This document shows positions 1 to 64,000 of a stretch of DNA of 64,000 nt, piece by piece. The notes under the pieces are model-generated. The model had not been told where the DNA came from. It ran no database searches and saw only the letters and a list, made by a program, of their open reading frames with translations. Position numbers and translations under genes: made by a program. Each line of letters starts with the position of its first letter. Positions within the stretch are counted from its first letter, which is position 1. Source of the DNA: Candidatus Parcubacteria bacterium (GTDB lineage: Bacteria; Patescibacteriota; Minisyncoccia; Phycocordibacterales; UBA5272); the NCBI GenBank assembly GCA_039796775.1, contig JBDKJD010000001.1, positions 5,874-69,873 on the forward strand, written 5' to 3'.

Positions 1-183
1 TATAGCTTTGTTAGCTTCATCTTCTGATGCCATTTCTACGAATCCAAAACCTTTTGATCGGTTAGTCATCTTGTCAATAATGATTTGAGCAGAAACAACG
101 TTTCCTGCTTGTGAGAAGTGATTCTTAAGATCATCGTTAGATGATGCGTAAGGGATTCCACCCACGTACAATTTTGTATTCAT
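1..183 (-). CDS. RNA-binding protein with an RRM domain. The N-terminal 61 aa are in the window and the gene continues past coordinate 1.
   Basis: The reverse complement translates to MNTKLYVGGIPYASSNDDLKNHFSQAGNVVSAQIIIDKMTNRSKGFGFVEMASEDEANKAI. It shows the RNP-2 motif (LYVGGI) and RNP-1 motif (KGFGFVEM), with an ATG at 181-183 on the minus strand. Confidence 0.8.
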   Translation of the reverse strand, partial: MNTKLYVGGIPYASSNDDLKNHFSQAGNVVSAQIIIDKMTNRSKGFGFVEMASEDEANKAI

Positions 184-329
184 TTACGTTTTAACTAAAC
201 TTACTAAGAATAAGAGCCGAGAATCCAAGCTATACCCGTGAGACACGAACACAAATAGGATGAGGTTCTTACTAAAGAAAGTATACCACATCCTTTGGAT
301 AAAGTCCACCCTTTCTGGGGATAGGTTCT

Positions 330-363
330 CCACCGAAATGCAACTGCTTTCTTTTTTGATAAT
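330..363. repeat. Copy 1 of a ~36-nt conserved upstream element (ccaccgaaatgcaactgctttcttttttgataat).
   Basis: It is about 85% identical to 2218-2252. Both copies lie ~20-25 nt upstream (minus orientation) of a sigma70-like -35/-10 pair that drives a minus-strand gene. Confidence 0.5.
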
Positions 364-710
364 TACGGCCATTTGTAGATGATGTTTACTCACCCTCATT
401 TACTACAGGTGCGTTTCTACTCTGTCTCTCTCTGCGCTCGTAGAGAACTAATAGCACCACATTGGTTTACTATAGCGGTGCAGTTCTCGATATATGGTCC
501 CCAGATCAACTCTAAATACTTCTATGCTATATGTTTTTGCTTGTGCTCGTATAGGCACAAGACACAGATTCTGTCTTTGTGTTTTTCTTTAAATTTTGTA
601 AATATACTCTTTTTTATTTTTTGAATTTGGTATAACACTAATACAATTTTGAATTAAAAAGAGAATTTTCATAACGCTGTGGAATATAAGATATAATCTA
701 TTGGGTTGCG

Positions 711-1049
711 TTACTCAAACAGTTTTGCTGTTTGTCCAACATCTTCCTTTCCTTGGTTTTCAATATAACGTTGTACGGTTTGTTCATCTACGTCGACCGT
801 GGATACAAAGTATCCATCTGACCACACTCCGTCTGTGCCATAGCAGAGATGTTTGAGAAATGGGAATTTGGATTTGATGTTTCTTGAGGTGTTTGTTTTA
901 AGTAGCCTCACCACACTACCCACTGATACTTGTGGTGGTATAGAGATGAGTATGTGTACATGATTTATGTCGTGATTGATTTCTTTGATTCTTAGTCGTG
1001 GGTAGTGTTCTGTGACTTCATAGAATTTTTGTTCAAGGTATTCTAACAT
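711..1049 (-). pseudogene. tnpA: IS200-family transposase TnpA, truncated at the N terminus and probably inactive.
   Basis: The HUH motif HVHILISIPP and the C-terminal Tyr region (GYFVSTV) are present. The in-frame extension upstream of the ATG (..WGCSVTQPLPFR M..) still resembles the TnpA N terminus but is closed by a TAA with no start codon, so about 35 residues are missing. Confidence 0.6.
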
Positions 1050-1142
1050 GCGGAAAGGAAGAGGTTGGGTGACGCTACATCCCCAGGCTGACGCCGTAGG
1101 GTATTATGCGCGAATAAAAAATCATTACAACAAAAGAAAAAC

Positions 1143-1178
1143 CCCACGATTTACCTCGCGGGGTTATATTACTTACTT
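1143..1178 (-). terminator. Rho-independent terminator after the 292-aa gene. It may also be the left-end hairpin of the IS200 remnant.
   Basis: On the minus strand aaccccgcgagg-taaatc-gtggggtt is followed by tttcttttgtt. Confidence 0.5.
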
Positions 1179-1190
1179 TTATTTTCTTGA

Positions 1191-2069
1191 TCATGTAAAT
1201 GACGCCGCCCGCATCATCTTATCATAAACCTCTATGGGTTCAAGGTTTGAGAAGATGCGTCGTGCATACACATCCATCACAAGCCCTTGACGTGCAATCT
1301 TTTCGAGATTATCTTTATACTCCTTTGTGCCGGGCCGTTTAAGTGCAAAGCTCCATGTTGCAGGTTTCAATACACCTACCCCACCCCAACGGATAAACTC
1401 ACCCTGTTGTTTAGACGCACGGAAGTAGGCTTCAATGTCCTCCATGCCTGCGAGTGGAACCTCGCCATACTCAAGAGTACTTACCGTGGTTTTACCATCT
1501 CCATTACATTCAGGATTCATGCCACCAATCTGGTTAAGTAGTTTAAGATTCCAAATTGCACATGTATTTTGTGCAAATCTCCACTGAAGACGCTGGTGAT
1601 ACTGGTTGCGTAAGTACCCAACAAGCTCCAGCGCTTGGGCTTCCATGTAGTACAACATAAGATAAACCATATGCCCTGAAAGATCAATCTCGGGACTCCA
1701 AACAAGTAGTTTGTCTGCATTACGCTCGTTTGCAACTACAATACCAGCATTGATAGCAGTAGCTGACCCAGCATTAAGACCCCAACTATGAGACACTACT
1801 GGTACAAGTTTTCCACTAGCAATTTCTTCAGGAAAGAATTCCTGAAGACGAGATGTCGTTGGGGTTTCACCCTCTCGCAATTCTTCTGCATACTTTGAAC
1901 CAAGTTCAGCACAAGTTACCACAACAAGCCCCTTAAGTTCTGGAGGAGCAGTGTCAAACAATTTTTTAATTGGAGCAACAAGCCCCTTATCACACTTCTC
2001 TTTATTAAAAGTTGCAAAACTTGCACCACCTTGGAATGAGCGAGTAACAGCAAAGAGATTTGTATTCAT
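1191..2069 (-). CDS. Hypothetical protein of 292 aa, not recognised.
   Basis: It is a long ORF with AAAGG seven nt upstream of the ATG and a terminator downstream. Its GC content is higher than the surrounding DNA. No family is assigned. Confidence 0.6.
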   Translation of the reverse strand: MNTNLFAVTRSFQGGASFATFNKEKCDKGLVAPIKKLFDTAPPELKGLVVVTCAELGSKYAEELREGETPTTSRLQEFFPEEIASGKLVPVVSHSWGLNAGSATAINAGIVVANERNADKLLVWSPEIDLSGHMVYLMLYYMEAQALELVGYLRNQYHQRLQWRFAQNTCAIWNLKLLNQIGGMNPECNGDGKTTVSTLEYGEVPLAGMEDIEAYFRASKQQGEFIRWGGVGVLKPATWSFALKRPGTKEYKDNLEKIARQGLVMDVYARRIFSNLEPIEVYDKMMRAASFT

Positions 2070-2113
2070 GAGGAACCTTTCAAGATTGAAACTACTTTAA
2101 AGAATGATTATAT

Positions 2114-2154
2114 GGATAATACCGCTCTTTGTGAGACAAAGAGCAGTATTATCC
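2114..2154. promoter_or_regulatory. 17-bp inverted repeat (ggataataccgctcttt-N7-aaagagcagtattatcc), a candidate operator in the leader of the 292-aa gene.
   Basis: The arms are near-perfect palindromes with 1 mismatch. It lies 45-85 nt upstream of the ATG at 2069. Confidence 0.4.
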
Positions 2155-2217
2155 ATTGTCTATTATCTATAGTATCACTTTTATATGTAATAGTCAAGTA
2201 AATGTAGTGGTAAATTC

Positions 2218-2252
2218 CCTACCGAAATGCAATTACTTTCTTTCTTGATAAT
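2218..2252. repeat. Copy 2 of the conserved upstream element (cctaccgaaatgcaattactttctttcttgataat).
   Basis: It is followed (minus orientation) after ~20 nt by ttgact-N17-tactat and then the 292-aa gene. Confidence 0.5.
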
Positions 2253-2539
2253 GGAGGAACTTTGGTAATGATATCACTTTCAAGTGATGCTTCGTAAGTA
2301 TTCTTGTAACTAATTTATTTTATATACTTATGGTTTAAGGTAAACAGCGTTGATTGTAACTCTTCCCATGTAACAGAACTTTCTGATAGACTCTATAATT
2401 ATCATATAAGGATGTAGATTGAAAGTACTAAAAGATGAGAGAAGTGTGTCTGGGGAGTTATTACCGAATAGGTTTATTGGGTATAATTTAATACAATTAC
2501 AACCCAAAAGAAAATTTTCTGGGGATAGATACCCTTTTT

Positions 2540-4048
2540 CTACAAGTTACCGAGATCAAGAGTATGAGTGATACCAAGCTCTTTTACGAATTCATGTACG
2601 TGAGAAACTACGATAACCACACCATTAAAGTCATGAACAGCCTTCTGTATAGCAGGGATATGGCGGAAGTTAATATGATTAGTAGGCTCGTCTAAGATAA
2701 GGAGTCCTGGTTGCTGTAATCTCAAATAGGCGAACATAAGTAATCCTTTTTGACCTTCGGACAGGAGACCTATTTTTGAGGCTAATTGTTGACCACCTAA
2801 GAGCATGCTTGCAGCGACGCTACGTAATTTTTGATCATCTACTCTTTCGAAGACCTTAGCTAGCTCTTGATATGGACTCTTTTCAAAATCTAATGTAGAA
2901 AAGTCCTGACGATAATATCCAACTTTTATACCATCTTTGATAGAGACACCCTCTTCTTTTCGTTTTGCTATTTTTTCTAACAGTGTAGTTTTACCAATTC
3001 CATTTGGACCGATGATGTGTAACTTATCTCCTTTACGAAGCTCGAGGTTCACTTTTCTTGTCACCGGTTTATCATTATGAAGTACAGACACAGAAGAGAA
3101 TTGAACTATAACGCTCCCGATGTCTTCTTGGCAGGGGATAGTGAATGGTTTGATTGTCTTGTCTTCCTTACGCACTTCGGTCTTACTATCTTCTAATTCT
3201 TCCACTTCTTCTTTTAATTTTGCTGCGAGCTTGCGCATCTTCCCACCTTTTAGGGCGAAGAAGTTCACTTTATCTTTGTTGTCTTGTATTTCTTTTTCTA
3301 ATTGCGCATTTGCTCGTTCTGCTTTTTCGACAGCTCTTTTAATCTCTTCTACTACTTTGAAATAGTTCCCGACATATTGTTCTACTTTGTAATCCTGAGC
3401 ATTCACATACAATACCCCATGAGTGAATGAATTCAGGAACTGCGCATCGTGCGAGATAACAAGTACAGTTCTGTCATATTCTTTCATAAAACGAGTCAAA
3501 AGATCAATCCCTTGTTTGTCGAGATTGTTCGTCGGTTCATCTAAGAGTAAGAGATCTGGTTCTTGGATGAGAGCTTGAGCAATAAGTAATCTCCCTTTTT
3601 GTCCACCTGATAATTGTCGTATTTCTTTATCTAATGAAACAGAGAGTTCTACTTGTTTGAATATTTTCTCGGCTCGCTTGTCTATATCATATATTTTGGT
3701 AGTAAACGGTTCTTCCAAAAACTCTCGCACTGTCATTTCCCATTTTTTGTGAGGGATGAATTGTTTAGCGATCGCTATTTTGAGATCCTTTTGGAAAATA
3801 ATTCTCCCTTCTTCTGGTTTCAATTCATTCATAATAAGAGAGAAGAGTGTAGACTTACCAGCCCCATTCTGACCCATCAATGTGAACTTTGCTCCTTTTC
3901 TTAATACGAAGTTGCTCTCTACGAGAATCGGTTTGTTTTCTGCATATTTAAAAGTCACATCGTCAAAACGAAGTATTACTTCACCTGAGAGTGGATTGAT
4001 TTTTTCGGCCATATAACTATAGAAATTCTTAAGATTAAGCTCAAGCAT
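2540..4048 (-). CDS. ABC-F family ATPase with two ABC domains and no transmembrane region, EttA/Uup-like.
   Basis: There are two Walker A motifs (GQNGAGKST, GPNGIGKTT), two signature motifs (LSGGQKGRL, LSEGQKGLL) and an inter-domain linker. Confidence 0.85.
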   Translation of the reverse strand: MLELNLKNFYSYMAEKINPLSGEVILRFDDVTFKYAENKPILVESNFVLRKGAKFTLMGQNGAGKSTLFSLIMNELKPEEGRIIFQKDLKIAIAKQFIPHKKWEMTVREFLEEPFTTKIYDIDKRAEKIFKQVELSVSLDKEIRQLSGGQKGRLLIAQALIQEPDLLLLDEPTNNLDKQGIDLLTRFMKEYDRTVLVISHDAQFLNSFTHGVLYVNAQDYKVEQYVGNYFKVVEEIKRAVEKAERANAQLEKEIQDNKDKVNFFALKGGKMRKLAAKLKEEVEELEDSKTEVRKEDKTIKPFTIPCQEDIGSVIVQFSSVSVLHNDKPVTRKVNLELRKGDKLHIIGPNGIGKTTLLEKIAKRKEEGVSIKDGIKVGYYRQDFSTLDFEKSPYQELAKVFERVDDQKLRSVAASMLLGGQQLASKIGLLSEGQKGLLMFAYLRLQQPGLLILDEPTNHINFRHIPAIQKAVHDFNGVVIVVSHVHEFVKELGITHTLDLGNL

Positions 4049-4116
4049 TATACTACAATATAGTCATTTAGTCACTATAAACATCTTATAAAAATATTAA
4101 ATGCTATACTTTTTTT

Positions 4117-4617
4117 ATGTATAAAGCTCTTATTGTATTTTGTGCTGCACTTCTTTTAGGGAGCGCTTTTTACTATTTTAAAACTGGAGATGGTGGGTTA
4201 ATGCTTGAACGAGCAGTCACTCAAACAATTTCAAAACAAGAAGGAGTCACTCTTATTCAACTATTTTCTGGGAATTATAAATGTGAAGCAGATGATGGCT
4301 GCTCATTCCCGGTTGAGCTCAAGCTCTATGATGATACTAGTTTTGAATTGTTGTATAACAATACAGAAACACAGGAAGAGGTACAGGTAGCGGAAGGAAT
4401 TTGGGGTGTTGGAAGTAATAACAAACTGATTCTCATTGTGGATAGACAACGTTCAGCAAAACATATGCCTAAGTCAATATATGGCGTCATTGATACCTTA
4501 AAAATCAAAAACATTTCATCCAAAGCTACCATCTTTGAATGGATCAAGAATCCAACATTTACGAGAGTTTCAAATGACTTACAAAAAAATTCATCAACAG
4601 AAGAAGAATCTTTTTAG
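4117..4617 (+). CDS. Hypothetical membrane or secreted protein.
   Basis: The N-terminal segment MYKALIVFCAALLLGSAFYYF is hydrophobic. Confidence 0.5.
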   Translation: MYKALIVFCAALLLGSAFYYFKTGDGGLMLERAVTQTISKQEGVTLIQLFSGNYKCEADDGCSFPVELKLYDDTSFELLYNNTETQEEVQVAEGIWGVGSNNKLILIVDRQRSAKHMPKSIYGVIDTLKIKNISSKATIFEWIKNPTFTRVSNDLQKNSSTEEESF

Positions 4618-4695
4618 ATAAAGGGTTTGATAATTATAGTTAAACTTAGAGTACCGAGTCTGTTGCCTTATTACAATAATCAATATTTGAAGCTA

Positions 4696-4938
4696 TTATT
4701 TTCTGAAAAGTCGTCGCAGTTTTTTATTGAACTTCTCATAAAGATGATCTAACTTTGGATATTTTTTAACAAGAGAGAGAATTTTATTCTCTAAGGTTAC
4801 ACTTTCAAAAGAGAGAATAATCACCCCAATAATCAAAAATACTGTACCGTGCACTATAGGAAATATCATTCCTAGTACTCCTAAAATAACAAATATTGAG
4901 CCGAGTGTGATATGTAGTAATTTGCGTAAGTAGTCCAT
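4696..4938 (-). CDS. Small membrane protein with two transmembrane segments, possibly YbaN/DUF454-like.
   Basis: It is 80 aa, with hydrophobic helices followed by a basic C terminus. Confidence 0.45.
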   Translation of the reverse strand: MDYLRKLLHITLGSIFVILGVLGMIFPIVHGTVFLIIGVIILSFESVTLENKILSLVKKYPKLDHLYEKFNKKLRRLFRK

Positions 4939-4949
4939 ACTATGTGTCT

Positions 4950-5528
4950 TTATTCTGACAGTATTAAATCCTTAATAAAAATACTTTTTGTGCTACTCCC
5001 ATACACAACGCGTACAGTGCTTGAAGCATAAGAGAGAGACGTGGGTGTGGTAGTACCTAGCTTTATAGCATTAGCTCGAGCATAGGTGAGATCAGAGAGT
5101 CCGTACGCTAAGGCTACATAATATGTAGTATTTTCTTGTGTTACAAAGATAATATCCTTAAAACTATCATCATTAACAAAAGCTTTAACTGAAAGCGTGC
5201 TAGTAGCCGTAAGAGTATCCTTGAATGTTAAATATGTCGAGGTGCCAGACACGATGTATTGACCATCAAGGGATGTGAGGGAGGGTACTTTCTCTATATT
5301 ACCAGCTTTAAGTTGCATATCTTCACGAACAAAGATTTTAGTCTGTGTCTTACACAAATAAGGATAATCTTTTGGGACCACAAAACGAGCCTTAACACAC
5401 TCTTCATAAGAAGAGACATCGGTGAATGTTGTTTTAAGTGACACAAAAAAACTATACGCAACAAAAGACGAGACTGTAATAGTAATTAAAAAGATCTTAT
5501 TCTTATTGAGGAAATGATAGAGAGGCAT
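4950..5528 (-). CDS. Hypothetical membrane-anchored protein rich in Ser and Thr.
   Basis: There is an N-terminal transmembrane segment and a T/S-rich ectodomain. Confidence 0.5.
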   Translation of the reverse strand: MPLYHFLNKNKIFLITITVSSFVAYSFFVSLKTTFTDVSSYEECVKARFVVPKDYPYLCKTQTKIFVREDMQLKAGNIEKVPSLTSLDGQYIVSGTSTYLTFKDTLTATSTLSVKAFVNDDSFKDIIFVTQENTTYYVALAYGLSDLTYARANAIKLGTTTPTSLSYASSTVRVVYGSSTKSIFIKDLILSE

Positions 5529-5582
5529 GATTATTATTAAGTAGCAAGTGTATTACAGTATATCAACAATGACGAACGAATC

Positions 5583-8500
5583 TTATCTATTTTGTTGATA
5601 TTCTTTAAAAATAACAATTCCGGCCCTCAGTATTTTCCATACAAAAATACATGCTGTCTTAACAATCCCAGGCTTATTCTCAAAAGCTACTGTTAGATGC
5701 GCATATTCCTTTCCTGGGAAACGATAGAATAATACTGGTATAAGGATGAGAGTGAGGATAATAGCAAATGCGAGTCCGAACATGATAGTAAATGCAAGCG
5801 GCCCCCAAAGTGTCGATACAGTTGCAAGAGGTATCATCCCAACCACTGTCGTTACTGTTGTCAAAAATATAGGTCTCAAACGAACAGCGGAAGATTCAAC
5901 AATAGCTTCCAAGAGGGAGAAGTTCTGGCTTTCTTTCTCTAGAGCTAATCGTTTCAAGATGGAGTCTAATAATATGATCGCATGATTAATAATCACTCCA
6001 GCTAAAGCAACAAGACCGAGCATAGAAGAGAATGACAATGACTGCCCGGTTAATGTGAGACCGAACAATACACCAATGAGCGAGAGGGGGATAGTGAGGA
6101 GAAGGTACATTGAATATCGTAATGAGTTAAACTCAAGAACCAAGATAGCGAGCATCCCTAGCATCCCAACAATAAGTGCTAGCCCCATTTCTTTGAACGT
6201 TCTCTGTACATCTTCATTTTCTCCCCCATACACAACTTCAACAGAGGAAGGGATATCAAGCTCGGCTTCTCTTTTTTGAAAAGCATTCACAACTTCTATT
6301 GCATTAGCCCCACCTTCTAACCCAGCCGTGATTCTCGTATAACGCTTACCATTATCATGATTGATTTCATTTTTGCTTGTGCCAAGAGATACACTCACCA
6401 GTGATCCAAGCGGAATTACTTGAGAACTATTTGTCGTTACTGGCAATTGCTTAATAGCATCAATTGTTGCAACTGAAGTATCTTCAGGATTAATAAAAGA
6501 ATTGTTGAGATCAACTTTGACGACAATGTCTATATCTTCTTCTTGTTTTGTTATCGTTGTAGCATTCACTCCGGAGACTGCGGTTCTTAATATTTGAGCC
6601 ACAGTAAGAGGATTTAACCCTACCTGTGAAGCTTTTGCTCTGTCTACTTCTATGTTGAATTGAGCACCATCATTTTTAAGTGAGGTTTCGATATTTTTTG
6701 CTCCGCCTATATCATTTAATAATGTCTCACCCTTATCTGCTAACAGTGAAAGTTCTTCGAGTGAATCTCCTTTGAAAGTGATAACAATAGGTGCGCCTGA
6801 TGGTGGGCCATTGTTACCTTGTTCTACTTTTATGAATGCACCATTAATAACTGATAGTTTTGATTCAAGATAGGGGATGAGTTCAGTTGAAGTCATTTCC
6901 TTTTCTTGTTTGAGATTAACGGTGATATTAGCTAACTTTGTATTCTGTCCTCCTCCGTTATTAGAGAATACAGATGACGCACCAACTGTTGTGATAAACG
7001 ATTCAATATAAGGCTCCTCATAAAGAATTTCTTCAACCTGTCTCACATAAAGATCAGTATCCTTAAGCGGTGTCCCTTGTGGTCGCTCAACAGAAACATA
7101 GATCGCATTCTGCTCTTCTTGTGGAAAGAACTCTACGTTTAAAAATCCAAGGACTGGTAGGAGAATTGAAGTCAAGAGAGATATTTTTAGAAAATTAAAA
7201 AACTTATTCTGAAAATTACTATTTTGTAATATCTTTCGAAGAAAATCCTTGTACCAATTCCTAGCTTTAACGAAATATTCTTCTTGAATCCTAATCAAAC
7301 GATTTTCTGACACTTCACTTGTTGTGTGTTTTTTGTCAGATAACAAAATAGCAAGAAGTGGGACCATTCCAAGAGCAACAAAAATAGACGCAATGAGAAC
7401 GAAAATAATAGTGAATGGTATTGAAGAGATAAATTGTCCTACAACTCCAGAGAGGAAAAATAGTGGGGCAAATACAGCAACAGTAGTCATTGTTCCTGCT
7501 ATAAGAGGCCAGGCGTATTCTCGTATTGAATCTTCAGCTGCCTTATAAATATCCCCATCATATTTATCTTTCTTTGTATGTATGGCTTCTGCTATTACAA
7601 TACCTGAGTCCACTAATATTCCTATCGCCAAGATAAGAGAAAATAGTGACAAGAAGTTAATAGTATTACCAGATGCATACAAGCCAATGAATGCAATCAC
7701 AAAAGAAAGCGGAATAGAGAGCCCGGCTACAATACTTTCTCGCCATCCTATTGTCAAGAAGAGCATAATCATCACCAAGATAACAGTCTCTATACCAACA
7801 CGGAATAGCTGCGTGAGATCTTTCTTCACTTCTTTACCAGCATCAAAAGAGACAACGACAGATGAATCAATAAGAAGAGATGACTTAAGTTCTTCGATTT
7901 TTGCTTTAACGTCTTCACCGATGACTGTCACGTCCCCACCTGATTTTTTGTACACATTAAGAGAGATACCGTATTTAGAAGGTTCTCCATCCAATGAAAT
8001 TCGAGAGTATGTAGTCGGTGGAGCGATACCATCAATGGTGGTAGCAATATCCTTCAAATAAATTGTTGCACCATTTGTTGTTGATATAGGTATTTGAGAC
8101 ACAGTATCAATATCTTCTATTGATCCAAAAAACTTAATAGGGTAATCAATTGAAGACACGGTAATAGTTCCAACAGGAAGAGAGCTATTAGCTGCAGAGA
8201 TAGCTTGTAAGACTTGAGGGATTGAGACATTATAGCTTGCTAATTTGTCTTTGCGTAAGATTACCTGGAATTCTCTATCTCTTACCCCAGAAAGCTCCAC
8301 CTTAGATACTCCTTTTATTTTTTCTAATTCTTTTTCTAGACTTTTACCGAGCGCTCTTAATTGAGCTGGAGCTGAGTCAGAAGAAATAGAGAAGATAAGA
8401 ATTGGCTGTTCAGAGAAATTGATTTTGTTAACAGATGGTTCCGTTGCATCTTCTGGTAACTCATTCTTAACTTTATCTACTGATTCTTTGAGCGCTGCAA

Positions 8501-8816
8501 TTGACTCATCAATGTTTGCAGATGCCTCGAATTGTGCAGTAATAACAGAGAGCCCCTCTCGTGATGATGATGTTACCTTCTCAACATTTTCTGTGTTAAT
8601 AATTTCTTTTTCCAAACGATTAGTAACCAATTCTTCAACGTCCGCAGCAGAGGCTCCACGTAATACTGTTGTCACAACACCAACGGGGATAATAACCTCC
8701 GGCGAGGATTCTTTTGGTATAGCCAAAAGAGAATATGCCCCAGCACACACCAAAGATACCATTATTAAATACGTGAATACTTTTTTTCTTAAAAAGAATA
8801 GCCAGAGAGAAATCAT
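5583..8816 (-). CDS. RND-family efflux transporter permease (AcrB/MMPL superfamily).
   Basis: It is 1077 aa with a 12-TM, two-large-loop architecture typical of RND pumps. Confidence 0.9.
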   Translation of the reverse strand: MISLWLFFLRKKVFTYLIMVSLVCAGAYSLLAIPKESSPEVIIPVGVVTTVLRGASAADVEELVTNRLEKEIINTENVEKVTSSSREGLSVITAQFEASANIDESIAALKESVDKVKNELPEDATEPSVNKINFSEQPILIFSISSDSAPAQLRALGKSLEKELEKIKGVSKVELSGVRDREFQVILRKDKLASYNVSIPQVLQAISAANSSLPVGTITVSSIDYPIKFFGSIEDIDTVSQIPISTTNGATIYLKDIATTIDGIAPPTTYSRISLDGEPSKYGISLNVYKKSGGDVTVIGEDVKAKIEELKSSLLIDSSVVVSFDAGKEVKKDLTQLFRVGIETVILVMIMLFLTIGWRESIVAGLSIPLSFVIAFIGLYASGNTINFLSLFSLILAIGILVDSGIVIAEAIHTKKDKYDGDIYKAAEDSIREYAWPLIAGTMTTVAVFAPLFFLSGVVGQFISSIPFTIIFVLIASIFVALGMVPLLAILLSDKKHTTSEVSENRLIRIQEEYFVKARNWYKDFLRKILQNSNFQNKFFNFLKISLLTSILLPVLGFLNVEFFPQEEQNAIYVSVERPQGTPLKDTDLYVRQVEEILYEEPYIESFITTVGASSVFSNNGGGQNTKLANITVNLKQEKEMTSTELIPYLESKLSVINGAFIKVEQGNNGPPSGAPIVITFKGDSLEELSLLADKGETLLNDIGGAKNIETSLKNDGAQFNIEVDRAKASQVGLNPLTVAQILRTAVSGVNATTITKQEEDIDIVVKVDLNNSFINPEDTSVATIDAIKQLPVTTNSSQVIPLGSLVSVSLGTSKNEINHDNGKRYTRITAGLEGGANAIEVVNAFQKREAELDIPSSVEVVYGGENEDVQRTFKEMGLALIVGMLGMLAILVLEFNSLRYSMYLLLTIPLSLIGVLFGLTLTGQSLSFSSMLGLVALAGVIINHAIILLDSILKRLALEKESQNFSLLEAIVESSAVRLRPIFLTTVTTVVGMIPLATVSTLWGPLAFTIMFGLAFAIILTLILIPVLFYRFPGKEYAHLTVAFENKPGIVKTACIFVWKILRAGIVIFKEYQQNR

Positions 8817-8837
8817 AAAGGTTGAGCAGTGTGGGAA

Positions 8838-10490
8838 TTAGTCAATAACGTTAACAACAAAACCTTCTTTTAGTCCTCTTGCGTCCTTTACTATAATTTC
8901 AGTCCCAGACAATCCTTCTAGGATTTCTATTTGATCCCCCGAGACCGCTCCTTCTTTCACAGCTACAGACTGAAGTGTGTTAGATGCATTAACAACGAAG
9001 ACATTTGCTCCGCTTGGTGTTAGTTTAAGCGCAGAGAGAGGGATAGATATTTTAAAAGTATTCCCTGCAGTGACTGGTTGAGGATTAGTATCTTTCAAGG
9101 CACTCGTTACCGATATTCTTACTGACTGACCATTAATCAATGTATTTTGATCTTTGATTATCCCTATACGTACTTCTATCTTTTTTGTGCGAGGATCAAT
9201 AGCTTGAGCTACTTTGGTAACTATCCCTTCAACAGATACTCCGTTAGAGGTAACAATTGTTGCCTTCGACCCTATCGCTATTCGTTTCGTGTCATCTTCA
9301 TTAATAAACGATACCACCTCTAAAGCTTTATTGTTAGAAACTATAGCAACTTGAGAAAATGCGCCAATATAATCTCCTGAATTTAATGAAAGAGAATTAA
9401 TAGTTCCAGTGATAGGACTTCGTATAATTGTTTTTTGATAACGAGCAAGAGCTGCGTTATATGCACCCAAAGCTTGCTTCACCTGGGCTTCTGCTTGAGC
9501 TATTGTTCCTGTAATATCGGCATTATTACCTGAAATTTGTGTAGCGGTTTGACTTGAGGTGAGAGCAGTGCGGGTGCTTATAGTTCCATTTATGGTGCCA
9601 GTCACACTTGATCTCACTCCTTGGACTACTGCTTTTTGCGTATCGATGAAGGTTTGATTGAAGGTGCTATCTGGTATCGCTTTATTGTATGCGAGAGATA
9701 GATTATCTAAATAATTTTTGACAGTATTGAGTTCTGCTATAACTGTTGTTAATTCTGCCTGTAAGTCACTTGATGTTGTGATTGTTTTATTTCTCTCGCT
9801 TCTTGAAACGATAAGATTCTCAAGAGATTTTCTCTGTTGTTCAAGATTAAGTACTAGTGAAGAATCTGGCACAGATAATAAGAATTTAGCTTCACTAAAA
9901 CGAGGATCTCTATATGCTATATCCGTCTTGCCTCGAATCGCATCATCCATTGTGGTATAAGCAGAATATAATGTATTAAGTGCCTGATTTTTGACATCAT
10001 TTAAACTATTGCCAGATTGAGCGCTGTTTAATTTAGCGATTTGAAGTGAAGCTTTAGCTTGTTCATACGCGCCTTCTGCTTGTAACGTCGAAGCCCTTTC
10101 TGCGCTATTCTCAAATTCTGCAATAATTTGACCAGCAACTACCTGATCTCCTATTTTTCTGTAGACACGTGTTAACTTACCTGAACTTTCAGAAAGAATT
10201 GTCGCTTCACTTACAGAGGTAACAGTACCAACAAGAGGTATATCTTTGCTGTCTGAAGATAATTCTAAGAGTGAAGCAACTTGGACAGAACGTACACGCT
10301 CAGACGCTACTGCTTCTTTTGAAGAAGTGCCACCAAAGACAGCTATAAGCACTCCTCCGATAAGCATTATCTCACAAGCGATGAGTGCGTATCCCTTTTT
10401 CTTTGGGAGCTCTTTGTGTAAACGTATTACTTCGTTATAACTTTTTTCTAAATGATAGCGTATCTTCTGTAGATGATCTGTAGTTGTCAT
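8838..10490 (-). CDS. Efflux periplasmic adaptor / membrane fusion protein (HlyD-like).
   Basis: It has an N-terminal transmembrane segment, long coiled-coil segments and a beta-barrel-like C terminus. It sits immediately upstream of the RND gene. Confidence 0.8.
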   Translation of the reverse strand: MTTTDHLQKIRYHLEKSYNEVIRLHKELPKKKGYALIACEIMLIGGVLIAVFGGTSSKEAVASERVRSVQVASLLELSSDSKDIPLVGTVTSVSEATILSESSGKLTRVYRKIGDQVVAGQIIAEFENSAERASTLQAEGAYEQAKASLQIAKLNSAQSGNSLNDVKNQALNTLYSAYTTMDDAIRGKTDIAYRDPRFSEAKFLLSVPDSSLVLNLEQQRKSLENLIVSRSERNKTITTSSDLQAELTTVIAELNTVKNYLDNLSLAYNKAIPDSTFNQTFIDTQKAVVQGVRSSVTGTINGTISTRTALTSSQTATQISGNNADITGTIAQAEAQVKQALGAYNAALARYQKTIIRSPITGTINSLSLNSGDYIGAFSQVAIVSNNKALEVVSFINEDDTKRIAIGSKATIVTSNGVSVEGIVTKVAQAIDPRTKKIEVRIGIIKDQNTLINGQSVRISVTSALKDTNPQPVTAGNTFKISIPLSALKLTPSGANVFVVNASNTLQSVAVKEGAVSGDQIEILEGLSGTEIIVKDARGLKEGFVVNVID

Positions 10491-10499
10491 GGTTTTGTT

Positions 10500-10976
10500 T
10501 TATGAAAGTTTTGTTAATAATGCGAGTAATTGCTTCTGCTCTTTATCTTTAAGAGGGGAGAGTGAGCGTTTGATTTCTTGGAGAATCACTTTCTCTGCTT
10601 GTGTGAATATTTCTTTTCCTAAAGGGGAGATGGTAATGATGTGAGTTTTTTTATTATTGCGAAGCTTCTCTTTTTTTAGTAATTTTTTTTGTTCTAATGT
10701 TTTGATATGTCTACTGACTGTTGCTTCTTTTATGTTAAGATGTTCAGCTAAGTCTTTTTGGGAGAAGGAATCTCTACAGGGGCTAAGGAAGCTGATAAGG
10801 ACAATATATTGCGAGAATGTAAGATTGGCATTCTTCACAACAAGAGTCTCCACTCTCTTTGTTACATCTTCATGAAAACGATGCATTTTATGCATCAATT
10901 CTCCAGATACTGTAGATAAGAGCAAGCAGGAATTAGGTTCTTGTTTTGTCTTTTTTGACACTACTTTTGTTGTCAT
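10500..10976 (-). CDS. MarR-family transcriptional regulator.
   Basis: A winged HTH is present (DLAEHLNIKEATVSRHIKTLEQKKLL). It is the first gene of the MFP-RND operon. Confidence 0.8.
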   Translation of the reverse strand: MTTKVVSKKTKQEPNSCLLLSTVSGELMHKMHRFHEDVTKRVETLVVKNANLTFSQYIVLISFLSPCRDSFSQKDLAEHLNIKEATVSRHIKTLEQKKLLKKEKLRNNKKTHIITISPLGKEIFTQAEKVILQEIKRSLSPLKDKEQKQLLALLTKLS

Positions 10977-10983
10977 GCATCTT

Positions 10984-11005
10984 TTATCTTAGCATGCTAA
11001 GATAA
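10984..11005. promoter_or_regulatory. Perfect 22-bp palindrome (ttatcttagca|tgctaagataa), a candidate MarR operator.
   Basis: It lies 8 nt upstream of the marR-like start codon. Confidence 0.45.
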
Positions 11006-11136
11006 AAAAGTGAATAAGTACACACAATAACTTCAGTGCAAAGGACAGTCTGTGTCGCTCTATAGAATCTAAACAAAAGAACCCGCTTGGTGGGTTCTTT
11101 TGTTTTTATCTTACTCTAAAGATGATGATTCGATAC

Positions 11137-12804
11137 TTATGCCAATCTAAAGCCGAGATACTTTTTCTTTTTTAAGACAATTATCACACATATCATACTT
11201 ATTAACACAAGACCTGAACTCACAAGATAGAGAATTGTCGAATTCTGATACAACAATTCATAATAAAAACTAAATGCAGCCATGCTAGCAACTAGAAGTG
11301 TGGTTAACGTGAAGAATAGTCCTTGCCCTGTAGTGCTTATGAGCTCAGGTTCATCACTTTCTAAGCTAGGGAATAACGCACCGAGCGACAATGCGAAACT
11401 CACAATAAAAAACACAGTACTTAAGAAGAGTAGATAAAAATCAAAAGAGAGTTTTAATCCAAACTGAAGTACAATACTATTAACGAGACTCATCACGAAC
11501 CCTAGACACAAGAAAACAACAGAGAAGAATACTAGTTTGCCAATAAAGATTTTGTTGTAGGCTATAGGGGCTGTTCCTAATATCCAAAGTGTTTTCTTCT
11601 CTACACTAAAACTAGGAAACACGAATCTGAGTGCGAACGCTGCCACAAAGTACATCGCTATCACGAATTGAAATGCTTGGAGAAATGCAGTCTTAGAAGA
11701 TATGTCTGTACCGTCTGTCACCACAGAATCACTCACTGAAACAATAACAGCTATTTGTATAATCCATAATCCAAATAAAAACAAAAACCAGAGAACTCCC
11801 TTAGTATTTCTCATAAAAGATGTTATTTCTTTTACAAAGAGAAGCGATGTAGTACCTCGCACATGATTAAATAGAGTAGATGTTGTATCTGCGCCTTTCT
11901 TTAATTTTTCTTGAAATGACAATAAGAGATCATGGTGGAATCTAGTTGCCAGAATATAGATAAAGATGGAAACCACTGCGATACCCACAATAGCTACAAT
12001 ATTGTTCCAACTCATTGATAAGGCATATTGCCACTCTAGGAACATTGTTGAGATAAGAGAGCTTGGTGAGAGATAAAAGTATGATGTTATGTCAAGAAGT
12101 GTGACAGGAGTATCTCCCTCGGCTGATTTAAAAATAGTAAGAATTTTCAAATTTTTGATACTTGCATACACGGTCATCATAAGCCCAAGAACCAAAGCTC
12201 CAATAATCACAACAAAATGAGCGAAATTAGCTTTTCTTTTAAAGAGCGTAGTTATACTCATATAACATTTCCCAATTAAAAATATGCTCGCATGTGACAG
12301 AGCGACACTTATTATGAGCAATACTACGAGTATGAACATAGCCAATAAAACTTGGAGGAGTGACAGAGAGTGTACTTTGTCAAACGCTACAATAGCTGGA
12401 ACAAAAAGGATGAGGAACGGTAACATGCTCGCTCCCACCCCTTTGGTAAAATGATGATAGGGAAAATCTCTAAAAGAAGGCGAGGCGAGTAACCATTCAT
12501 TTCGTCGTGTTGAAAAAAGTGAGAACATGCCACTTATAAGAGCACTCGTGCACATCAACAAAAACAATACGAGGAAGAACATGTTATAGAGGAACAAAAG
12601 AAGTGGCTGACGTATCAATTCTTCTTCTATTTGAATGTCAACATATCTAAGTCCAGAAACAATAAAAGCGTAGATCAAACTACCGATACTTAAGAATAGT
12701 GCTACGAAGAGTCCTGTAGTGACTGTCTTAGCAAGCGTATTTGTTTTAAAATAAGCTCCTGTCTTTTTGTATTGAAAAACAAGAAAGGGAATAAGGGTAT
12801 TCAT
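11137..12804 (-). CDS. ABC transporter permease, a large polytopic ABC-2-like protein.
   Basis: It is 555 aa with more than 10 hydrophobic segments and is co-oriented with the ATPase gene upstream. Confidence 0.75.
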   Translation of the reverse strand: MNTLIPFLVFQYKKTGAYFKTNTLAKTVTTGLFVALFLSIGSLIYAFIVSGLRYVDIQIEEELIRQPLLLFLYNMFFLVLFLLMCTSALISGMFSLFSTRRNEWLLASPSFRDFPYHHFTKGVGASMLPFLILFVPAIVAFDKVHSLSLLQVLLAMFILVVLLIISVALSHASIFLIGKCYMSITTLFKRKANFAHFVVIIGALVLGLMMTVYASIKNLKILTIFKSAEGDTPVTLLDITSYFYLSPSSLISTMFLEWQYALSMSWNNIVAIVGIAVVSIFIYILATRFHHDLLLSFQEKLKKGADTTSTLFNHVRGTTSLLFVKEITSFMRNTKGVLWFLFLFGLWIIQIAVIVSVSDSVVTDGTDISSKTAFLQAFQFVIAMYFVAAFALRFVFPSFSVEKKTLWILGTAPIAYNKIFIGKLVFFSVVFLCLGFVMSLVNSIVLQFGLKLSFDFYLLFLSTVFFIVSFALSLGALFPSLESDEPELISTTGQGLFFTLTTLLVASMAAFSFYYELLYQNSTILYLVSSGLVLISMICVIIVLKKKKYLGFRLA

Positions 12805-12816
12805 AGTTAATTCTAT

Positions 12817-13545
12817 TTATGACTGAAGCACGAGCGAGTCGTACACTTCTTCAAGCGATGTATCATCTCCCAGCTTTGCTTTTTCTCTTAATTCTTGTAA
12901 CGTGCCAACCGCTATCAATTCTCCGTATTTCAGCACTCCTATTTTCGTCGCTATTTCTTCAGCAACTTTGAGTGTGTGAGTGACGAGTAGTACAGCGCCT
13001 CCACTTTTAGCATGGTTCACGAATAATTGCTTTGCGATCTTAGCTCCCTCTGGATCCAATCCAACAATAGGTTCGTCTATTACGAGAAGTTCTGGATCAT
13101 GAGAAATAGCAGACAGGATACTAAACTTTTGTTTATTCCCTCGAGAGTAGTCATCAAAATAATTATTCTCTATGCCGTTTAAGTGAAAGATGGGGAGTAA
13201 TTCTGTTATTTTCTTTTCTCGTTTTATCTGTGGCACCTTAAAGAAGGTCTGCATCATGAGTAGAAATTCCTTTCCGGTCATATATGACCAAATAGAAGGC
13301 TCGTCCGGTATATATCCAATATGAGACTTTGTCTTTTCTCCTTCTTTGACAACATCGTGACCAAGCACAGTAATTGTTCCACTTGTTGGCTCCAATAATC
13401 CCAAAATACTTTTCACAATAGTTGTTTTACCAGAACTGTTCGGTCCGATGAGAGCGAATATTTCTCCCTTTTTTATTTCAAAACTAACAGAAGATACCGC
13501 TTTGTTGTCTCCAAATTTTTTTGTAAGATTATGTACTTGTAGCAT
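12817..13545 (-). CDS. ABC transporter ATP-binding protein.
   Basis: Walker A (GPNSSGKTT), the signature motif (YSRGNKQK) and Walker B (LLVIDEP) are present. Confidence 0.9.
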   Translation of the reverse strand: MLQVHNLTKKFGDNKAVSSVSFEIKKGEIFALIGPNSSGKTTIVKSILGLLEPTSGTITVLGHDVVKEGEKTKSHIGYIPDEPSIWSYMTGKEFLLMMQTFFKVPQIKREKKITELLPIFHLNGIENNYFDDYSRGNKQKFSILSAISHDPELLVIDEPIVGLDPEGAKIAKQLFVNHAKSGGAVLLVTHTLKVAEEIATKIGVLKYGELIAVGTLQELREKAKLGDDTSLEEVYDSLVLQS

Positions 13546-13655
13546 ATGTTGTTAAGTATATGTAGCGTGCTAAGAATAGCAAGGGAAAGACTATAACAAA
13601 AACTACCAACATACTTTGTCCACTGAATTAACTTTATAGAAAGTCGAAAGGTCTT

Positions 13656-14609
13656 TTATTCTTCTTGAATCTTAAGTACAACATTCCCTACTTTTTTCTT
13701 ACTATCGACAAGTTGATACGCTTTAGCGACTTCGTCTATAGTGAACGTTTTATTAATAACAGGATGGATCACACCTTTGGTATAGAGTGAAGATATGATT
13801 AAAAATTGCTCAGAGGTTACCCTCGCTGTCCCAATAATAACTTTATATTTTTTGATAAAAAGACTTTGCAGCATTTCTTTAATCAACCCCGAGAGGAGAA
13901 TAATAACACCTCCTTCTTTGGTCAGCAGATGAATACTCTTCACAGGTATAACGTTTACGCAGTCTATTACTACATCATACTTTATACCAAGAGATAGGAT
14001 ATCAGTCTTTGTATAATCAAATACCATATCTGCTCCCAATTGAGTCATCAGTTCTACATTATCAGTACTTGTAACCGCGGTTACAAGAGCACCCCTGTCT
14101 TTTGAAAGTTGCAAAAAGGACACACCAACAGCCCCTGAAGCACCATTAATAAAAACCGTTTTATTGGCAAGATCTACACCCTCAAGAAAGTGTAAAGCGG
14201 TAGTAAAACCAAAAGGAAGTGCCGCTGCGTCAACATAACTCATTTTCTCCGGGATTTTACCCATTGGGGTAGTGTTATTAATAACCAAGTATTCAGCATG
14301 GCAGCCCACAAAATTTTCAGTCATTCCGTAGACACGATCACCAACAGTATATGTGGACACATTAGCTCCAATCTCTTCTACGATTCCAGAAAAGTTAGCA
14401 CCCAAAATACGCTTACGTGGACCCATAAAACCAAACACCAGTCGCACAAACCAAGGATCAGCTCTTCTTAACCTTGCGTCTCCACTGTTAACGCCAGCTG
14501 CTATTATCTTAATACGTAACTGATTTGGTTTTGTGATTATTGGCTCTTCTATATTTTTTACTTGAGCAACTTCTGGTCCACCATATTTTTCTACAATAAC
14601 TGCCTTCAT
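13656..14609 (-). CDS. Zinc-type alcohol dehydrogenase / quinone oxidoreductase-like protein of the MDR superfamily.
   Basis: It starts MKAVIVEKYGGPEVAQVKN and carries GASGAVG. The start was moved to the internal ATG at 14609, because the track ORF extends through a non-homologous N-terminal leader. Confidence 0.8.
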   Translation of the reverse strand: MKAVIVEKYGGPEVAQVKNIEEPIITKPNQLRIKIIAAGVNSGDARLRRADPWFVRLVFGFMGPRKRILGANFSGIVEEIGANVSTYTVGDRVYGMTENFVGCHAEYLVINNTTPMGKIPEKMSYVDAAALPFGFTTALHFLEGVDLANKTVFINGASGAVGVSFLQLSKDRGALVTAVTSTDNVELMTQLGADMVFDYTKTDILSLGIKYDVVIDCVNVIPVKSIHLLTKEGGVIILLSGLIKEMLQSLFIKKYKVIIGTARVTSEQFLIISSLYTKGVIHPVINKTFTIDEVAKAYQLVDSKKKVGNVVLKIQEE

Positions 14610-14668
14610 ACAATGCAGTTTACAGTATTTATTTTTCATCTCAAAGATTACTGAAGAAAATAAGTTAT

Positions 14669-14700
14669 AAAAAAAGAAATGCCAGCTCCGCGGAGCTGGC
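14669..14700 (-). terminator. Rho-independent terminator on the minus strand.
   Basis: gccagctcc-gcg-gagctggc is followed on the minus strand by atttcttttttta. Confidence 0.5.
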
Positions 14701-14965
14701 ATTTGGACGAGTATTCGGCTAACCTTTACAGAGGTTCTCGTTCGCGCGATTTGTGTCAAAATAGGGTTTTATTGCCTAAAGACATCTTAATGTTATCAAA
14801 CATGAGAAGAGGAAGTCAATAAGTCGACTTACTCCTTAGTTGCAACATCTCGTGTAAAGAAGTAAGTTAGCCAGAGGGAAGTATGAGAATGCGGTGAGTG
14901 CATAAAAAGAAATCCACTGAATCACGCTGACCTTTCTTAATAAAATAAATTATCAACTTATACTA

Positions 14966-14974
14966 TGGTATAAT
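14966..14974 (+). promoter_or_regulatory. Extended -10 promoter element (TGgTATAAT).
   Basis: A perfect TGnTATAAT lies ~16 nt upstream of the ATG at 14990. Confidence 0.4.
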
Positions 14975-14989
14975 TACGTAAACAAAACT

Positions 14990-15180
14990 ATGGGGAAAGT
15001 TATACCATTTAGTCCAGAAGGAAGAAAAAAATACTTGATACTGAATCTGAAGTAAACGATACAGCTTCAAAAGATTCTAATGAACCTAAAGTTACGGGCC
15101 ACAAAAAGGCAATTGAAGAACTTTGTCAGATAATGAAACCGGGACAAGACTTTGCAAATGCGGTTCTGCGCTATTTGTGA
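14990..15180 (+). pseudogene. Small ORF interrupted at an A7 run; with one extra A it would encode a 63-aa protein.
   Basis: MGKVIPFSPEGRKK stops after 21 aa. The adjacent frame continues ..LDTESEVNDTASKDSNEPKVTGHKKAIEELCQIMKPGQDFANAVLRYL to a TGA at 15178-15180. Confidence 0.3.
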
Positions 15181-15220
15181 CCTTTGCGTAAAACGCTGTT
15201 GCCAGGTCACGTGCAATGAA

Positions 15221-15252
15221 AGCCACGGGGTCAGTTAGGGTGACAATTTAGG
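15221..15252 (+). repeat. Imperfect inverted copy of the tRNA-Asn 3' end and flank (gccacggggtCAGTTAGGGtgaca versus the minus-strand tRNA end cccacggagcCAGTTAGGGgtac).
   Basis: About 18 of 24 positions match, including an exact 9-mer. It is a candidate boundary or recombination site for the integrated element. Confidence 0.35.
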
Positions 15253-15309
15253 TCCAAATGGTACACAGGTTCAGAACTTTTAATTGGGCTAATGTAAAAA
15301 ATAGTTTTC

Positions 15310-15942
15310 TTACACAGAGTCCTCAATAACTTCTTTTGGTGACCCTAACGCCTTTGATGAACGCCAACGAAACGATCTTTCGAAAAAACCAGTCACTTCT
15401 TCAAAAATTGAATTAACATCGGATTCCGTTATCTCTTCCAAAATTTCTTCTGGATGAAGAACCTCATTTCGTGTGATTCTTGTTATTGTTCCATTAGAAA
15501 ACTGATCTTTATCTATTATATTCTTTTCATAGAGAAGTTCTAATCTTTTAAAAAGACTTAACTTTTTTTCTCCAGGGTTTTTAATCAAAGAATTAACATG
15601 GGCTTCTAGAAGTACACCACATAAAGCAACAACACTTCTATTTAAACTTGCTGACTTAGCTTTAAGTAGCTCCATATAAGTATCTTTATAGTTGTCAGGT
15701 AACCATGAAGGGATAGTGCCTACATACTCTTTTGGGAAAACTGATTTTAGATTTCTTGTTCCATTTATTCCATTAGTGTACTCAGCAACAATCACATGCC
15801 CACCCGGGCAGTAAAGAGTTTCAATACTTATGCCATTTCTTGGAGTAAAGCTAGACCTTACCTCAAAATAGCTATCCTTTCCACACCTACTACACGTCCC
15901 AGACCAAGTTGCTTGCTGGGTATTAAATTGTATTTCTTGCAT
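15310..15942 (-). CDS. Protein with an N-terminal zinc ribbon and a C-terminal DUF4145-like helical domain.
   Basis: The N terminus has CSRCG...CPGGH. The C terminus (..LFKRLELLYEKNIIDKDQFSNGTITRITRNEVLHPEE..) matches the DUF4145 pattern as I recall it. Confidence 0.5.
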   Translation of the reverse strand: MQEIQFNTQQATWSGTCSRCGKDSYFEVRSSFTPRNGISIETLYCPGGHVIVAEYTNGINGTRNLKSVFPKEYVGTIPSWLPDNYKDTYMELLKAKSASLNRSVVALCGVLLEAHVNSLIKNPGEKKLSLFKRLELLYEKNIIDKDQFSNGTITRITRNEVLHPEEILEEITESDVNSIFEEVTGFFERSFRWRSSKALGSPKEVIEDSV

Positions 15943-16139
15943 TTAAGATATTCACAGTTAAATTTTATAAGACTGTAAAAAAGATATAAATCATGATAGA
16001 GTTAAGTTAGTTAAACTAAAATATATGATCACAAGACTTCTGTTGTCGCAGGGGTCTTGTTTTCTTTTCTACAATTCAAGTGTACACAATGTAAGGTAAA
16101 AGCCATTATTTTTGTCTTATACAAGAGTGTCAATAGTTT

Positions 16140-16193
16140 GACTTGACGTCAAGTCTGTTGCATATATAATAAACCTTTATCCTATAAAGGTTT
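16140..16193. promoter_or_regulatory. Two palindromes: gacttgacgtcaagtc (16 bp, perfect) and aaaccttta-N5-taaaggttt.
   Basis: They lie in the spacer between the DUF4145 and DUF559 genes and are candidate protein-binding sites. Confidence 0.3.
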
Positions 16194-16330
16194 ATAGTGA
16201 AAGATCGCAAATCGATGTACTTCAGCGTTAACTAAAAGTATTTCCTATTTATGGTAATCCACATGTACCTTACCTCCAAGGATGTCTTTTGGTTTATGAC
16301 GCTCATCTTTAACCACAGAAACATAATGTT

Positions 16331-16681
16331 TTAGTGGTTATTTGAGATAACCTTTACTATCGCTTCTGCAATCTCTTTTGCATGTGTTTCCACTAGTATA
16401 TTCGGTATATGTTTTACAAAAATATCTTCCTTGTTTGAAAAGTAGTCTCTATGAAAATCTGCATCTATTTGTGATGCGTTAAGGTAATGCTGCGCCCCAT
16501 CAATTTCAAGAGCAATCTTTGCCTTTGGTATATAAATATCAATATGTTTGTGTCCATCCCAGTATTCAAGTTCTAGATCAACACCAAGTGCTTTAAGCTC
16601 ACTTGCTAGTAATAATGCTTGAGGTGTTGATTGTATTAGTGGCATAAAAAATAAACAACTGAAATACAAAAAGCCCACCAC
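16331..16681 (-). CDS. DUF559 / endonuclease-domain protein.
   Basis: KIALEIDGAQHY...DADFHRDYF...VKHIPN fits the DUF559 restriction-endonuclease-like fold pattern. Confidence 0.55.
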   Translation of the reverse strand: MVGFLYFSCLFFMPLIQSTPQALLLASELKALGVDLELEYWDGHKHIDIYIPKAKIALEIDGAQHYLNASQIDADFHRDYFSNKEDIFVKHIPNILVETHAKEIAEAIVKVISNNH

Positions 16682-16880
16682 GTGAGTGAGAGCTTACGCC
16701 CTCCATACCCGTTTCCAGGTACGGCCGTTCAAGACAAATCCCACATGATGGGTTTTTTATTTTGAACGGGCTTTTCACCATGCCAATATTGCTATTGGTT
16801 TAGGCTACTTGTATTCAGTTGTATCTATATAATAACGTAGAAAATGACAAAATAAAAGAAATTAAGTAGTATACAGGGCA

Positions 16881-17792
16881 ATGGAGGCTAGTAAAATTAA
16901 AACTGAATTGGAACAACTCTATAGCTTGATTCCTGAAAAAATAAAGAGAGAAGCTGAACCTCCTCTTGATTTTGCCGTCGAAAAACCGATAGATTTTCTT
17001 CGTACCTTATATAACTATGTCGACTATATTAAGAACAAGGAGTTACTACAAAAAATAATTACTGTAGAAAAAGAAAGAAAAGCGCAAGAGTTAATTAAGC
17101 TTGCAAAATCTTCCATGGAGTCTAGACACGCTCATGAACATTTTGATATCTTTCAAGATCATATCAAGGAAGAAAAAAGAAACAACGATGAGGTTGATCA
17201 AGATCCAATTTATAACTACGGGCTTCTTCTTGATGCATATGAATCTTTTGAAATAATTAAAGATTTAAAAACAGAAGAGGAAATGCGCAAATTTCCAATC
17301 GTACTAAAACGAGAATCGCCATACGGTAACTCCACAAGTAATTTTTATGGGTATGGATTATTAAACCTGGCCATGTTCAGATACCCTGAACCAGGGCATC
17401 TTCACATTTTTTTACTTAACGCGCTAAATGAACTTGAAAGAGGAAAACCATTAAACAAATATCTTGAATATGATAATGAAAATGGTGTTTTATATTTTAA
17501 TGATCAAGTAATAAAAATACGGGTTAAAAATTCACCGACAGTAGGCGCACACCTACTCCTACAATACCTTGTTAAGAATAAGCCATTTGAAAAGCATGGT
17601 TATTATGAGTTCAATGATAACAATGTTTTTCTTGATGAAAAATCAGCAAAAGCATGTCTACACATTTGTAACGATATTCAAAAAAAAGTTTTGGAAAATA
17701 CTGGAATACCTGACTTTTTGGATTACAACACCGGAGAAGATATGTATGTTCGAATTAATCCAAAACATTCTTTAAATATAACCGACAAATAA
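16881..17792 (+). CDS. Hypothetical protein of 303 aa.
   Basis: It is a long ORF with a hairpin terminator (ccgacat...atgtcgg) immediately downstream. Confidence 0.5.
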   Translation: MEASKIKTELEQLYSLIPEKIKREAEPPLDFAVEKPIDFLRTLYNYVDYIKNKELLQKIITVEKERKAQELIKLAKSSMESRHAHEHFDIFQDHIKEEKRNNDEVDQDPIYNYGLLLDAYESFEIIKDLKTEEEMRKFPIVLKRESPYGNSTSNFYGYGLLNLAMFRYPEPGHLHIFLLNALNELERGKPLNKYLEYDNENGVLYFNDQVIKIRVKNSPTVGAHLLLQYLVKNKPFEKHGYYEFNDNNVFLDEKSAKACLHICNDIQKKVLENTGIPDFLDYNTGEDMYVRINPKHSLNITDK

Positions 17793-17799
17793 CCATTCC

Positions 17800-18195
17800 G
17801 ACATGTTCCGGGAAAGATGTCGGTAACAGTGTGTCATAAAGTTGAATCATCCTAATCAAGGATGATTTTCTTTTACTAAGGGTGATTTATTGAGGGGTTT
17901 GCATTTGGCACGATACTCTCGATTACTCACTTATATAAGCAGACCTTTCGGCGGAGCGGAAAGGTCTCTAGCGTACAGCATTAAGCACACAGGCTTTTGC
18001 CTTGTCAAACTCGAACGGAGTTTACGGAGTGAGTTTGATAAGGATAAAAGCTGTGTGCTACGAGAGCATTCCCGAGCGACCGATTAAAGCGAAGGGAATG
18101 ATCTTGTGCGCGAAGCGCGTGCACAAGTGACATCCGGAGGACGGCGCGCAGTGCGTATTTGCATCTGTTGACTCGACTAAACATACACTTACGGA
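17800..18195 (+). promoter_or_regulatory. GC-rich cluster of stem-loops upstream of the Rep gene, a candidate rolling-circle origin (dso).
   Basis: Hairpins include ccgacatgttccgggaaagatgtcgg, aatcatcct-aatcaa-ggatgatt, agacctttcggcggagcggaaaggtct and cttgtgcgcgaagcgcgtgcacaag. The local GC content is well above the surrounding DNA. Confidence 0.4.
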
Positions 18196-18198
18196 GAA

Positions 18199-19068
18199 AT
18201 GAGAAATCCAATAATCTACAAAAAGAAAATAATAATCTCTGGCTCAACAGTTGAGATTCTTTCATACGAGATACCGATAACACATGGTTTTGAAATATCT
18301 CCTAAGTGGAGAGAAAAGAGGAGACTGGCGAAGTTATCGGCTAAAGCAAACCTATCAGAGCAACAATTGCAAGAACGAAGAAAAAGAAACAGAAAACTAG
18401 CCATGATACGAGCAAGTAAAACACTCATACGACTGATTGATTGTAATGTATATCAATACAAAAATACCGTAGGAAGAATCTATCTTCCTGTCTTTCTTAC
18501 GCTTACATTTAAAGAAGACGTACGAGAACAAAAAGAAGCCAATAGACTGTTTACTCTTTTCATAAAAAGACTGAACTACCATGTAAACAAAAAGATCAGA
18601 AACCCACTCAGGTATTCTGTTGTTATCGAGTTCCAAGATCTTAATCGTAAAGGGGTAATTCATTACCATACTCTTTTCTATGATCTGCCATTTATACGAA
18701 GTACAACACTAGAGAATCTCTGGGGAGAAGGTTCTATTAATATCAACAAAGTACATAAGGTTAAGAAGATTGGACTATATGTTTCTAAGTATATGTCTAA
18801 GAATTTTGAAGACCCTCGACTCGATGGACATAAACGATACTTTTCAAGTAGAGGACTTATCAAGCCTAAGACGTATGCAGGAGAGGAAGCGTACAGAATC
18901 GTTAAGTCTGTCATACCTACAGAGGTAACTGTTAAGGTGAGTAACTTTACTACTGAGAAACTTGGCAGTGTAACAAAGGAACTATTTTCTTTTCCTGAGA
19001 AGGAGCATATAGGCGAGCATATCTCCTCTGAGTTTAGGGAGTTGCTTGAGAAGTATGACATTTCCTAA
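18199..19068 (+). CDS. HUH-superfamily rolling-circle replication initiator (Rep), phiX174 gpA / RCR-plasmid type.
   Basis: Motif I is FLTLTF, motif II is HYHTLFY (HUH), and motif III is YVSKYMSK (YxxKY double tyrosine). The order and spacing are correct. Confidence 0.75.
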   Translation: MRNPIIYKKKIIISGSTVEILSYEIPITHGFEISPKWREKRRLAKLSAKANLSEQQLQERRKRNRKLAMIRASKTLIRLIDCNVYQYKNTVGRIYLPVFLTLTFKEDVREQKEANRLFTLFIKRLNYHVNKKIRNPLRYSVVIEFQDLNRKGVIHYHTLFYDLPFIRSTTLENLWGEGSININKVHKVKKIGLYVSKYMSKNFEDPRLDGHKRYFSSRGLIKPKTYAGEEAYRIVKSVIPTEVTVKVSNFTTEKLGSVTKELFSFPEKEHIGEHISSEFRELLEKYDIS

Positions 19069-19212
19069 TCAAGTTATTAAAACTGAAGCGACTTCTAGTG
19101 TGGTTACAGATGAAGATATCAAGAAGCTCGCAAAACTGTATGCATGGCTTATAAAGGAGCACAAAAAGCAAAATCCTGACTTATACAAAAAGAAGGAGTA
19201 TAATTAGAAATT

Positions 19213-19983
19213 ATGAAAACAAAGCTTCAGAAAATTAAAAATTGGATTGTAAGAGACGATCTCGATCTTAGTGCTAAATGGTGGCATAGATTACTTAAGG
19301 TTCTTTTTATAATATCTTATTTATTGGTAGCATTTTATTTTTTGAATCTACTTGCAAACTCATACTCAAGTATAATTAATAGATGGGTTTTTGCTGATGT
19401 GTTATCTTCAAGATTACTTAAACCAGAGTATACAGGCAAAGTCTTTTCTATCTATGAACTACAAAAAGACAACGAGGTAATAAGTACACTAGATCAGGTA
19501 TATTCTAAAGATGGATATAGTCCGAGTTTAGAAGCAAAAGAAACACTGAGACCTTATTCATCGCTATTTCTAGTGAGCAACCCTCCAGTTCAAAGTTTCT
19601 GTTCAGACAAACTTCCTGAAAAAGTTAAAGATATTGCTCTAATGAACAACATTAAATTTTTTTCAGATGAGAACCCAAGATTTGATAAGCTCACAAATAA
19701 TATTGATTCTTTTATTTCCTATCTTGACAGTAAATCATTTACTATCAAGTGTGTTATGGTTGATAGTTATACAATAGTTAATAATGACAGCACAGAGTCT
19801 ACATATAAGTTTTTGAGGCCGGTCAATACATACGATTACTCGATCTTCAGATATGAAGACGGTAAATTACTTTTGTTACTTGCAATTGTAATAGGCGTTT
19901 TCTTTTATTTTATTTCTATTTTTATATGTCTAGTTATTTATTACAAAATAATACTTTATATAGTTTTTGGTAGCAAAAAATAA
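19213..19983 (+). CDS. Hypothetical membrane protein with N- and C-terminal transmembrane segments.
   Basis: It is 256 aa. Its stop is adjacent to the recombinase start (taaATG). Confidence 0.5.
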   Translation: MKTKLQKIKNWIVRDDLDLSAKWWHRLLKVLFIISYLLVAFYFLNLLANSYSSIINRWVFADVLSSRLLKPEYTGKVFSIYELQKDNEVISTLDQVYSKDGYSPSLEAKETLRPYSSLFLVSNPPVQSFCSDKLPEKVKDIALMNNIKFFSDENPRFDKLTNNIDSFISYLDSKSFTIKCVMVDSYTIVNNDSTESTYKFLRPVNTYDYSIFRYEDGKLLLLLAIVIGVFFYFISIFICLVIYYKIILYIVFGSKK

Positions 19984-21513
19984 ATGAAAGCAATTATCGT
20001 AGCAAGAGTCTCCACAGACGAACAGAAAGAAAATTCTCCTGATGCTCAGATATACAGAATGGAGAGATACTGCGAGAATAAAAATCTAACTATTATTGAA
20101 AGGTTCAGCTTTGTTGAGAGCGCTTACAAAACTAAACGTGATGAATTCGATAAAATCTTATCATCGGTAAAGAGCACAAAAGAAAGAGTTGCTATTTGCT
20201 TTGACAAAGTTGACCGACTCTCTAGAAACATATTCGACAAGCGAGTAGCTTTGCTGTACGAGAAAGCTATTAATAATGATATTGAACTTCACTTTGTTTC
20301 TGATGGTCAGGTGATAGACAGTAACATCTCTGCGGGTGATAAATTTGCCTTTGGAATGAAGCTTGGTCTTTCTAAATACTATTCAGATGCGATCAGCGAT
20401 AACGTGAAGCGTGCATTTGAACAAAAGCGAAGAAATGGTGAATGGACTGGTAGTGTACGACTCGGGTATCTTAACGTTACCTTAGACGAAAGCAAGAGAC
20501 TTCGAAAGGATATTATTGTTGACCCTGAAAGAGGGCACCTCATAGTTAGAATGTTTGAACTCTACGCTACAGGACTATATTCACTAGAAACTATTCGTCT
20601 ACAAATGATCGATCTCGGACTAAGGACACTCAAAGGTAACAAGCCTTCAAAGAGCGGTATTGAGAATCTTCTTAAGGATAGCTTTTATTGTGGTGTTGCT
20701 ATGTCTCCTAAATATGGAAACTTTCACCACAAGTACCCAAGACTTATCTCAAGAGAACTTTTTGATCAATGTCAAGATATACGAAATGGACGCAACCTTC
20801 GTAAACATAAGTCTGTATCTAAGGAAGTTCTCTTTAAAGGACTTATTACTTGTGATCGTTGTGGTTGTACCATGACACCAGAAATAAAAAGGAAACCTAG
20901 TGGTAAGGAATATGTATTCTATTCTTGTACCAATGCCAAGAAGATATGCGAAAGGATATATGTTAATGAGAAGGAGCTTCTTAAGCCAATTTATGACATT
21001 CTAGACAGATTCCAATCTATATCCCAAGAGACACAGGACAGACTAATTAAGGAACTCAAATCAACCAATCAAGTAGAATCTGATTTTCATAAAGCGCAGA
21101 TTTCCAGAATTAACAGTGAACTTGATATGATCAAAATAAAGCAAGATAAGCTTCTAGACGCATACCTAGATGAGCGTGTTACAGAGGAACAATTTAGCCA
21201 AAAGCAAAAAGAGTATTCTCGTCAGACAGGATTACTTGAGATTGAAGCTAGTGAGTACAGAAAGGGGGATTTTAGCTATCAAGATACCGTAGCTCAAATA
21301 ATTACAATATCTCGAGAAGCAAAGGATATTTTTGAGAAGAGTTCTGATGTTGCCGGAAAACGTGCTTTTATCAATTCACTAATTCAGAACCCGACCGTAA
21401 ATAAGAAAAAGCTATGTTTTACCATAGCTTCTCCTTATAATTTAGTACTAGAACTTGCTAGTACCCCTAACTGGCTCCGTGGGCAGGGATCGAACCTGCG
21501 ACCAACTCGTTAA
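19984..21513 (+). CDS. Large serine recombinase with a resolvase/invertase catalytic domain, a recombinase domain, a zinc ribbon and a coiled coil.
   Basis: The N terminus is MKAIIVARVSTDEQ (catalytic Ser). A Cys cluster (CDRCGCTMTPE...YSCTN) is present. Its 3' end overlaps the tRNA-Asn gene by 42 nt on the opposite strand. Confidence 0.85.
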   Translation: MKAIIVARVSTDEQKENSPDAQIYRMERYCENKNLTIIERFSFVESAYKTKRDEFDKILSSVKSTKERVAICFDKVDRLSRNIFDKRVALLYEKAINNDIELHFVSDGQVIDSNISAGDKFAFGMKLGLSKYYSDAISDNVKRAFEQKRRNGEWTGSVRLGYLNVTLDESKRLRKDIIVDPERGHLIVRMFELYATGLYSLETIRLQMIDLGLRTLKGNKPSKSGIENLLKDSFYCGVAMSPKYGNFHHKYPRLISRELFDQCQDIRNGRNLRKHKSVSKEVLFKGLITCDRCGCTMTPEIKRKPSGKEYVFYSCTNAKKICERIYVNEKELLKPIYDILDRFQSISQETQDRLIKELKSTNQVESDFHKAQISRINSELDMIKIKQDKLLDAYLDERVTEEQFSQKQKEYSRQTGLLEIEASEYRKGDFSYQDTVAQIITISREAKDIFEKSSDVAGKRAFINSLIQNPTVNKKKLCFTIASPYNLVLELASTPNWLRGQGSNLRPTR

Positions 21514-21546
21514 CAGCGAGCTGCTCTACCGCTGAGCTACCACGGA
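21472..21546 (-). tRNA. tRNA-Asn (anticodon GTT).
   Basis: A manual cloverleaf gives: acceptor TCCGTGG/CCACGGA, D arm GCTC-AGCGGTA-GAGC, anticodon stem with loop CTGTTAA, T arm GCAGG-TTCGATC-CCTGC, discriminator G, encoded CCA. Confidence 0.9.
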
Positions 21547-21718
21547 ATATATAAGTAAACGTAAAAAGAATTGTACTAAAAAAAGATTGTTTCTGCAAGC
21601 TATAAGATAATCATTATAGTACAACTCTTAGCATATCACTGTATCCTTTATTGTCTTAAAATATACAATCATGGTAACTTTTTATTATCTATTAAAACTC
21701 AATCGGTAATCAACAAAT

Positions 21719-21752
21719 AAAAAATCTCAAACGAATTCGTTTGAGATTTTTT
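21719..21752. terminator. Bidirectional hairpin terminator.
   Basis: aaaaatctcaaacg-aatt-cgtttgagattttt is a perfect palindrome flanked by A and T runs. Confidence 0.45.
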
Positions 21753-21785
21753 GAACATATAGTTAACGATAGTTAACCAATATAG

Positions 21786-22412
21786 TTATATAGAATGTTC
21801 TTTTAGACGATTGTACACATATGCAGAAGAGAATACTGATACAGGAACAGTAACAACAAGACCAACCAAGAATAGTAATGCCCCAGCCACATTAAGAAGC
21901 ACGATGAGAATAAGGAAAGCAAATAGCATAAAGAAATGCTTGTCAGTAAGCTTGTATGATTTTTTGATCAACTCTTGTATTGAGTCATTTTCATTATCAA
22001 CCAATGTGTAGGTGAAAAAATGAAAACGAACCATAACAAAAATAGCAGGGGCAATGATAAGCAAGCTGAACCATCTAGCAGGCACAAGATATAATAATGT
22101 TCCTACGATGATAGCAAAAAGCATATAAATAGCTCCCAGAATAAGAAGTTTTGTTACTTTCTTTGGGGACAAGATAGGCTCTATAAGTGAAGAAAAATCA
22201 AAATGATGATCTCTCGCCACAAGTAATGACACGTATGTTATTGAGAGCGCTATCAAGAATCCAACAATAGTACTCAAGATAGGGACACTTTCTACTGAGC
22301 TAGTAATAATCGCGACGATAAGAAACGTTAAAAAAGAAAACCAATAATGTTGTTTTGTTTTGTTCCAACCAAAAACAAAAGCTTCTTTGAATGAAAAATG
22401 ATGTTTTGACAT
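21786..22412 (-). CDS. Hypothetical polytopic membrane protein.
   Basis: It is 208 aa with 5-6 hydrophobic helices. Confidence 0.5.
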   Translation of the reverse strand: MSKHHFSFKEAFVFGWNKTKQHYWFSFLTFLIVAIITSSVESVPILSTIVGFLIALSITYVSLLVARDHHFDFSSLIEPILSPKKVTKLLILGAIYMLFAIIVGTLLYLVPARWFSLLIIAPAIFVMVRFHFFTYTLVDNENDSIQELIKKSYKLTDKHFFMLFAFLILIVLLNVAGALLFLVGLVVTVPVSVFSSAYVYNRLKEHSI

Positions 22413-22555
22413 AAATATACTTATGCTTATGAGTATACATTTTATGAGAAGTATTAGATGTGTATAAGATTGTATTTTGATTTTTAATACGACATTACTA
22501 TGTTGTATACTGATATGTATTAGCAGTATAAATATTAATTTTTAGTTCCTACACT

Positions 22556-22921
22556 ATGCATATCATAATAAGCGGGGTACATGTTGATATTACAGAAGCA
22601 ATGAGAACGTATGCAGAAGATAAGCTTCAATCTGTAGAAAAGCTCATCAAACGTGATGACAGTAGCGCATCTCTCACTCTTGAATTATCAAAAACGAGTA
22701 ATCATCATGTTCATGGAGACTTCTTCCTAGCTGAAGCCATGCTCCATATTCGCGGAAAGGATATGACACTCAAAGCAACTGAAGATAATATGTATAAGGC
22801 AATAGATGTAGTCAAAGATAAGCTCCTAAGAGAACTTTCTTCCTACAAGGACAAAGAGCTTTCTATTATTCGTAGAGCTCAAGCCAAAATAAAATCATTA
22901 TTAAAAAATAACAACGAATAA
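22556..22921 (+). CDS. hpf: Ribosome hibernation promoting factor / ribosome-associated inhibitor A.
   Basis: MHIIISGVHVDITEAMRTYAEDKL...HHVHGDFFLAEAMLHIRGKDMTLKATEDNMYKAIDVVKDKL matches the HPF/YfiA family. Confidence 0.85.
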   Translation: MHIIISGVHVDITEAMRTYAEDKLQSVEKLIKRDDSSASLTLELSKTSNHHVHGDFFLAEAMLHIRGKDMTLKATEDNMYKAIDVVKDKLLRELSSYKDKELSIIRRAQAKIKSLLKNNNE

Positions 22922-22928
22922 GCCACTC

Positions 22929-23615
22929 ATGTCTAAGAATGAAAAAATGCTCTACGGAGGTATCGCTTTAGTCGTAGTTGTTGTATCACTTGTTTATACT
23001 ATTGCTGTATCTGGTACAACACAAACCACGACTCCTTCATCTACTAATCAAAGCGCAACCGGGGAATCATCATCTCCTATTAACAACACATCATCACCTC
23101 AACCACCTATGAATCCAACCTCTGAAGTAAAGAATTATACTCGTGCAGTCATAACAACAAACAAGGGTGTAATAGAAGTAGAGCTCGATACAAATAAAAA
23201 ATTAACAGTAGGAAACTTCGGCAAGCTCGCTGATGCTTCATTTTATAATGGAGTACGTTTCCACAGAGTTATTAAAGGCTTCATGATTCAAGCCGGAGAC
23301 CCTCTCTCAAAAGACCTTGCCAACAAGAATGTATGGGGGACAGGAGGGCCTGGATATAAGTTCAATGATGAATTAGTTGGTAATGAACAGTACACAACTG
23401 GAACATTAGCAATGGCAAATGCTGGACCTAATACAAACGGAAGTCAATTCTTCATCGTAACCGCGCAACCTGGGGTACCTCTTCCTGCTTCATATACTGT
23501 TTTTGGTAAAGTGACAAAAGGATTAGAAGTAGCACTCTCTATAGAAAATGTACCAACTAATTCGAGCGATCAACCACTGGAAGATGTAATAATCGAAACA
23601 ATAGAAATGAAATAA
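22929..23615 (+). CDS. Cyclophilin-type peptidyl-prolyl cis-trans isomerase, membrane-anchored.
   Basis: FHRVIKGFMIQAGDP and GTLAMANAGPNTNGSQFFI are present, after an N-terminal transmembrane segment and a low-complexity linker. Confidence 0.85.
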   Translation: MSKNEKMLYGGIALVVVVVSLVYTIAVSGTTQTTTPSSTNQSATGESSSPINNTSSPQPPMNPTSEVKNYTRAVITTNKGVIEVELDTNKKLTVGNFGKLADASFYNGVRFHRVIKGFMIQAGDPLSKDLANKNVWGTGGPGYKFNDELVGNEQYTTGTLAMANAGPNTNGSQFFIVTAQPGVPLPASYTVFGKVTKGLEVALSIENVPTNSSDQPLEDVIIETIEMK

Positions 23616-23739
23616 GGGAGGTATTGAACTTTAAGCTGTTAACTTTGATCCTAATAAAAATGCGAGACTTCTGTCTCGCATTTTTACTGATGTCATGTAT
23701 CACTTACAATGACTTTTGCTATTTGCTAACAGTCAACGA

Positions 23740-24621
23740 CTAATTGCTGTTCATGTATCCTCGCTTGAAACTTTCGAAGTCCATTTGTTTTTTGCCTTCT
23801 GGGGTTACGGAGAGTATATAAGCATCTGCTGTTATTTCATTTTTTGTAGTCACAAGATCAAGTGCGTTTATTTTAACTCGTATCTCTTTGTCCTTATGGG
23901 TAATAAAGAAATACAATCCAGGCCAAGGGGAGAGTGCTCTATACTTACGTCTTACTTCACGAATATCATCATGAAGATGAATGAGGCCAAGTTCTTTGGT
24001 TATCTTCTTGCAGATTGTAGCTTCGGCGTGATTCTGTTCCTGTGGTAGTAATGTTTTTTCTATATAATGCGACAAACACTGCACAAGCATCTCGCCGCCC
24101 ATTTGACCACATATTACTTCGAGAGTTCCGGCCGTTGCTTCTGTTGGCGTCATGAAACTATTCTGAACCAAAATCGGTCCATGATCCATTTCATTGTCTA
24201 ACTTCATAATAGAAACACCTATACTCATATCACCATTTAAAAGCGCTGACTCCAAAGGAGATGGTCCTCTATACTTTGGAAGAAGTGATGGGTGTACATT
24301 TAAGACACCATGCTCAGGGAGAGTGAGTATAGATTCTGGAATAATTTTGCCATATGAGGCTACAATAAATACATCAAACGGTTGTTTAAAAATAACAGAG
24401 TCTTCTCTGAGATCTTTTAATGACTCAGGCTGGAAGACGTCTATCCCTTTTAAGGATGCCCATGTCTTAATAGATGGGGCTGTGACTACCATATGTCGAC
24501 CTTGTTCTTTATCTGGCTTGGTTACAACAAGAGAAGGTATATATCCATTACGATATAATGTAGCGAGTACACTTTCAGCAAGCGGCCCCGTTCCAAAAAA
24601 AGCATATCTGAGTGGTTGCAT
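23740..24621 (-). CDS. fmt: Methionyl-tRNA formyltransferase.
   Basis: The family motifs are present (..VASYGKIIP.. HGVLNVHPSLLPKYRGPSPL..), and it is paired with def. Confidence 0.85.
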   Translation of the reverse strand: MQPLRYAFFGTGPLAESVLATLYRNGYIPSLVVTKPDKEQGRHMVVTAPSIKTWASLKGIDVFQPESLKDLREDSVIFKQPFDVFIVASYGKIIPESILTLPEHGVLNVHPSLLPKYRGPSPLESALLNGDMSIGVSIMKLDNEMDHGPILVQNSFMTPTEATAGTLEVICGQMGGEMLVQCLSHYIEKTLLPQEQNHAEATICKKITKELGLIHLHDDIREVRRKYRALSPWPGLYFFITHKDKEIRVKINALDLVTTKNEITADAYILSVTPEGKKQMDFESFKRGYMNSN

Positions 24622-24632
24622 GATGTGATTAA

Positions 24633-25163
24633 TTATTTCTTATTATTCTTTTTAATATCTTCTTCTGTATATTCTTCTAAATCAAAACCATGATCAATAA
24701 AAAGTATACCGTCTAAATGGTCTATTTCATGTTGGAATATGTGAGCGATAAGACCAGAGCCTCCGAAGGTGAACTTGCGGCCTTCTACATCATACGCTTC
24801 AACTGTGGCTTGCGTATAGCGATACGTTTTCCCATATATCCATCGCACAGAGAGACAGCCTTCTTGCATTGTCACTCTCTTTTTGGAATGTTTAATAATC
24901 TTCGGATTAATGAAGACAAGTGGAGTATCTTTGGCTCCTGGTTCATACGATGATGAAGCGACAACAAAAATCCTAAGAGAGATGCCGATCTGTGGAGCAG
25001 CTAATGCTACACCGTCTTCTTCTTTTTTAAGAGCGTCTTGCATATCACGTATTACATCTCTCAAAAGAGGAGAGCCGAATTCTTCTTGTGTCACAGCTCT
25101 TGCTTGTAGACGAAGAACACTTGATGGATTCTTATCTATTTGAAGTATTGCCTGGGGTTTCAT
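24633..25163 (-). CDS. def: Peptide deformylase.
   Basis: The motifs GVALAAPQIG, EGCLS and HEIDHLDG are present. Confidence 0.9.
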   Translation of the reverse strand: MKPQAILQIDKNPSSVLRLQARAVTQEEFGSPLLRDVIRDMQDALKKEEDGVALAAPQIGISLRIFVVASSSYEPGAKDTPLVFINPKIIKHSKKRVTMQEGCLSVRWIYGKTYRYTQATVEAYDVEGRKFTFGGSGLIAHIFQHEIDHLDGILFIDHGFDLEEYTEEDIKKNNKK

Positions 25164-25226
25164 GTCTTTAATCTAGCACAAAAATTACAAACCCTCTATA
25201 GTTCCCGTATAGCAAATGGCACTAAC

Positions 25227-27098
25227 TTAATTGAAGAAATTAAGAGGGTTGACTTCTTTTTTATTATTAAAAAAGAGATGCTTCATAGTATTCCTAACAT
25301 GTTCATCATGTTCCCACAGAGATGTTTTGACATGAATGAAAAGTAATGTAATACCTCGTCCTTGCTCATACCAATCGAGATGATATGAAGATAATTCTTT
25401 TATCAAGAGAGCACGGTACGCTTCTTCCATATTCTCAAAAGAAACTTTGATTACAGTGTAATAAGGGGGGAGTAAGAACTCTTTTCTTTCTTTTTGCAAA
25501 ATATCATACACATCTCTAAAGGAAGGCGTGGTTACATGCGAAATAATCGGTAATGTTTTCATCCTTGTTTGCAAGATGAATGTCATATACTTAGGGTCTC
25601 TTTCTTTTACCTTCTCGGACAATTCAGTAATTAATGACAATATCTTTTCGTCGACTCTATATTCAGGGAGAGAGAACAATGAGTCAAGTGAAGAAACTAT
25701 GACAGCGTCAGCTTCAGACTCCTTGAGAAAGGGGAGTATCATTTCTGTACCAAGCAAAACCCCGTACTCTGCCTTCTTCCATTCTTTGTAGACTTTTAAT
25801 GCTTTGGTTTTTGTGCTAGTTCTCTCAGCGTCAATACAAAATACCGGCATATGTATTTCTTTGAGAGCTTCTTCTATTCCTCCACTAGCAACGCCAAGCG
25901 TGAACAGTCTCCAACTACCACAATGACTACAGATAATGTTCTTATCTTCTTCTATGCGTTTCAAATCATTGCAGGAATGACACACAAACGTGCGTACATT
26001 ATTAATCTTATGTAACACATATGGTCTATTACAAGAAGAACATTCATAAAGCGCTCCACAATCTGAACAGACCGTTGTGGGATACATACCCTTGCGATGA
26101 CAGAAGACGACGATATGCCCACGTTTACGGTCATGAGAGGCTTGAAGTAACAAGAGAGCTTCTTCTCCAAAGTATGGATTCTTGCTCTTATTGTCCTTCA
26201 TGTCGACAACTGTTACATATGCATCATTTCTATACTTTGGCGGCATAAGAGCAAAAGCTTCTCTCTGTGAATAAAGTACATGTGCTCGTAGCGACAAAAA
26301 CGATGAACCAAAAAGACAAGGGATGTTAATATGCTGCGCTATAGATTCTATGATGACACGCATATCATAAGAAACCTTACCATATCGATAATAATGATTA
26401 CTGTTTTCTTTTTCTAATACTATATAGCCAACATCATGCTTAATAAATGGCACAATAGACGGAGTTGAGATAATAAGTAATGGGGTCTTGATGGTAGAAA
26501 TTTTCTCAATGGATGATGCATACTCTTTATCGGAGAGATCACTGTGGAGGACGACAAATTTTTCTTCTATTCCTTTGATGAGGTGGGTGGTGATATTTTC
26601 TATGTCTTTTATGGTAGGCAAAAATAATACAACGCTTTTCTTTTTGGAAAACATTTCTCTTATAAGACTTCTATACATAGTCATTCTATGTTCATGTGAC
26701 TCAAGTAGAACAGATATCTCTTTGTTTTCAGTTTGGTCTTTGGACTCTTTCCAAAGTTTATGTGGGATGTCGAATGATCTTTCACTCAAAAAATCATAAA
26801 TAATCTCACCGGGAGTTTTGAGAGTACAAGAGGCTCCATAAACAATTCCTTGCCACAACTTCGGAGCAAGAAAAGATCTCACGAGGCAGATAGTGATTTT
26901 TTTTGTGACAAAGGAAGCATTTTTGATGCTCTGCTTTTGTTCAATAAGAGGTTCTAGATTGATGACGAGTGCTCTTACTTTGCGTTTCCGTATATCTATT
27001 TCAACAAGATCTCCAGGGGATAATGCAATTGAAGAAAAGTAAGTCAACTCCTCATAAGGAATAGAAGAAGTGAGCGGACATACAGTCACGATATTCAT
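25227..27098 (-). CDS. priA: PriA-like primosomal protein with degenerate helicase motifs.
   Basis: It has a PriA-type N-terminal domain and the VLHSDLSDKEY motif. The Cys-rich zinc-binding region (CSDCGALYECSSCN...CHSCN) is present. Canonical Walker A GSGKT and Walker B DEEH are not found; SHEHRMT and LEKE occupy those positions. Confidence 0.65.
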   Translation of the reverse strand: MNIVTVCPLTSSIPYEELTYFSSIALSPGDLVEIDIRKRKVRALVINLEPLIEQKQSIKNASFVTKKITICLVRSFLAPKLWQGIVYGASCTLKTPGEIIYDFLSERSFDIPHKLWKESKDQTENKEISVLLESHEHRMTMYRSLIREMFSKKKSVVLFLPTIKDIENITTHLIKGIEEKFVVLHSDLSDKEYASSIEKISTIKTPLLIISTPSIVPFIKHDVGYIVLEKENSNHYYRYGKVSYDMRVIIESIAQHINIPCLFGSSFLSLRAHVLYSQREAFALMPPKYRNDAYVTVVDMKDNKSKNPYFGEEALLLLQASHDRKRGHIVVFCHRKGMYPTTVCSDCGALYECSSCNRPYVLHKINNVRTFVCHSCNDLKRIEEDKNIICSHCGSWRLFTLGVASGGIEEALKEIHMPVFCIDAERTSTKTKALKVYKEWKKAEYGVLLGTEMILPFLKESEADAVIVSSLDSLFSLPEYRVDEKILSLITELSEKVKERDPKYMTFILQTRMKTLPIISHVTTPSFRDVYDILQKERKEFLLPPYYTVIKVSFENMEEAYRALLIKELSSYHLDWYEQGRGITLLFIHVKTSLWEHDEHVRNTMKHLFFNNKKEVNPLNFFN

Positions 27099-27198
27099 GG
27101 TTATATACTACCTCAAATCATTGTCAAAAGCATCTCCGGGGTGTTTTGTAATCAAAAAATATTATTTAAAACTATGCTATACTTCTCTTTATAACACT

Positions 27199-28212
27199 AT
27201 GGAATTCTTCTTTAAAAAGCTCGGCATCGATTTAGGGACTGCTAATACGCTTGTCTATGTTCCCGACAAAGGGGTTGTGCTTGTCGAGCCTTCTGTTGTT
27301 GCCATTTCAGAGTCAGGGAACAAAATCTTAGCCGTAGGTCAAGACGCTAAAGATATGATAGGTAAGACCCCCGACAGCATCACAGCATACCGCCCTATGA
27401 GAGATGGAGTGATCGCTGATTACAGAGTAACAGAAGCGATGCTTAGATATTATATTCACAAAGTCGTAGGTAATTGGAATATATTCAAACCAGATGTGAT
27501 GGTATCAGTTCCAGCCGGAGTAACATCAACCGAGAGACGGGCGGTGATAGAAGCTGCACTCAAAGCTGGGGCTCGTAATGCTTATGTGGTGAAGGAACCT
27601 ATCTTGGCTGCGATTGGTGCGGGTATTCCTATTCATGAAGCTAAAGGCAGGATGATCGTAGATATTGGAGGAGGGACAACGGATGTTGCCGTAATTTCTC
27701 TTGGGGGTATAGTATGCAGCACGTCGGTTAAATGTGCTGGTACAAAAATAGATCAAGCCATCATCGACTATGTTAAAAAAACGTACAATCTAGCAATCGG
27801 TGATCAAACAGCAGAAGAAATAAAAATAAAAATAGGCTCAGCGCTTCCTATAGAAGAAGAGCTCAGTTTGAATGTTAAGGGGAGAGACTTCGTAGCTGGA
27901 TTACCAAAAACTGTTGAAATCAAAACAAATGAAATAGTGAAAGCTATAGATAAAGAACTCAAGATAATGGTCAAAGCTATTAAAGATGTTCTCCAAGAAA
28001 CCCCTCCAGAACTTGCTTCAGATATTATAGATAACGGTATTATTATGTCTGGAGGCTCTTCTCAATTACGTCATTTCCCAGAACTGGTAGAGAGGCGCAC
28101 CGGGGTGAAGGCCGTACTTGCTGATGATGCCTTCTTTTGTGTCGCCAAAGGTACTGGTGTTGCCCTCAAACATCTTGATACTTATAAGAGGAGTATCTTT
28201 GCCAAAAAGTAA
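27199..28212 (+). CDS. mreB: Rod-shape determining actin homologue MreB.
   Basis: It starts MEFFFKKLGIDLGTANTLVYV. The start was moved to the internal ATG at 27199, because the track ORF begins 129 nt upstream inside priA. Confidence 0.9.
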   Translation: MEFFFKKLGIDLGTANTLVYVPDKGVVLVEPSVVAISESGNKILAVGQDAKDMIGKTPDSITAYRPMRDGVIADYRVTEAMLRYYIHKVVGNWNIFKPDVMVSVPAGVTSTERRAVIEAALKAGARNAYVVKEPILAAIGAGIPIHEAKGRMIVDIGGGTTDVAVISLGGIVCSTSVKCAGTKIDQAIIDYVKKTYNLAIGDQTAEEIKIKIGSALPIEEELSLNVKGRDFVAGLPKTVEIKTNEIVKAIDKELKIMVKAIKDVLQETPPELASDIIDNGIIMSGGSSQLRHFPELVERRTGVKAVLADDAFFCVAKGTGVALKHLDTYKRSIFAKK

Positions 28213-28261
28213 TTCATAAAAATGATACTATTGTATAGGGAACGATTACACTACATACTAC

Positions 28262-28927
28262 ATGTCTCATCACGCACGTTTAATAATCAACATAGAAAGA
28301 AAACAAATTGCTTCTTCACTGTTTGAACAATTGAACACTTCCTTTTCTTCTCATGTCTTACATGATCTAACATCTCTTGATATACACACAGCGAGAACTA
28401 TTATCTCTTGGGCCATAACTCCTGCGAGCAAAGAGAAGACTGCTGTTATTTCTTTTCATACAGCCACAGGAGAAGCTCAAAACGCTCTTCTTAAAATAGT
28501 TGAAGAGCCGCCAGTTGGGGTGTCATTTATTTTTGTAACATCAAGCAAAGAAACACTCTTGCCTACATTTTTGTCTCGACTTTCATTAATAGATGATGAG
28601 GATACCCTAGAGACTAACACTTCTTCACAAAAAGCGAGTGACCAGATGTCTTCACTGGTTGAGCTTTTTTTGACAACAGATACTACAGAACGATTAAAAA
28701 ACAAGGAGCTGCTTTCGATAATGGAGCAGGAGACCGAAGATGGCAAAAAAGATAGAGAAGGCGCAAAGCGTTTCCTGTTCACATTGTTACAAAAAATGAA
28801 GCTCTATCATTATCCTCACACCCATATCGAGGAAGTGATCAATCTATCATCTGCGCTTTCTTCTCCGAGTACAAGCATCAAGTATATATTCGAATATCTA
28901 TCATTTCTATTAGCTGTCAAAAAATAA
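28262..28927 (+). CDS. DNA polymerase III delta-prime-like clamp-loader subunit, short and without a P-loop.
   Basis: NALLKIVEEPP and LLPTFLSR (sensor and SRC-like motifs) are present. There is no Walker A. Confidence 0.5.
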   Translation: MSHHARLIINIERKQIASSLFEQLNTSFSSHVLHDLTSLDIHTARTIISWAITPASKEKTAVISFHTATGEAQNALLKIVEEPPVGVSFIFVTSSKETLLPTFLSRLSLIDDEDTLETNTSSQKASDQMSSLVELFLTTDTTERLKNKELLSIMEQETEDGKKDREGAKRFLFTLLQKMKLYHYPHTHIEEVINLSSALSSPSTSIKYIFEYLSFLLAVKK

Positions 28928-28984
28928 ACAAAATCTGCCACACCAAGATACCTATGCTATACTTAGCATTATTTATTACACAAT

Positions 28985-29539
28985 ATGGCATATAATTTCA
29001 CTCAAACAAAATCACAAAAAGACTCAATCATTGATTGGCTCAAAGGTGAATTCAAATCTGTTCAAACAGGAAGAGCTACTCCAATCGTGCTAGACAATAT
29101 AGCAATAGACCTCTACGGATCACGAACTCCGATTGCTCATACAGGAAGCATCACAATAGAAGACCCTAAAACATTGCGAGTGTCCCCATGGGACAAATCT
29201 TCTGTGAGTGCTATAGAAAAAGCAATCAATGAAGCCGATCTTGGTCTCTCAGTGGTATCAGATAGTGACGGATTACGTGTACACTTCCCAATGTTAACAA
29301 CTGAATCAAGATCTCGCCTTGTTAAAGTTTTAAAAGAAAAATTAGAAGATGCTCGTATCAAGATTAGATCATTACGAGAAGATACTAATAAAGACATAGA
29401 CAAGAGAGAGAAAGACGGAGAATACGGCGAAGATGAGAAGAAGCGTTATAGAGAGGAGATGCAAGGAATTGTAGACGAAGCTAATCAAGAATTAGAGTCT
29501 CTCTTCCACAAGAAAGAACAAGAAGTGATGGGGGAGTAA
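28985..29539 (+). CDS. frr: Ribosome recycling factor.
   Basis: It has the typical RRF length and sequence (..VHFPMLTTESRSRLVKVLKEKLEDARIKIR..). Confidence 0.9.
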   Translation: MAYNFTQTKSQKDSIIDWLKGEFKSVQTGRATPIVLDNIAIDLYGSRTPIAHTGSITIEDPKTLRVSPWDKSSVSAIEKAINEADLGLSVVSDSDGLRVHFPMLTTESRSRLVKVLKEKLEDARIKIRSLREDTNKDIDKREKDGEYGEDEKKRYREEMQGIVDEANQELESLFHKKEQEVMGE

Positions 29540-29641
29540 GCGAAAATCATTTATTTTCTGAGTAGTTAATAAAAAAGTGCCGCACTCTTTAAAAAAGATG
29601 CGGCACTTTTGTCCTCTGACCCAGGAGGACACAGCAGCGGC

Positions 29642-30202
29642 TTAGAGCTTGTTGTGCTGACAGGTCGCGCACGGCCGTGGTGTGAACTGCCGCTGACTTT
29701 CATCAGCTAGACTTTTCTGCTTAGCGTCTAGATCACTTAAACATTGATCAATGTCTGCCTGGCTAACCTTGTCATCAAGAGCGTAACGCAGCGTAATCAT
29801 GCCTGGTCCCTCGAAAGAGGGGACGAAGGAGCAGTGCAGATTTCCTGCAGAGGCCCTCACCATGCTCGGCATCGGATACCGGTCAATTTCCGTGTAGCTG
29901 ACTTCCTCAAGACGCTGTAAGCAGTTGTTGATGTTTTTCATGCTCAACCGCTCTTTGTTCCGCGCAGAGACAGACACCAGTTCAAATACCTGGTCCGCAC
30001 GTGATGTGTCGCAATAGATGCCTGGCACACTCCACATGCGGCGAGCAGATGTTTTGGGGGCAATAATGCCTGTTGAGAAGTAAGGCGCTGGAGGGACGGC
30101 ACTAAAGTACGGGGTGTTACTGTTTTGGGCACTTGTTAGCCCCCAATTAAAAAAAAGAAGCAGTGCGCACAAAACAGCACGCAGGACGGGAAACTTTCTC
30201 AT
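29642..30202 (-). CDS. Hypothetical secreted protein encoded by a GC-rich gene.
   Basis: A signal peptide is present (MRKFPVLRAVLCALLLFFNWGLTSAQ). Codons are conspicuously richer in G and C than the neighbouring genes. Hairpin terminators flank it. Confidence 0.5.
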   Translation of the reverse strand: MRKFPVLRAVLCALLLFFNWGLTSAQNSNTPYFSAVPPAPYFSTGIIAPKTSARRMWSVPGIYCDTSRADQVFELVSVSARNKERLSMKNINNCLQRLEEVSYTEIDRYPMPSMVRASAGNLHCSFVPSFEGPGMITLRYALDDKVSQADIDQCLSDLDAKQKSLADESQRQFTPRPCATCQHNKL

Positions 30203-30310
30203 AGTGAGATCTCCTATAATAAATTAAGGTTGTGTGAAAAAAACTACCACAAAATATTATACATAATTTAAAACAATATGTCAATATTTTGTTAGCTGTA
30301 TGCTATACTT

Positions 30311-31426
30311 TTGTTCATGTCAGTATCTGCAATTTTCTTATTTATTGTTATTCTAATTGTTCTTGTTATTGTTCATGAATTTGGGCATTTTATTGCCGCG
30401 AAACTAACAGGAATGAGAGTCGATGAATTCGCTTTTGGTTTTCCACCGAGATTATTCGGTAAGAAAATTGGCGAAACAATGTATGCCTTCAACGCTACCC
30501 CTCTTGGTGGATATGTTTCTATTTGGGGAGAGAACGGTAGTGACGACGACAAAAAAGAAGATGGCGCATCGCATCACCCAAGAGCATTCGGCAATAAGTC
30601 AACTTGGGCAAAATTTTTTGTCCTCTCAGCTGGAGTGATTATGAACATGGTTTTGGCTTTGATTATTTTTATAGGAATCTCTTTTGGAGAAGTGAACATA
30701 AGTGTTGATGACATAGAGTATGGATCAAGGGTGAAGAATCCTTCTCTTGTTGTAACAGAAGTGTCACAGGAAAGCCCTGCGTATAGAGCAGGTATAGTGC
30801 CTGGATCAATACTCCTCTCTATAGTAAGTCAGAAAAAAGTAGCTAACATTTCTTCAGCAACATCTGCTGTCGCTTTTATTGCGGCTAATCAGAATGCTTT
30901 TTTTGATATAACATTTCTATCACCTGATTCCATAAAAAAACAAGTAACCGTCGCTGCGGTGTATGGAATAGTGCCGGACAAAAAAGCTCTCGGCGTGAGT
31001 CTTGATATGGTAGGTAACGTTAAACTCACTGCAGGAGAAGCTATTCTCCTAGGGGTGGAGAGAACGTACAAAATGACTGAACTAACACTCGTAGGATTAA
31101 CGGGAGTTCTTACTTCTTTATTTAAAGGTGAAAGCGTTCTTGAATCACTTTCTGGTCCTGTTGGTATAGCCAAAATAGTAGGGGAGACATCATCGTATGG
31201 ATACATCGCCTTACTTACCCTTGTGGCTGTTTTATCTATCAATCTCGCAATCTTCAATGCATTACCGTTACCCGCTCTTGACGGGGGAAGAATATTAGTA
31301 GTTCTTATCGAGTCAGTGATAAGAAAAAAGATTCCTTTTGTGTATTATGCTTGGCTCAACACAATAGGATTCTTGTCATTATTGCTCTTACTTATCGTTG
31401 TAACCATTAAAGACATAGGCTTATAA
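30311..31426 (+). CDS. rseP: RIP (site-2) zinc metalloprotease RseP.
   Basis: HEFGHF (HExxH), a PDZ region and NALPLPALDGG are present. Confidence 0.85.
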   Translation: MFMSVSAIFLFIVILIVLVIVHEFGHFIAAKLTGMRVDEFAFGFPPRLFGKKIGETMYAFNATPLGGYVSIWGENGSDDDKKEDGASHHPRAFGNKSTWAKFFVLSAGVIMNMVLALIIFIGISFGEVNISVDDIEYGSRVKNPSLVVTEVSQESPAYRAGIVPGSILLSIVSQKKVANISSATSAVAFIAANQNAFFDITFLSPDSIKKQVTVAAVYGIVPDKKALGVSLDMVGNVKLTAGEAILLGVERTYKMTELTLVGLTGVLTSLFKGESVLESLSGPVGIAKIVGETSSYGYIALLTLVAVLSINLAIFNALPLPALDGGRILVVLIESVIRKKIPFVYYAWLNTIGFLSLLLLLIVVTIKDIGL

Positions 31427-31451
31427 ATGTGAGATACTTACTATAATATCT

Positions 31452-32729
31452 ATGAGACAATCACATCTTTTTACAAAAACAAGGAAGGAGGCGCCAAAAG
31501 ACGAAGTCTCCAAAAATGCAATATTATTAACACGTGCCGGATTCATTCACAAAGAAATGGCTGGGGTGTATACAATGCTACCGCTTGGTCTTCGTGTTCT
31601 CAAAAAAATCGAAGATATTATACGTTTCCATATGAATACAGTGAGTAATGAACTCCTTATGCCAGCTCTCTCACCGCTTGAACGATGGGAAGCAACTGGG
31701 AGGTTAGACACTATTGATGTGCTCATGAAGACAGTTCCAGCAAATGATCATTCGAAGGAGCGTAGCTCTAATTCATATGTCCTTAACCCAACACATGAAG
31801 ATGTTATCACACCAATTGTGAGAGATGTTGCTCGCTCATACAGAGACTTACCTGTGTCTGTCTATCAAATACAAACCAAATTCCGAAATGAAGCACGTGC
31901 AAAGTCAGGTATTTTAAGAGGGAGAGAATTTAGGATGAAAGATCTTTATAGTTTCCATAAAGATCAAGAAGATCTTATGAAGTTTTATGACTCAATGAAG
32001 ACAGTCTACGCTAACGTCTTCAATGATATTGGAATAGGCGCTGATACCTATTTAACCGTAGCATCAGGTGGAGACTTTACGACCAACTTTTCACATGAAT
32101 TCCAAACTCTCACTGAAGCTGGAGAAGATTTGATCTATGTAGACAAAAAAAATAAAATTGCTTACAACAAAGAAGTGGTCAATGAGGAGAACGCTAAGAA
32201 ACTAGGGGTTAACTTCGAGGAGATGGAACAAATAAAAGCGTGTGAAGTAGGTAACATATTCCCGCTTGATACTCGTTTTAGTAAAGCACTTGATTATACG
32301 TACACAGACGAACACGGAGAGCAACAAATAATTTATATGGGGTCCTACGGTATTGGTCCAAGCAGACTTATGGGAGTGGTGGTGGAGAAGCTATCTGACG
32401 AAAAGGGGCTCGTATGGCCTGCGTCTATCGCGCCATTTTCTCTTCATCTCATTACACTCTCAAAAGATAAAGAAAGTGAAGCCTCTAAACAAGCAGTCTC
32501 ACTCTATGACACCTTAAGAGAACGAGGGGTCGAAGTACTCTTTGATGATAGAGAAGTATCAGCTGGAGAAAAATTCGCAGATAGCGATCTGTTAGGTATT
32601 CCAATCAGAGTTGTTATTTCAGACAAGTCATTAGAAAAGGGTGGGGTAGAGATAAAAGAAAGAACAAGTGAGTTAAGTGAGATAATCACTATCGAAGAAT
32701 TATTAGCAACATACAACAAAAACTGTTAA
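31452..32729 (+). CDS. proS: Prolyl-tRNA synthetase, short form without the insertion editing domain.
   Basis: The N terminus (MRQSHLFTKTRKEAPKDEVSKNAILLTRAGFIHKEMAGVYTMLPLGLRVLKKIE) is typical of ProRS, and class II motifs are present. Confidence 0.9.
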   Translation: MRQSHLFTKTRKEAPKDEVSKNAILLTRAGFIHKEMAGVYTMLPLGLRVLKKIEDIIRFHMNTVSNELLMPALSPLERWEATGRLDTIDVLMKTVPANDHSKERSSNSYVLNPTHEDVITPIVRDVARSYRDLPVSVYQIQTKFRNEARAKSGILRGREFRMKDLYSFHKDQEDLMKFYDSMKTVYANVFNDIGIGADTYLTVASGGDFTTNFSHEFQTLTEAGEDLIYVDKKNKIAYNKEVVNEENAKKLGVNFEEMEQIKACEVGNIFPLDTRFSKALDYTYTDEHGEQQIIYMGSYGIGPSRLMGVVVEKLSDEKGLVWPASIAPFSLHLITLSKDKESEASKQAVSLYDTLRERGVEVLFDDREVSAGEKFADSDLLGIPIRVVISDKSLEKGGVEIKERTSELSEIITIEELLATYNKNC

Positions 32730-32754
32730 CTAATTATCTACGGAAGGCAAAGGT

Positions 32755-32797
32755 CTCCCTTTATTAATAAATTAAATAGAGGGAGATTTTTATTTTG
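32755..32797 (+). terminator. Rho-independent terminator of proS.
   Basis: tctccct-N19-agggaga is followed by tttttatttt. Confidence 0.6.
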
Positions 32798-33917
32798 AGG
32801 AAATGGTATACATATGATCATATATGAATAAAAAGAGGTTTAAATAATTGTTTATTTATAAGTATCGAATTAATCTAATAGTTAAAAATACATTGTTTTA
32901 TAATGCCATAATATCAATTAATAAATAATTAAAATGGGATGCAAATTAACATCTAAAATCTACTCATAGTATAGAAAAGCGTGTCTATTACTCATACACC
33001 GCTTTGATGATGACTGAGTTATTCAAAAATATACAAAGGTTTATATAAGGGAAGCTGAGCACAAAATCAATTCTATTGCTTATAGATTTTGAAGATTATA
33101 TTTGTTCAGACTTTTTTATATATAATCTTTATAGAAGCTATCTAATTAAAGGGATATATCCATCCATGAATACAAAGAAGAGAGTATAGGTAGCCAACAA
33201 TATCGAGACCAAGGATTGTAAGGGTATATATCATTAAAGAAGGCCATGATAAGACCTATGCGAAAAAGTTAACTAGAGGCTGATAGGAAGGCACACGATA
33301 TAGAATACTTTTAGAATTAACTTTTTGAAATGATTCTATTAATAGACACTGATCAAACATGGGTCACGGAGTAGGGATATAGAGAAGTAGAACTGTATGG
33401 CTGACAGAATTATTTTTAATATAAGAGACAATGTTAAAAGTGCTTTAGATATATAGTTATTAAAAGGGGTTTTGTTATATATCTAATGTCGCACAATATA
33501 TCTTTTACGACTATATATCCTATAATAAGGCTTTACCCCTAAACTTCGTTAGCTTAATTTCGCTCACATTAAACTTGATTAACAGAAAAGATTACAACCA
33601 AGTAAGACTAGGTTATCTGGGAGTACTTACACTATAGCAACCTGTATGCATAAAGTCCTTACGGTTAATATACAAAGAAAATTAATTTCCAAGACTTCTC
33701 TTTATATAAATGGTTTAATACACCTGTACGCAAGATAGCATAATATCTTTTACATGAAAGAACGAAGTTGAAGAAATAAGAGATTAAACCTCTAACCCCT
33801 TTTCTACTGGCTTAGATTTTATTAAGACACAGCTCTTTATGTATCATCTACTAATTTTTTAACCAAAAAGCTATGATAATTTATCCTTATCTTCTTTGGA
33901 TTATACTGGGGGGTGTT

Positions 33918-34019
33918 TTACTTTATCTTATTCAAAATAATCCAAAGCCCTAGAAGTAGTCCAGCAATATATGAAGCAACAGCTAGGAGTATAAAAGATG
34001 GTAATGTGAAAGTTATCAT
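33918..34019 (-). CDS. Small hydrophobic peptide of 33 aa (MITFTLPSFILLAVASYIAGLLLGLWIILNKIK).
   Basis: It is a paralogue of the adjacent peptide, has a single transmembrane helix and ends in KIK. Confidence 0.4.
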   Translation of the reverse strand: MITFTLPSFILLAVASYIAGLLLGLWIILNKIK

Positions 34020-34047
34020 ATACGTAAGTAGTGTTAAGACTATAAAG

Positions 34048-34158
34048 TTACTTCACTTTAAGATAATAAAGATAAACTCCAATGCTTGATGTTAGTGCTC
34101 CAAAAATAAAAATAGCACTGAGTAGTAATATGGCTCCTGGTAAAGTGAAAGTGATCAT
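34048..34158 (-). CDS. Small hydrophobic peptide of 36 aa (MITFTLPGAILLLSAIFIFGALTSSIGVYLYYLKVK).
   Basis: Its first seven residues are identical to the downstream paralogue. The two genes are in tandem, 28 nt apart. Confidence 0.4.
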   Translation of the reverse strand: MITFTLPGAILLLSAIFIFGALTSSIGVYLYYLKVK

Positions 34159-34184
34159 ATCTATATAATTTTGTTTATAGTATA

Positions 34185-35516
34185 TTACAAATAACTAAGC
34201 GGGTTAAGATAACCTGATCGTGGAGCTATTGGCATGCGCATAATGGTCCCACACGCTCGACTCCTATGATTAGTTATTTGAACAGCATCAGAAGCAAATA
34301 CTGTGAAGTGTAGATGCGGTCCGGTACTGTAGCCAGTATTGCCTGAGAGGCCTATTTTTTGTCTCTGTGTGAGCGAGTCTCCTTCTCTTACATGTATAGA
34401 AGACATATGCGCATAAAGCGTGGAGAGACCATTATTGTGCCTAATGAGTACCCATTTACCATATGACGCACCACTACAAGCAGTGTCTGTGTCCCCTACT
34501 CCTATGACTGTACCTGACTCAGCAGAATATAATGTTGTCCCTGTAGGAACACCAAAATCAATACCATTATGCCCAGCTCCATTGTAAACCTGAGGATTCT
34601 TGCTCGAGAATGGAGTATTGCCAAAATATTGAGTAATACGCACGGTATCAAGTGGATACTTTAATATTCCTTTACCGTATTTTGGTAACTTACTAACATC
34701 TACTATTGTCTTTAATTTTGCTTCAATGTCAGACATTTCTGACTCTAACTCATTTTTCTTTTTCTTTCTTTCGGCTAATAGATTTTGATATACAGATTCT
34801 TTATTCTGAGTATCTTTAAGTAATTTATTTTTATCTTTAGAAGTTATTTCTACTGTTTCTTTTTGATTAGCTAAACGATTATTTAACACCTCTAAATTTT
34901 CTTTGTGTTGTTCATATGACTTCTTTTGAACATCTAATGTTAGCTTGGTATCGACAAGAGCTTGTACTCGTTCAGAAATAGCATTTGAAACTTCTGTATT
35001 TCTTGTATATGAATCAATGGCGCTCGAAAGAGTCCCACCATCTTTTAACACAAAAATATACTTAGGGATAGCCACATCATCATAATAGAACCGTCTCAAA
35101 GACTCACTCAGAGCTTTCTTATTCCTCTCAAGCACTGACTCTGTTGCATGTATCTTTTCTTCAGTGAAAGAAATATTCTGTTCAGCTTTTTCTATTCGAA
35201 GAGACGTATTTTTGATTTCTTTTAACAGTAAAGTTCTTTTGTTTTCTAACACCAACAATGCCTGTCTTAATGTTTTAGCCTCACCTTTAGTTTGGTTAAT
35301 CTTTTGAGAGAATGCTTTTATTTCATTATCAAGATCAGTAATTTGTTTTGATAGTCCATCTAAGTCTTGGCGCAATTCATCGGCTGTTTGAGCTTTTAGG
35401 TGCGTCACGGGGAAGAAAAAACTTCCATATATTCCAAGTGTCAAAAAGCATAAGAACGCCAGAGACTGTATGGCTATATTTCTTTTATGTTGTTTGTTCG
35501 AGTTGTACGACTGCAT
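34185..35516 (-). CDS. M23-family peptidoglycan DD-metalloendopeptidase with an N-terminal coiled coil (EnvC-like).
   Basis: The C-terminal M23 motifs are present (HNGIDFG...GNTGYSTGPHLHF), preceded by a long heptad-rich region and a transmembrane segment. Confidence 0.8.
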   Translation of the reverse strand: MQSYNSNKQHKRNIAIQSLAFLCFLTLGIYGSFFFPVTHLKAQTADELRQDLDGLSKQITDLDNEIKAFSQKINQTKGEAKTLRQALLVLENKRTLLLKEIKNTSLRIEKAEQNISFTEEKIHATESVLERNKKALSESLRRFYYDDVAIPKYIFVLKDGGTLSSAIDSYTRNTEVSNAISERVQALVDTKLTLDVQKKSYEQHKENLEVLNNRLANQKETVEITSKDKNKLLKDTQNKESVYQNLLAERKKKKNELESEMSDIEAKLKTIVDVSKLPKYGKGILKYPLDTVRITQYFGNTPFSSKNPQVYNGAGHNGIDFGVPTGTTLYSAESGTVIGVGDTDTACSGASYGKWVLIRHNNGLSTLYAHMSSIHVREGDSLTQRQKIGLSGNTGYSTGPHLHFTVFASDAVQITNHRSRACGTIMRMPIAPRSGYLNPLSYL

Positions 35517-36804
35517 TTCTTATTCTTGTTTTTACTTCATCATAACCGAGAAGGTAACAGATAGTAAACGGATCTAACGATTTTTCTTTCCCTGAGAGTG
35601 CGACGCGTAATGGCCATAACACATTACCTTTGCCATGCTCTGTGGCATAAGGCATGACACTTTCTTTTATAGTAGCAGGAGAATAGAAGTCAGAATAGAG
35701 CAATAATTCAAGTACAGAGATTAGATGTTTACTCGTATCTTCCTTTGTGTCATCTTTCCAGAGAATCAAAGAACCATTAACCTCTGGGCGTGATTTCAAG
35801 AAACCAAATTCTTCTTGCTCCAGTGTTGAAAGCTGTCCATAATAAGATATTCTATCGACAACAAAAGGTAGCATCTTATCGAGAAGCTCTTCGTCATACT
35901 CTCTAAAATAAGGAGCAATCATTTTTTTGACAGCAGCAGCATTCTCCATCTTGAGATGCTCTTTGTTCATCCAGAGTAACTTTTCTTCATTAAAAATAGC
36001 TCCAGCTTTGTGAATTCTTGCTATATCAAACAGTTCAATTAATTCTTGTGTTGAAAATATTTCTTTCTCCCCTCCTGGATTCCATCCAATAAAAGCCATG
36101 AAATTAATGAGCGCTTCTGGCAAAAATCCTTTGTCTCTATAGTACGTCACAGGGAGAGCGCCTTTACGCTTAGACAGTTTAGTTCTATCAGGCGATAAAA
36201 CAAGTGGTAGGTGGGCATAGAGTGGTATCTTGAACCCCAAAGCTTTGGCTATCAGTATCTGACGTGGCGTATTAGGAATATGATCCTCCCCTCTTATAAC
36301 ATGAGTTACATTCGCTTCATAGTCATCGACAACAACCGCCAAATGAAATAATGGCTCTGTGACTGACTTAGCAATAACAAAGTCACCAAGATCAGTCGTG
36401 TCTATTTCTATTCTTCCTCTAATTAAATCATCGAACACAACAACTTCTCCAGTGTTCTTAAAGCGCACCAGCTCTCTCATCACACCGCTACCATCTTTGG
36501 CTTCCTCTTTTGAAATATACGCATAACCTTGTGTTATTAATTGATTGAGATATGCAGTGTGCTTATTAAGATTCTCACTTTGAATATAAAGCTTATCGTG
36601 AGCAAGGCCAAGCCATGTGAGACTTTCTAAAATATTCTCCTTGTACTCTTCTTTGCTTCTTTCTCTGTCTGTATCTTCTATTCTTAAAATAAAAGAACCT
36701 CCCATTTTTTTGGCATATAGATAAGCAAAAACAGCGGTTCTGTAATTACCTAAATGAAGTAATCCTGTAGGACTAGGAGCGAAACGTGTGACTATTGATG
36801 ACAT
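35485..36804 (-). CDS. gltX: Glutamyl-tRNA synthetase.
   Basis: FAPSPTGLLHLGN (HIGH) and KLSKRKG (KMSKS) are present. Confidence 0.9.
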   Translation of the reverse strand: MSSIVTRFAPSPTGLLHLGNYRTAVFAYLYAKKMGGSFILRIEDTDRERSKEEYKENILESLTWLGLAHDKLYIQSENLNKHTAYLNQLITQGYAYISKEEAKDGSGVMRELVRFKNTGEVVVFDDLIRGRIEIDTTDLGDFVIAKSVTEPLFHLAVVVDDYEANVTHVIRGEDHIPNTPRQILIAKALGFKIPLYAHLPLVLSPDRTKLSKRKGALPVTYYRDKGFLPEALINFMAFIGWNPGGEKEIFSTQELIELFDIARIHKAGAIFNEEKLLWMNKEHLKMENAAAVKKMIAPYFREYDEELLDKMLPFVVDRISYYGQLSTLEQEEFGFLKSRPEVNGSLILWKDDTKEDTSKHLISVLELLLYSDFYSPATIKESVMPYATEHGKGNVLWPLRVALSGKEKSLDPFTICYLLGYDEVKTRIRNAVVQLEQTT

Positions 36805-36845
36805 ATTACTAGTATAGAGAGAAGTATATCATTAGAACGGTTATT

Positions 36846-37961
36846 TTATGAGTGACTAAGCGCTATACGAATAATCTCAGAAGCTATTATTTTGGAAGCG
36901 TTTCTAGACGATGGGAACTCTCTACTTTTGATAACATATTTCATATATTCATCTTTATTTTCAAGAATAAGAGCAATTGAATTGGTTAAAATATTCGGAC
37001 CAAGATTATCTTCTTCTATCACTGAAGCTACACCATGAGACGCCATAGCATAAGCATTACTACGCTGATCTCTACTTATTGACTCTGGTATTGGTATAAC
37101 AACAAAAGGTAGTTGCCATTCAATCATCTCAAACATAGAAGACCCTGCTCTCGTCACAACAAAATCAATCTTAGGATAAAAAACGCTGAGATCGAGAAAT
37201 CCTAGAGGATAATAGTGTTCTTTATACGGATGATCATGTAGTATGGTTTTTGTTTTTTCTTTGATTGCTTCAATATTGTTCTCCCCTGTTTGATGTATAA
37301 TGTCATACTGATTAAGCAAGCTCGGCAACACAGAAACAACAACGTCATTTATTTTTTGACTACCTTGAGATCCTCCAAGGACTAAGATAACAGGTCTCTC
37401 ACTTCGTTCTTTCAATGAATATTCTCTAGAGAAGTTTTCATCTGGCAACAAAGATTCTCGTATGGGCTGGCCAGTGACTGCGGTGACTTCTTTTTTGTAA
37501 TACTGAAAAGCTTCTTTGTATGAGAGAGCGACTCTTGCTGCGAATGTACTCGCCCATAATGTGGTTCTTCCTGGTACTGAATCACTTTCGTGAATGATTA
37601 CAGGAATAGAAAGTATCCTCGCCGCCAAAAGCGTCGGAAAGCTAGCATACCCACCTTTGGCAAACACAACGTCTGGATAAAGAGAATACAATTTAATAAG
37701 CGCCAAGAAACAACCGTAGAATGTTTTAAGTATATCTGTGATGTTTTCTAATGAGGGGTATAAACGCAGCTTACCTGCAGGTATCTCTACGAACTTTGCT
37801 CTAATACCAAACAATGCTTCTTCGTCATATGAATTATCAGAAAAAAAATAAAATTCTGGCTGCATAATCTTTTGCAAAAAAGCTTCCTTTTCTATTCTTT
37901 CTGCCACTGCGATGAGTGGATAAAAGTGACCCCCACCTGCTCCTGTTAAAACAATTTTCAT
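36846..37961 (-). CDS. murG: UDP-GlcNAc:lipid I N-acetylglucosaminyltransferase MurG.
   Basis: The N terminus MKIVLTGAGGGHFYP fits the MurG family fold. Confidence 0.85.
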   Translation of the reverse strand: MKIVLTGAGGGHFYPLIAVAERIEKEAFLQKIMQPEFYFFSDNSYDEEALFGIRAKFVEIPAGKLRLYPSLENITDILKTFYGCFLALIKLYSLYPDVVFAKGGYASFPTLLAARILSIPVIIHESDSVPGRTTLWASTFAARVALSYKEAFQYYKKEVTAVTGQPIRESLLPDENFSREYSLKERSERPVILVLGGSQGSQKINDVVVSVLPSLLNQYDIIHQTGENNIEAIKEKTKTILHDHPYKEHYYPLGFLDLSVFYPKIDFVVTRAGSSMFEMIEWQLPFVVIPIPESISRDQRSNAYAMASHGVASVIEEDNLGPNILTNSIALILENKDEYMKYVIKSREFPSSRNASKIIASEIIRIALSHS

Positions 37962-37971
37962 AGTATAGAGT

Positions 37972-39069
37972 TTACTCCTTTAATGAAGATTTTGAAACAT
38001 TAAGCACTACACCTATTTGGAACAAGAGAGCAATCAGTGCTGTACCTCCATGCGACACAAATGGTAACGGCACCCCAGTTAATGGCAATATTCCTATCAT
38101 AGAACCGACATTTAGGGTTAATTGTATGAGAATAACTGACAATATTCCTATCACCAACAATCTCCCAAATTGAGAATATGCATATCTAGCGATGATGTAT
38201 ATTCTCCATGTTAACAATAAATACAGCGAGAAGAGATAAAGAACGCCGACATAACCAAGTTCTTCTCCTATCACAGCAAAAATAGAATCCCCTATTGGCT
38301 CAGGTAGATAGTTAAATTTTTGAACACTTTGACCTAACCCTCTTCCGAACACTCCACCACCACCCAAAGCAATCAATGATTGATTCACCTGCCATGATGA
38401 GCCATGTAAGTCTTGTGAGCTGTCAAAAAAAGTCTTCACTCGCTCCAACATATAAGGTCTCACGGAAATAAGCAGCAAGAACCCAGCTATTCCTAATGCA
38501 GCTAAAATATACATATGCTTCTTCCTCGCTCCTCCAACAAAAAACACAGCAAACGATGCTCCAGCGATGACCAAATATGTTCCAAAGTCAGGCTGTAGCA
38601 AAAGAATAATAGTCACCAACATAAGACCAACCCCATACGCTAAGAGTCCGTATCTAACATCCTTAAAAGAATTACGATACGTACTGCACCAATATGCGAC
38701 CATGACAACAAAAGCGAATTTCAAAAACTCACTAGGCTGCAAACTAAGTGGCCCTATATCTATCCAACGATGGGCGCCTCCATGATAACGAGATAACCCA
38801 GGGACAAACACAAGAGAAGTCACAAATAATCCTAGGAAGAACAAATAATACGCGAATCTATAATAAAGTGTGTATGGAATAGTAGCACCAATAAGAAGTG
38901 CCACACTCCCTAAAAGTAATGCATAGATAAGCTGTGTCTTTATTACTGCATAGAACTTAACATCGTTAACCGAGAGTACACCAAGAGCAGCAGATCCAAA
39001 GAAAACAAGTCCACTAATAACTAATGTGACTATGATAAAAAATAGCGGTTTATCTATTTTTTTAAGCAT
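37972..39069 (-). CDS. ftsW: SEDS-family peptidoglycan glycosyltransferase (FtsW/RodA).
   Basis: It has 10 transmembrane segments and a conserved C-terminal region. The start was set at the internal ATG (MLKKIDKPLFF) to avoid overlap with mraY. Confidence 0.8.
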   Translation of the reverse strand: MLKKIDKPLFFIIVTLVISGLVFFGSAALGVLSVNDVKFYAVIKTQLIYALLLGSVALLIGATIPYTLYYRFAYYLFFLGLFVTSLVFVPGLSRYHGGAHRWIDIGPLSLQPSEFLKFAFVVMVAYWCSTYRNSFKDVRYGLLAYGVGLMLVTIILLLQPDFGTYLVIAGASFAVFFVGGARKKHMYILAALGIAGFLLLISVRPYMLERVKTFFDSSQDLHGSSWQVNQSLIALGGGGVFGRGLGQSVQKFNYLPEPIGDSIFAVIGEELGYVGVLYLFSLYLLLTWRIYIIARYAYSQFGRLLVIGILSVILIQLTLNVGSMIGILPLTGVPLPFVSHGGTALIALLFQIGVVLNVSKSSLKE

Positions 39070-39074
39070 ATAAT

Positions 39075-40145
39075 TTAGCTCACTAATACCAACACCACTC
39101 CAAAGAGAGCGCACATATAAGAAACTATCCAATATCTCATCGAGACCTTATATGCAGGCCACCCCTTAGCTTGAAAATGATGATGAAGCGGAGCGACGAG
39201 AAATAGCTTTCGCTTGAATACTTTCTTCCAAAAAAGTTGCAAAATAACGGAAGCGGTAGTAACAAGGAGCGGAAACGCGATAATAGGCAGATACATAACC
39301 GCATCTGTGAGAAACGCTATCACTGAAAGTGAGAGTGATAATGCAAGCATGCCGGTCTCTGTAAGATAAAATGATGCTGGGGGTATATTAAACCAAAGAA
39401 AAGCAATAAGCCCCCCAACAATAACAAAACAAAGTGTGGCTATATCCACTTGCCCTTGAACATACGCAATCATTCCATACGCTATGAATACAGCTGACAT
39501 AACTCCGCCCGATAATCCATCCACTCCGTCAATAACTCCAGTTGAAAAGGTTGCGAGAGTCACCGTGATAAAAAATAGAATAAATAAAAGACCTCCCAAA
39601 TTCACATCTCCATACCAAGGGACATAGACAGAACTCACTCCAAGCTTCGCAAAGAACCACCATCCAGCAAACCCACCAAGAGAAGACACTGCTGCCAATC
39701 TCACTGGAAATGATAGCCCTCCACCAATATATGAGTTCAATCTACTACCAAAAGCTTCAACAACCAGGAGATCATCTATCGCGCCAACGACCGCACCTAC
39801 GAACATGGCGAATAATGGTAGCCATGTCTGATTACGAGAGATGAAGTCTAATTTTTCGGTGAACGCTATTGGGAATACTTTTGATATTGAATAAAACAAA
39901 AGAGCAGTAATAAATACAGATGCCCATACAACAACACCTCCAAGTCTTGGGACTGGGGCTTTTTCATCATTATGAATGCTCGCTGTAATGCTCGCTTCTT
40001 TGCCATCAATTGTTTTGATGACATTTTTTTTCTTCCAGAGTTTATTCTTATGCAAAAATCGAGCAATATGGGGAGCAATAATAATCCCGATCAAAAAAGC
40101 GAGTATCGCAGGCAGAAGCACTTTGAATGAGTCGAGATTATACAT
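39075..40145 (-). CDS. mraY: Phospho-N-acetylmuramoyl-pentapeptide transferase MraY.
   Basis: A polytopic protein with DDL and VIDGVDGL motifs, sitting among murG and ftsW. Confidence 0.8.
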   Translation of the reverse strand: MYNLDSFKVLLPAILAFLIGIIIAPHIARFLHKNKLWKKKNVIKTIDGKEASITASIHNDEKAPVPRLGGVVVWASVFITALLFYSISKVFPIAFTEKLDFISRNQTWLPLFAMFVGAVVGAIDDLLVVEAFGSRLNSYIGGGLSFPVRLAAVSSLGGFAGWWFFAKLGVSSVYVPWYGDVNLGGLLFILFFITVTLATFSTGVIDGVDGLSGGVMSAVFIAYGMIAYVQGQVDIATLCFVIVGGLIAFLWFNIPPASFYLTETGMLALSLSLSVIAFLTDAVMYLPIIAFPLLVTTASVILQLFWKKVFKRKLFLVAPLHHHFQAKGWPAYKVSMRYWIVSYMCALFGVVLVLVS

Positions 40146-40194
40146 TTTGATTAGTATAACACAGAAGAATCAACCTCAAATGTATAGAGTATCG

Positions 40195-41160
40195 CTACTT
40201 TTCTATAGCTGTAGAAGGTGTATTGAAGACTGAGAGATTTTGTTTTATAGAAGAATAGATATGACTCACGTCTCTGAATCTCCCCTCTTTTGTTGAACCT
40301 AGAACTATAAGTATCATCGGTCTACCGACACTCATATCAACAATAACTCCAAGATTACCGCCCGCAAGATCAGTGAACCCGGTCTTAGAAGCTTCAGCCC
40401 CACTTAATAGCTGTATTGATTGATTAGTATTAGGCACTCCAGATATCGGACCTCGAACTGCATATACCTTTTGTCTATGTTTGGTTGTTGAGTCCATAAT
40501 CTCTCTCATCTCCCTATACGCAAAAAAGAAAAGCTTCGCTACGTCCTCTGCATTCCCATAACCTCCTAGAGATTGGCCAACGTCTAATCCTGCCGGGTCA
40601 GTGAATGTTAAGTCGAGATTATTAGTTTTGGCATATTCATTCATTTTGCTAATAAAAACATCTCTTCCTCCATAATGAGAAGCAACAGCGTATGCTGCAT
40701 CATTAGAAGAAAAAACGAGCATATACTTTAATAGTTCTCCAAGCTTCCACTCTTGTTTATCCTTTAATCCTAAATCGAAACCACCTTCTATAGAACGTTT
40801 AGATATGACTATCGTATCAGTACTTGATCCAAGCGAAAGCGCAGTAAGAGCAGTTGCGACCTTGGACAAGCTAGCAAGTGGGAGTGAAGTAGTAGCATTT
40901 TTTGAAGAGAGTATTCTTTTGGAGTGAATATCATAGACTACATAAGCTTTGCCTTCTATGTCATATGTTGGCAAAAAAATTGGATGAGAATCTTGCGTTA
41001 GATAATCAAAACTAGAAAGCTTATGTGCTGTTTGAGATGTGAATAACGGAAACTGAAGAGACGCCAAAAAGAAAATAATGCTCACCATCACTATATGCAA
41101 GTGTGATGCTTCATGTAATCGTACTTTTTTTAATTCTTTAACAAACTTCTTGCGTTTCAT
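40195..41160 (-). CDS. Serine-type D-Ala-D-Ala carboxypeptidase (PBP5-like).
   Basis: SLSK (SxxK), SSND (SxN) and KTGFT (KTG) are present, with an N-terminal transmembrane or signal segment. Confidence 0.8.
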   Translation of the reverse strand: MKRKKFVKELKKVRLHEASHLHIVMVSIIFFLASLQFPLFTSQTAHKLSSFDYLTQDSHPIFLPTYDIEGKAYVVYDIHSKRILSSKNATTSLPLASLSKVATALTALSLGSSTDTIVISKRSIEGGFDLGLKDKQEWKLGELLKYMLVFSSNDAAYAVASHYGGRDVFISKMNEYAKTNNLDLTFTDPAGLDVGQSLGGYGNAEDVAKLFFFAYREMREIMDSTTKHRQKVYAVRGPISGVPNTNQSIQLLSGAEASKTGFTDLAGGNLGVIVDMSVGRPMILIVLGSTKEGRFRDVSHIYSSIKQNLSVFNTPSTAIEK

Positions 41161-41669
41161 TGTCCTTCTTTTTCATTTAATTTTTTGGTAAATGATTGAT
41201 TAATACGCTCAAAATCTGGAAGTTCTTCTTTTTTAGTAATGCCTAAATATTTGAAAGCCTCTGTCGTCAAAGAGAGAGATTCTCCTTCTTTTTTTATTAA
41301 TCCACGAATGAGGAGAGCGCGTATAGATTGAGAAGACTGAACTCCTCGAATGTATGAAATAGTTTCTTTATTCGGAGTGTCCAAGTAAGCTACAAGAGTG
41401 AGCACCTGGAGATTAGCTGGAGTTAAGTCACCCTCTAATTCTTTTTGTTTAAACTTCTCCACAAGAGCGCTTTGTTCTTTTTTTGTTACCAAGGAGAGAT
41501 TCTCACCATCGTAGACAATCAGAAGCGATGCCTTACTCGCTGTCTCTTCAAGTTCCTTGATAGCAGCTACCACCTCTTCTTTGTTCACCTCACAAAGTGA
41601 AGCTATCTTATCGCAACTAATCGGATCGCCAGAGAGATATAGTATTGTTATTATTTTTTCTATTAACAT
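41157..41669 (-). CDS. scpB: Segregation and condensation protein B.
   Basis: Two winged-helix repeats are present (...LTPANLQVLTLVAYLDTPNKETISYIRGV...). The start is taken at the internal ATG, MLIEKIITILYLSGDPIS. Confidence 0.8.
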   Translation of the reverse strand: MLIEKIITILYLSGDPISCDKIASLCEVNKEEVVAAIKELEETASKASLLIVYDGENLSLVTKKEQSALVEKFKQKELEGDLTPANLQVLTLVAYLDTPNKETISYIRGVQSSQSIRALLIRGLIKKEGESLSLTTEAFKYLGITKKEELPDFERINQSFTKKLNEKEGQ

Positions 41670-41705
41670 AAAGACGTTTGAATAAGTGTAGCACAAGTGA
41701 CTCTG

Positions 41706-42419
41706 TTATATTTTGGAAAGAATAATGTCTCCCCCTTTTTCATCTTGAGTTGCAGAGAGGGCGCCGTTTTTTAATAATTCAAGTATTGCCATGAAGCTTG
41801 TGATAAGTATTTTCTTTTTTTCTTCTACTGTGCCTGCTGATTGAGACATCGTTTGTAGTGAAAGAGTTTGAGCGGATTTTATTCTGGTCATTATATCTTC
41901 TATAACATTTTCTATTCTAATAGCTTTTTCTACTGCTATCTTGGTTAAAACTTTTGGTTCCAAAAAGGTTACCAATGTCATTGAAGCAATAGACTGTAGC
42001 AACTGTAGAGAGAGTCTAGTATCTATCACAAAAACCATCACCGATTCAGGTAATTTGTACGCTCGAGAATACAAGACCGATTTGGCGAATGTGTTTTTTA
42101 TTCCCAATTCTGCATCTTTTAAAATGGTATGTAATTCGAGCTTTTTTTCTAAATCGTCTATTTGTCGTTCTTCCTCTTCTGTATAGACCATTTCTGGGAA
42201 AAGTGACTTCGCCTTCATAAGCATCAACGTCGATGCCACAACCACAAATTGTGATATATCTATCACGTTTTTGTCGTTGAGCGATCTTACATATGCAATA
42301 TAGTCATCAGTCACTGAGACAAGCGATATTTCTGTGATTGAAAGTTTTTTGTTTTCTATGAGTTCAAGGAGTGCGGTGTATGGTCCTTCGAATCTATCTA
42401 ACTTAACAGTGAATTCCAT
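41706..42419 (-). CDS. scpA: Segregation and condensation protein A.
   Basis: The N terminus FEGPYTALLELIENKKLSITEISLVSVTDDY is typical of ScpA. Confidence 0.8.
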   Translation of the reverse strand: MEFTVKLDRFEGPYTALLELIENKKLSITEISLVSVTDDYIAYVRSLNDKNVIDISQFVVVASTLMLMKAKSLFPEMVYTEEEERQIDDLEKKLELHTILKDAELGIKNTFAKSVLYSRAYKLPESVMVFVIDTRLSLQLLQSIASMTLVTFLEPKVLTKIAVEKAIRIENVIEDIMTRIKSAQTLSLQTMSQSAGTVEEKKKILITSFMAILELLKNGALSATQDEKGGDIILSKI

Positions 42420-42462
42420 AAGAATAGTATATAGTTACTGGTTAGTAGTTGCTAGTTAATAG

Positions 42463-42493
42463 CAAAGGACAGGCCTTCGGCCTGTCCTTTGCT
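42463..42493. terminator. Strong GC stem-loop (14-bp perfect stem, UUCG loop) with no U-tract.
   Basis: gcaaaggacaggcc-ttcg-ggcctgtcctttgc lies between the GH18 gene end and the scpA start. Confidence 0.4.
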
Positions 42494-42508
42494 CTAGTGA
42501 TTATAACC

Positions 42509-43621
42509 TTACTTTATCACTTCAAAGATCTTAGGGTCTTGGGCTCCGTCTATTTTAAATACACCAATTCCACCCAACTTATATAATCTAGCTAGCTTGA
42601 GCTTATCTCTGATAGCTTCACTGTCTGAATACGTAACATAATAGTTCTTGAGTGTGCCTGGCGTCTTATTACTCAAATCCGTTGACGTGGAGTATGAAAA
42701 CTCAAGTTCGCCTGCTTTATTCCTTGTTGGAGTAATTCCTAGCGACTGTGCCAGCTCTTCTGCATATTTATAATTCATTGAACCTATTTTTCTATAATTA
42801 ATAGCGCCACTCTCTGTATAACTATACTCATATTTATATCCATAGGTCGCAACCCCTACTACTATCTTACTCGCAGGTATGTCACGAAGGGTGAGCGTGA
42901 GCACCTTTCTTACCCACGCTATATCAGCTACAGGTCTATAGAGCTTACCTTTGTTGACCCCAACCAACTGCACATCTCCGTCTATCTGATCATAGGTCAT
43001 GATGCGCACTTGATCACAGACCTTCCCTATCACTTTATAATCATTCGAGTATTCTATCTTTGCAAGTAATTCTTTGGTGACTTTTGAATAACGAGAATCA
43101 ATTGGGGTACGTGCTTCTATGGTACAGATGAGTTTCTTTTTGTTTTTCTTAAGTTCTTTACTTAGCTCTTTCAAGAAAAGAGAAAATCCCTCTCTCGTTT
43201 CTGCACTCTTCCCTTCATAATCAATATCGATTCCGTCGAACTTATGATACACAACTTCTGATACTATTTCCTCAATATGATACTTACGCTCAGTCTTATT
43301 ATTCAAAACAGTCTCCATGGCCTTGCGGTCAATCCAGAGAATAGAAGGATATACTTTGATTCCTTTTTTCTGCGCATCGATAAGAAGACTTTTCCATGGC
43401 TCTTCTCGTATCTTGGCAGCATCTTTGAGAGACCCCGTTTCTGTTACCTCATATGAAAAAGGACTTATCTCTGTGAATGACGAAAGGTTGGCAAGGGTCG
43501 TGCTTGCTCCAGCATCTTTTCTCCAATACGGTATCCAGGCAGCCTTAGTAAACGTTGAGGCAACCACAGCTTCAAAACATGTAACCACAATTAATAATGA
43601 AAGTATTGTCTTCATGTACAC
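42509..43621 (-). CDS. Secreted glycoside hydrolase family 18 protein (chitinase-like).
   Basis: A signal peptide is present. The catalytic DGIDIDYEG motif (DxxDxDxE) is present. Confidence 0.7.
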   Translation of the reverse strand: MYMKTILSLLIVVTCFEAVVASTFTKAAWIPYWRKDAGASTTLANLSSFTEISPFSYEVTETGSLKDAAKIREEPWKSLLIDAQKKGIKVYPSILWIDRKAMETVLNNKTERKYHIEEIVSEVVYHKFDGIDIDYEGKSAETREGFSLFLKELSKELKKNKKKLICTIEARTPIDSRYSKVTKELLAKIEYSNDYKVIGKVCDQVRIMTYDQIDGDVQLVGVNKGKLYRPVADIAWVRKVLTLTLRDIPASKIVVGVATYGYKYEYSYTESGAINYRKIGSMNYKYAEELAQSLGITPTRNKAGELEFSYSTSTDLSNKTPGTLKNYYVTYSDSEAIRDKLKLARLYKLGGIGVFKIDGAQDPKIFEVIK

Positions 43622-43678
43622 ACTATACCATATAACAAAATACCCGAAGCTTACGCTTCGGGTATCAACATCAACACC

Positions 43679-44131
43679 TCATTTCCCGACTTGTTGAGAC
43701 CCAAGTGGATAAGAGAGTGTTGATCTGTAATCCTCAACGGGGAAAATTGTCGGTATTTTCTTCATCACACCATCTGTGTATGCTTCAACGATACCAATTT
43801 TTTGCCCAGGTTGTAGAGCTACGATGTACACATCTGGCTTGCCGACATTTCCTTCCCAGAAGACGACGGTGTTAGCCCCTTTCCGTCCTGCGGCTGCAAC
43901 ACACTGAGCAACGGTTACTTTCTCACCAATTCGACGAAACGCTGCGATACATGATTCCCCTTTTTTCACAAAGGTGAATGTGCCGTGTTTCAACGTTGTG
44001 CCTTCTTTAACAACTGGCACAAAGTAGCCAACACCGAGTGCCACACCAACGTCTTCTGCTTTCAGATCAGTTTTGCCAGCAAATGAAATCGCTGAAAAAA
44101 CAATAGAAAACAAAATAATTACTTTTTTCAC
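43679..44131 (-). CDS. Hypothetical secreted protein.
   Basis: A signal peptide MKKVIILFSIVFSAISFAG is present. No family is recognised. Confidence 0.5.
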   Translation of the reverse strand: MKKVIILFSIVFSAISFAGKTDLKAEDVGVALGVGYFVPVVKEGTTLKHGTFTFVKKGESCIAAFRRIGEKVTVAQCVAAAGRKGANTVVFWEGNVGKPDVYIVALQPGQKIGIVEAYTDGVMKKIPTIFPVEDYRSTLSYPLGSQQVGK

Positions 44132-44231
44132 AATGAACTCCTGTTGTTACACTAAATACAGTATAGAATATTTAAAAAATTAGTCAATATTGACTAATTT
44201 TTTAAATATTCCTATTTATTTTGTGTCAACC

Positions 44232-45644
44232 TTAGACTTTCTTCTTTGTTTCAATTCCGAGCTCACGTAGAACTTTTGCTGTTGCAACAGACGGCGCTTG
44301 CATAAGAAGATCCTTGCCTTCGCCAGTTTTAGGGAATGCCATCACTTCGCGGATATTAGGCTCATTAAGAAGGATCATGAGTAGTCTATCTAGCCCCCAG
44401 GCGATACCACCGTGTGGCGGAGTGCCCGATCCAAGTGCCTCTAACATGTGACCGAAGTTCTGATTAATCCTCTCTTCACTATATCCCATGATTTCAAATA
44501 CACGACGTAATGCGACAGGGTCATGAAGTCTAATACCTCCTCCCCCTATCTCATAACCATTAAGTGCAATATCATATTGGGTTGAGATAATGGCTTCGAT
44601 ATTTTTCTTTTCTAAGAGGTCATTCTTGTACTCATCGAGCACGCCTGTAAACGGATTATGCGTGAATGTCCACGCACCTGTGTCATCTACGTTGTCTTCC
44701 CCTGTTTTTTCAAATGCAGGAAAGTCTGTCACCCAACAGAATGCTAGTAAGTTAGGATCATTCTTGTCTTCTCTAATATCAGGCTTATCACTTCCATACT
44801 TTTCCATCACTTCTTTGTATGTAAAGCGTGGGAACGGTACCTGCTGAATACGTTTCTCTGGGAAAAGTGTTGTAACTATTTTTATCAAAAGATCTTCGTT
44901 TACTTTCATGACATCTTCTCTTTCGACGAAGCTCATCTCCAAGTCCATTTGAGTGAATTCAGGCTGACGATCACCTCGTGTGTCTTCGTCACGCATACAC
45001 TTAGCAATCTGGAAGTATCGTTCAAATCCTGAAGACATGAGAAGCTGCTTGTACTGCTGTGGTGACTGTGGAAGGGCGTAGAATGTTCCCTGCCAGATAC
45101 GAGATGGTACGAGATATGAGCGAGACCCTTCTGGCGTAGGGTTAGTTAGGAGCGGGGTTTCGATTTCAAAGAAGTTTTGCTTGTCTAACTCGTCACGCAC
45201 AAGCTTGATAACCTTGTGACGCATCTGCACATTTCTCTGTAGACGCGCACGACGAAGGTCAAGATATTTTTTTTCTAATCTTACCTCTTCGCTTACTTCA
45301 TACCCATCAGTTGAGATATCAAACGCAGGTGTCGCGGCTTCATTAAGCACGGTAATAGCGAGCACCTCTAGCTCAACGTCCCCATTAACGACATCCGCCT
45401 TTATATTCTTTTCCGGGCGCTTATTGACCTTGCCTTTGACTTCTACTACCCATTCTGGACGAATCTTTTGAGCTATCTCGAGGGCTTCTGTGTGGAATGG
45501 AAGGACAACACCCTGTACCTTCCCTGTCACATCACGAAAGTCTAGGAACACCATTTTTCCTTGATCACGTCTCACATCCACCCAAGCTTTGATAATAATT
45601 TCTTGTCCAACAGATGAAGAAATAGTGTTAATATAGGTACGCAT
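44232..45644 (-). CDS. aspS: Aspartyl-tRNA synthetase, short archaeal-type without the GAD insertion.
   Basis: It has an N-terminal OB fold, motif 1 FYALPQSPQQYKQLLM, and FRDED. Its 470 aa length is too short for the long bacterial form. Confidence 0.85.
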   Translation of the reverse strand: MRTYINTISSSVGQEIIIKAWVDVRRDQGKMVFLDFRDVTGKVQGVVLPFHTEALEIAQKIRPEWVVEVKGKVNKRPEKNIKADVVNGDVELEVLAITVLNEAATPAFDISTDGYEVSEEVRLEKKYLDLRRARLQRNVQMRHKVIKLVRDELDKQNFFEIETPLLTNPTPEGSRSYLVPSRIWQGTFYALPQSPQQYKQLLMSSGFERYFQIAKCMRDEDTRGDRQPEFTQMDLEMSFVEREDVMKVNEDLLIKIVTTLFPEKRIQQVPFPRFTYKEVMEKYGSDKPDIREDKNDPNLLAFCWVTDFPAFEKTGEDNVDDTGAWTFTHNPFTGVLDEYKNDLLEKKNIEAIISTQYDIALNGYEIGGGGIRLHDPVALRRVFEIMGYSEERINQNFGHMLEALGSGTPPHGGIAWGLDRLLMILLNEPNIREVMAFPKTGEGKDLLMQAPSVATAKVLRELGIETKKKV

Positions 45645-45680
45645 AAAGTTATCTATGTATACTAGCAGATTTTTGTATTT

Positions 45681-45714
45681 AAAAAAAGAAGCCCCCGCGA
45701 GTACGCGGGGGGGG
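45681..45714 (-). terminator. Rho-independent terminator.
   Basis: ccccccccgcg-tact-cgcgggggc is followed by ttcttttttt on the minus strand. Confidence 0.55.
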
Positions 45715-45746
45715 TTGATAGCTAGTGCCCTGATCCTGATCGTTCA

Positions 45747-46388
45747 CTAATGCGTGATTAAGAACCAAACCAAAACCATCAGGAGCTCATGGATAAAGGA
45801 TGACCACAGGAAAACCTTTCTTCCTTTCAAAGCTGTGGGCGTTCTTGCAAAAGACGAATCGGCGAAGGCGAAGGCGACGAAGGCGAAGGCGGTGGCGGCG
45901 AGGGTCACGAAGGCGGCGAAGGTGACGCCGAGGGTGACGAAGGCGGCGAAGGTGACGCAGAAGGCGACGCCGGCGAAGGCGAAGGCGACGAAGGCGAAGG
46001 CGTTGGTGGTAAGGGTGAAGAAACACCGAATCAAAAAGAAACATACCGACAAGAACATAAAGATCATCCCCGCCAAAACAAAGATAATTTTTTTTTGAAA
46101 AACTTCTTGTAGCTCTTCTTGTTCACCTCCACTTTCCACCAGCTTTTTTTGTATCGGGTCTGCAGTGATCATCACAGCAGCAGTACACAATTCCTTCTTG
46201 TGAAACCATGACCTCTCAAGTGTCACACACCTTCTTGGGGACAACTCCTTAGACTGTCCGTCATAAAGAACTATCCTGGTGGGGGCTGGTCCCCCGTACT
46301 GATAGTCGGCTTCAGACAACTTTTCGGCATGTGCTGAAAGCGTCAATAGCAAACCAATGAGAAAAACAATGCTACGAACAAAGGACAT
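45747..46388 (-). CDS. Hypothetical exported or membrane protein containing an AFAFVAFA-type hydrophobic repeat. The coding strand is ambiguous.
   Basis: It is the longest ORF across the repeat. A signal peptide MSFVRSIVFLIGLLLTLSAHA is present. It is co-oriented with its neighbours. A Lys/Ala-rich ORF overlaps on the plus strand. Confidence 0.45.
   Translation of the reverse strand: MSFVRSIVFLIGLLLTLSAHAEKLSEADYQYGGPAPTRIVLYDGQSKELSPRRCVTLERSWFHKKELCTAAVMITADPIQKKLVESGGEQEELQEVFQKKIIFVLAGMIFMFLSVCFFLIRCFFTLTTNAFAFVAFAFAGVAFCVTFAAFVTLGVTFAAFVTLAATAFAFVAFAFADSSFARTPTALKGRKVFLWSSFIHELLMVLVWFLITH
45860..45990. repeat. GC-rich tandem repeat block: heptamer-like gaaggcg units and ~27-nt units arranged A-B-B'-A.
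   Basis: ggcgaaggcgaaggcgacgaaggcgaaggcg occurs at both ends. gtSacgaaggcggcgaaggtgacgc occurs twice in the middle. Confidence 0.6.
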
Positions 46389-46454
46389 AATGTCCTCCTT
46401 TCTTTAAAAATGAGCTTGAAAAATAACTCTACTGTAGAATATACATCAAACAAG

Positions 46455-47456
46455 CTAATTTGTCAACCCTACCTGCTCTCTTACTTGAGACATCGTAATC
46501 TGTGCTTTTGCTCGGGCTCTTTGCCCCCCTTCTTCAAGAATCGCAACGATTTGATCCTGATTATTCATTAAGTCGTCGAACTTTTCTTTCTTGCCTTCGC
46601 GCCACTTCATAATGGTTATGAGCAGATCTTCTTTTGCTTCTTTATATCCATACGAAACACCTTCTCTTTCTCCTGTCTGTTCAAACTTGACACGAAGTGC
46701 TACTTGGCCCGCTTCGTCTAGGAAGTGTTTATGAATATTAAAAATATTATTCTCATCTGCGTTCTTTTTGTCTTCTGGACGAGCAGAATCTGTGACGATT
46801 CCCATCACGGCTTTCTTCACCTCTTCATCTGAGCCAAAAAGTGATACAACATTCCCTTTGCTCTTACTCATCTTCGCACCATCTATCCCAGGAATAGTTG
46901 CAACAGAGTCGAGAATCATTTCTTTTGGAAGCTTGAACTGCTCTATGTTCAAAGCACGATTGTAGAACCCCGCGATATCACGCGCATACTCTACGTGCTG
47001 TTTCTGGTCTGCGCCTACTGGTACCACATCTGCCTGATACATAAGGATGTCCGCCGCCATAAGAACCGGGTAATCGAAGAGGCCGAGGTTAACTTCTTTG
47101 TCTTTCGCCTCATGGTCCTTAAATGCATGCGCGCGCATAAGGTATGGCATAGTCACCACATTGTTAAATATCCACGTGAGTTCTGTGTGCTCCGGAACTG
47201 ATGACTGACGGAAGAGTGTAGCCTTGGAGAGGTCGAGTCCGCATGCGATATATGCAGCCGCTATTTCAAGCGCGCTTTCACGGAGCGCCCGCTTATCCTT
47301 CACTGTAGTGAGAGCGTGATAATCAGCGATAAAAATATACGCCTCATAGTCACCACTATTTGCGAGGTCGATGTTTTGTTTCATTGCACCAAAGTAATTA
47401 CCAAAATGAAGCTTACCTGTTGCTTGAATTCCTGAAAGTAGAACTTTTTGTGACAT
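46455..47456 (-). CDS. trpS: Tryptophanyl-tRNA synthetase.
   Basis: GIQATGKLHFGNY (HIGH-type) and KMSKSKGN are present. Confidence 0.9.
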   Translation of the reverse strand: MSQKVLLSGIQATGKLHFGNYFGAMKQNIDLANSGDYEAYIFIADYHALTTVKDKRALRESALEIAAAYIACGLDLSKATLFRQSSVPEHTELTWIFNNVVTMPYLMRAHAFKDHEAKDKEVNLGLFDYPVLMAADILMYQADVVPVGADQKQHVEYARDIAGFYNRALNIEQFKLPKEMILDSVATIPGIDGAKMSKSKGNVVSLFGSDEEVKKAVMGIVTDSARPEDKKNADENNIFNIHKHFLDEAGQVALRVKFEQTGEREGVSYGYKEAKEDLLITIMKWREGKKEKFDDLMNNQDQIVAILEEGGQRARAKAQITMSQVREQVGLTN

Positions 47457-47458
47457 AG

Positions 47459-48190
47459 TTATTTTTTAAAATTCGCAAAGCCTTGTAATATTTCAGTTGG
47501 GATTGCCCACACTGTATTATTGCTCGACTTCTCAATAGTCTGAAGTGTGCGCATAGCGAGACCTCCATTAGTATCAGCTAATAACTTAGCTGCTTCTGCC
47601 AGCTTCTTTGACGCTTCGAGCTCACCATCTGCACGAATAATAACCGCGCGACGCTCTCGTTCACTTTCTGCTTGCTTGGCCATGATACGCTTCATGTCTT
47701 CAGGAAGCTCGATATCTTGTAACTTGATAGCAGTGATGTTGATACCCCACTCCTCTGTTGTCTTGTCTACTATTTCTTTTATTTTGTTAGCTATCACCTC
47801 TCTCTCAGAAAGTACATGATCAAGCTCGAAGTTACCAACAACATCACACAACGCCACCTGAGAAAAGTCAGCGACCGCTATTGGATAATCTTGAATATTG
47901 AGTATCGCTTTTTCTGCGTTCTCAATTTGATAATAGACTACTGCATTGATGTTAAGCGGGACATTGTCCTTTGTGATAACTTCCTGCTGAGGGATATCAA
48001 CAGTTCTGATACGCATATCTACTTTTGTCATCACTTGTATTCCTGGGAATATCCATGTGAGCCCCGCACTTCGCATAGAGGTGAACTTACCTAAGGTAAG
48101 CACTATAGCTTTTTCATATTGATCAACAACACGAAGACCTATAATCGTGAGAATAAAGAGAACACCAATAAAAGGTAATAATAGTTCCAT
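47459..48190 (-). CDS. SPFH/band-7 (stomatin-like) membrane protein.
   Basis: An N-terminal transmembrane segment is followed by an SPFH domain and a coiled-coil C terminus. Confidence 0.8.
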   Translation of the reverse strand: MELLLPFIGVLFILTIIGLRVVDQYEKAIVLTLGKFTSMRSAGLTWIFPGIQVMTKVDMRIRTVDIPQQEVITKDNVPLNINAVVYYQIENAEKAILNIQDYPIAVADFSQVALCDVVGNFELDHVLSEREVIANKIKEIVDKTTEEWGINITAIKLQDIELPEDMKRIMAKQAESERERRAVIIRADGELEASKKLAEAAKLLADTNGGLAMRTLQTIEKSSNNTVWAIPTEILQGFANFKK

Positions 48191-48241
48191 ATAGTTCTAT
48201 TCTACCACATACTATCTATTATTTATGAGGCACATTAAATA

Positions 48242-49657
48242 TTACTTTGAAGACTCATTGTGTATATTTTTATCTATAAAATAGCCAGCACACGACCCGA
48301 TAATAATAGCTATAAATGACGCGCAGAAGCCGATAAGTGTCGGAGGGATATCGGTCCCTACTCTTTCTGCCATCTGCCAAAATGTAATACCAGATATCAC
48401 GGAGAAGAATGCTCCGAACGGATTGACCCATTTGGTATATAGCCCAAAGACAAGCGGGATGAAACCAGCAACAAGAGTCACACTATATGCACTACTCACT
48501 AATTCGTAGATTCTTGCATTATCTTTAAGAGCAAGAGTGGTGCCGACGGCTGCAACTACTATGACAGCTATGCGAATAATTCTAAGACGAAGTATGTCAT
48601 TAATATTCTTATAAAACGGCTTAACGATATTCTCAGCAAGAAGAGTACCTGGAGCTAAAAGAGCACCAGATGCAGTCGAAACAATGGCAGAAATAAGCGC
48701 ACCGAAGAAAAGAACTTGTAATACAACCGGGGTATGCTCTTGTATTGTTCTAAGAAGAAGATTCTCTAAATCTGTCGCTGCTAATTCTGGATATAAGATA
48801 CGCGCAGAAGCCACAATAGTAATAGGGAGCATCACAATTGCAAAATATACAAACCCTCCAACAATAGACGCCCACATAGATACTGTAGCGCTCTTGGCAC
48901 TCATGGCGCGCTGATAGACATCTTGTTGAGGAATACTTCCAAATGCGGCCGTCATAAGCGCTGTGATGAATACTAACCACTCAGTAAGATTCCCTGATGT
49001 CCCAGGAGAAAATGTAAAAAATGTGTCCGGTGTGCCTTGAATGAGAGTCGAGAATCCACCCACTTCTCCAACCAAAAAGAAAGCAATGACAGAGAGACCA
49101 ATAATAATAACTAGCGACTGCAAGGTATCAAGTGTTGCGATCGAATACATTCCTCCAAAGTATGTATAGACAACCACAAGCGCAGCTGCGATAAGAATAG
49201 CAAGCGGAAGACTAATACTAGCGAACAGAGTCGAGATAACTATCCCAAGCGCCAAGAATTGCGCAGCCACCCATCCAAAGTAACTAACGATGATGACAAG
49301 CGATAAGAATACAGCGATGAGGGTGTTATACCTATGCTTGAAGTAATCCCCTATGGTTAAGAAATTCAGTCCGTATAACTTTCGATTAAAGAAAATACCA
49401 ATAATGATAAGGCAGAGCGCGAATCCAAATGGATCCTCGACAATATTCGAGAACCCCCCTTCTGCAAATCTTGCGGATGTCCCCAATATCGACTCACTAC
49501 CAAACCAAGTCGCAAACACCGTGGCAAGCGCCATATAAAACGGAAGTGAACGGCCCGCCAAGACATAATCAGTTGAATTCTTTACTTTACGCGCAGCGTA
49601 TAACCCAACTGCGAGCATGATAACAGCATACAAAACAATAGAAATAGTAAGTAGCAT
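48242..49657 (-). CDS. Sodium:solute symporter family transporter.
   Basis: About 13 transmembrane segments are predicted from the hydrophobicity, with an SSS-like N-terminal region. Confidence 0.75.
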   Translation of the reverse strand: MLLTISIVLYAVIMLAVGLYAARKVKNSTDYVLAGRSLPFYMALATVFATWFGSESILGTSARFAEGGFSNIVEDPFGFALCLIIIGIFFNRKLYGLNFLTIGDYFKHRYNTLIAVFLSLVIIVSYFGWVAAQFLALGIVISTLFASISLPLAILIAAALVVVYTYFGGMYSIATLDTLQSLVIIIGLSVIAFFLVGEVGGFSTLIQGTPDTFFTFSPGTSGNLTEWLVFITALMTAAFGSIPQQDVYQRAMSAKSATVSMWASIVGGFVYFAIVMLPITIVASARILYPELAATDLENLLLRTIQEHTPVVLQVLFFGALISAIVSTASGALLAPGTLLAENIVKPFYKNINDILRLRIIRIAVIVVAAVGTTLALKDNARIYELVSSAYSVTLVAGFIPLVFGLYTKWVNPFGAFFSVISGITFWQMAERVGTDIPPTLIGFCASFIAIIIGSCAGYFIDKNIHNESSK

Positions 49658-49757
49658 ACTTTCTTAATTACCTATAAATAACCGTATTCTACTCTTTTGT
49701 ATGAAAAAGAAAAGCGCGACCTTCGGTCGCGCTTTTGTTATCTGTGTTAGTTTTTCT

Positions 49758-50299
49758 TTACTGATTACCTGTCTGAACCTTAAATCCTTTTTGTTCTTTA
49801 TTGTACTGATCTAGTCTGTGCTCAGCTTCTTCTAATGACCAACCGGTCAATTCACGAAGAGAATTCTTCAAAAAGAGCCTCTTTATAAAATTTGATGATT
49901 TTATTTTACTAAGTATATTCCGCAATACAACGAACTCACCATCTTCTTGACGTGCCATAGCTCTTAAATGATCGTTTGACATTCCAAAATATTCACCTGT
50001 AACAAAAAGAGAATTATACTTATTAGGGTCTGGAGTAACCCACTCTTTAAGAAAATCTAACTTTTTAACCCCTCTACTTGCATATCTGGGTTTATGGTGC
50101 TAGGGTTGAGTTTATCTAAAAGCTTATTTCTGGCACTTTCATCAACCATTCGCTCACCATTCGCTACTAAAAACTTAGCATTTAAAACAGCTTGTTCCTT
50201 TTGGGTTAAAGGCGCATTATGACGTTCTGGCTTTTCAGGAGTATCTGTTGGTTTTGGAGCTTGATTAGCTTGATTTTGATCTATATTTTCCATATACAA
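49758..50299 (-). pseudogene. Single ~165-aa gene split by a frameshift at a C4/G4 run (~50069-50072). Function unknown.
   Basis: The upstream 80-aa ORF ends ..DMQVEGLKS*. The downstream ORF's frame is open upstream to 50099 and reads ..VKKLDFLKEWVTPDPNKYNSLFVTGEYFGMSNDHL.. with no start codon. Confidence 0.4.
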
Positions 50300-50427
50300 A
50301 AAAGTATATATATCAAAAGTAAAGCAAGTAATCGAGCAGAGAATAAAAAAACAGAAGTGAGGCTATTAACCTCACTTCTGTTTTTTTCTATACTCTTATA
50401 TTCTGGGGGGGTTATTCTAGGGCTTAG

Positions 50428-51507
50428 CTACATCCCTTCTTCCTTCAATCCCTCTACATACACTAACGCTTTTCTGGATAATTTCTTTGGCATAACGATA
50501 TGTAATCTAACAAGAACATCCCCTCTTCTCCCCTTCTCGTGGACATGTGGGACACCTCGTCCTTTCACTCGCATCACCTCTCCATGAGTTGCTCCTGGGG
50601 TGATATCTATATCAATTGGTCCATCTAGTCCATCAACTGAATGCTTCACACCAAGTAGAGCGTCTGTTAATTTAATATCATGATTAATAACGAGATCATT
50701 TCCTTCTCTCTTCCAGATTTTATGAGGGATGACATTCACTTTGACATACAAGTCTCCTGTTGTTCCTCCTTGTACAGCTTCCCCCATACCCCCCATACGC
50801 ATCATTTCTCCATTTGATATTCCAGCCGGAATAGAGATATTAATCTCCTCTCGTTTATTCAAGACTCCAGCACCTCGACAATCGTGACACTTCTCTTCTG
50901 GAACTTGACCCTGACCATGACAAGCGTTACAGGTACGAACTGTTTGGAAATTACCCATAAATGTTCGCTTCACATCTCTCACCTTTCCTTGACCATTACA
51001 AGTGGTACATGTTTTTTTCTTTGTTCCTGGCTTAGCACCATCACCCTTACATGAAGAACATGTGGCTACTTTTGAAATGAGTACATTTCTTTCTGTTCCA
51101 AATACCGCTTCAGTAAAAGGTACATCAAGCTCAAGAGAAATATCTCTTCCTCTCTTTTGTTTTGACCCTCCGAAGCCACCTCCGAACATGTCACCAAAAA
51201 TATCTCCAAGATCTCCGAAATCGAATTGCATATCAGAGAAGTCACCTTGATTAAAGCCTCCGAAACCACCGAACCCTCCACCTTGAGGGCCTGCGCCGTT
51301 GAATGTCTGACCATACATGTCATATTCCTTTCTCTTCTTTTCATCAGAGAGTACTTGATATGCTTCATTCACTTCTTTGAACTTTGCTTCATCTCCACCT
51401 TTTTTGTCAGGGTGGTACTTTGAAGCAAGCTTATAAAAAGCTTTTTTGATATCATCTTTTGAAGCTGATTTCTCTACTCCGAGCACATTGTAATAGTCTT
51501 TTGACAT
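50428..51507 (-). CDS. dnaJ: Chaperone DnaJ.
   Basis: A J domain (YHPDK), a G/F region and four CxxCxGxG zinc-finger repeats are present. Confidence 0.9.
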
Positions 51508-51537
51508 AGATAATAGCTTATTCTAACACAGATATTA

Positions 51538-53427
51538 TTATTTTGTTTCGCCTGTAGTCCCGTCAGTCTTTGTCTCTGTATTCTCTGTATTCTGCGCTCC
51601 ATCCTCTGTCGTTTTTGCGTTATCGTTAGAAGTCTTCATTGCTTCACCAATCTTCATCATCGCATCAGACAATGCAAGGGACGATTGCTTGATAGCATCT
51701 TTATTGTCTCCATTACGAGATTCTCTTAGCGCTTTAATTTTATCTTCAACATCTTTTTTGATGTCGTCACCAATCTTCCCATCTGCATCACGTAATGCTT
51801 TCTCTGCGGTATGAATAAGCGCGTCTGCCATATTCTTCTCTTCTGCTAATTCTTTCTTCTTTTGATCTTCATCGGCGTGTGCTTCTGCATCTTGTTGCAT
51901 ACGCTTAATATCTTCATCAGATAAACCAGAAGATGCTTCTATACGAATAGATTGTTCTTTTCCTGACGTTTTGTCTTTTGCTTTTACATTCAAGATACCG
52001 TTAGCGTCAACATCAAAGGTTACTTCTACTTGTGGAATACCACGTGGGGCTGGCGGAATACCATCTAGAATAAAACGCCCGAGTGATTTGTTGTCGGCTG
52101 CCATTGGGCGCTCACCTTGAGTAATGTGAATCTCAACTGAGGTTTGATTATCTGCGGCTGTTGAGAAGACCTGAGACTTTGATGTTGGAATGGTTGTGTT
52201 TTTTTCAACTAACTTAGTCGCAACATTTCCCATAGTCTCAATTCCAAGCGAGAGAGGAATAACATCAAGAAGAAGCACATCCTTCACATCTCCCTGAAGA
52301 ACTCCAGCTTGTACAGCAGCACCGAGCGCCACTACTTCGTCTGGGTTGATAGAACGATTCGGCTCTTTCCCAAAGAGTGCCTTAACTGCTTCTACAATCA
52401 TCGGCATACGAGTCTGACCTCCAACCATAATTATTTCGTTGATCTCTTCTTTTTTAAATGGAGAGTTATTGAGCGCTCTATTAGTAATCTCAATTGATCT
52501 GTCTACGAATTCTTTTGCTATTGTTTCTAATTGGGCACGAGAAACTTTTAGCAAAAGATGCTTTGGTCCTGTTGCGTCTGAAGTGATAAACGGGAGATTA
52601 ATCTCCGTTTCAACTTGAGTTGATAATTCGTGCTTTGCTTTTTCTGCAGCTTCGTCTAGTCGCTGTAGCGCGAGAGGGTCAGTTGAAACATCTATTCCTG
52701 ATTCTTTTTTGTACTCATCTGCAATATGGCGCACGAACTTTTGATCAATATCACGACCTCCAAGATGAGAGTCGCCGTCTACTGACTTCACCTCAACAAC
52801 ACCATCCCCTACCTCAAGGATTGAAATATCAAATGTTCCTCCTCCGAAGTCATATACTGCAATTTTTTCATTCTTTTGTGAGTTGAAACCATACGCGAGA
52901 GCGGCTGCTGTTGGTTCTGGGATAATACGCTTCACATCAAGACCAGCGATTTTCCCGGCGTCGATTGTTGCCTGTCTTTGTGTATCATTAAAATAAGCAG
53001 GCACAGTAATAATAGCTTCTGTGATTTTTTCTCCAAGCTTAGACTCGACATCTGTCTTGATTTTTTGAAGAATCATAGCAGATACTTCTTCAGGACGATA
53101 ATCCTTACCACCCAAAGTTATAGACACTCCACCGTTATCGCTCTTCTTGATAGCATAAGCAACTTTTGGAATATCTGACTGCACTTCTTTGTCATCAAAG
53201 GAATGCCCCATGAAGCGCTTCACTCCATAGATAGTATCTTTTGGGTTAGTTACCGCTTGACGCTTAGCAACTTGCCCCACAGAACGCTCTCCGTTTTTGT
53301 TCACAGAAACTACAGACGGAGTAGTTCTATTACCTTCGATATTCTCAATAATTTTTGGTTGCCCAGCTTCAATAATTGCTACTGCTGAGTTTGTTGTTCC
53401 TAAATCGATTCCAATTATTTTTGACAT
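51538..53427 (-). CDS. dnaK: Chaperone DnaK (Hsp70).
   Basis: [10 protein letters not shown] and DLGGGTFD are present, with typical length. Confidence 0.95.
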
Positions 53428-53469
53428 AAGATATATAATTATAAATAGCTAATAGTTTATTATGAGTTA

Positions 53470-54060
53470 TTACTTTTCTATCACACCTACATGGACACGA
53501 GCTGGTCTCAAAATGTAATCATGTAACTTATAACCACTTTGAAGGACTTTTACAACTGTGTCATTTAATTGTTCGTCAGTGACTTTTATTGATTCAAGAG
53601 TCTCATGAAGAAGCGGATCAAAAGCATCTCCAACATTTCCGTAACGTGTTACATTTTCTTTTTCAAGAACAGAGAGTAGCTGTCCGAAAATATATTCGAT
53701 TCCTATCCTCCAATTAGCATCCACTGCCTCCCACGCCTGTGTATTATTCCTTGCCCCGTCGTACGCATCGAGTACTGGAATAATATCTTCTATAAATCTT
53801 CTTGTGGCGTATTTTCTATCATCTGCACGCTTTTCTTCTACTTCTTTTTTGAAGTTAATATAGTCAGCTTTTGTACGCTGCGAAAGATCCAAGTATTCCT
53901 GTTTCTCTTTCTCAAGAAGTTTTATTTTTTGGCGTAACTTTTTGACAGTGTCACGTATATCGACTTCTCCTTCTTCGTTTGTTTCCTCAAAGGTTATTTC
54001 TTCATTTGTCTCCTCCTTTACCTCACTTTCTTTATATTCATCATTCATAAGAGTTTTCAA
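53470..54060 (-). CDS. grpE: Nucleotide exchange factor GrpE.
   Basis: An acidic N terminus, a coiled coil and a C-terminal GrpE domain are present. It is the first gene of grpE-dnaK-dnaJ. Confidence 0.85.
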   Translation of the reverse strand: MKTLMNDEYKESEVKEETNEEITFEETNEEGEVDIRDTVKKLRQKIKLLEKEKQEYLDLSQRTKADYINFKKEVEEKRADDRKYATRRFIEDIIPVLDAYDGARNNTQAWEAVDANWRIGIEYIFGQLLSVLEKENVTRYGNVGDAFDPLLHETLESIKVTDEQLNDTVVKVLQSGYKLHDYILRPARVHVGVIEK

Positions 54061-54230
54061 ACAAATATTACAATTTTCAATAATCTAAACAATTTCATGA
54101 CATTCCTGATTTCTTTCGTGTCGGTCTTTCTATCGTTACTGGTGTATATAGTTTTATAATCCAAGTCACGCTTCCTGTCAAGCGGTACTGGTGTTTCTTT
54201 TATACGCGATTTATTTTTAACTTTTTTAAG

Positions 54231-54257
54231 AAACAAAAAAACTGCACATACTGTGCA
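54231..54257 (-). terminator. Terminator after rpsI.
   Basis: On the minus strand ttgcaca-gta-tgtgcag is followed by a T run. Confidence 0.4.
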
Positions 54258-54272
54258 ATTTTGATGTTTGAA

Positions 54273-54677
54273 TTAACGCTTAGACCAGGTTGGAGCTTTG
54301 CGAGCCTTCTTGAGCCCGAACTTCTTACGTTCGACTTGACGAGGGTCACGCTTAAGGAATCCAAGTTTCTTAAGAGCTATTTTGACATTCTCATCTTTGA
54401 TAACGAGAGTTCTTGAGAGTCCATGACGTACAGCTTCTGCTTGCGCATGAATACCGCCACCTAACACTTTAACAGTTACTGTGAACTTCTCGCCAATATC
54501 TGACTTTGAAATAGCTTCTTGAGCAATCGCTTGGAGATCAGCTGTTGGGAAGTATTCTTTAACGTCTTTATCGTTGACGATAAAGCTGCCTTTTGTTGCA
54601 GGAGTTATTCTCACTCTGGCGATTGCAGTCTTGCGACGACCTACGGCTTCAATATAACGGTTCTTTGTTTCTGACAT
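54273..54677 (-). CDS. rpsI: 30S ribosomal protein S9.
   Basis: GGGIHAQAEAVRHGLSR and a C-terminal basic tail are present. Confidence 0.9.
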   Translation of the reverse strand: MSETKNRYIEAVGRRKTAIARVRITPATKGSFIVNDKDVKEYFPTADLQAIAQEAISKSDIGEKFTVTVKVLGGGIHAQAEAVRHGLSRTLVIKDENVKIALKKLGFLKRDPRQVERKKFGLKKARKAPTWSKR

Positions 54678-54686
54678 ACTCTTTTA

Positions 54687-55034
54687 TTAATCTTTAATAA
54701 TCAAATTCTTAAGACGAATATCCTGAAGTTTATTCTTAGGAAGCATCCCCTTAACTGCGTGTATAATAATTTCAGAATACCCCTTCTTGGCAACAACGTG
54801 CTTAAGCGGTTGTTCTTTTAGACCACCTGGATAACCAGAATAAGACTTGTGAACACTTTCGCTCATCTTATTGCCTGTCACTTTTACTTTGTTGGCATTC
54901 TCTACAGTAACAGTAACTTTTTCAACTGCATTTTTGACAAAGGTAACACTATCTTTTCCATTCAAAAGAGCAGCGACCTCTGATGCGAGTCTTCCGAGAG
55001 ATTTTCCTGTTGCGTCAATTACGTGATTTTTCAT
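54687..55034 (-). CDS. rplM: 50S ribosomal protein L13.
   Basis: It starts MKNHVIDATGKSLGRLASEVAALLNGK. The start was taken at the internal ATG to avoid overlap with rplQ. Confidence 0.85.
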   Translation of the reverse strand: MKNHVIDATGKSLGRLASEVAALLNGKDSVTFVKNAVEKVTVTVENANKVKVTGNKMSESVHKSYSGYPGGLKEQPLKHVVAKKGYSEIIIHAVKGMLPKNKLQDIRLKNLIIKD

Positions 55035-55053
55035 ATAAAAGTTTTGAAATAAA

Positions 55054-55407
55054 TTACACAAATTCAATAATAGCTTTCTTGGCACCATCAGAAAGACGGC
55101 GTTCTAATTTCAAAATTCTTACATATCCTCCTTCTACTTCCTTGAACTTAGGAGCGTACTCCTTAAATAGCTTAGAAACCTCATTTTCTTGATTAAGGAG
55201 ACGAGACATTATAAGACGACGACGTGCCACTGTGTCTTCTTTTGAGAGTGTTACAAGCTTCTCAACGAGAGGTCTAATTTCTTTCGCTCTTGCTTCGGTT
55301 GTTTCAATACTTCCGTGACGGATAAGGTTAATAAGAAGGCTCTTAATAAAAGCTTTTCTTTCATTTTTTTCTCGTCCGAACTTTCTTTGTGCTTTATGGT
55401 GTTTCAT
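55054..55407 (-). CDS. rplQ: 50S ribosomal protein L17.
   Basis: The N terminus MKHHKAQRKFGREKNERKAFIKSLLINLIRHGSIETTEARAKE matches L17. Confidence 0.9.
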   Translation of the reverse strand: MKHHKAQRKFGREKNERKAFIKSLLINLIRHGSIETTEARAKEIRPLVEKLVTLSKEDTVARRRLIMSRLLNQENEVSKLFKEYAPKFKEVEGGYVRILKLERRLSDGAKKAIIEFV

Positions 55408-55433
55408 ATCTTTACTAACTTTTTAACTAATAA

Positions 55434-56402
55434 CTACGCTTTAAGCGAAAGCCCTAAATCACTCAACGCCTTTTTAATTTCTTGTACACCTTTTTCTCCT
55501 AACCCGTCAAGAGCTAGTAGGTCATCTTCATTCTTACGAGCAAGACCTCCTGATGTTCTGATAGAAGCAGAAACAAGTGCGTTCTCGGTGCGGGTAGAAA
55601 GACCCATGTCTTCGATCTTTACTTTAGTAGCAGCATTCTCATCATCTTCAACTTTTTGATTCCCTGCTTCTGCGTCATCTTTTACTGACTGAGGAACTTC
55701 AATGACAGTTTCTCTAAAACCTACAATTGATTGAAGTTGTGTAATCATTGTATGAATGGAAGACTCAAGAGCTTGATGAGGGCTGATTGTACCGTCAGTT
55801 TCAATGGTCACACGAAGTCTATTGTGATCTGTTCTGTCTCCAACACGCATGTTCTCTACTTCATATGAAGCACGACGAATAGGTGTAAATGAAGCGTCGA
55901 GGAAAATAGTACCGATATCAGCCTTCTCCTTCTGAAGAACTTCACGAGAGATATATCCTAATCCTTTTTCTACAGTGATTTCAATAGCAATATCTATATC
56001 TTTTGTTGTTGATTCACAGATATATTGATCAGCATTCATCACTTCGAGCTGAGAAGGAAGAGAGATATCTTTGGCTGTTATTTTTTTAGCTCCCTTGATA
56101 TGTAGTGTTGCTTTTTGTGCATCGTCTCCGTGTAGCTTGAATCTTGTCTTCTTAAGATTGAGAATAATCGCAATCACATCTTCTTTTACACCGTCGATAG
56201 CCGAAAATTCATGTTTTACTCCATCAATAGAAAGAGCTGTAATAGCTGATCCCGGAATAGAAGAAAGGATGATACGTCTAAGTGAATTACCTAGAGTGTG
56301 ACCGTATCCTGGATAAAGACCGTCTATCTCATAGATACCTGTAGTAGCATCTTCTTTTATGATTTTTGGTTTTGAAGGCAAAATAATAGAGTTTGAAGAC
56401 AT
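55434..56402 (-). CDS. rpoA: DNA-directed RNA polymerase alpha subunit.
   Basis: The N-terminal domain with the TLGNSLRRILLSS-like motif and the C-terminal domain are present. Confidence 0.9.
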   Translation of the reverse strand: MSSNSIILPSKPKIIKEDATTGIYEIDGLYPGYGHTLGNSLRRIILSSIPGSAITALSIDGVKHEFSAIDGVKEDVIAIILNLKKTRFKLHGDDAQKATLHIKGAKKITAKDISLPSQLEVMNADQYICESTTKDIDIAIEITVEKGLGYISREVLQKEKADIGTIFLDASFTPIRRASYEVENMRVGDRTDHNRLRVTIETDGTISPHQALESSIHTMITQLQSIVGFRETVIEVPQSVKDDAEAGNQKVEDDENAATKVKIEDMGLSTRTENALVSASIRTSGGLARKNEDDLLALDGLGEKGVQEIKKALSDLGLSLKA

Positions 56403-56585
56403 AGAAAAATTGAATTAGCTAAACAATAGTAATAGATATACTTTAACGTTATTACCTTTATAGGGTGAGGAGTGCGCACTTTGCAGTTACAACAAAGTTG
56501 TATTATTCTAACTCACAATTAAAGATTTTGCAAGGGTTCTACAGTGGAAAAGGTATATAAAATACCATTTCTAAAGTAATTAAGA

Positions 56586-57206
56586 TTAACGAGAGTAGTA
56601 TTCCAATACTTTTTGAGTATCAAACACAGGCTCTACTTCTCTAGGAGCTTCTTTCATTTCTACAGCAAGAGCTTTAGGGTTAACTGTGAAAGTGTAATTA
56701 GGTGACATCTTTTCTAATGTTTCCGCCAACGAAGTGAAAAGCTTTGATATCTTACTACCCTCACGGACAGCAATAATATCTCCCATCTTCACTTGATATG
56801 AAGGAATGTTTAGACGACGTCCATTAACAGTGATATGCCCGTGGGACACAATTTGACGAGCAAGAGCTCTTGAATTAGCGAATCCAGAACGATACACCAT
56901 GTTATCAAGACGAGCCTCTAAATTGCGGTACAACTTAAGAGATGGAGTAATAGCACCCTCACCTGTCTCCCTCATAAGAATCGCATTCTTAACATAAGAA
57001 GAGAATTGCTTCTCGTTGAGACCATATGTATGGCGCATCTTCTGCTTAGCGCGAAGCTGCTCACCGTATTCAGAAACTCCAGAACGATGTTTACGTTCGC
57101 TATCTAGCTTACCTGGAGCGTAAGGACGCTTGATGTAGGCACATTTAGCACGTCCGCAAACGTTCTCACCAAGTCTTCTACAAATTTTACAACTAATTCT
57201 TGACAT
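56586..57206 (-). CDS. rpsD: 30S ribosomal protein S4.
   Basis: The N terminus MSRISCKICRRLGENVCGRAKC, with a zinc ribbon, matches S4. Confidence 0.9.
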   Translation of the reverse strand: MSRISCKICRRLGENVCGRAKCAYIKRPYAPGKLDSERKHRSGVSEYGEQLRAKQKMRHTYGLNEKQFSSYVKNAILMRETGEGAITPSLKLYRNLEARLDNMVYRSGFANSRALARQIVSHGHITVNGRRLNIPSYQVKMGDIIAVREGSKISKLFTSLAETLEKMSPNYTFTVNPKALAVEMKEAPREVEPVFDTQKVLEYYSR

Positions 57207-57226
57207 ATTTTTATTTAAATTAAAGC

Positions 57227-57661
57227 TTATACGTGACGAGGCTTTGGAGGCTTAGGTCCATTATGAGGAACTGGCGTCTTGTCCAAAATAGCTGAAATCT
57301 CTACACCAAAAGCTGAGAAGCTTCTGATAGCTGACTCTCTACCGGACCCAACTCCTTTCACGATAACGTTCACTTCCTTCACTCCGATCTGTTGAGCTTT
57401 TTCTCCAATGAGTTCTCCTATCTTGGAAGCAGCAAAAGGTGTCCCCTTCTTAGCGCCCTTAAATCCAAGCGCGCCGGATGATGACCATGCCAAAACATTA
57501 CCAGTCTTATCACTAAGAGTGAGTCTTGTGTTGTTATAAGAAGACTCAACATAAAGAGTCCCTTCTACAATCTTCTTCTTAACAGCACGAGCTAAAGAGC
57601 GAGCTTTTAGAGCACTATCTATTCCTGAACTGTTCTTTTTTACGATACGTTTCTTTCCCAT
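57227..57661 (-). CDS. rpsK: 30S ribosomal protein S11.
   Basis: The length and sequence fit S11 (..TGNVLAWSSSGALGFKGAKKGTPFAA..). Confidence 0.9.
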   Translation of the reverse strand: MGKKRIVKKNSSGIDSALKARSLARAVKKKIVEGTLYVESSYNNTRLTLSDKTGNVLAWSSSGALGFKGAKKGTPFAASKIGELIGEKAQQIGVKEVNVIVKGVGSGRESAIRSFSAFGVEISAILDKTPVPHNGPKPPKPRHV

Positions 57662-57688
57662 AAGAGTAATTGATATTAAATTTTAATT

Positions 57689-58069
57689 TTAGGTCTTCTC
57701 AACCTTACGACGACCGCTTCCCATCGTTACACGCTTGTTACCACGTACTGTTCTACTGTTGGTCTTAGTTCTTTGTCCACGAGCAGGGAGACGCTTCGTG
57801 TGTCTTGTTCCGCGATAGCTCTTAATGTCTTTTAGGCGCTTAATTGATTGTTGTGTCTCTCTACGGAGGTCACCTTCTGTCTTAAACATTTCGATTTCGC
57901 GTCGGATGAGATTTTCTTGATCAGCAGTAAGATCTGTAGTTCTTAATCCCCAGTCCAAACCAAGCTTGTCGAGAATAAACTTAGCTCTAGCGCGACCAAT
58001 ACCATACACAGCAGTGAGAGATATTTCGAGACGTTTATTTTCTGGGAGTGTAATACCTGAGATACGCAT
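57689..58069 (-). CDS. rpsM: 30S ribosomal protein S13.
   Basis: The N terminus MRISGITLPENKRLEISLTAVYGIGRARA matches S13. Confidence 0.9.
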   Translation of the reverse strand: MRISGITLPENKRLEISLTAVYGIGRARAKFILDKLGLDWGLRTTDLTADQENLIRREIEMFKTEGDLRRETQQSIKRLKDIKSYRGTRHTKRLPARGQRTKTNSRTVRGNKRVTMGSGRRKVEKT

Positions 58070-58101
58070 AGGTCGTAAAAAATAATAAATAAATGATTAA
58101 A

Positions 58102-58215
58102 CTATCCTTGAGCTTGTTTGTGCTTAGGATTCTTGCAAATAACACGAAGCACGCCACCTCGTTTAAGCATTTTGCAATCTGCGCAAATTTTTTTAATTGA
58201 TGATCGTACTTTCAT
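58102..58215 (-). pseudogene. rpmJ: 50S ribosomal protein L36 gene with an apparent +1 insertion in its 3' half.
   Basis: [25 protein letters not shown] is read, then the frame is lost (YLQES*). Deleting one T from the gtttat stretch restores ..[13 protein letters not shown]. Confidence 0.6.
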
Positions 58216-58379
58216 GAAAAATAATGCGTATAATTATACTATAATCTAATAAATAATGCAACTACAGTCTGATTTTTGGTTCTTGGTTCTTAATTCTTGA
58301 GACAAACTTTTTGTAGGCATATAGCTTGATTTTGATTTGTGCTCTAACTAAAACTTGAAACTGTATGCACCGAGCTCAA

Positions 58380-58610
58380 CTACAATCTCTTGATAATTCT
58401 CCCCTTTCCACCATAAGGATCAACCTGTATCGACACCTTATCTCCAACTAACACTTTGATTTTATTAACACGCATCTTCCCTCCCAAATAAGAGATAATA
58501 GTTCCTTCTTTGGTTTCTACTCTAAAGAGAGTACTTGGCAGGGCTTCTACGACACGTCCTTCTATTATTTCTATGTCATCTAGACTTTCTTCGTTGTTTT
58601 GATTACTCAT
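58380..58610 (-). CDS. infA: Translation initiation factor IF-1.
   Basis: ..EGRVVEALPSTLFRVETKEGTIISYLGGKMRVNKIKVLVGDKVSIQVDPY.. matches IF-1. The start is at the internal ATG, MSNQNNEES. Confidence 0.85.
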   Translation of the reverse strand: MSNQNNEESLDDIEIIEGRVVEALPSTLFRVETKEGTIISYLGGKMRVNKIKVLVGDKVSIQVDPYGGKGRIIKRL

Positions 58611-58790
58611 ATGGTTATGAAAGAATAAGTATAACAAAAAAATGGTGAAATTAAAAACTGTAACTCTTAACAATGACTTACTCTTAGAGAGGAGCAGTAA
58701 AGAAATCCTATCTACGTATTAATACTTTACTTTTTAATACAAAACTAATGATAAATACTCAGAGGGTTGCAATCTTCTTATCTAAAACAT

Positions 58791-60191
58791 CTATTTGTTC
58801 AAAAGTTTTTCTTTTATGGTTATTTTATCGCGAGTACTAGGGAATGAAGAGACCCATAAGGGAGAAAAGTCTATCTCTGCGCTATCAACCGCTTTAAAGT
58901 TTTTCATGATTGTCTTGAAATCATTAGTACTCTTACCTAAAATAGAATTGATAATAAGGTCCTCGTCTAATCTCCAAACTACTTGTGGCTTGCCTTCAAT
59001 GAGGATTGGGAGCGATGTGGCATTCAGGAGAGAATTACTCTCTCTTCTTGTAAAATCAAGTGTTTCAACTTGGCGCAAAGTAACATTGTCATTATCATAG
59101 TCAGGTAATGTCTGAGCAAAAATTTTGGCAAGTGATGTTGTCTCAGCGAACATAATATATCCTGTTACTGTGATTGTGTAGACCTCACCCCCTTCTTTGG
59201 TTAACGTTTCCTGATTGTCAGAGAAGACAATTTGAATAGTGTCATCCATACGTATATATCCATCTTTTGAGAGTGTAACTAACTCTTTTTTTATATCGCG
59301 TTCCAATTCTATTGAAAGAGAATCTTTAGCTGCGTTGATGTCTGGGAGAGAGACTATTGATTTATTCCCTGAGGAGCCGCCTTTGATTGGGGAAGATACT
59401 GTCGCATAAAAACCCTCGAATCTGTCTGATCCTTTGAAACCAGGTACTGAGAGTCTGCCTTCTGTGAGGTTAAATGAAGGACCTGAACTTTCTGCTGTAA
59501 CTGTTACTTCTATTTGTCCTGGTGTACCTGATTGTTTACCAGGGACAACTACTGATTCTCCTATACGATAGATGAGGCCATTAGGAGATTCGAATCGTGT
59601 GTTTTTAATAAGACGTTGAGGATTCTCGTCATAATTATTGTATATAGTTATTTTTCCTGAGGCTTTTGTTTCTACCTTTTTTGATTCAGAAAGTGTGAGT
59701 GTCTTTGAACGTGATAAAGTTCTTGATTCAGTTGTGAAAGAAACAGTATCTTTGGTGCTAGCATCTTTAGTAAAAGTGACGACTTTGCTAAAAGCTTCTA
59801 TGTCTTTGTTCTTTGGAGTGATTAAAAGAGTTGCTGAATTAAAAATATATGTGTATGCAAAGAGAAAAGCTATAACAACAAGAGGGATGCCTGTTGAAAA
59901 AATAATTTTAGATAACTTCCTCTTACCACCGCCACGACTTGGTGATAGTTTTTTTCGAGAAATGTTCTTGTTGTCAAAGAATGAACTGCTTGATGAAGGA
60001 CTTTGCCAATCATCTTCATAATCGTTAGATTCTCTTGTGTCTCTTGACGAGAGAGACTTTACGCCTCGCACTGGGATACGAACAGAAGTATCGTCTTCCT
60101 CGAAACGAGACCCAGATTGAAAACGCTCCAGCCTTGTCTGTAAATCTTCGCTAGACCTTGAACGAGTGTATGGTTTGCGAATGTCTTGCAT
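58791..60191 (-). CDS. Hypothetical 466-aa single-pass membrane protein.
   Basis: A charged Ser-rich N terminus, one transmembrane segment (IIFSTGIPLVVIAFLFAYTYIF) and a large extracytoplasmic domain are present. It sits where secY-adk-map would normally precede infA. Confidence 0.55.
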   Translation of the reverse strand: MQDIRKPYTRSRSSEDLQTRLERFQSGSRFEEDDTSVRIPVRGVKSLSSRDTRESNDYEDDWQSPSSSSSFFDNKNISRKKLSPSRGGGKRKLSKIIFSTGIPLVVIAFLFAYTYIFNSATLLITPKNKDIEAFSKVVTFTKDASTKDTVSFTTESRTLSRSKTLTLSESKKVETKASGKITIYNNYDENPQRLIKNTRFESPNGLIYRIGESVVVPGKQSGTPGQIEVTVTAESSGPSFNLTEGRLSVPGFKGSDRFEGFYATVSSPIKGGSSGNKSIVSLPDINAAKDSLSIELERDIKKELVTLSKDGYIRMDDTIQIVFSDNQETLTKEGGEVYTITVTGYIMFAETTSLAKIFAQTLPDYDNDNVTLRQVETLDFTRRESNSLLNATSLPILIEGKPQVVWRLDEDLIINSILGKSTNDFKTIMKNFKAVDSAEIDFSPLWVSSFPSTRDKITIKEKLLNK

Positions 60192-60540
60192 ACGATAGAG
60201 ATGTGTCTTTTACTTTTTCTAGTGTAACACTTACCTTCGCTCCACGGGTAAAGAACTGTGTATAAGATGTTCCTTCTATAACTTCTCCTATCCACATGGA
60301 ATGTCTCTTGGAAAGTAATCTAACATCTGTTGGTACTCTATCGTGTAAAGAAATGAATTCAAGTGTATAGAGAATCCCATCGATAAACTTTGAAGCAGCG
60401 ACTTGATTCATTCCTTCTGCTTCAATGTTTTTGTATCCGAATGGGTGCACGTGTGAGACAATGATATGACCGTCGACAACATAATTAATGAGCGTCGACT
60501 CATCAGCCACAGCTACGGAAAGGTATGAGGGTGAATCCAT
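60151..60540 (-). CDS. Hypothetical protein of 129 aa.
   Basis: The ORF overlaps the downstream gene by 41 nt. No family is recognised. Confidence 0.4.
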   Translation of the reverse strand: MDSPSYLSVAVADESTLINYVVDGHIIVSHVHPFGYKNIEAEGMNQVAASKFIDGILYTLEFISLHDRVPTDVRLLSKRHSMWIGEVIEGTSYTQFFTRGAKVSVTLEKVKDTSLSYARHSQTIHSFKV

Positions 60541-60599
60541 GCTCTATAGTTTATAGTTAACGGTTAATACTTGCTAGTGGATGAATTAAAAAACTAATG

Positions 60600-60935
60600 T
60601 TAATCAAAAAACGCAACACCGAAACTAAGGACATATCTTTTTGTGGAATGATTAACCACACTGTGGGTACTGATATCTGGGCGAAATAAATATATTTTTT
60701 TAAAAACAGAAAATATAATCTTTTCTGAGATAAAATCACCTCTACCGTAGATTTCAATATTTAAACGATAATGCTTCCCATCTATCGTGTCTCTATGTGG
60801 AGGTAACGTTGTATTTGGTTCATAGCGGAGAATGTATCCATCTAATCCGAGGTGCCCAATTTTACAAAAAAGAAAACAAAATTTTTTGTATTCTGTTCCC
60901 TGTTGTCTGCCTTCTAACCAAGAAAAAAGTTTCAT
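60600..60935 (-). CDS. Hypothetical protein of 111 aa. The PPHRDTIDGKHYRLNIE stretch is vaguely cupin or double-stranded beta-helix-like.
   Basis: ORF only. A weak HxD...H pattern is present. Confidence 0.4.
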   Translation of the reverse strand: MKLFSWLEGRQQGTEYKKFCFLFCKIGHLGLDGYILRYEPNTTLPPHRDTIDGKHYRLNIEIYGRGDFISEKIIFSVFKKIYLFRPDISTHSVVNHSTKRYVLSFGVAFFD

Positions 60936-60941
60936 GCGAGA

Positions 60942-62840
60942 TTATTCAAGAACAGCTTTTATTCTTCTGACCCCTGCGGACACCGCTTCTTCTTTTTGAA
61001 TTTTGAATTTTCCGAGCGTACCTGTGGAATTCACATGAGGGCCACCACAGAATTCCATTGAGAAGAGCTTCGCTTCACCGCGCTTTCCGATCTCGCTCCC
61101 TATTGTATAGATAGACACCTTCTCTGTGTACTTATTATCGAACACTCCGATTGCACCACGCGCTCGCGCTTCATCATAGCTCACTTCTTCACGATGAACT
61201 GGGAGGTCTTCTGCGATAACATCATTCACAATCTTTTCTACCTCTGCCTTCTGTTCATCTGTCATTTTCTCACCATGAGAAAAGTCGAATCGTAATCGCT
61301 CAGCTGTGATGTTAGATCCTTTCTGTAGAACATGGTCACCGAGTACCTGACGGAGCGCTTCGTGGAGTAAGTGTGTCGCGGTATGGAACTTCACTTCCAT
61401 TTCACCGTCTCCACCGAGACCTCCTTTGAACTTCCCAGCGGATGCTGTACGAGATTCTTCTGAGTGTTTTCTCTTTTCTTCATCAAATGCTGCTCTATCA
61501 ACTGTGATCCCTCGCTCAAGAGCAAGCTCTTCGGTGAGTTCGATCGGGAAGCCGTATGACTGAAGTAGGTCAAAAGCGTCTACGCCCGAGATATTCTTAC
61601 TAGCCACTTTTTCAAACCGCTTTATCCCATTCTCAAGCGTCTTCCTAAACTTACTCTCTTCTTTATCAAGCTCGTTTAGAATCATCTCTCGCTTCTCTTC
61701 TAAGTTCTTGTACTCATCTTTATACACATCAACAAACGCCGCACCGATTTCTTTTGTAAAATTTTCCATCACACCTAGATTACGAGCGAAGCGCACAGCA
61801 CGGCGAATAAGGCGACGGACGAAATACATCTGGTCCTTGTTTCCAGGTAACACATCGTCCCCGATTAAAAATGTAGCTGAGCGTATATGATCGAGAACTA
61901 CACGATATGCATAGACACTCACTTCATCTTCACCATACACTTTACCTGACAACCTTTTGATCGTATCTTTTGGTATATCAAATACATCAACATTAAATAC
62001 ATCTGGGTCGTTGCGGAGTGCTGCAGCATATCGCTCTAGTCCAGAACCGTGATCCACATTCATCTGTGGAAGCTCTTCGAAGTTCCCTCCAACTTTCTTG
62101 TACTGCATGAAGACATTGTTCCCAATTTCGAGGAATCGTCCACAGTCACAGTTCACATGACATGGTTCAGCCGACCACTTACTATTCTCATGTATCTTCT
62201 TAGAGCCATCTGGATCAAAGTCATAGAACATCTCAGAATCTGGTCCACCAGGCTCACCTTCTCCCATATTCGCAGGCACCCCCATACGTGACCACCAGTT
62301 CTTCTTTTCAGAATAATAAAATATCTTTTCACCCTCTTTCATTCCCATTTCTGGAGTATCAGAAATAAGCGCTGTAATCCCCTTTTCTTTAAAGAGCTTC
62401 TGCCACAGCTCTGCTGAGAAGATATCCCGTGGAACACCAAGCGTGTCATTGCCAAAGAAACATGTTACATAAAAATTCTTCGGGTCAAGTCCAAGCTCAT
62501 CAATAAGAAACGTCCACATCCAAGTAATTTCTTCCTCTTTAAAATAATCTCCGAATGACCAGTTACCAAGCATCTCAAAAAACGTAGTGTGGCGGTTGTC
62601 CCCCACTTCTTCGATATCTTGTGATCGGAATGACTTTTGTGAGTCTGCTATACGCTTCCCAAGTGGATGTGGTTGCCCTAAGAGATATGGAAGCATTGGT
62701 TGCATACCAGAACCGGTAAAGAGTGTTGTAGGGTCATTCTCAGGTACAAGAGAAGCTGACGGGACAACGGCGTGCCCTTTCTTTTTCATGTAGGAAAGAA
62801 ACTTAGATCTAATTTGATTAACAGTGAGAAATTGTAACAT
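60942..62840 (-). CDS. alaS: Alanyl-tRNA synthetase, short form (catalytic, tRNA-recognition and editing domains; no C-Ala domain).
   Basis: The N terminus is ..FTGSGMQPMLPYLLGQ..FEMLGNWSFGDYFK. The editing domain motif HTATHLLHEALRQVLGDHV and CGGPHV are present. Confidence 0.9.
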   Translation of the reverse strand: MLQFLTVNQIRSKFLSYMKKKGHAVVPSASLVPENDPTTLFTGSGMQPMLPYLLGQPHPLGKRIADSQKSFRSQDIEEVGDNRHTTFFEMLGNWSFGDYFKEEEITWMWTFLIDELGLDPKNFYVTCFFGNDTLGVPRDIFSAELWQKLFKEKGITALISDTPEMGMKEGEKIFYYSEKKNWWSRMGVPANMGEGEPGGPDSEMFYDFDPDGSKKIHENSKWSAEPCHVNCDCGRFLEIGNNVFMQYKKVGGNFEELPQMNVDHGSGLERYAAALRNDPDVFNVDVFDIPKDTIKRLSGKVYGEDEVSVYAYRVVLDHIRSATFLIGDDVLPGNKDQMYFVRRLIRRAVRFARNLGVMENFTKEIGAAFVDVYKDEYKNLEEKREMILNELDKEESKFRKTLENGIKRFEKVASKNISGVDAFDLLQSYGFPIELTEELALERGITVDRAAFDEEKRKHSEESRTASAGKFKGGLGGDGEMEVKFHTATHLLHEALRQVLGDHVLQKGSNITAERLRFDFSHGEKMTDEQKAEVEKIVNDVIAEDLPVHREEVSYDEARARGAIGVFDNKYTEKVSIYTIGSEIGKRGEAKLFSMEFCGGPHVNSTGTLGKFKIQKEEAVSAGVRRIKAVLE

Positions 62841-62846
62841 TTCTCG

Positions 62847-62855
62847 ATTATACCA
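62847..62855 (-). promoter_or_regulatory. Extended -10 (TGgTATAAT) 6 nt upstream of the alaS ATG, implying a leaderless alaS transcript.
   Basis: The minus strand reads tttttggtataatcgagaaATG. Confidence 0.35.
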
Positions 62856-62900
62856 AAAATAAAAGTAACACTCTACTGCTCATAATTTTCTAAAAGAGTG

Positions 62901-62925
62901 AAGCCGCGTTTGTTAGACGCGGCTT
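62901..62925. terminator. Hairpin aagccgcg-N9-cgcggctt.
   Basis: Read on the minus strand, it is followed by a weak T tract (cactctttta). It lies downstream of the minus-strand ORF 62958-63272 and upstream of the alaS promoter. Confidence 0.35.
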
Positions 62926-62957
62926 GTCCATTTTAGTTGAAATGAATATTAACTGAC

Positions 62958-63272
62958 TCACCGTCTTGTAACGACATGAAAAACGAACTTAGCTTTAGTG
63001 AAAGAGAGATCCTTCACCTCAAAAGTCGGCGAGGTCGCCGTGTCTTCAAGCTTCGGAGAATGATGAAATTCGCTCTTGAGTCTGATGAGTACAAGCTCAC
63101 GAAGGAGATCCTCATTCGAATGCTCATCCGCCTCCAAGATGAAGGTGATCAAATGTTCCGAGACGCCTGGGAGGGTCTCGATTTTCATGTCGTCTTGTTC
63201 ATACTGGACCAGCTCTCGATTTCTAAGGGCGATAACCGCGTTGACGACAAACCAATTTGTACGACTTCCCAT
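62958..63272 (-). CDS. Hypothetical protein of 104 aa. The strand is ambiguous: a perfectly antisense 108-aa ORF on the plus strand (62976-63302) is the alternative.
   Basis: The minus frame has GGAAGGA 5 nt before its ATG and a hairpin downstream. The plus frame has no Shine-Dalgarno sequence but is followed by the bidirectional terminator at 63345-63377. Confidence 0.35.
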   Translation of the reverse strand: MGSRTNWFVVNAVIALRNRELVQYEQDDMKIETLPGVSEHLITFILEADEHSNEDLLRELVLIRLKSEFHHSPKLEDTATSPTFEVKDLSFTKAKFVFHVVTRR

Positions 63273-63344
63273 GACAATCCTTCCATTCCACGACCTACGT
63301 GAACCTGAAACAAACTCTATACTTTTTTATTATTATTTGCAAAA

Positions 63345-63377
63345 TAAAAACACTGGGGCCTGCTCCAGTGTTTTTAT
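63345..63377. terminator. Bidirectional rho-independent terminator.
   Basis: aaaaacactgg-ggcctgct-ccagtgttttta has A and T runs on both sides. Confidence 0.6.
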
Positions 63378-63442
63378 AAAGATAGATTGTTTGGGTCGTT
63401 TTTTGTCTATATGTTGTCTTGTCTGCAATGTCTAGATGAAGT

Positions 63443-63613
63443 CTAAAAACCGAATCCGCCCATCATTCCCTTCATGCCATGACCTCCGTGCTTGCCCTCC
63501 TTTTTGTTTGTAGACTTAGTCTGCATAGTAGCTAAGCGCTTATCAGCCTGAGCTTGGGTAATGACACCCTTGGTTACCAGATTCTGCTTCAATCTACTAC
63601 GGTAAAGTAACAT
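63443..63613 (-). CDS. Small hypothetical protein of 56 aa (MLLYRSRLKQNLVTKGVITQAQADKRLATMQTKSTNKKEGKHGGHGMKGMMGGFGF).
   Basis: The start is taken at the internal ATG downstream of a terminator. The basic N terminus is followed by a Gly/Met-rich C terminus. Confidence 0.4.
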   Translation of the reverse strand: MLLYRSRLKQNLVTKGVITQAQADKRLATMQTKSTNKKEGKHGGHGMKGMMGGFGF

Positions 63614-63630
63614 TGTAAACAAATACAGGT

Positions 63631-63676
63631 CGCAAAAAAAAGAAAAGAGGCGGGTCACACAGTGCAACACCGCCTC
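63631..63676 (-). terminator. Rho-independent terminator on the minus strand.
   Basis: gaggcggtgttgcactgtgtgacccgcctc is followed by ttttctttttttttgcg on the minus strand. Confidence 0.55.
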
Positions 63677-63869
63677 AACCAACAATCTTTAAGGCAACTG
63701 CGATAGTTGGATCTATATTATAAACAAAATTAATACTCCTGTCAAGCGATTGTGCTCGCACATTTCATTATATAAGTAGTCATGACGGTAAAGCATATGC
63801 TATTATTTTAAGCAGAATTGTTTTTGCAATCTTGTTTATTACATAGTTGACGAATAGTCACATGGTCAA

Positions 63870-64000
63870 GCTCGATAGGTGACGGTTCGGGCGATATCAG
63901 CGTGGACACCATTCGCTTCGCTAAGAGCGACAAACGCCCGTCAGCGATCAAGGCGAAAGCTCCGGGTCATGTTGTCAACGAACAGCTCGTCAAGCAAGCG
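63870..64000 (+). ncRNA. Candidate structured RNA, cut by the window end. It may be the 5' part of RNase P RNA; this is speculative.
   Basis: GC content rises abruptly and there is no convincing ORF. A helix CGGGCG (63885-90) / CGCCCG (63930-35) is possible. GGCGAAAGCUCCGGG resembles the P4 strand GGAAAGUCCGGGC. ACGGTTCGGGCGATATCAGCG resembles the 5' region of Bacillus-type RNase P RNA (ACGUUCGGGUAAUCGCUG, as I recall it). Confidence 0.25.

Follow-up and report, generated by a model that had tools for sequence, protein, structure and literature searches.

A strand-specific hairpin domain and a phiX174-like putative nick motif upstream of rep: a probable replication region of an integrative rolling-circle plasmid in Candidatus Parcubacteria

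In the Ff phages (f1/M13), a hairpin cluster of ~400 nt lies just 5' of the initiator gene II, in the order packaging signal, minus-strand origin, and plus-strand origin. In phiX174, whose nick is annotated at 4306, the origin has the sequence CAACTTG^ATATTAATAACACT, which gives the layout ACTTG^AT-N7-ACACT. Among rolling-circle replicating (RCR) plasmids, CTTGATA is the nick site recognized by Rep_1/pC194 initiators (PMC10378824), and the single-strand origin (sso) is located upstream of the double-strand origin (dso) in most cases (PMC4595007). An sso acts through its structure, is orientation-specific, and spans 160-340 nt (PMC4595007, PMC5703833). It was also shown to matter for an integrative element (ICEBs1 sso1; PMC4595007). 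A further structured motif, GEBRO (GC-Enriched, Between Replication Origins), lies between the sso and the dso of plasmid pUA140, and its authors suggested that it may act as ssDNA (Weinberg et al. 2017; PMC5737381).

We analyzed a window of 64,000 nt from Candidatus Parcubacteria, in which a non-coding gap (17793-18198) is bounded by the stop codon of an upstream ORF (16881-17792) and the ATG of a rep gene (18199). On balance, this gap is probably the cis-acting replication region, consisting of a dso and an sso-like hairpin domain, of an integrative rolling-circle plasmid of ~6 kb. An earlier note on this DNA had described ~400 nt of GC-rich sequence with at least four strong stem-loops directly upstream of a Rep gene and had proposed the hairpins as a candidate dso. 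The GC content of 17800-18195 was 46.5% compared with 38.3% in the whole window, placing it in the top 3% of windows of equal size, and that of the core (17941-18154) was 53.3%, in the top 0.4%. The four stem-loops exist as quoted (17798-17823, 17846-17868, 17941-17967, and 18103-18127), and the gene immediately 3' of the cluster encodes a genuine HUH Rep (PF23343). Folding, which the note had suggested as a check, was far better than that of shuffled sequences: the folding energy of the + strand was -154.4 kcal/mol (z = -7.7) for RNA and -75.7 kcal/mol (z = -6.2) for DNA, each matched by 0 of 100 shuffles. The - strand folded less well (-124.5 kcal/mol as RNA and -66.5 kcal/mol as DNA). Three ORFs of at least 40 aa are present in the gap (17890-18087 and 18002-18130 on the + strand; 18005-18283 on the - strand), not the two implausible ones mentioned in the note. 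A coding function was rejected because the frames are not kept in relatives, which differ by indels of 1, 2, 4, 5, 7, or 8 nt.

Database searches gave no family for the region. A blastn search of 50,697 phage and 72,556 plasmid (PLSDB) records returned no match. When the whole window was scanned with Rfam 15 at the gathering score, no family fell within 17793-18198, and a scan of 17500-18500 at E <= 10 with 4227 families, including GEBRO, ARRPOF, and PAGEV, gave no credible family in the gap. The sole match at E <= 10 touching the gap, RAGATH-25 (17848-17894, - strand), scored 15.4 bits against a gathering score of 49 and was rejected as a chance match that falls on the terminator hairpin described below. 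A CS-6-like TAGCGT at 17969-17974 occurs in the window only and is absent from the seven aligned relatives; as it is not conserved, we rejected it as an ssoA signature (CS-6, TAGCGA/T) and regard it as a chance occurrence. Judged by CS-6, the region lies outside the ssoA class, and other sso classes are defined by structure. An attP reading was also rejected, since the junction of recombinase and tRNA is 3.3 kb away. Sites of the attP type are short.

The first two of the four quoted stem-loops lie outside the conserved domain. The hairpin at 17798-17823 (CCGACAT/ATGTCGG, + strand; 7 bp, 12-nt loop) stands directly 3' of the stop codon of the upstream ORF, is common only to a near relative (L198), and is unalignable in the other relatives. 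The stem AATCATCC/GGATGATT (17846-17868) is part of a terminator-like hairpin on the + strand, GAATCATCC..GGATGATTT followed by a T run (17844-17877). A similar hairpin with a T run was read from alignment A2 at the 3' side of the upstream ORF in L194, L184, and L019, and the hairpin at 17844-17877 is probably the terminator of ORF 16881-17792. Read-through from this gene would transcribe the hairpin domain.

Instances of the hairpin domain were collected by iterated nhmmer searches across 198 loci. The structure is kept 5' of the Rep gene in 8-11 related elements, and it rests on only these 8-11 sequences. Its first element on the + strand, H2 (17941-17967), has a 9-bp stem, AGACCTTTC/GAAAGGTCT, with the mini-hairpin GCGGAGC (17951-17957) as its cap. 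This stem-loop, one of those quoted in the earlier note, is conserved with covariation: its position is kept and its stem sequence varies (CCTTTC/GAAAGG, TTTTTTC/GAAAAAA, and TCCCC/GGGGA), with a GNA loop in six of eight sequences. The largest and most conserved element of the region is H3 (17984-18059, + strand), an imperfect hairpin of 76 nt with ~26 consensus pairs and an apex loop (18014-18029) containing C(GGA)G. The apical arms of H3, GTCAAACTYGA and TGAGTTTGAC, are invariant. In its helices 1 and 2, 96-98% of positions are paired, and eight pairs are changed on both sides (e.g., GCACAC/GTGTGC versus GCATAC/GTATGC). H4 (18067-18100, + strand) consists of the stem CATTCCC/GGGAATG, a purine internal loop, and a conserved 11-nt loop, GACCGATTAAA. 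Compensatory changes were observed in H4 (helices 3 and 4) as CATTCCC/GGGAATG versus CATTCTC/GAGAATG, and as CCTGCCC/GGGCGGG in L182.

The 3' part of the domain contains three further + strand elements. H5 (18108-18118) is GCGC-GAA-GCGC, which holds the canonical DNA mini-hairpin heptamer GCGAAGC (18110-18116), and its loop is GNA in 8 of 11 relatives. H5 is all that is kept of the quoted stem-loop at 18103-18127, whose outer stem, CTTGTGC/GCACAAG, is not conserved. In H7 (18121-18154), GCAC at 18121-18124 pairs with GTGC at 18151-18154 and encloses H6, formed by 18131-18135 with 18139-18143 around a GGA loop. Six pairs of H6/H7 are changed on both sides (CATCC/GGATG, TGCCC/GGGCA, and CGTCC/GGACG), and this module was also found in L195, L187, and L198. 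The earlier note had passed over H3, the hairpins at 18067-18100 and 18131-18143, and a conserved unpaired block at 18155-18198. The 5' part of this block carries the hexamer direct repeats GTATTT and GCATCT (18155-18166, + strand), which are candidate iterons or protein-binding repeats; in L188, about seven tandem copies of GTATYY occupy the equivalent position.

The consensus structure comprises 47 pairs, of which 17 show compensatory double changes, and 94% of its cells are paired. None of 500 shuffles reached 17 double-changed pairs, and slid controls gave 2-4. Wobble cells were distributed as 22 G.T/U and 3 A.C, which identifies the + strand as the folded strand. The loops have the same polarity. 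In the eight aligned sequences, C(GNA)G triloop hairpins were found 14 times on the + strand and never on the - strand, with ~0.08 expected per sequence; counted by eye, 28 of 38 terminal loops are GNA. Family-wide, GCGNAGC occurs within 200 nt 5' of the nick motif described below 26 times on the + strand and twice on the - strand, and the heptamer also accompanies this motif in distant relatives without the hairpin domain. The DNA hairpin d(GCGAAGC) melts at 76.5 C compared with 39 C for r(GCGAAAGC), and such mini-hairpins recur at sites where replication is initiated on ssDNA, namely the complementary-strand origins of G4/St-1/alpha3 and ssiA of RSF1010 (PMC13037366). Covariation, one-strand wobbles, and one-strand GNA mini-hairpins together mark a fold adopted by a single strand. 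For the hairpin cluster, these results suggest an sso or accessory domain, or else an RNA, in preference to a duplex nick site.

The rep gene (18199-19068, + strand) encodes an HUH rolling-circle initiator of 289 aa that matches PF23343 (E = 2.2e-20) and also PHROG replication initiators. Alignment A1 contains the motifs FLTLTF, HYHTLFY (HUH), and YVSKYMSK (two Tyr); across 37 homologues, H155, H157, and Y194 never change, and Y198 is kept in nearly all. The counterparts in phiX174 gpA are FDTLTL, HFHAVHF, and YVAKYVNK. From its sequence motifs, the Rep is a gpA-like, genuine HUH protein. By hhalign, motifs I and II of the two proteins aligned weakly (E = 0.04, probability 1.3%), and we claim motif-level resemblance only, not homology from the profile comparison. 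Some members of the family have sub-threshold matches to RepSA (PF20199), and the relatives include Rep-only circles of 1.39-2.0 kb.

The conserved AT-rich block at 18167-18198 (+ strand) includes GGAG, the ribosome-binding site of rep. In the consensus folds, this block stays unpaired, and it holds the candidate dso, GTTGACTCG^ACTAAACATACACTTACGGAGAA. Here, ACTCGAC (18171-18177) is followed after a 7-nt spacer by ACACT (18185-18189) on the + strand. The pattern ACTCGAC-N7-ACACT has a single match in the 64 kb, both strands considered, where chance alone would give 0.03. Throughout the Rep family, the composite ACTYGAY-N7-ACACT is found 40-100 nt or less 5' of rep and on the rep strand only. 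Of 117 upstream regions, 77 carried CTTGAT on the rep strand and 12 on the other strand, with 11.6% expected by shuffling, and the extended family consensus around it is TTgACTTGATTATAggcACACTtAA. CTYGAY-N7-ACAC occurred on the + strand in 52 of the 117 regions and on the - strand in none; ACAC follows CTTGAT in 38 of 78 occurrences, with a spacing of 7 nt in 34 of these 38. The core in the window, ACTCG^ACT, agrees with the family consensus ACTTGAT at five of seven positions and is not the canonical CTTGATA; C, A, T, or G can precede the G in the closest subfamily. By comparison with the phiX174 origin, whose layout the motif shares, the nick is predicted at G18175^A18176, 23 nt 5' of the ATG, where the DNA is unpaired rather than part of a hairpin loop. 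The hairpin domain (17941-18154) ends 21 nt 5' of this predicted nick. The conserved block 18167-18198 may serve as the promoter and leader of rep (TTGACT, TGATTATA-like), in place of or alongside a role as dso. The earlier proposal is supported in that the region is probably part of the origin of a rolling-circle replicon, but not in its placing of the dso: the best candidate lies in the unpaired 18167-18198 rather than in a hairpin loop.

Many HUH initiators do cut within hairpin loops (PMC5714925, PMC5703833), and the hairpins themselves might be the dso, with Rep nicking in an extruded loop. The best candidate is AACTYG^A at the stem-loop junction of H3, where a second copy of ACTCGA is located (18009-18014). 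This core, at the apex of the most conserved hairpin, hardly varies; it reads AACTTGA, as in phiX174, in four relatives and AACTCGA in the window, and in the closest subfamily it varies less than the core in the 3' block. However, the long hairpin occurs only in the closest subfamily, whereas the composite motif is family-wide and is present even in Rep-only mini-circles. Moreover, the apex copy has no ACACT half-site at +7, its ACTYG is mostly base-paired in the stem, and the strand-asymmetric wobbles argue against a symmetric cruciform. The loops of the four stem-loops named in the earlier note, which had advised comparing them with known nick sites, contain no nick-like sequence. We consider nicking in a hairpin loop improbable.

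The signals of single-strand folding are equally expected for an RNA, since the strand predicted to be displaced and the rep mRNA are of one sense. Alternatively, the hairpin domain may be a structured RNA that controls Rep synthesis or copy number. It could be a separate ncRNA or belong to the rep mRNA as a long 5' leader, transcribed by read-through or from an unrecognized promoter; the 3' block would then be the rep promoter and leader. Regulation of rep through RNAs is common in RCR plasmids. The fold lies on the rep-sense strand, RNA folding is strong (z = -7.7), covariation with G.U pairs is typical of RNAs, and unpaired loops such as GACCGATTAAA are conserved. According to the authors of Rfam-type motif searches, ssDNA and RNA motifs are indistinguishable by sequence analysis (PMC5737381). 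A sigma-70 scan and a relaxed scan of our own over eight aligned sequences revealed no position-conserved promoter inside the gap, either at the 5' edge of the hairpin domain or between the domain and the ATG, a negative of little weight given how poorly CPR promoters are known; no -35/-10-like duplex was evident in the stems of the domain. In favor of an RNA, the lack of a visible promoter between domain and ATG means that transcription of rep probably begins 5' of the domain and runs through it. Conversely, the lack of a conserved promoter at the 5' edge counts against an RNA, as does the terminator-like hairpin that precedes the domain. Nor was there an Rfam match even at E <= 10, and the consensus contains no pairing to the ribosome-binding site or AUG. 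The loops are overwhelmingly C(GNA)G, a triloop of exceptional stability in DNA but far lower stability in RNA (PMC13037366), whereas LOOT, an accepted RNA motif of the same element, uses GNRA tetraloops and not GNA triloops. The same heptamer also stands beside the nick motif in distant relatives that lack the domain. Taken together, we regard a structured RNA as rather unlikely and infer that the folded molecule is ssDNA.

A third alternative is that the domain is mainly a duplex array of protein-binding sites (operator, partition, or packaging site) for the upstream protein, its inverted repeats being binding sites and not folds. Both arms of H3, GTCAAACTYGA/TGAGTTTGAC, are invariant, like a palindromic operator; the region also holds hexamer direct repeats; synteny of the upstream ORF is kept in all relatives; and the modeled C-terminus of its product weakly resembles OmpR/PhoB DNA-binding domains. 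However, 17 compensatory pairs and one-strand wobbles are unexpected for duplex sites. The AlphaFold model of the 303-aa protein is of low confidence (pLDDT 61.6), and its winged-helix-like C-terminus gave only weak OmpR/PhoB-type fold matches (E = 0.1-1). A packaging signal in particular is disfavored, as no morphogenesis genes were detected in the element. We consider this alternative very unlikely. The GTATYT repeats and the repeat GTCAAACT/AGTTTGAC would be candidate targets of the 303-aa protein under this alternative.

Downstream of rep, the element encodes a large serine recombinase (integrase; 19984-21513, + strand), the 3' end of which overlaps tRNA-Asn (21472-21546, - strand). The order rep...recombinase-tRNA was also found in L182, L191, L019, and L187. 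A sister element with the same intergenic domain (L194) closes into a circle of 6150 bp, in which the 533-aa recombinase is intact across the junction. Pfam and PHROG scans of the ORFs of the element identified only Rep, the serine recombinase, DUF4145, and a Vsr/DUF559-like protein, and no morphogenesis genes (pI/Zot ATPase, coat proteins) were among the matches. A displaced tRNA-Asn half or direct repeats were searched for at the left end of the element, and none were found. PDB sequence searches with Rep, the 303-aa ORF, and a 256-aa ORF returned nothing. The orphan LOOT RNA motif is carried by the same element.

On our preferred reading of the gap as a replication region, 18167-18198 would be a dso of the phiX174/pC194 type (superfamily I HUH). 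The element would be excised as a supercoiled circle, and Rep would then bind 18167-18198 through the ACACTTA half and perhaps also the GTATYT hexamers. One of the two tyrosines of YVSKYMSK would cut the + strand after G18175 in ACTCG^AC, the 3'-OH would prime the leading strand through rep and round the circle, and the second tyrosine would cut the regenerated site so that a + strand circle is released. The hairpin domain of ~270 nt (17941-18154, H2 to H7), located directly 5' of the nick, would be displaced last. In the single-stranded + circle, it could fold into GNA-capped mini-hairpins and one long hairpin, and the folded domain may act as the sso, a structured and SSB-free landing site at which host RNA polymerase or primase would prime the complementary strand. 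H5 to H7, which adjoin the nick, may aid extrusion or melting at the dso. More tentatively, and with somewhat less than even confidence, we propose that the domain represents a new class of functional ssDNA fold, with several covarying helices that are mostly GNA-capped, serving as the lagging-strand origin of an undescribed family of integrative rolling-circle plasmids of CPR/Patescibacteria that carries LOOT. In a bolder variant, ACTYG^A at the apex of the long hairpin would be a second Rep target, presented by the hairpin in the ssDNA form only.

CPR/Patescibacteria make up a large share of bacterial diversity, and to our knowledge almost no genetic tools and few characterized plasmids exist for them. 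Vectors that replicate or integrate in these bacteria would have a natural starting point in such a compact, defined module, in which rep is combined with a phiX174-like nick site, a candidate sso, and a serine integrase that targets a tRNA. In addition, strand-specific GNA/GCGNAGC mini-hairpins beside a Rep nick motif are a sequence-only criterion that may help to tell ssDNA structures from RNA structures, a distinction that the authors of motif searches describe as unsolved (PMC5737381). The orphan LOOT motif is also placed within a specific family of mobile elements.

One close resemblance is to phiX174. The Rep shares with gpA the order of motifs, the HUH motif, and the two-tyrosine Y-x-x-K-Y arrangement (YVSKYMSK here, YVAKYVNK in gpA). 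The origins share the layout of ACTTG^AT, 7 nt, and ACACT on the Rep-coding strand, and both are flanked by a C(GAA)G mini-hairpin (CCCC-GAA-GGGG in phiX174). However, the protein similarity is at the motif level only, and Pfam assigns PF23343 instead of Phage_GPA. Here, the origin occupies the intergenic space 5' of rep, whereas that of phiX174 lies inside the gene; the core in the window is ACTCGAC; and the element has no capsid genes and integrates with a serine recombinase. With RCR plasmids of the pC194/pUB110 type (ssoA/ssoU/ssoT), the family shares the CTTGATA consensus (PMC10378824), a dso upstream of rep, and a strand-specific structured region of 160-340 nt 5' of the dso, which in those plasmids works by ssDNA folding (PMC5703833, PMC4595007). 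By contrast, the Rep belongs to PF23343 and not Rep_1, no sequence similarity to PLSDB plasmids was found, CS-6 is not conserved, and the replicon is an integrative one in a CPR host.

PF23343 is shared with gpII-type initiators of the Ff phages (f1/M13), and here too a hairpin cluster of ~400 nt lies directly 5' of the initiator gene. The element differs from these phages in showing no similarity to deposited phages, in having no detected Zot/pI-type or coat genes, and in its nick motif, which is phiX/pC194-like and not f1-like. The domain shares with GEBRO its GC enrichment, conservation, and structure, and also a setting in a rolling-circle plasmid (a probable one here), although no covariance-model match to GEBRO was obtained even at E <= 10, and the host phylum and Rep family differ. 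ICEBs1 and the pSAM2-type AICEs (RepSA) are likewise integrated beside or in a tRNA gene and carry their own HUH-type initiator. In contrast to these elements, the present one uses a serine recombinase, is only ~6 kb, and has no detected conjugation genes, and its candidate sso lies upstream of the dso, whereas ICEBs1 sso1 is located downstream of oriT.

The gap at positions 17793-18198 of the window extends from the stop codon of a 303-aa ORF (16881-17792, + strand) to the ATG of a 289-aa ORF (18199-19068, +). The product of the latter matched the Pfam family PF23343 (REP_ORF2-G2P, E = 2.2e-20) as well as PHROG families for replication initiation. It shares 100% identity with a protein from a Candidatus Parcubacteria MAG and is, judged from its sequence, a rolling-circle initiator (Rep). 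Downstream of rep lie a 256-aa ORF and a large serine recombinase gene (19984-21513), the end of which overlaps tRNA-Asn (21472-21546, - strand). Around the closest Rep homologues (46-61% identity), a common module was observed, consisting of an ORF of 216-325 aa without assigned function, a 260-725-nt gap, rep, and a small ORF, followed further 3' by cargo in some loci and then by a serine recombinase gene, often with an adjoining tRNA. We therefore regard this module as a small integrative element. In the window (19984-21546; tRNA-Asn) and in the related loci L182 (9020-10752) and L191 (6478-8195), the recombinase gene runs at its 3' end up to or into a tRNA gene on the opposite strand, and the same junction is seen in L019 (~6476-6547) and L187 (3558-3619). 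These junctions indicate that the elements integrate at tRNA genes, part of which they restore. The window yielded neither a displaced tRNA half nor a repeat at the left end.

Circular relatives were also identified. In locus L194 (1-6180), the terminal 30 bases are identical at both ends, as expected for a circular path in an assembly with k = 31. Once closed, it forms a 6150-bp circle that carries the same intergenic domain and in which a complete serine recombinase (533 aa) is encoded over the junction. L194 is a circular form (excised or plasmid) of a sister element. Among more distant relatives, Rep-only circles of 1.39-2.0 kb (L041, L139, L146, L148, L157, L160, L161, L114, L149, L150, and L156) have terminal overlaps of 44-141 nt and 0.5-1.2 kb of non-coding DNA, and most contain CTTGAT 40-100 nt 5' of rep. 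These very small replicons come mostly from digester-type metagenomes. The L194 and Rep-only circles indicate that this Rep family drives autonomous circular replicons and that a circular form also exists for the window's element.

Several other features accompany the elements. The orphan RNA motif LOOT (Rfam RF03000) is present in the window (16688-16806, -; 85.7 bits), L191 (4104-4224), L019 (2529-2647), L190 (6101-6220), and L195 (2064-2180). At these five loci (86-102 bits) it always lies on the strand opposite rep, ~1-1.5 kb 5' of rep in the divergent gap preceding the upstream ORF; given this constancy, LOOT seems to form part of these integrative Rep elements. The 303-aa ORF directly 5' of the gap is syntenic, and only 4 homologues were detected in 5.8 billion sequences. 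In its low-confidence structural model (pLDDT 61.6), a C-terminal helix-helix-helix-beta-hairpin unit weakly matches OmpR/PhoB-type DNA-binding domains (AdeR, SaeR, and KdpE; E = 0.1-1). Defence-type genes occur in or beside the elements: DUF4145 and Vsr/DUF559-like endonuclease genes in the window (15310-15942 and 16331-16681, -; Pfam/PHROG matches), a restriction-modification pair of the HinfI type in L192 (5262-7455), located between rep and the recombinase gene, a ThsB-TIR protein in L195 (164-787), and a type I R-M system just past the recombinase gene in L180 (9370-15334).

The earlier note had described a GC-rich cluster of stem-loops in the gap. The G+C content is 46.5% compared with 38.3% for the window, and that of the core (17941-18154) is 53.3%, within the top 0.4% of equal-size windows. 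Folded as RNA, the + strand reaches -154.4 kcal/mol (z = -7.7), and folded as DNA, -75.7 kcal/mol (z = -6.2); folding of the - strand is clearly weaker. All four stem-loops it quoted exist with an offset of 1-2 nt (17798-17823, 17846-17868, 17941-17967, and 18103-18127). The hairpin cluster is thus confirmed. The first hairpin is common to one near relative only, the second is terminator-like, with a T run, for the upstream gene, the third (H2) keeps its position among relatives with very different stems, and conservation of the fourth is confined to the inner GCGC-GAA-GCGC. The note had overlooked the largest element, a 76-nt hairpin (H3, 17984-18059), two more hairpins, and an unpaired conserved 3' block (18155-18198). 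For the ORFs in the gap, which it had considered implausible, a coding role is ruled out by indels among relatives whose lengths are not divisible by three and by stops in every frame.

No match to the hairpin domain was found among deposited phages and plasmids, and no credible one in Rfam. With nhmmer, the domain was located directly 5' of rep in L180, L185, L194, L184, L188, L182, and L019, and its 3' third additionally in L195, L187, and L198. RNAalifold analysis of an eight-sequence alignment (A3) gave 47 pairs, 17 of them with both sides changed, and 94% of cells were paired. This compensatory count was reached in none of 500 shuffles; when the 3' partners were shifted by 1-3 columns, 2-4 compensatory pairs and 32-49% pairing remained. 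Examples are GCACAC/GTGTGC versus GCATAC/GTATGC, CATTCCC/GGGAATG versus CATTCTC/GAGAATG, and CATCC/GGATG versus TGCCC/GGGCA. In L198 (1024-1442, aligned with window 17793-18201), the upstream ORF is 75% identical and the 5' hairpins are shared, whereas the nick block is of the L019 type (CCTTGATTATAGTCACACATAATG), suggesting that the intergenic region is a recombination joint between modules. In L190 (~7330-7425) and L191 (~5370-5461), two relatives with Rep identities of 50-51%, arrays of GGGCCC palindromes (unit GGGCC-TCG-GGGCCC-ATG-GGCCC...) replace the hairpin domain beside the nick block, and one GGGCCC or GGGTCC lies at this position in L180 and L185.

We next considered which strand and molecule fold. 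The domain pairs on A3 include 22 G.T/U cells and 3 A.C cells, an asymmetry indicating structural selection on the + strand rather than on the - strand or the duplex; it also argues against a symmetric cruciform. Together with the covariation, it makes it very improbable that the domain serves mainly as a protein-binding array in duplex DNA, a role to which the invariant GTCAAACTYGA/TGAGTTTGAC arms and the weakly supported OmpR-like winged helix of the upstream protein would lend themselves. C(GNA)G triloop hairpins numbered 14 on the + strand and 0 on the - strand of the eight sequences (~0.08 per sequence expected), and, as read off the alignments, the terminal loop was GNA in 28 of 38 cases (H2, the H3 apex, H5 at 18108-18118, and H6 within 18121-18154). 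Exact heptamers in the window are GCGGAGC (17951-17957) and GCGAAGC (18110-18116). Mini-hairpins of d(GCGNAGC) and d(GCGNNAGC) are extraordinarily stable (Tm 76.5 C, compared with 39 C for r(GCGAAAGC), the RNA counterpart), and such mini-hairpins recur at ssDNA replication-initiation sites, including the G4, St-1, and alpha3 complementary-strand origins and RSF1010 ssiA (2026 review, PMC13037366). The element's LOOT RNA, in contrast, has GNRA tetraloops. Within 200 nt 5' of the nick motif at 77 loci, GCGNAGC occurred 26 times on the nicked strand and twice on the other; this enrichment extends to relatives without the hairpin domain, suggesting that the mini-hairpins are tied to the origin and not to one lineage's RNA. 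The loop chemistry lends moderate support to selection of the fold in DNA, short of proof because rep mRNA has the same sense; according to Weinberg et al. (PMC5737381), bioinformatics cannot reliably tell ssDNA motifs from RNA motifs. An RNA leader of rep or a non-coding RNA would fit every covariation result equally, and with no detectable promoter from the domain to the ATG, rep transcripts may well contain the domain. The loop chemistry, the terminator 5' of the domain, the unpaired ribosome-binding site, and the zero Rfam matches nevertheless make an RNA role unlikely.

The Rep cutting site was sought in 117 non-redundant upstream regions of Rep relatives (27-61% identical; CPR, Firmicutes, Collinsella, and others). 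Of these regions, 77 have CTTGAT on the rep strand and 12 have it on the opposite strand (11.6% expected). The extended consensus beside rep is TTgACTTGATTATAggcACACTtAA, and its median distance to the start of rep is 54 nt. ACAC followed in 38 of 78 CTTGAT occurrences, with 7-nt spacing in 34 of the 38, and the + strand carries CTYGAY-N7-ACAC in 52 of the 117 regions, compared with 0 for the - strand. The window motif, ACTCGAC-TAAACAT-ACACT (18171-18189), is the sole match on both strands of the 64 kb (0.03 expected) and is unpaired in both consensus folds. By analogy, the nick is predicted between G18175 and A18176, 23 nt 5' of the ATG. Two hexamer repeats, GTATTT and GCATCT, precede the motif; in L188 (~4280-4330), ~7 tandem GTATYY hexamers, which look like iterons, lie just 5' of the conserved GTATCTGTT..nick block, and other relatives have two. 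Thus, the earlier proposal of a rolling-circle Rep origin holds for the system and the neighbourhood, but probably not for the hairpins as the nick site, since the motif sits in the unpaired 3' block. A second nick-like core (18009-18014; AACTCGA in the window and AACTTGA in four relatives) lies where stem and loop of the long conserved hairpin meet, beside a C(GNA)G mini-hairpin. Its nearly invariant ACTYGA would suit cleavage within a hairpin loop; however, this core has no ACACT half-site, is mostly base-paired, and is confined to the closest subfamily, so that such cleavage seems quite improbable. The 3' block may also be the rep promoter and leader, which is compatible with a double-strand origin (dso).

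We infer nicking, ssDNA folding in vivo, and priming to proceed as follows. Once the element is excised, Rep would bind the circular duplex at the 3' block and nick the + strand. Leading-strand synthesis would displace this strand, rep first and the hairpin domain, directly 5' of the nick, last. The single-stranded domain would then fold into a single-strand origin (sso), at which host RNA polymerase or primase could prime the complementary strand. H5 to H7 (18108-18154) possibly assist local melting at the dso.

These features were compared with known systems. The sso elements of most rolling-circle plasmids lie 5' of the dso and are structure-based, orientation-specific, and 160-340 nt long (PMC4595007, PMC5703833); the hairpin domain agrees with them in position, structure, and strand bias, and the gap shares the geometry of the Ff intergenic region. 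TAGCGT (17969-17974), which matches the CS-6 motif of ssoA-type origins, is absent in all seven relatives and probably due to chance; with CS-6 not conserved, the gap falls outside the ssoA class. As a motif, the gap resembles GEBRO, a GC-enriched motif between sso and dso that may act as ssDNA (PMC5737381), without belonging to GEBRO or any Rfam family. The putative origin with its sso-like module is new and belongs to a previously undescribed integrative rolling-circle plasmid family of CPR bacteria. In the phiX174 record (CAACTTGATATTAATAACACTATAG), the viral-strand synthesis origin is annotated at the A following G, and the layout ACTTG^AT, 7 nt, and ACACT is the composite layout of this Rep family; Rep_1/pC194 initiators likewise have CTTGATA as their conserved nick site (PMC10378824). 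Although the profile alignment of Rep with phiX174 gpA is statistically weak, three HUH-superfamily motifs agree in order and wording (FLTLTF versus FDTLTL, HYHTLFY versus HFHAVHF, and YVSKYMSK versus YVAKYVNK in the window Rep and gpA, respectively). By analogy with these systems, the gap would work as the origin region does in a phiX174/pC194-type replicon.

Follow-up and report, generated by a model that had tools for sequence, protein, structure and literature searches.

Probable genes for paired single-helix membrane micro-proteins downstream of an M23 peptidase gene in Paceibacterota

Two very short open reading frames lie in tandem behind the gene for a cell-wall peptidase, and the question is whether they are genes at all and, if so, what kind of peptides they encode. 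An earlier note on this DNA had described them as tandem ORFs on the minus strand, 28 nt apart, sharing the start MITFTLP and having basic C-termini. The 64-kb stretch of DNA analyzed here is called the window. The ORFs, designated pepA and pepB, were found in it exactly as described, to the base.

34158..34048, minus strand: pepA, the first-position paralogue, ATG start, 36 aa, MITFTLPGAILLLSAIFIFGALTSSIGVYLYYLKVK
34019..33918, minus strand: pepB, the second-position core paralogue, ATG start, 33 aa, MITFTLPSFILLAVASYIAGLLLGLWIILNKIK
34185..35516, minus strand: M23 (LytM) metallopeptidase gene, 443 aa, Pfam PF01551 with an E-value of 7e-28

The start of pepA is 26 nt from the stop codon of the M23 gene, and 28 nt separate pepA from pepB. 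The first seven residues, MITFTLP, are common to the two peptides. Basic residues are present at both C-termini, pepB ending with NKIK.

Eighty related loci were retrieved via the M23 protein, which makes 81 together with the window. All stop-to-stop segments of 20–150 codons in six frames (20,781 segments) were scanned, first with an N-terminal pattern and then with a local HMM. At E < 0.01, the HMM gave 61 matches, the best at 5e-18, and all 61 are located directly 3' of the M23 stop codon on the M23 strand. The E-values of pepB and pepA among these segments were 3e-14 and 8e-11, respectively, and no third segment of the 64-kb window scored with the HMM. One or two copies are found in ~37 of the ~40 loci whose M23 identity is at least 46%. 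In Patescibacteria that are less closely related, the M23 gene is present but the peptides are not, apart from three divergent candidates (L040, L043, and L045). The curated set consists of 57 members of 31–37 aa, every one of which starts with ATG. When contigs were reached from the peptide side, all seven showed the order murG-gltX-M23-peptide(s). The genes further downstream differ among these seven contigs: a MarR gene with an RND pump, an HhH-GPD glycosylase gene, or a convergent proS.

The two ORFs had been taken for real genes in the earlier note. This view is supported by the homologous ORFs at the equivalent position in dozens of genomes and by conservation at the level of the protein. 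Among 20 members of 33 aa, the pairwise differences at codon positions 1, 2, and 3 were 0.42, 0.25, and 0.60, respectively; pN was 0.34 against a saturated pS of 0.72, and the rough dN/dS value was 0.28–0.49. Since variation is highest at the third position and pN is lower than pS, it is the protein that is under purifying selection, rather than a nucleotide element being conserved. In other words, the pattern differs from conservation of the nucleotide sequence alone.

These values also bear on the idea that pepA and pepB are chance ORFs in a conserved non-coding region. It could be argued for from their shortness, from the fact that they are not called in the Logan contig, and from their having no Shine-Dalgarno sequence. 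However, the codon-position pattern described above speaks against it, and frame, length, and the ATG codon have been kept though the DNA diverged to saturation, with HMM E-values extending down to the 5e-18 given above. Shine-Dalgarno-like motifs precede 2 of the 57 peptides and 7 of the 39 long ORFs of the window; their scarcity at the peptides is uninformative because they are rare genome-wide too. The chance-ORF explanation is effectively refuted, with next to no probability left to it, and pepA and pepB are very probably real, selected genes for membrane micro-proteins.

The tandem arrangement claimed earlier can be described as an old, retained duplication with an A and a B lineage. Each of the 21 second-position peptides is most closely related to a peptide from another locus that is itself second-position or single-copy, and the nearest relative of a first-position peptide is also in the first position in 15 of 21 cases. 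Loci with a single copy have the second-position type, and first-position orthologues of pepA occur in 21 related loci. On these relationships among the sequences, the two positions are judged to be distinct old paralogues. The pepB peptide of the window is a typical family member: it has a GxxxG motif at Gly20/Gly24 and, in addition, Trp26. The pepA peptide, which lacks both the second glycine of GxxxG and the tryptophan, is the most divergent member of the family. It should be added that some first-position members are not called in the source data: those in L083 (~3890–3992), L084 (~2219–2321), and L085 and L086 (3879–3995 in both) occupy an apparent "gap" of ~120 nt from the M23 gene to the called peptide, and were missed by the source gene callers.

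A profile search of 5.8 billion proteins matched only 20 clusters. Among 1.84 billion representative proteins there were 45 matches, all of which are 32–48 aa long and cover nearly the whole profile. Because every match is short and almost full-profile, the family is in no case part of a larger protein. An exact look-up gave no sequence on record identical to pepA or pepB, and nothing specific about small proteins, M23, or dif of Patescibacteria turned up in the literature searched. No family in Pfam, NCBIfam, PHROG, or PDB rose above noise for the peptides. Matches to SpoIIM, DUF2613, LapA_dom, TadE, and PSI-K were below the cut-offs and were rejected as scattered transmembrane-helix noise. 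Judged from these searches, the peptides form an unnamed family limited to one clade of Paceibacterota (Parcubacteria, Patescibacteria), which are ultra-small bacteria.

One family name is nevertheless in circulation. JGI labels two members of 35–36 aa (P0001 and P0007) as "YneF (UPF0154 family)" (PF03672, COG3763). The likeness consists of an N-terminal hydrophobic helix with a glycine-rich packing face, followed by basic residues. However, UPF0154 proteins have ~70–90 residues with a cytoplasmic C-terminal domain, and the members of the present family, at 31–48 aa, are less than half as long. Membership was rejected: PF03672 matched 1 of 56 members, at an E-value of 0.18, and neither peptide of the window. 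The label is probably a transmembrane-helix artefact, and it could propagate.

What do the peptides look like? The claim that each has a single transmembrane helix was borne out by the family as a whole, since all members contain an uncharged hydrophobic stretch. None of the 57 peptides has a charged residue within the first 20 residues, and 56 of them have Lys or Arg within the last six. The net charge is 0.0 over the first eight residues and +1.7 over the last eight. The best-conserved part is the N-terminus, M-I/L-T-F-T-I-P-A-F, which is nearly invariant; GxxxG is present in 47 of the 57 peptides, and Gly20 is invariant or nearly so. The peak Kyte-Doolittle hydropathy over 19 residues has a median of 2.68 and a minimum of 2.10. 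AlphaFold, given an alignment of 21 sequences, predicted for pepB a single helix over residues 6–32 with a mean pLDDT of 92. Frame, length, and start are thus conserved together with one hydrophobic helix of membrane-spanning length, which are the features by which small membrane proteins are recognized.

According to the positive-inside rule, the basic end of a membrane helix lies on the cytoplasmic side. Because the basic end of these peptides is the C-terminus, the predicted topology is a short N-terminus outside and a basic C-terminus in the cytoplasm. With this topology, only about 6–8 residues per peptide would be exposed outside the membrane. The peptides can be regarded as a new, apparently lineage-specific family of small single-pass membrane proteins. 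This means that one part of the class assignment in the earlier note, the generic "small membrane peptides", stands; the other two classes proposed there, bacteriocin and type I toxin, are not supported.

A bacteriocin would be a secreted two-peptide or leaderless type, possibly working with the M23 peptidase against host or competitor cells. Tandem paralogous small peptides beside a peptidoglycan hydrolase recall such systems, and some leaderless bacteriocins are in fact tandem pairs of ~43–44 aa. However, neither a double-glycine leader nor any other leader is seen, and the helix follows directly on the conserved N-terminus. The uncharged first 20 residues, with ~23 continuously hydrophobic ones, are incompatible with a soluble secreted peptide and are those of a membrane anchor. 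As for the neighborhood, no ABC exporter, other transporter, or immunity gene is a conserved neighbor: gltX and M23 are upstream, variable unrelated genes are downstream, and the M23 gene itself belongs to a conserved division and cell-wall cluster. A bacteriocin is therefore extremely improbable.

Closer parallels are found among small bacterial membrane proteins that act as modulators of larger complexes in the membrane, for example Escherichia coli Blr (of the divisome), AcrZ, KdpF, CydX, and MgtS. These have in common with the present peptides a length of less than 50 aa, one transmembrane helix without a signal peptide, helix-packing motifs, a location in or beside the operon of a larger envelope protein, and a tendency to be missed by annotation. 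The likeness is one of description, and the family searches showed no sequence similarity to any of them. Moreover, the neighbor of the present peptides is a secreted hydrolase, not a polytopic membrane protein, and the peptides are confined to one clade of Paceibacterota, usually as an A/B pair.

A consensus scan of the region upstream of pepA revealed a putative promoter.

34207..34179, minus strand: sigma-70-like putative promoter, TTAACC-17 nt-TATACT, overlapping the M23 gene at its 3' end and stop codon

The -10 box TATACT (34179–34184) ends 20 nt before the ATG codon of pepA, compared with the usual 6–12 nt in the family. At 28 of 36 loci, a -10-like box TA[TC]A[CA]T ends 3–22 nt before the ATG codon of the first peptide, the mode being 6–12 nt. 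Such a box precedes only 1 of 21 second peptides, and its frequency at random positions is 2.7%. The gap from the stop of the first peptide to the start of the second is 0–28 nt. From the position of this box, we infer that pepA-pepB have a promoter of their own. The same arrangement seems not to be limited to the peptides. TATACT/TATAAT-like hexamers are located 4–19 nt before the ATG codon of 12 of the 39 long ORFs in the window. Since such boxes lie near the ATG codon and Shine-Dalgarno motifs are rare, this suggests that leaderless or short-leader mRNAs are widespread in this genome.

A promoter of their own is also what would be expected if the peptides were type I toxin–antitoxin-like, or otherwise membrane-damaging, and repressed by antisense RNA. 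Toxins of the Ldr, Ibs, TisB, and Fst types are small, with a single hydrophobic helix and a basic C-terminus, and occur as tandem copies with their own promoters; the peptides resemble these, as well as Hok and TxpA, in size, in the hydrophobic helix, in the tandem arrangement of paralogues, in the basic C-terminus, and in the apparent promoter. The fact that many gene callers skip the peptides fits as well. However, no toxin family was matched in Pfam or NCBIfam at E-values up to 10, nor across 56 members at E-values up to 1. An antisense promoter, which the earlier note had proposed to look for, was not seen at any conserved position. Antisense -10-like hexamers occur at no more than 5 of 36 loci in any 20-nt bin, with no positional peak, in contrast to the sharp peaks on the sense strand; an antisense RNA that is not conserved would still be compatible with the sequences. 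Neither a canonical intrinsic terminator nor any terminator-like hairpin was found after pepB. Rfam gave no match at the peptide locus. Synonymous sites are saturated, and extra constraint at the nucleotide level is not visible. In addition, type I toxin loci show a patchy, mobile distribution, whereas the peptides are fixed behind a housekeeping gene in strict synteny, under purifying selection and with orthologous A and B lineages, in more than 40 species. We consider a toxin function improbable.

Elsewhere in the window, Rfam did find one RNA: a full-length match to the LOOT RNA (RF03000) at 16688–16806 on the minus strand, with 85.7 bits against a gathering score of 46.4.

Downstream of the peptides, one further element was strongly conserved.

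33486–33513 (core 33488–33511), minus strand: probable dif (Xer) site, an invariant element with an 11+6+11 arrangement

The element is located ~400 nt downstream of pepB, within an ORF-poor, AT-rich gap of 1.45 kb extending to the convergent proS. When the gap between pepB and proS was compared with the related loci by blastn, only 33538..33408 (minus strand) matched. The site reads TAGTCGTAAAA, GATATA, TTGTGCGACAT, from left arm through center to right arm, with symmetry at 7 of the 11 positions of the arms. Over 26 nt, the core GTCGTAAAAGATATATTGTGCGACAT does not vary among at least 35 Paceibacterota loci, and the element is still recognizable in more distant Patescibacteria. In the 64-kb window it is present as a single copy. 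It lies at the junction of ~30 kb of genes on the minus strand with convergent genes on the plus strand, a point at which the local GC skew also switches sign. The identity of the site is 16/28 to the E. coli dif and 17/28 to the Bacillus subtilis dif (sequences taken from PMC3025954), a similarity that is not significant in this AT-rich window, as 94–140 other positions of it score at least 16 against the model dif sequences.

Three other assignments of the element were rejected. As a structured RNA, it had neither an Rfam nor a tRNA match, and its fold z-score was -0.45; its stem is invariant, so that covariation is uninformative. As a replication origin, it would lack a DnaA-box cluster, none being present in the window. 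As a promoter element, it would have to tolerate a distance to the downstream -10/-35 boxes that differs among lineages. The surroundings are less regular than the core. The regions 32730–33485 and 33514–33917 (~1.2 kb together, 24–34% GC) contain no ORF longer than ~37 aa. These AT-rich flanks have almost no similarity to the related loci, in which gaps of 250–1350 nt are found at this place, and they may represent either plain spacer DNA of the terminus or the decayed remains of a mobile element. Patches of CCCC and TGTCTYTTA downstream of the core are semi-conserved.

The assignment to dif draws mainly on mobile elements. The exact 24-mer of the core was found in 17 IMG/VR contigs. In six of them (L098, L100, L101, L103, L104, and L105), blocks of ~5.4 kb encode a Zot-like ATPase, a rolling-circle Rep (G2P-like), and small coat-like proteins. 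These six blocks are flanked by the exact 24-mer and by a half copy in the same orientation that keeps the center and the right arm. The block of L101 (2062–7517) is preceded by murG, an ORF of 291 aa, and the 24-mer, and no integrase was detected among the scanned ORFs of this contig. A full site on one flank and a hybrid site on the other are the trace of integrase-less elements (IMEX) that exploit Xer recombination at dif. The blocks have the appearance of inovirus-type elements that have inserted into CPR-like genomes of low GC content at their dif-like site. Because their full-site and half-site flanks match this pattern of integration, we take 33486..33513 as the probable dif site of the chromosome, which would place the replication terminus at this locus.

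The proximity of such elements raises the possibility that the peptides were once the small coat proteins of a filamentous phage, which have been domesticated or persist as remnants beside the dif site. The Ff coat proteins pVII and pIX have 32–33 residues, and the coat protein of the Pf3 type is also small. The peptides resemble these and the Pf3 major coat protein in size (~32–44 aa), in having no leader or signal peptide, in the N-out/C-in orientation, in the basic C-terminus, and in the tandem arrangement; furthermore, a probable dif site is only ~400 nt away from them, and in other CPR contigs this site serves inovirus-like elements. However, there is no profile similarity to the small proteins of these elements: the family HMM found no member inside the blocks of L098–L105 (best E-value 0.6), and PHROG gave no match. 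The peptides are on the M23 side of the full site, and the integrated elements are on the opposite side. No remnant of dif lies between the M23 gene and the peptides, neither a Zot nor a Rep gene is nearby in the window, and the flanks in the window and in the related loci are housekeeping genes, within whose synteny the peptides remain. An origin from phage coat proteins is unlikely because the elements are blank for the HMM and lie across the full site from the peptides; we regard it as very improbable.

The upstream side of the locus is therefore of more interest for function. On the same strand, the genes are arranged in the order mraY-ftsW-murG-gltX-M23, with the M23 gene as the last long gene of the cluster. 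The M23 protein consists of a signal-peptide-like N-terminal segment, a coiled coil of ~250 residues, and a catalytic domain with intact HxxxD and HxH motifs; its NCBIfam matches (MepM, ShyA, and DipM) are at the level of the domain only. Comparison of the N-termini indicated a resemblance to a cleavable signal peptide, for example ...VLAQ/TADELK. The mature protein is probably secreted, and it may be without a membrane helix to share with the peptides. It should also be noted that the ORF, when it is counted from the first ATG, shares its initial 32 nt (35485–35516) with the end of gltX, and that its N-terminus is ~13 residues longer than in most orthologues (427–431 aa). The true start may be further downstream.

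A signal peptide followed by a coiled coil and a LytM domain is the architecture of hydrolases of the EnvC, PcsB, CwlO, and RipC types, which are controlled by membrane complexes. The M23 protein is like EnvC, PcsB, and CwlO, each working with FtsEX, in its signal peptide, its long coiled coil, and its C-terminal hydrolase domain, and its position where a cluster of division and cell-wall genes ends fits a module for hydrolase control of this kind. In those modules, however, FtsX, which has four helices, is the known membrane partner together with the FtsE ATPase, and no peptide of 33 aa is known to take this role. A motif scan of the 64-kb window revealed no gene for an FtsE-like ABC ATPase.

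The M23-to-first-peptide gap is roughly 10–30 nt in most loci, and the neighborhood further downstream is reshuffled. As this short gap has been held while the downstream side was rearranged, a functional connection with the M23 peptidase or with the division and wall machinery seems to be the most economical explanation. The gene neighborhood thus points to a functional link with M23. In this explanation, pepA-pepB would be transcribed from their own promoter overlapping the M23 stop codon, as a short-leader or leaderless two-gene mRNA, and pepB would be translated from the transcript of pepA. Within the membrane, the GxxxG helices would pack against one another, against a larger membrane protein, or both. 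The peptides would then be accessory or regulatory subunits of envelope or division machinery tied to the secreted coiled-coil M23 endopeptidase encoded upstream. We assign a rough probability of 0.45 to this explanation as a whole, namely paralogous micro-proteins, own promoter, helix association, and an M23-linked accessory role. An accessory role in the envelope or in division, taken by itself, is tentative and falls somewhat short of an even chance. The link to M23 or to the divisome, the promoter, the topology, and the oligomerization are all read from sequence comparison and are to be understood as predicted. The comparison itself shows that the ORFs are coding and under purifying selection, that the peptides have the character of a membrane helix, that they are strictly linked to M23, and that the duplication is old.

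A serious alternative is that the peptides are housekeeping small membrane proteins whose partner is unrelated to M23, for example subunits or modulators in a transporter, in the Sec/YidC insertion machinery, or in lipid metabolism, and that their adjacency to M23 is simply inherited gene order. All the evidence for real, selected membrane micro-proteins fits this alternative equally well. The peptides seem to have their own promoter, the mature M23 protein is probably secreted, and other lineages have M23 without the peptides, which means that the M23 protein needs no such peptides in general. It is the small number of residues exposed outside the membrane, together with the occurrence of M23 elsewhere without peptides, that makes the alternative serious. 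On the other hand, the gap to M23 is constant while the downstream genes are rearranged, and selected co-localization explains this more simply than inertia does. In addition, searches of Pfam, NCBIfam, and PDB revealed no similarity to known small subunits. It is accordingly possible, if rather doubtful, that the partner has nothing to do with M23.

The accessory role tied to M23 can be put in a more specific form, in which the A/B pair would be a lineage-specific membrane component of division or the cell wall that, at the septum, anchors, positions, or gates either the M23 peptidase or one of its partners, for example FtsX or FtsW. In this specific form the proposal is speculative and, as it stands, unlikely. 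If it were true, ultra-small bacteria would have a way of controlling a peptidoglycan hydrolase that was previously unknown.

The genomes of Patescibacteria are very small, and little is known about how these bacteria divide and build their envelope. The probable dif site, if it is right, would mark the terminus in these genomes and offer a way to approach their mobile elements. Most gene callers skip the peptide family, as the 20 clusters among 5.8 billion proteins indicate, and micro-ORFs like pepA and pepB can be validated by comparative sequence alone. With its genes maintained by selection immediately behind that of an EnvC/PcsB-like hydrolase, where the mraY-ftsW-murG cluster ends, the pair of micro-proteins offers a concrete candidate for a lineage-specific envelope or division factor of these bacteria.

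Follow-up and report, generated by a model that had tools for sequence, protein, structure and literature searches.

The window, i.e., the whole 64,000-nucleotide stretch of DNA analysed here, carries on its minus strand a gene for a 213-aa membrane protein precursor, which is recorded in GenBank as MEN9551672.1, 'hypothetical protein RI935_49', from a Candidatus Parcubacteria MAG. The gene is accompanied by a promoter-like site that overlaps the last codons of trpS, a Shine-Dalgarno-like sequence and an intrinsic-terminator-like hairpin, and it contains a GC-rich repeat block, across which a second open reading frame (ORF) of 114 aa runs on the plus strand (Table 1). Both ORFs had been reported in an initial annotation of this DNA and both are present; that annotation had favoured the minus strand, citing ORF length, a plausible signal peptide, co-orientation with the neighbouring genes and a terminator downstream. 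The homologues bear this preference out. About 13 relatives of the minus-strand protein share a signal peptide, a beta domain with two cysteines and membrane helices, a hydrophobic N-terminal leader is found in every homologue, and the homologues occupy the same slot between trpS and aspS in the same orientation. A hairpin followed by a T run lies at 45711..45692 on the minus strand.

Table 1 Features of the locus, with positions counted in the window
Feature	Position	Strand	Remarks
Gene for 213-aa membrane protein precursor	45747..46388	-	starts MSFVRSIVFLIGLLLTLSAHA
Promoter-like site, TTGACA-17-TATATT	46438..46466	-	11/12 consensus matches; putative
Shine-Dalgarno-like AGGAGG	46394..46399	-	5 nt 5' of ATG
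Intrinsic-terminator-like hairpin	45692..45711	-	8 G-C pairs, then T run; 36 nt past stop codon
Predicted signal peptide	46326..46388	-	residues 1-21, ending AHA; hydropathy
Predicted extracytoplasmic all-beta domain	46095..46325	-	residues 22-98; invariant G44, C54, C68; ESGGE motif
Predicted membrane helix 1	46017..46094	-	residues 99-124; AlphaFold2 and hydropathy
(NNC)n array, predicted hairpin of membrane helices 2 and 3	45861..46013	-	residues 126-176
Basic loop (KGRK) and predicted C-terminal membrane helix 4	45750..45860	-	residues 177-213
GC-rich repeat block	45860-46002		143 nt; inside the 213-aa gene
Outer repeat unit A1	45971..46002	-	32 nt; AFAFVAFAFA, residues 130-139; start of helix 2
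Outer repeat unit A2	45860..45891	-	32 nt, identical to A1; residues 167-176; end of helix 3
Tandem inner units	45900-45929 and 45930-45959	-	30 nt each; 28/30 bases shared
Antisense ORF, 114 aa, Lys/Ala-rich	45754..46098	+	contains AKAKATKAKAVAARVTKAAKVT; no gene

The homologues settle the question of strand and, judged by sequence comparison, the minus-strand ORF is a genuine gene. An exhaustive phmmer search with the window protein returned eight homologues of 190-206 aa (E-values of 6.7e-12 to 6e-4), and additional members were reached via one of the homologous loci (L063) and by profile search. Together they form an unannotated family of about 13 sequences in Parcubacteria/Paceibacterota, whose members are 17-54% identical to each other outside the hairpin that helices 2 and 3 form. 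The family alignment has three invariant residues, G44, C54 and C68, as well as shared motifs in the non-repeat parts. The window protein has the traits of the family, namely the signal peptide, the beta domain with ESGGE, four membrane helices, the K-x-K-K loop and the C-terminal helix with YE.LM, and it was recovered at E 2.3e-61 when the family profile, which includes the window protein itself, was run against every ORF in the loci. No other known member of the family is as divergent. At L063, L085/86, L087 and L092-L098 the gene is flanked by trpS and aspS and has the same orientation as these two; at L082 it follows trpS on a contig with no annotated aspS. Of all ORFs in 80 trpS loci, a profile search found L063 alone. 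The metagenome-contig scans and the viral-contig scan yielded no additional relatives and no strain variants of the window gene, and an exact look-up of the protein among contigs gave no match; a single sequence of this gene is on record. A literature search found nothing specific on this family or on hydrophobic arrays of NNC codons.

Structure prediction places helices at residues 99-124, 129-153, 156-178 and 184-212 and beta strands within residues 46-97 (AlphaFold2, pLDDT 71.9), and a model of the beta domain by itself reached a pLDDT of 81.7; both were built on alignments of 9-11 sequences and are of moderate confidence. The predicted topology is that of an eight-stranded, extracytoplasmic beta domain of approximately 77 residues, followed by four membrane helices. 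The conserved Cys pair probably forms a disulfide. The leaders of the homologues mostly end in small residues (Ala, Gly or Ser), as at a signal peptidase I site, and cleavage of the signal peptide is predicted. Three motifs of the loop and helix 4 region, K-x-K-K, FY and YE.LM, are common to the family. Searches for a function in Pfam, NCBIfam, PHROGs, PADLOC and PDB sequences, along with fold searches, gave no assignment for the family. The LptF/LptG permease family (PF03739) was considered and rejected: at 23.5 bits, against a gathering cut-off of 27.9, and with a match to the hydrophobic region only, it was below threshold and appeared in 1/10 members, and is therefore read as a match of hydrophobic composition. 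Foldseek listed among its highest-ranking entries claudin and TARP gamma proteins, which likewise pair four membrane helices with a small beta structure outside the cell, but these matches were not significant (E of at least 0.37, TM-score 0.22-0.29), the beta domain of the present family precedes helix 1 instead of occupying a loop, and there is no relation in sequence. The protein is most likely a putative surface-exposed binding domain on a four-helix membrane anchor.

Within the gene, the repeat block reaches 71.3% GC, the top value for any 143-nt segment of the window, in which such segments average 38.3% (sd 5.8%); those above 60% GC are all found within 45797-46054 and nowhere else in the window. 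The initial description of a GC-rich repeat in AT-rich surroundings is thus correct (71% vs 38% GC), as is the identity of the outer units at both ends and the presence of two inner units, whereas the lengths given there need revision, the block measuring 143 nt instead of about 130 and the inner units 30 nt instead of about 27. Both copies of the outer unit read CGGCGAAGGCGAAGGCGACGAAGGCGAAGGCG on the plus strand. The inner units encode CVTFAAFVTL and GVTFAAFVTL, and their junction falls at the predicted turn of the hairpin (residues 154-155). Tandem Repeats Finder reported periods of 6, 9, 12, 21 and 30 in the block, which are all multiples of 3, and the repeats in the hairpins of the homologues have periods of 6-54 nt, again always multiples of 3; the array holds no homopolymer or dinucleotide tracts. 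The longest exact repeat in the window hairpin is 31-32 nt, compared with a mean of 13.2 nt and a maximum of 20 nt in 500 shuffles of its 51 codons, and the repeat structure of the window hairpin therefore exceeds what composition gives. The observed repeat was reached by 0/500 codon shuffles for the window, 1/500 for L063, 2/500 for P0005, 7/500 for P0007 and 2/1000 for P0009; in the same test the repeats of P0003, P0004, P0006, P0008 and P0002 were not significant.

The hairpin also stands out in its choice of codons. In the window, C is the last base of 49 of the 51 hairpin codons, against 10.7 expected; the counts in seven homologues are 51/53, 39/43, 54/63, 40/41, 34/42, 30/43 and 45/61, the remaining two being P0008 (26/50) and P0002 (10/55). 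A low-complexity hairpin of NNC codons is accordingly present in 8-9 of 10 members. For the signal peptide and for helices 1 and 4 of these proteins, the share of C-ending codons is 15-22%. The codons concerned are the rarest that the window uses for Ala, Val and Thr: among synonymous codons GCC has a share of 11%, GTC of 16% and ACC of 16%, and in the ribosomal-protein, DnaK and RpoA genes the shares are 9%, 8% and 10%, respectively. They are equally rare in the homologues' own loci. Over 988 kb of window and loci, searched on both strands, 30-codon stretches in which C fills at least 85% of one phase occurred only in the hairpins of this family. With members as far apart in sequence as these are, synonymous sites would be expected to have drifted to T or A long ago. 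P0003 and P0004 retain 96% and 91% C-ending codons, respectively, with repeats that do not rise above the level of their codon composition, so slippage alone is insufficient to account for the C-ending codons. The fold does not depend on the array, since in P0002 both the hairpin and its codons are ordinary. The family-wide periodicity of C-ending codons is the main oddity of the locus and had no place in the initial annotation.

Changes in hairpin length can be seen directly in a homologous lineage. L092 differs from L098/L063 by no mismatch and by one tandem 9-nt indel, GCCTTCTCC, over 8,621 bp, and this indel lies in frame inside the hairpin; the suggestion that the number of repeat units could shift by slippage has thereby found support, a 9-nt unit being the sole strain difference at that locus. 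The resulting 203-aa and 206-aa alleles each occur on two N-terminal backgrounds. Diverged alleles have 31 differing sites in the first 211 nt and no substitutions in the last 410 nt, which include the hairpin. Since the repeat periods and the 9-nt polymorphism are all multiples of 3, the reading frame is never lost, and the hairpin is an in-frame, slippage-prone coding repeat and not an on/off switch. Slippage has probably been at work in the window's own gene as well, where the repeat number may nevertheless be fixed, given the one sequence on record. Simple slippage does not explain the two outer units of 32 nt, because they lie 111 nt from each other and not in tandem.

Taking these results together, we consider it likely that the locus encodes a four-helix membrane protein on the minus strand, and that the hairpin of helices 2 and 3 is an NNC array which changes by whole-codon units. 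In this family the hairpin is a low-complexity array of Ala, Phe, Val, Thr and Ile in which nearly all codons end in C and are rare in these AT-rich genomes. Units of 9-30 nt would be gained or lost by slipped-strand mispairing or when short direct repeats recombine, and as these units are whole codons, the length and composition of the hairpin could shift fast with the reading frame and the hydrophobicity retained. The C at third positions may be kept either because GC-rich units preferentially slip and expand or because slow decoding is selected. A further proposal, which we put forward tentatively and regard as doubtful, is that the NNC array is maintained family-wide by such drive or by selection for slow decoding, and makes the length of the membrane hairpin tunable at a high rate; GC-rich triplets might then out-replicate AT-rich ones by slippage in an AT-rich genome, or slow decoding might aid insertion. 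If true, these episymbiotic candidate-phyla bacteria would have a hypermutable repeat inside the membrane helices of a surface protein, and the tunable hairpin would go together with an extracellular domain that is mosaic and changes fast.

The alternative that bears most on this account leaves the gene model untouched and contests only preferential slippage. It holds that the array is a selected cluster of rare codons, at which slowed ribosomes would help the hydrophobic hairpin of helices 2 and 3 to insert, the DNA repeats being a by-product of the few codons used. Clusters of rare codons that are conserved at particular positions have been described (PMC5438181), and the hairpin fits such a cluster in that its codons are rare and its position is kept among homologues. 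No synonymous alternatives are rarer than these codons in the window, highly expressed genes included, or in the homologous loci. The pattern recurs at the same position in 8-9/10 divergent members, does not extend to the remaining hydrophobic segments of these proteins, and persists in P0003 and P0004 without detectable recent repeats. Pause sites that have been described are, however, far shorter than 50 consecutive codons. That rarity leads to slow decoding here is putative, the tRNA genes of the window comprising tRNA-Asn only and a scan of 60 related loci yielding a sparse eight tRNAs; P0002 and P0008 make do with ordinary codons, and the 9-nt indel between strains is not predicted by codon selection. 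We therefore regard a selected rare-codon cluster as unlikely. A classical contingency locus, in which frame-shifting slippage would toggle the gene or swap the products of the two strands, would be in keeping with a short-unit tandem repeat within an ORF and with the length polymorphism between near-identical strains of a homologue. It is nonetheless very improbable, and the initial idea of a contingency locus in the on/off sense is not upheld, because the repeat periods are multiples of 3 in window and homologues alike, the sole polymorphism is in frame, 13/13 family sequences are full length, and the array lacks the homopolymer or dinucleotide tracts of such switches.

Translation of both strands was also weighed, with either the plus-strand 114-aa ORF or an in-register Gly/Glu/Asp-rich antisense frame constraining the third position. 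Such an overlap would account for a frozen third position, and antisense frames are indeed open over the hairpin in most members (K/A/T-rich in some, hydrophobic in others), P0002 having no long antisense ORF there. Hydrophobic NNC codons whose middle base is C or T cannot yield antisense stops, however, and so leave the antisense frames open automatically, and the antisense peptides are unconserved in sequence, length and start. The plus-strand GTG at 45754 has no Shine-Dalgarno sequence before it and its ORF opposes the direction of all neighbouring genes. The plus-strand translation had no Pfam or family match. The histone-H1-like plus-strand protein, which had been offered as an alternative product, is thus set aside as an artefact of the complement: read from its codons, the Lys/Ala-rich ORF is the mirror image of the minus strand, and dual coding has a minimal probability. 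Diversity-generating retroelements are common in candidate-phyla bacteria, and NNC periodicity on its own could recall a variable region in which AAC template codons were mutated to NNC. This is extremely improbable, as no template-like copy was found in the 64 kb (at best 38 true matches over 151 nt, self-matches aside), reverse transcriptase is absent from the 26 neighbouring proteins scanned, exact 32-nt internal repeats are unexpected from random mutagenesis, the middle base is hardly ever A, and between alleles substitutions number 0 in the hairpin-bearing 410 nt and 31 in the N-terminal part. In AT-rich genomes an island of high GC is often an RNA gene, which would suggest a non-coding element (a structured RNA, CRISPR-like or other repeat) embedded in the ORF by chance. 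To this we assign next to no probability: the locus has no Rfam match, the two Rfam matches of the window lying elsewhere, inverted repeats are absent, folding z-scores are not significant (0.13 sense, -1.66 antisense), and the homologues keep a strict triplet periodicity and hydrophobic coding.

Set against known systems, the whole-codon array resembles the in-frame VNTRs of bacterial surface- and membrane-protein genes, in which units that are multiples of 3 lie within an ORF, the frame is kept and the number of units differs between otherwise identical strains, as it does for the 9-nt unit in the L063 lineage. Known in-frame VNTRs are mostly found in exposed, disordered or stalk regions, whereas the present array encodes membrane-embedded helices, is not a clean array of a single unit and has a C-ending periodicity that outlives recognisable repeats. 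The contingency loci of Neisseria, Haemophilus and Campylobacter share with it a slippage-prone repeat within an envelope-protein gene, but not the frame-shifting on/off behaviour. In codon-pure repeats and triplet-repeat expansions (e.g., GCC poly-Ala) and in the polymorphic GC-rich repeats of the mycobacterial PE_PGRS genes, homogeneity of codons is taken as a sign of growth by slippage. Here too the coding DNA is GC-rich, triplet-periodic and of low complexity; unlike those cases, it lies in genomes of 38-48% GC, mixes the hydrophobic set A, F, V, T and I where the others have a single residue or Gly-rich motifs, and forms membrane helices. Conserved rare-codon clusters (PMC5438181) likewise consist of a run of genome-rare codons at the same position across homologues, and differ in that approximately 40-60 consecutive NNC codons here coincide with a low-complexity repeat and have a putative effect on translation.

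The locus is a rare case of a slippage-prone, in-frame repeat that would encode membrane helices and not an exposed linker, and does so in the rarest codons of the genome, with the codon pattern conserved in spite of an unconserved amino-acid sequence. Should the third-position C be selected or self-propagating, it would offer a natural case of rare-codon control of insertion or of compositional drive; if it is neither, this would be an ordinary low-complexity membrane segment. The cell-surface biology of Parcubacteria is almost unknown, and an unannotated family of their membrane proteins is now defined. With the two-strand ambiguity resolved, the locus also illustrates that hydrophobic NNC codons spawn long and plausible antisense ORFs, and mirror ORFs opposite such codons call for caution in the annotation of AT-rich genomes.

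The GC-rich repeat is embedded in open reading frames on both strands, a 213-aa frame on the minus strand and a 114-aa frame on the plus strand, as the initial annotation had described. On sequence evidence the strand question can be regarded as resolved in favour of the minus strand, with homology decisive. This gene, the strand already favoured in that annotation, appears to carry the signals of its own transcription unit (promoter-like, AGGAGG and terminator-like elements), and its homologues share its layout, its orientation and mostly its trpS/aspS placement. The histone-H1-like plus-strand protein that had been put forward as the alternative has fallen away, as homologue searches gave relatives for the minus-strand protein, while the plus-strand ORF had no family match in Pfam and no ribosome-binding site before its start when the sequence was inspected. 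Antisense frames are open across the repeat-encoded hairpin in most family members because NNC codons, i.e., codons with C at the third position, cannot give antisense stop codons when the middle base is C or T. The antisense peptides are wholly dissimilar between members, being Lys/Ala/Thr-rich in some and hydrophobic in others, and in the homologue P0002 no long antisense ORF spans the hairpin. The plus-strand ORF was therefore rejected as a gene and is best seen as a mirror image of the NNC codons.

Positions of the ORFs, expression signals and repeat units in the window, with two trpS-aspS gaps from related loci
Feature	Position	Strand	Basis
ORF, 213 aa	45747..46388	-	ORF call
ORF, 114 aa	45754..46098	+	ORF call
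Promoter-like TTGACA-17-TATATT	46466..46438	-	Consensus match
AGGAGG, five bases 5' of ATG		-	Read from sequence
Terminator-like hairpin, eight G-C pairs and T run	45711..45692	-	
Whole repeat block	45860-46002		Repeat analysis
Identical 32-nt unit pair	45860-45891 and 45971-46002		Direct comparison
Tandem 30-nt inner unit pair	45900-45929 and 45930-45959		28/30 bases in common
trpS-aspS gap, L003	6567-6613		
trpS-aspS gap, L007	5379-6477		

A word-indexed search with the window protein returned solely itself, 'hypothetical protein RI935_49' of a Candidatus Parcubacteria MAG; no second sequence of the gene was found, one sequence existing in the collections searched. Exhaustive phmmer searching recovered eight relatives of 190-206 aa (E 6.7e-12 to 6e-4), a further relative was located in the trpS locus L063, and a profile built from the non-repeat part gained two more clusters. 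All members begin with a signal peptide, which in most of them ends in small residues, and continue with a ~77-residue domain that carries ESGGE and in which G44, C54 and C68 are invariant in the family alignment. After it come a membrane helix, a hydrophobic stretch of low complexity that varies between members, a loop with the basic motif K-x-K-K and a C-terminal helix with YE.LM. The family is previously unannotated: sequence searches of Pfam, NCBIfam, PHROGs, PADLOC and PDB gave no family-wide match. LptF/LptG was rejected as a weak Pfam match, below threshold and in one member only.

The AlphaFold2 model, built from nine sequences (pLDDT 71.9), comprises a signal helix, beta strands at 46-97 and four long helices (99-124, 129-153, 156-178 and 184-212), and the domain modelled alone has eight strands (pLDDT 81.7). 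Foldseek found no meaningful structural neighbour for the whole model or the domain (best E-value 0.37). We read it as a probable surface protein whose small beta domain, stabilised by a disulfide, would be exposed outside the cell and held there by a bundle of four membrane helices; by the positive-inside rule the basic loop before helix 4 would lie inside. The repeat encodes the modelled helix 2-helix 3 hairpin, residues 126-176, in which the units run A (AFAFVAFAFA, 130-139), B (CVTFAAFVTL, 144-153), B' (GVTFAAFVTL, 154-163) and A (167-176). In the model the turn coincides exactly with the B/B' junction, which would put the A copies, and likewise the B copies, at much the same membrane depth. 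Hairpin residues are not conserved between members; the stretch is A/F/V-rich in the window, and in homologues rich in A/T/I or A/T/V.

At seven or more independent loci the gene directly follows trpS in the same orientation and usually also directly precedes aspS, as in the window. One homologue, P0009 (L088 5001-5576), instead lies between thyA (thymidylate synthase) and glyA (serine hydroxymethyltransferase), and the family gene therefore appears to have moved at least once. The window gene lies among core housekeeping genes, with ribosomal proteins, rpoA, grpE-dnaK-dnaJ, a sodium:solute symporter, an SPFH protein and trpS on one side, and aspS, a GH18 enzyme, scpAB, a PBP5-like carboxypeptidase, mraY, ftsW, murG, gltX and an M23 peptidase on the other. 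In about two-thirds of 80 related genomes trpS and aspS are neighbours, with a gap of 36 bp to ~1.1 kb that can hold a HIT-domain protein (L010, L079), a low-molecular-weight phosphatase (L006) or unannotated opposite-strand ORFs of 149-323 aa (L001, L002, L005, L007, L018). Since gap size and cargo vary, and the family was found in only one of the 80 trpS loci (L063), the studied gene is an accessory gene in a slot that varies among Parcubacteria. The window's aspartyl-tRNA synthetase (44232-45644, minus strand) is short at 470 aa, Pfam reporting an anticodon-binding OB fold and class II core and no other domain; the same short form (matches of ~463-472 residues) also occurs in the related loci with aspS matched at ≥50% identity. 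Directly after aspS is a 150-aa ORF (43679-44131, minus strand) that begins with a hydrophobic leader and matched nothing in Pfam; weak relatives are found at the equivalent position in L001 and L003-L005.

The repeat block is 71.3% GC, the top value among all 143-nt stretches in the window (mean 38.3%, sd 5.8%), and a scan of the whole window confined 143-nt windows above 60% GC to 45797-46054. Tandem Repeats Finder gave periods of 6, 9, 12, 21 and 30 nt in the block, each a multiple of three. The longest exact repeat is 31-32 nt, against a mean of 13.2 nt after shuffling the 51 hairpin codons (500 trials); as shuffles never exceeded 20 nt, the narrow codon set is not the source of the window repeats. 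From the start of one 32-nt direct repeat to the start of the other is 111 nt (37 codons), and a deletion between them would keep the frame and take out about one hairpin's worth of residues; the protein would then have 176 aa and lack one pair of helix segments.

Internal repeats above codon-shuffle expectation were also found in L063, P0005, P0007 and P0009. Two homologues, P0012 (203 aa) and P0010 (206 aa), differ solely by Ser-Ala-Phe inside the hairpin, and the contigs L092 and L098/L063, which are from different samples, align over 8,621 bp with 0 mismatches and a single gap, one extra tandem GCCTTCTCC copy. We read the L063 lineage as direct evidence of slippage, and as the in-frame unit change is the only difference in otherwise identical 8.6-kb segments, the comparison is consistent with hairpin units being gained or lost faster than point mutations arise in this segment. 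The initial proposal that slippage varies unit number is thus supported in a homologue, as in-frame length change and not as frame-shifting, all periods being multiples of three. Compared with L092 (4001-4621), a second allele, L099 (922-1542), has 31 nucleotide differences that change 16 amino acids. Every one of them falls in the first 211 nt, which encode the signal peptide and beta domain, and the other 410 nt are free of them. So abrupt a mosaic boundary points to recombination, or to diversifying selection acting on the domain that is exposed. Each length variant was found on both N-terminal backgrounds, which implies intragenic recombination or repeated slippage.

In the window hairpin 49 of 51 codons end in C, where genome codon usage predicts 10.7 (GCC x17, TTC x13, ACC x7, GTC x6 and a few others). 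GCC, GTC and ACC make up 11%, 16% and 16% of their synonymous sets in the window, and they are not translationally preferred, since they are rarer still (9%, 8% and 10%) in its ribosomal-protein, DnaK and RpoA genes. At the equivalent place, homologues have 51/53, 39/43, 54/63, 40/41, 34/42, 30/43 and 45/61 C-ending codons, the exceptions being P0008 (26/50) and P0002 (10/55), and the genes that surround the homologues in their loci have 11-25%. The bias is not general to membrane segments, as the signal peptide, helix 1 and helix 4 of family proteins have 15-22%. Over 988 kb (window and all fetched loci, both strands), 30-codon stretches with ≥85% C in one phase occur in family hairpins only. 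Members are 17-54% identical outside the hairpin, so synonymous sites should be saturated. P0003 and P0004 have 96% and 91% C-ending codons, yet no internal repeats beyond codon-shuffle expectation; third-base C appears to be kept by something beyond slippage alone.

The best explanation is probably an in-frame, slippage-prone coding repeat that gives a genuine accessory protein of the cell surface its membrane hairpin, and in which gain or loss of units would alter hairpin length and composition while the reading frame is never broken. For the third-base C we favour a cause in which GC-rich units would form stabler slipped intermediates and so out-propagate AT-rich units. It is unlikely, though worth weighing given that the P0003 and P0004 hairpins have no repeats beyond codon-shuffle expectation, that slow decoding of a very hydrophobic hairpin has been selected as a conserved rare-codon cluster, a general phenomenon described in PMC5438181; the locus resembles such clusters, and codon-pure triplet-repeat tracts, in form only.

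The remaining readings fare worse. Unit number does vary in a homologue, but a frame-shifting contingency switch is very improbable given that every repeat period, and the observed indel, is a multiple of three. A test for the frame shift that defines classical phase-variable contingency loci was negative, so the locus is not one of them. Dual coding, for which the open antisense frames might speak, is most improbable in view of their lack of conservation. That the variable hairpin is the target of a diversity-generating retroelement is scarcely credible, with no template copy within the 64-kb window, exact internal repeats in the array and 0 hairpin substitutions between diverged alleles. A structured RNA in the GC-rich block has a negligible likelihood, neither Rfam nor an inverted-repeat search supporting it and folding z-scores being 0.13 and -1.66.

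The locus works in the way of the in-frame coding VNTRs in genes for bacterial surface proteins. It differs from these in encoding membrane-embedded helices rather than an exposed linker, in being built as a unit mosaic and not as a single clean array, and in conserving, across the family, an NNC periodicity from the genome's rarest codons while the hairpin sequence is otherwise free. The oddities are the codon pattern and a hypervariable repeat in a membrane location.

Elsewhere in the window, 32730-34184 (1.45 kb) lacks any ORF of ≥60 aa; within it, a short way upstream of the gene for the M23 peptidase, are two neighbouring small hydrophobic minus-strand ORFs (33918-34019 and 34048-34158; 33 and 36 aa) with the common start MITFTLP... 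Directly after a 116-aa ORF (16331-16681), a LOOT RNA (RF03000) was matched at full length on the minus strand at 16688-16806, scoring 85.7 bits against a gathering score of 46.4.
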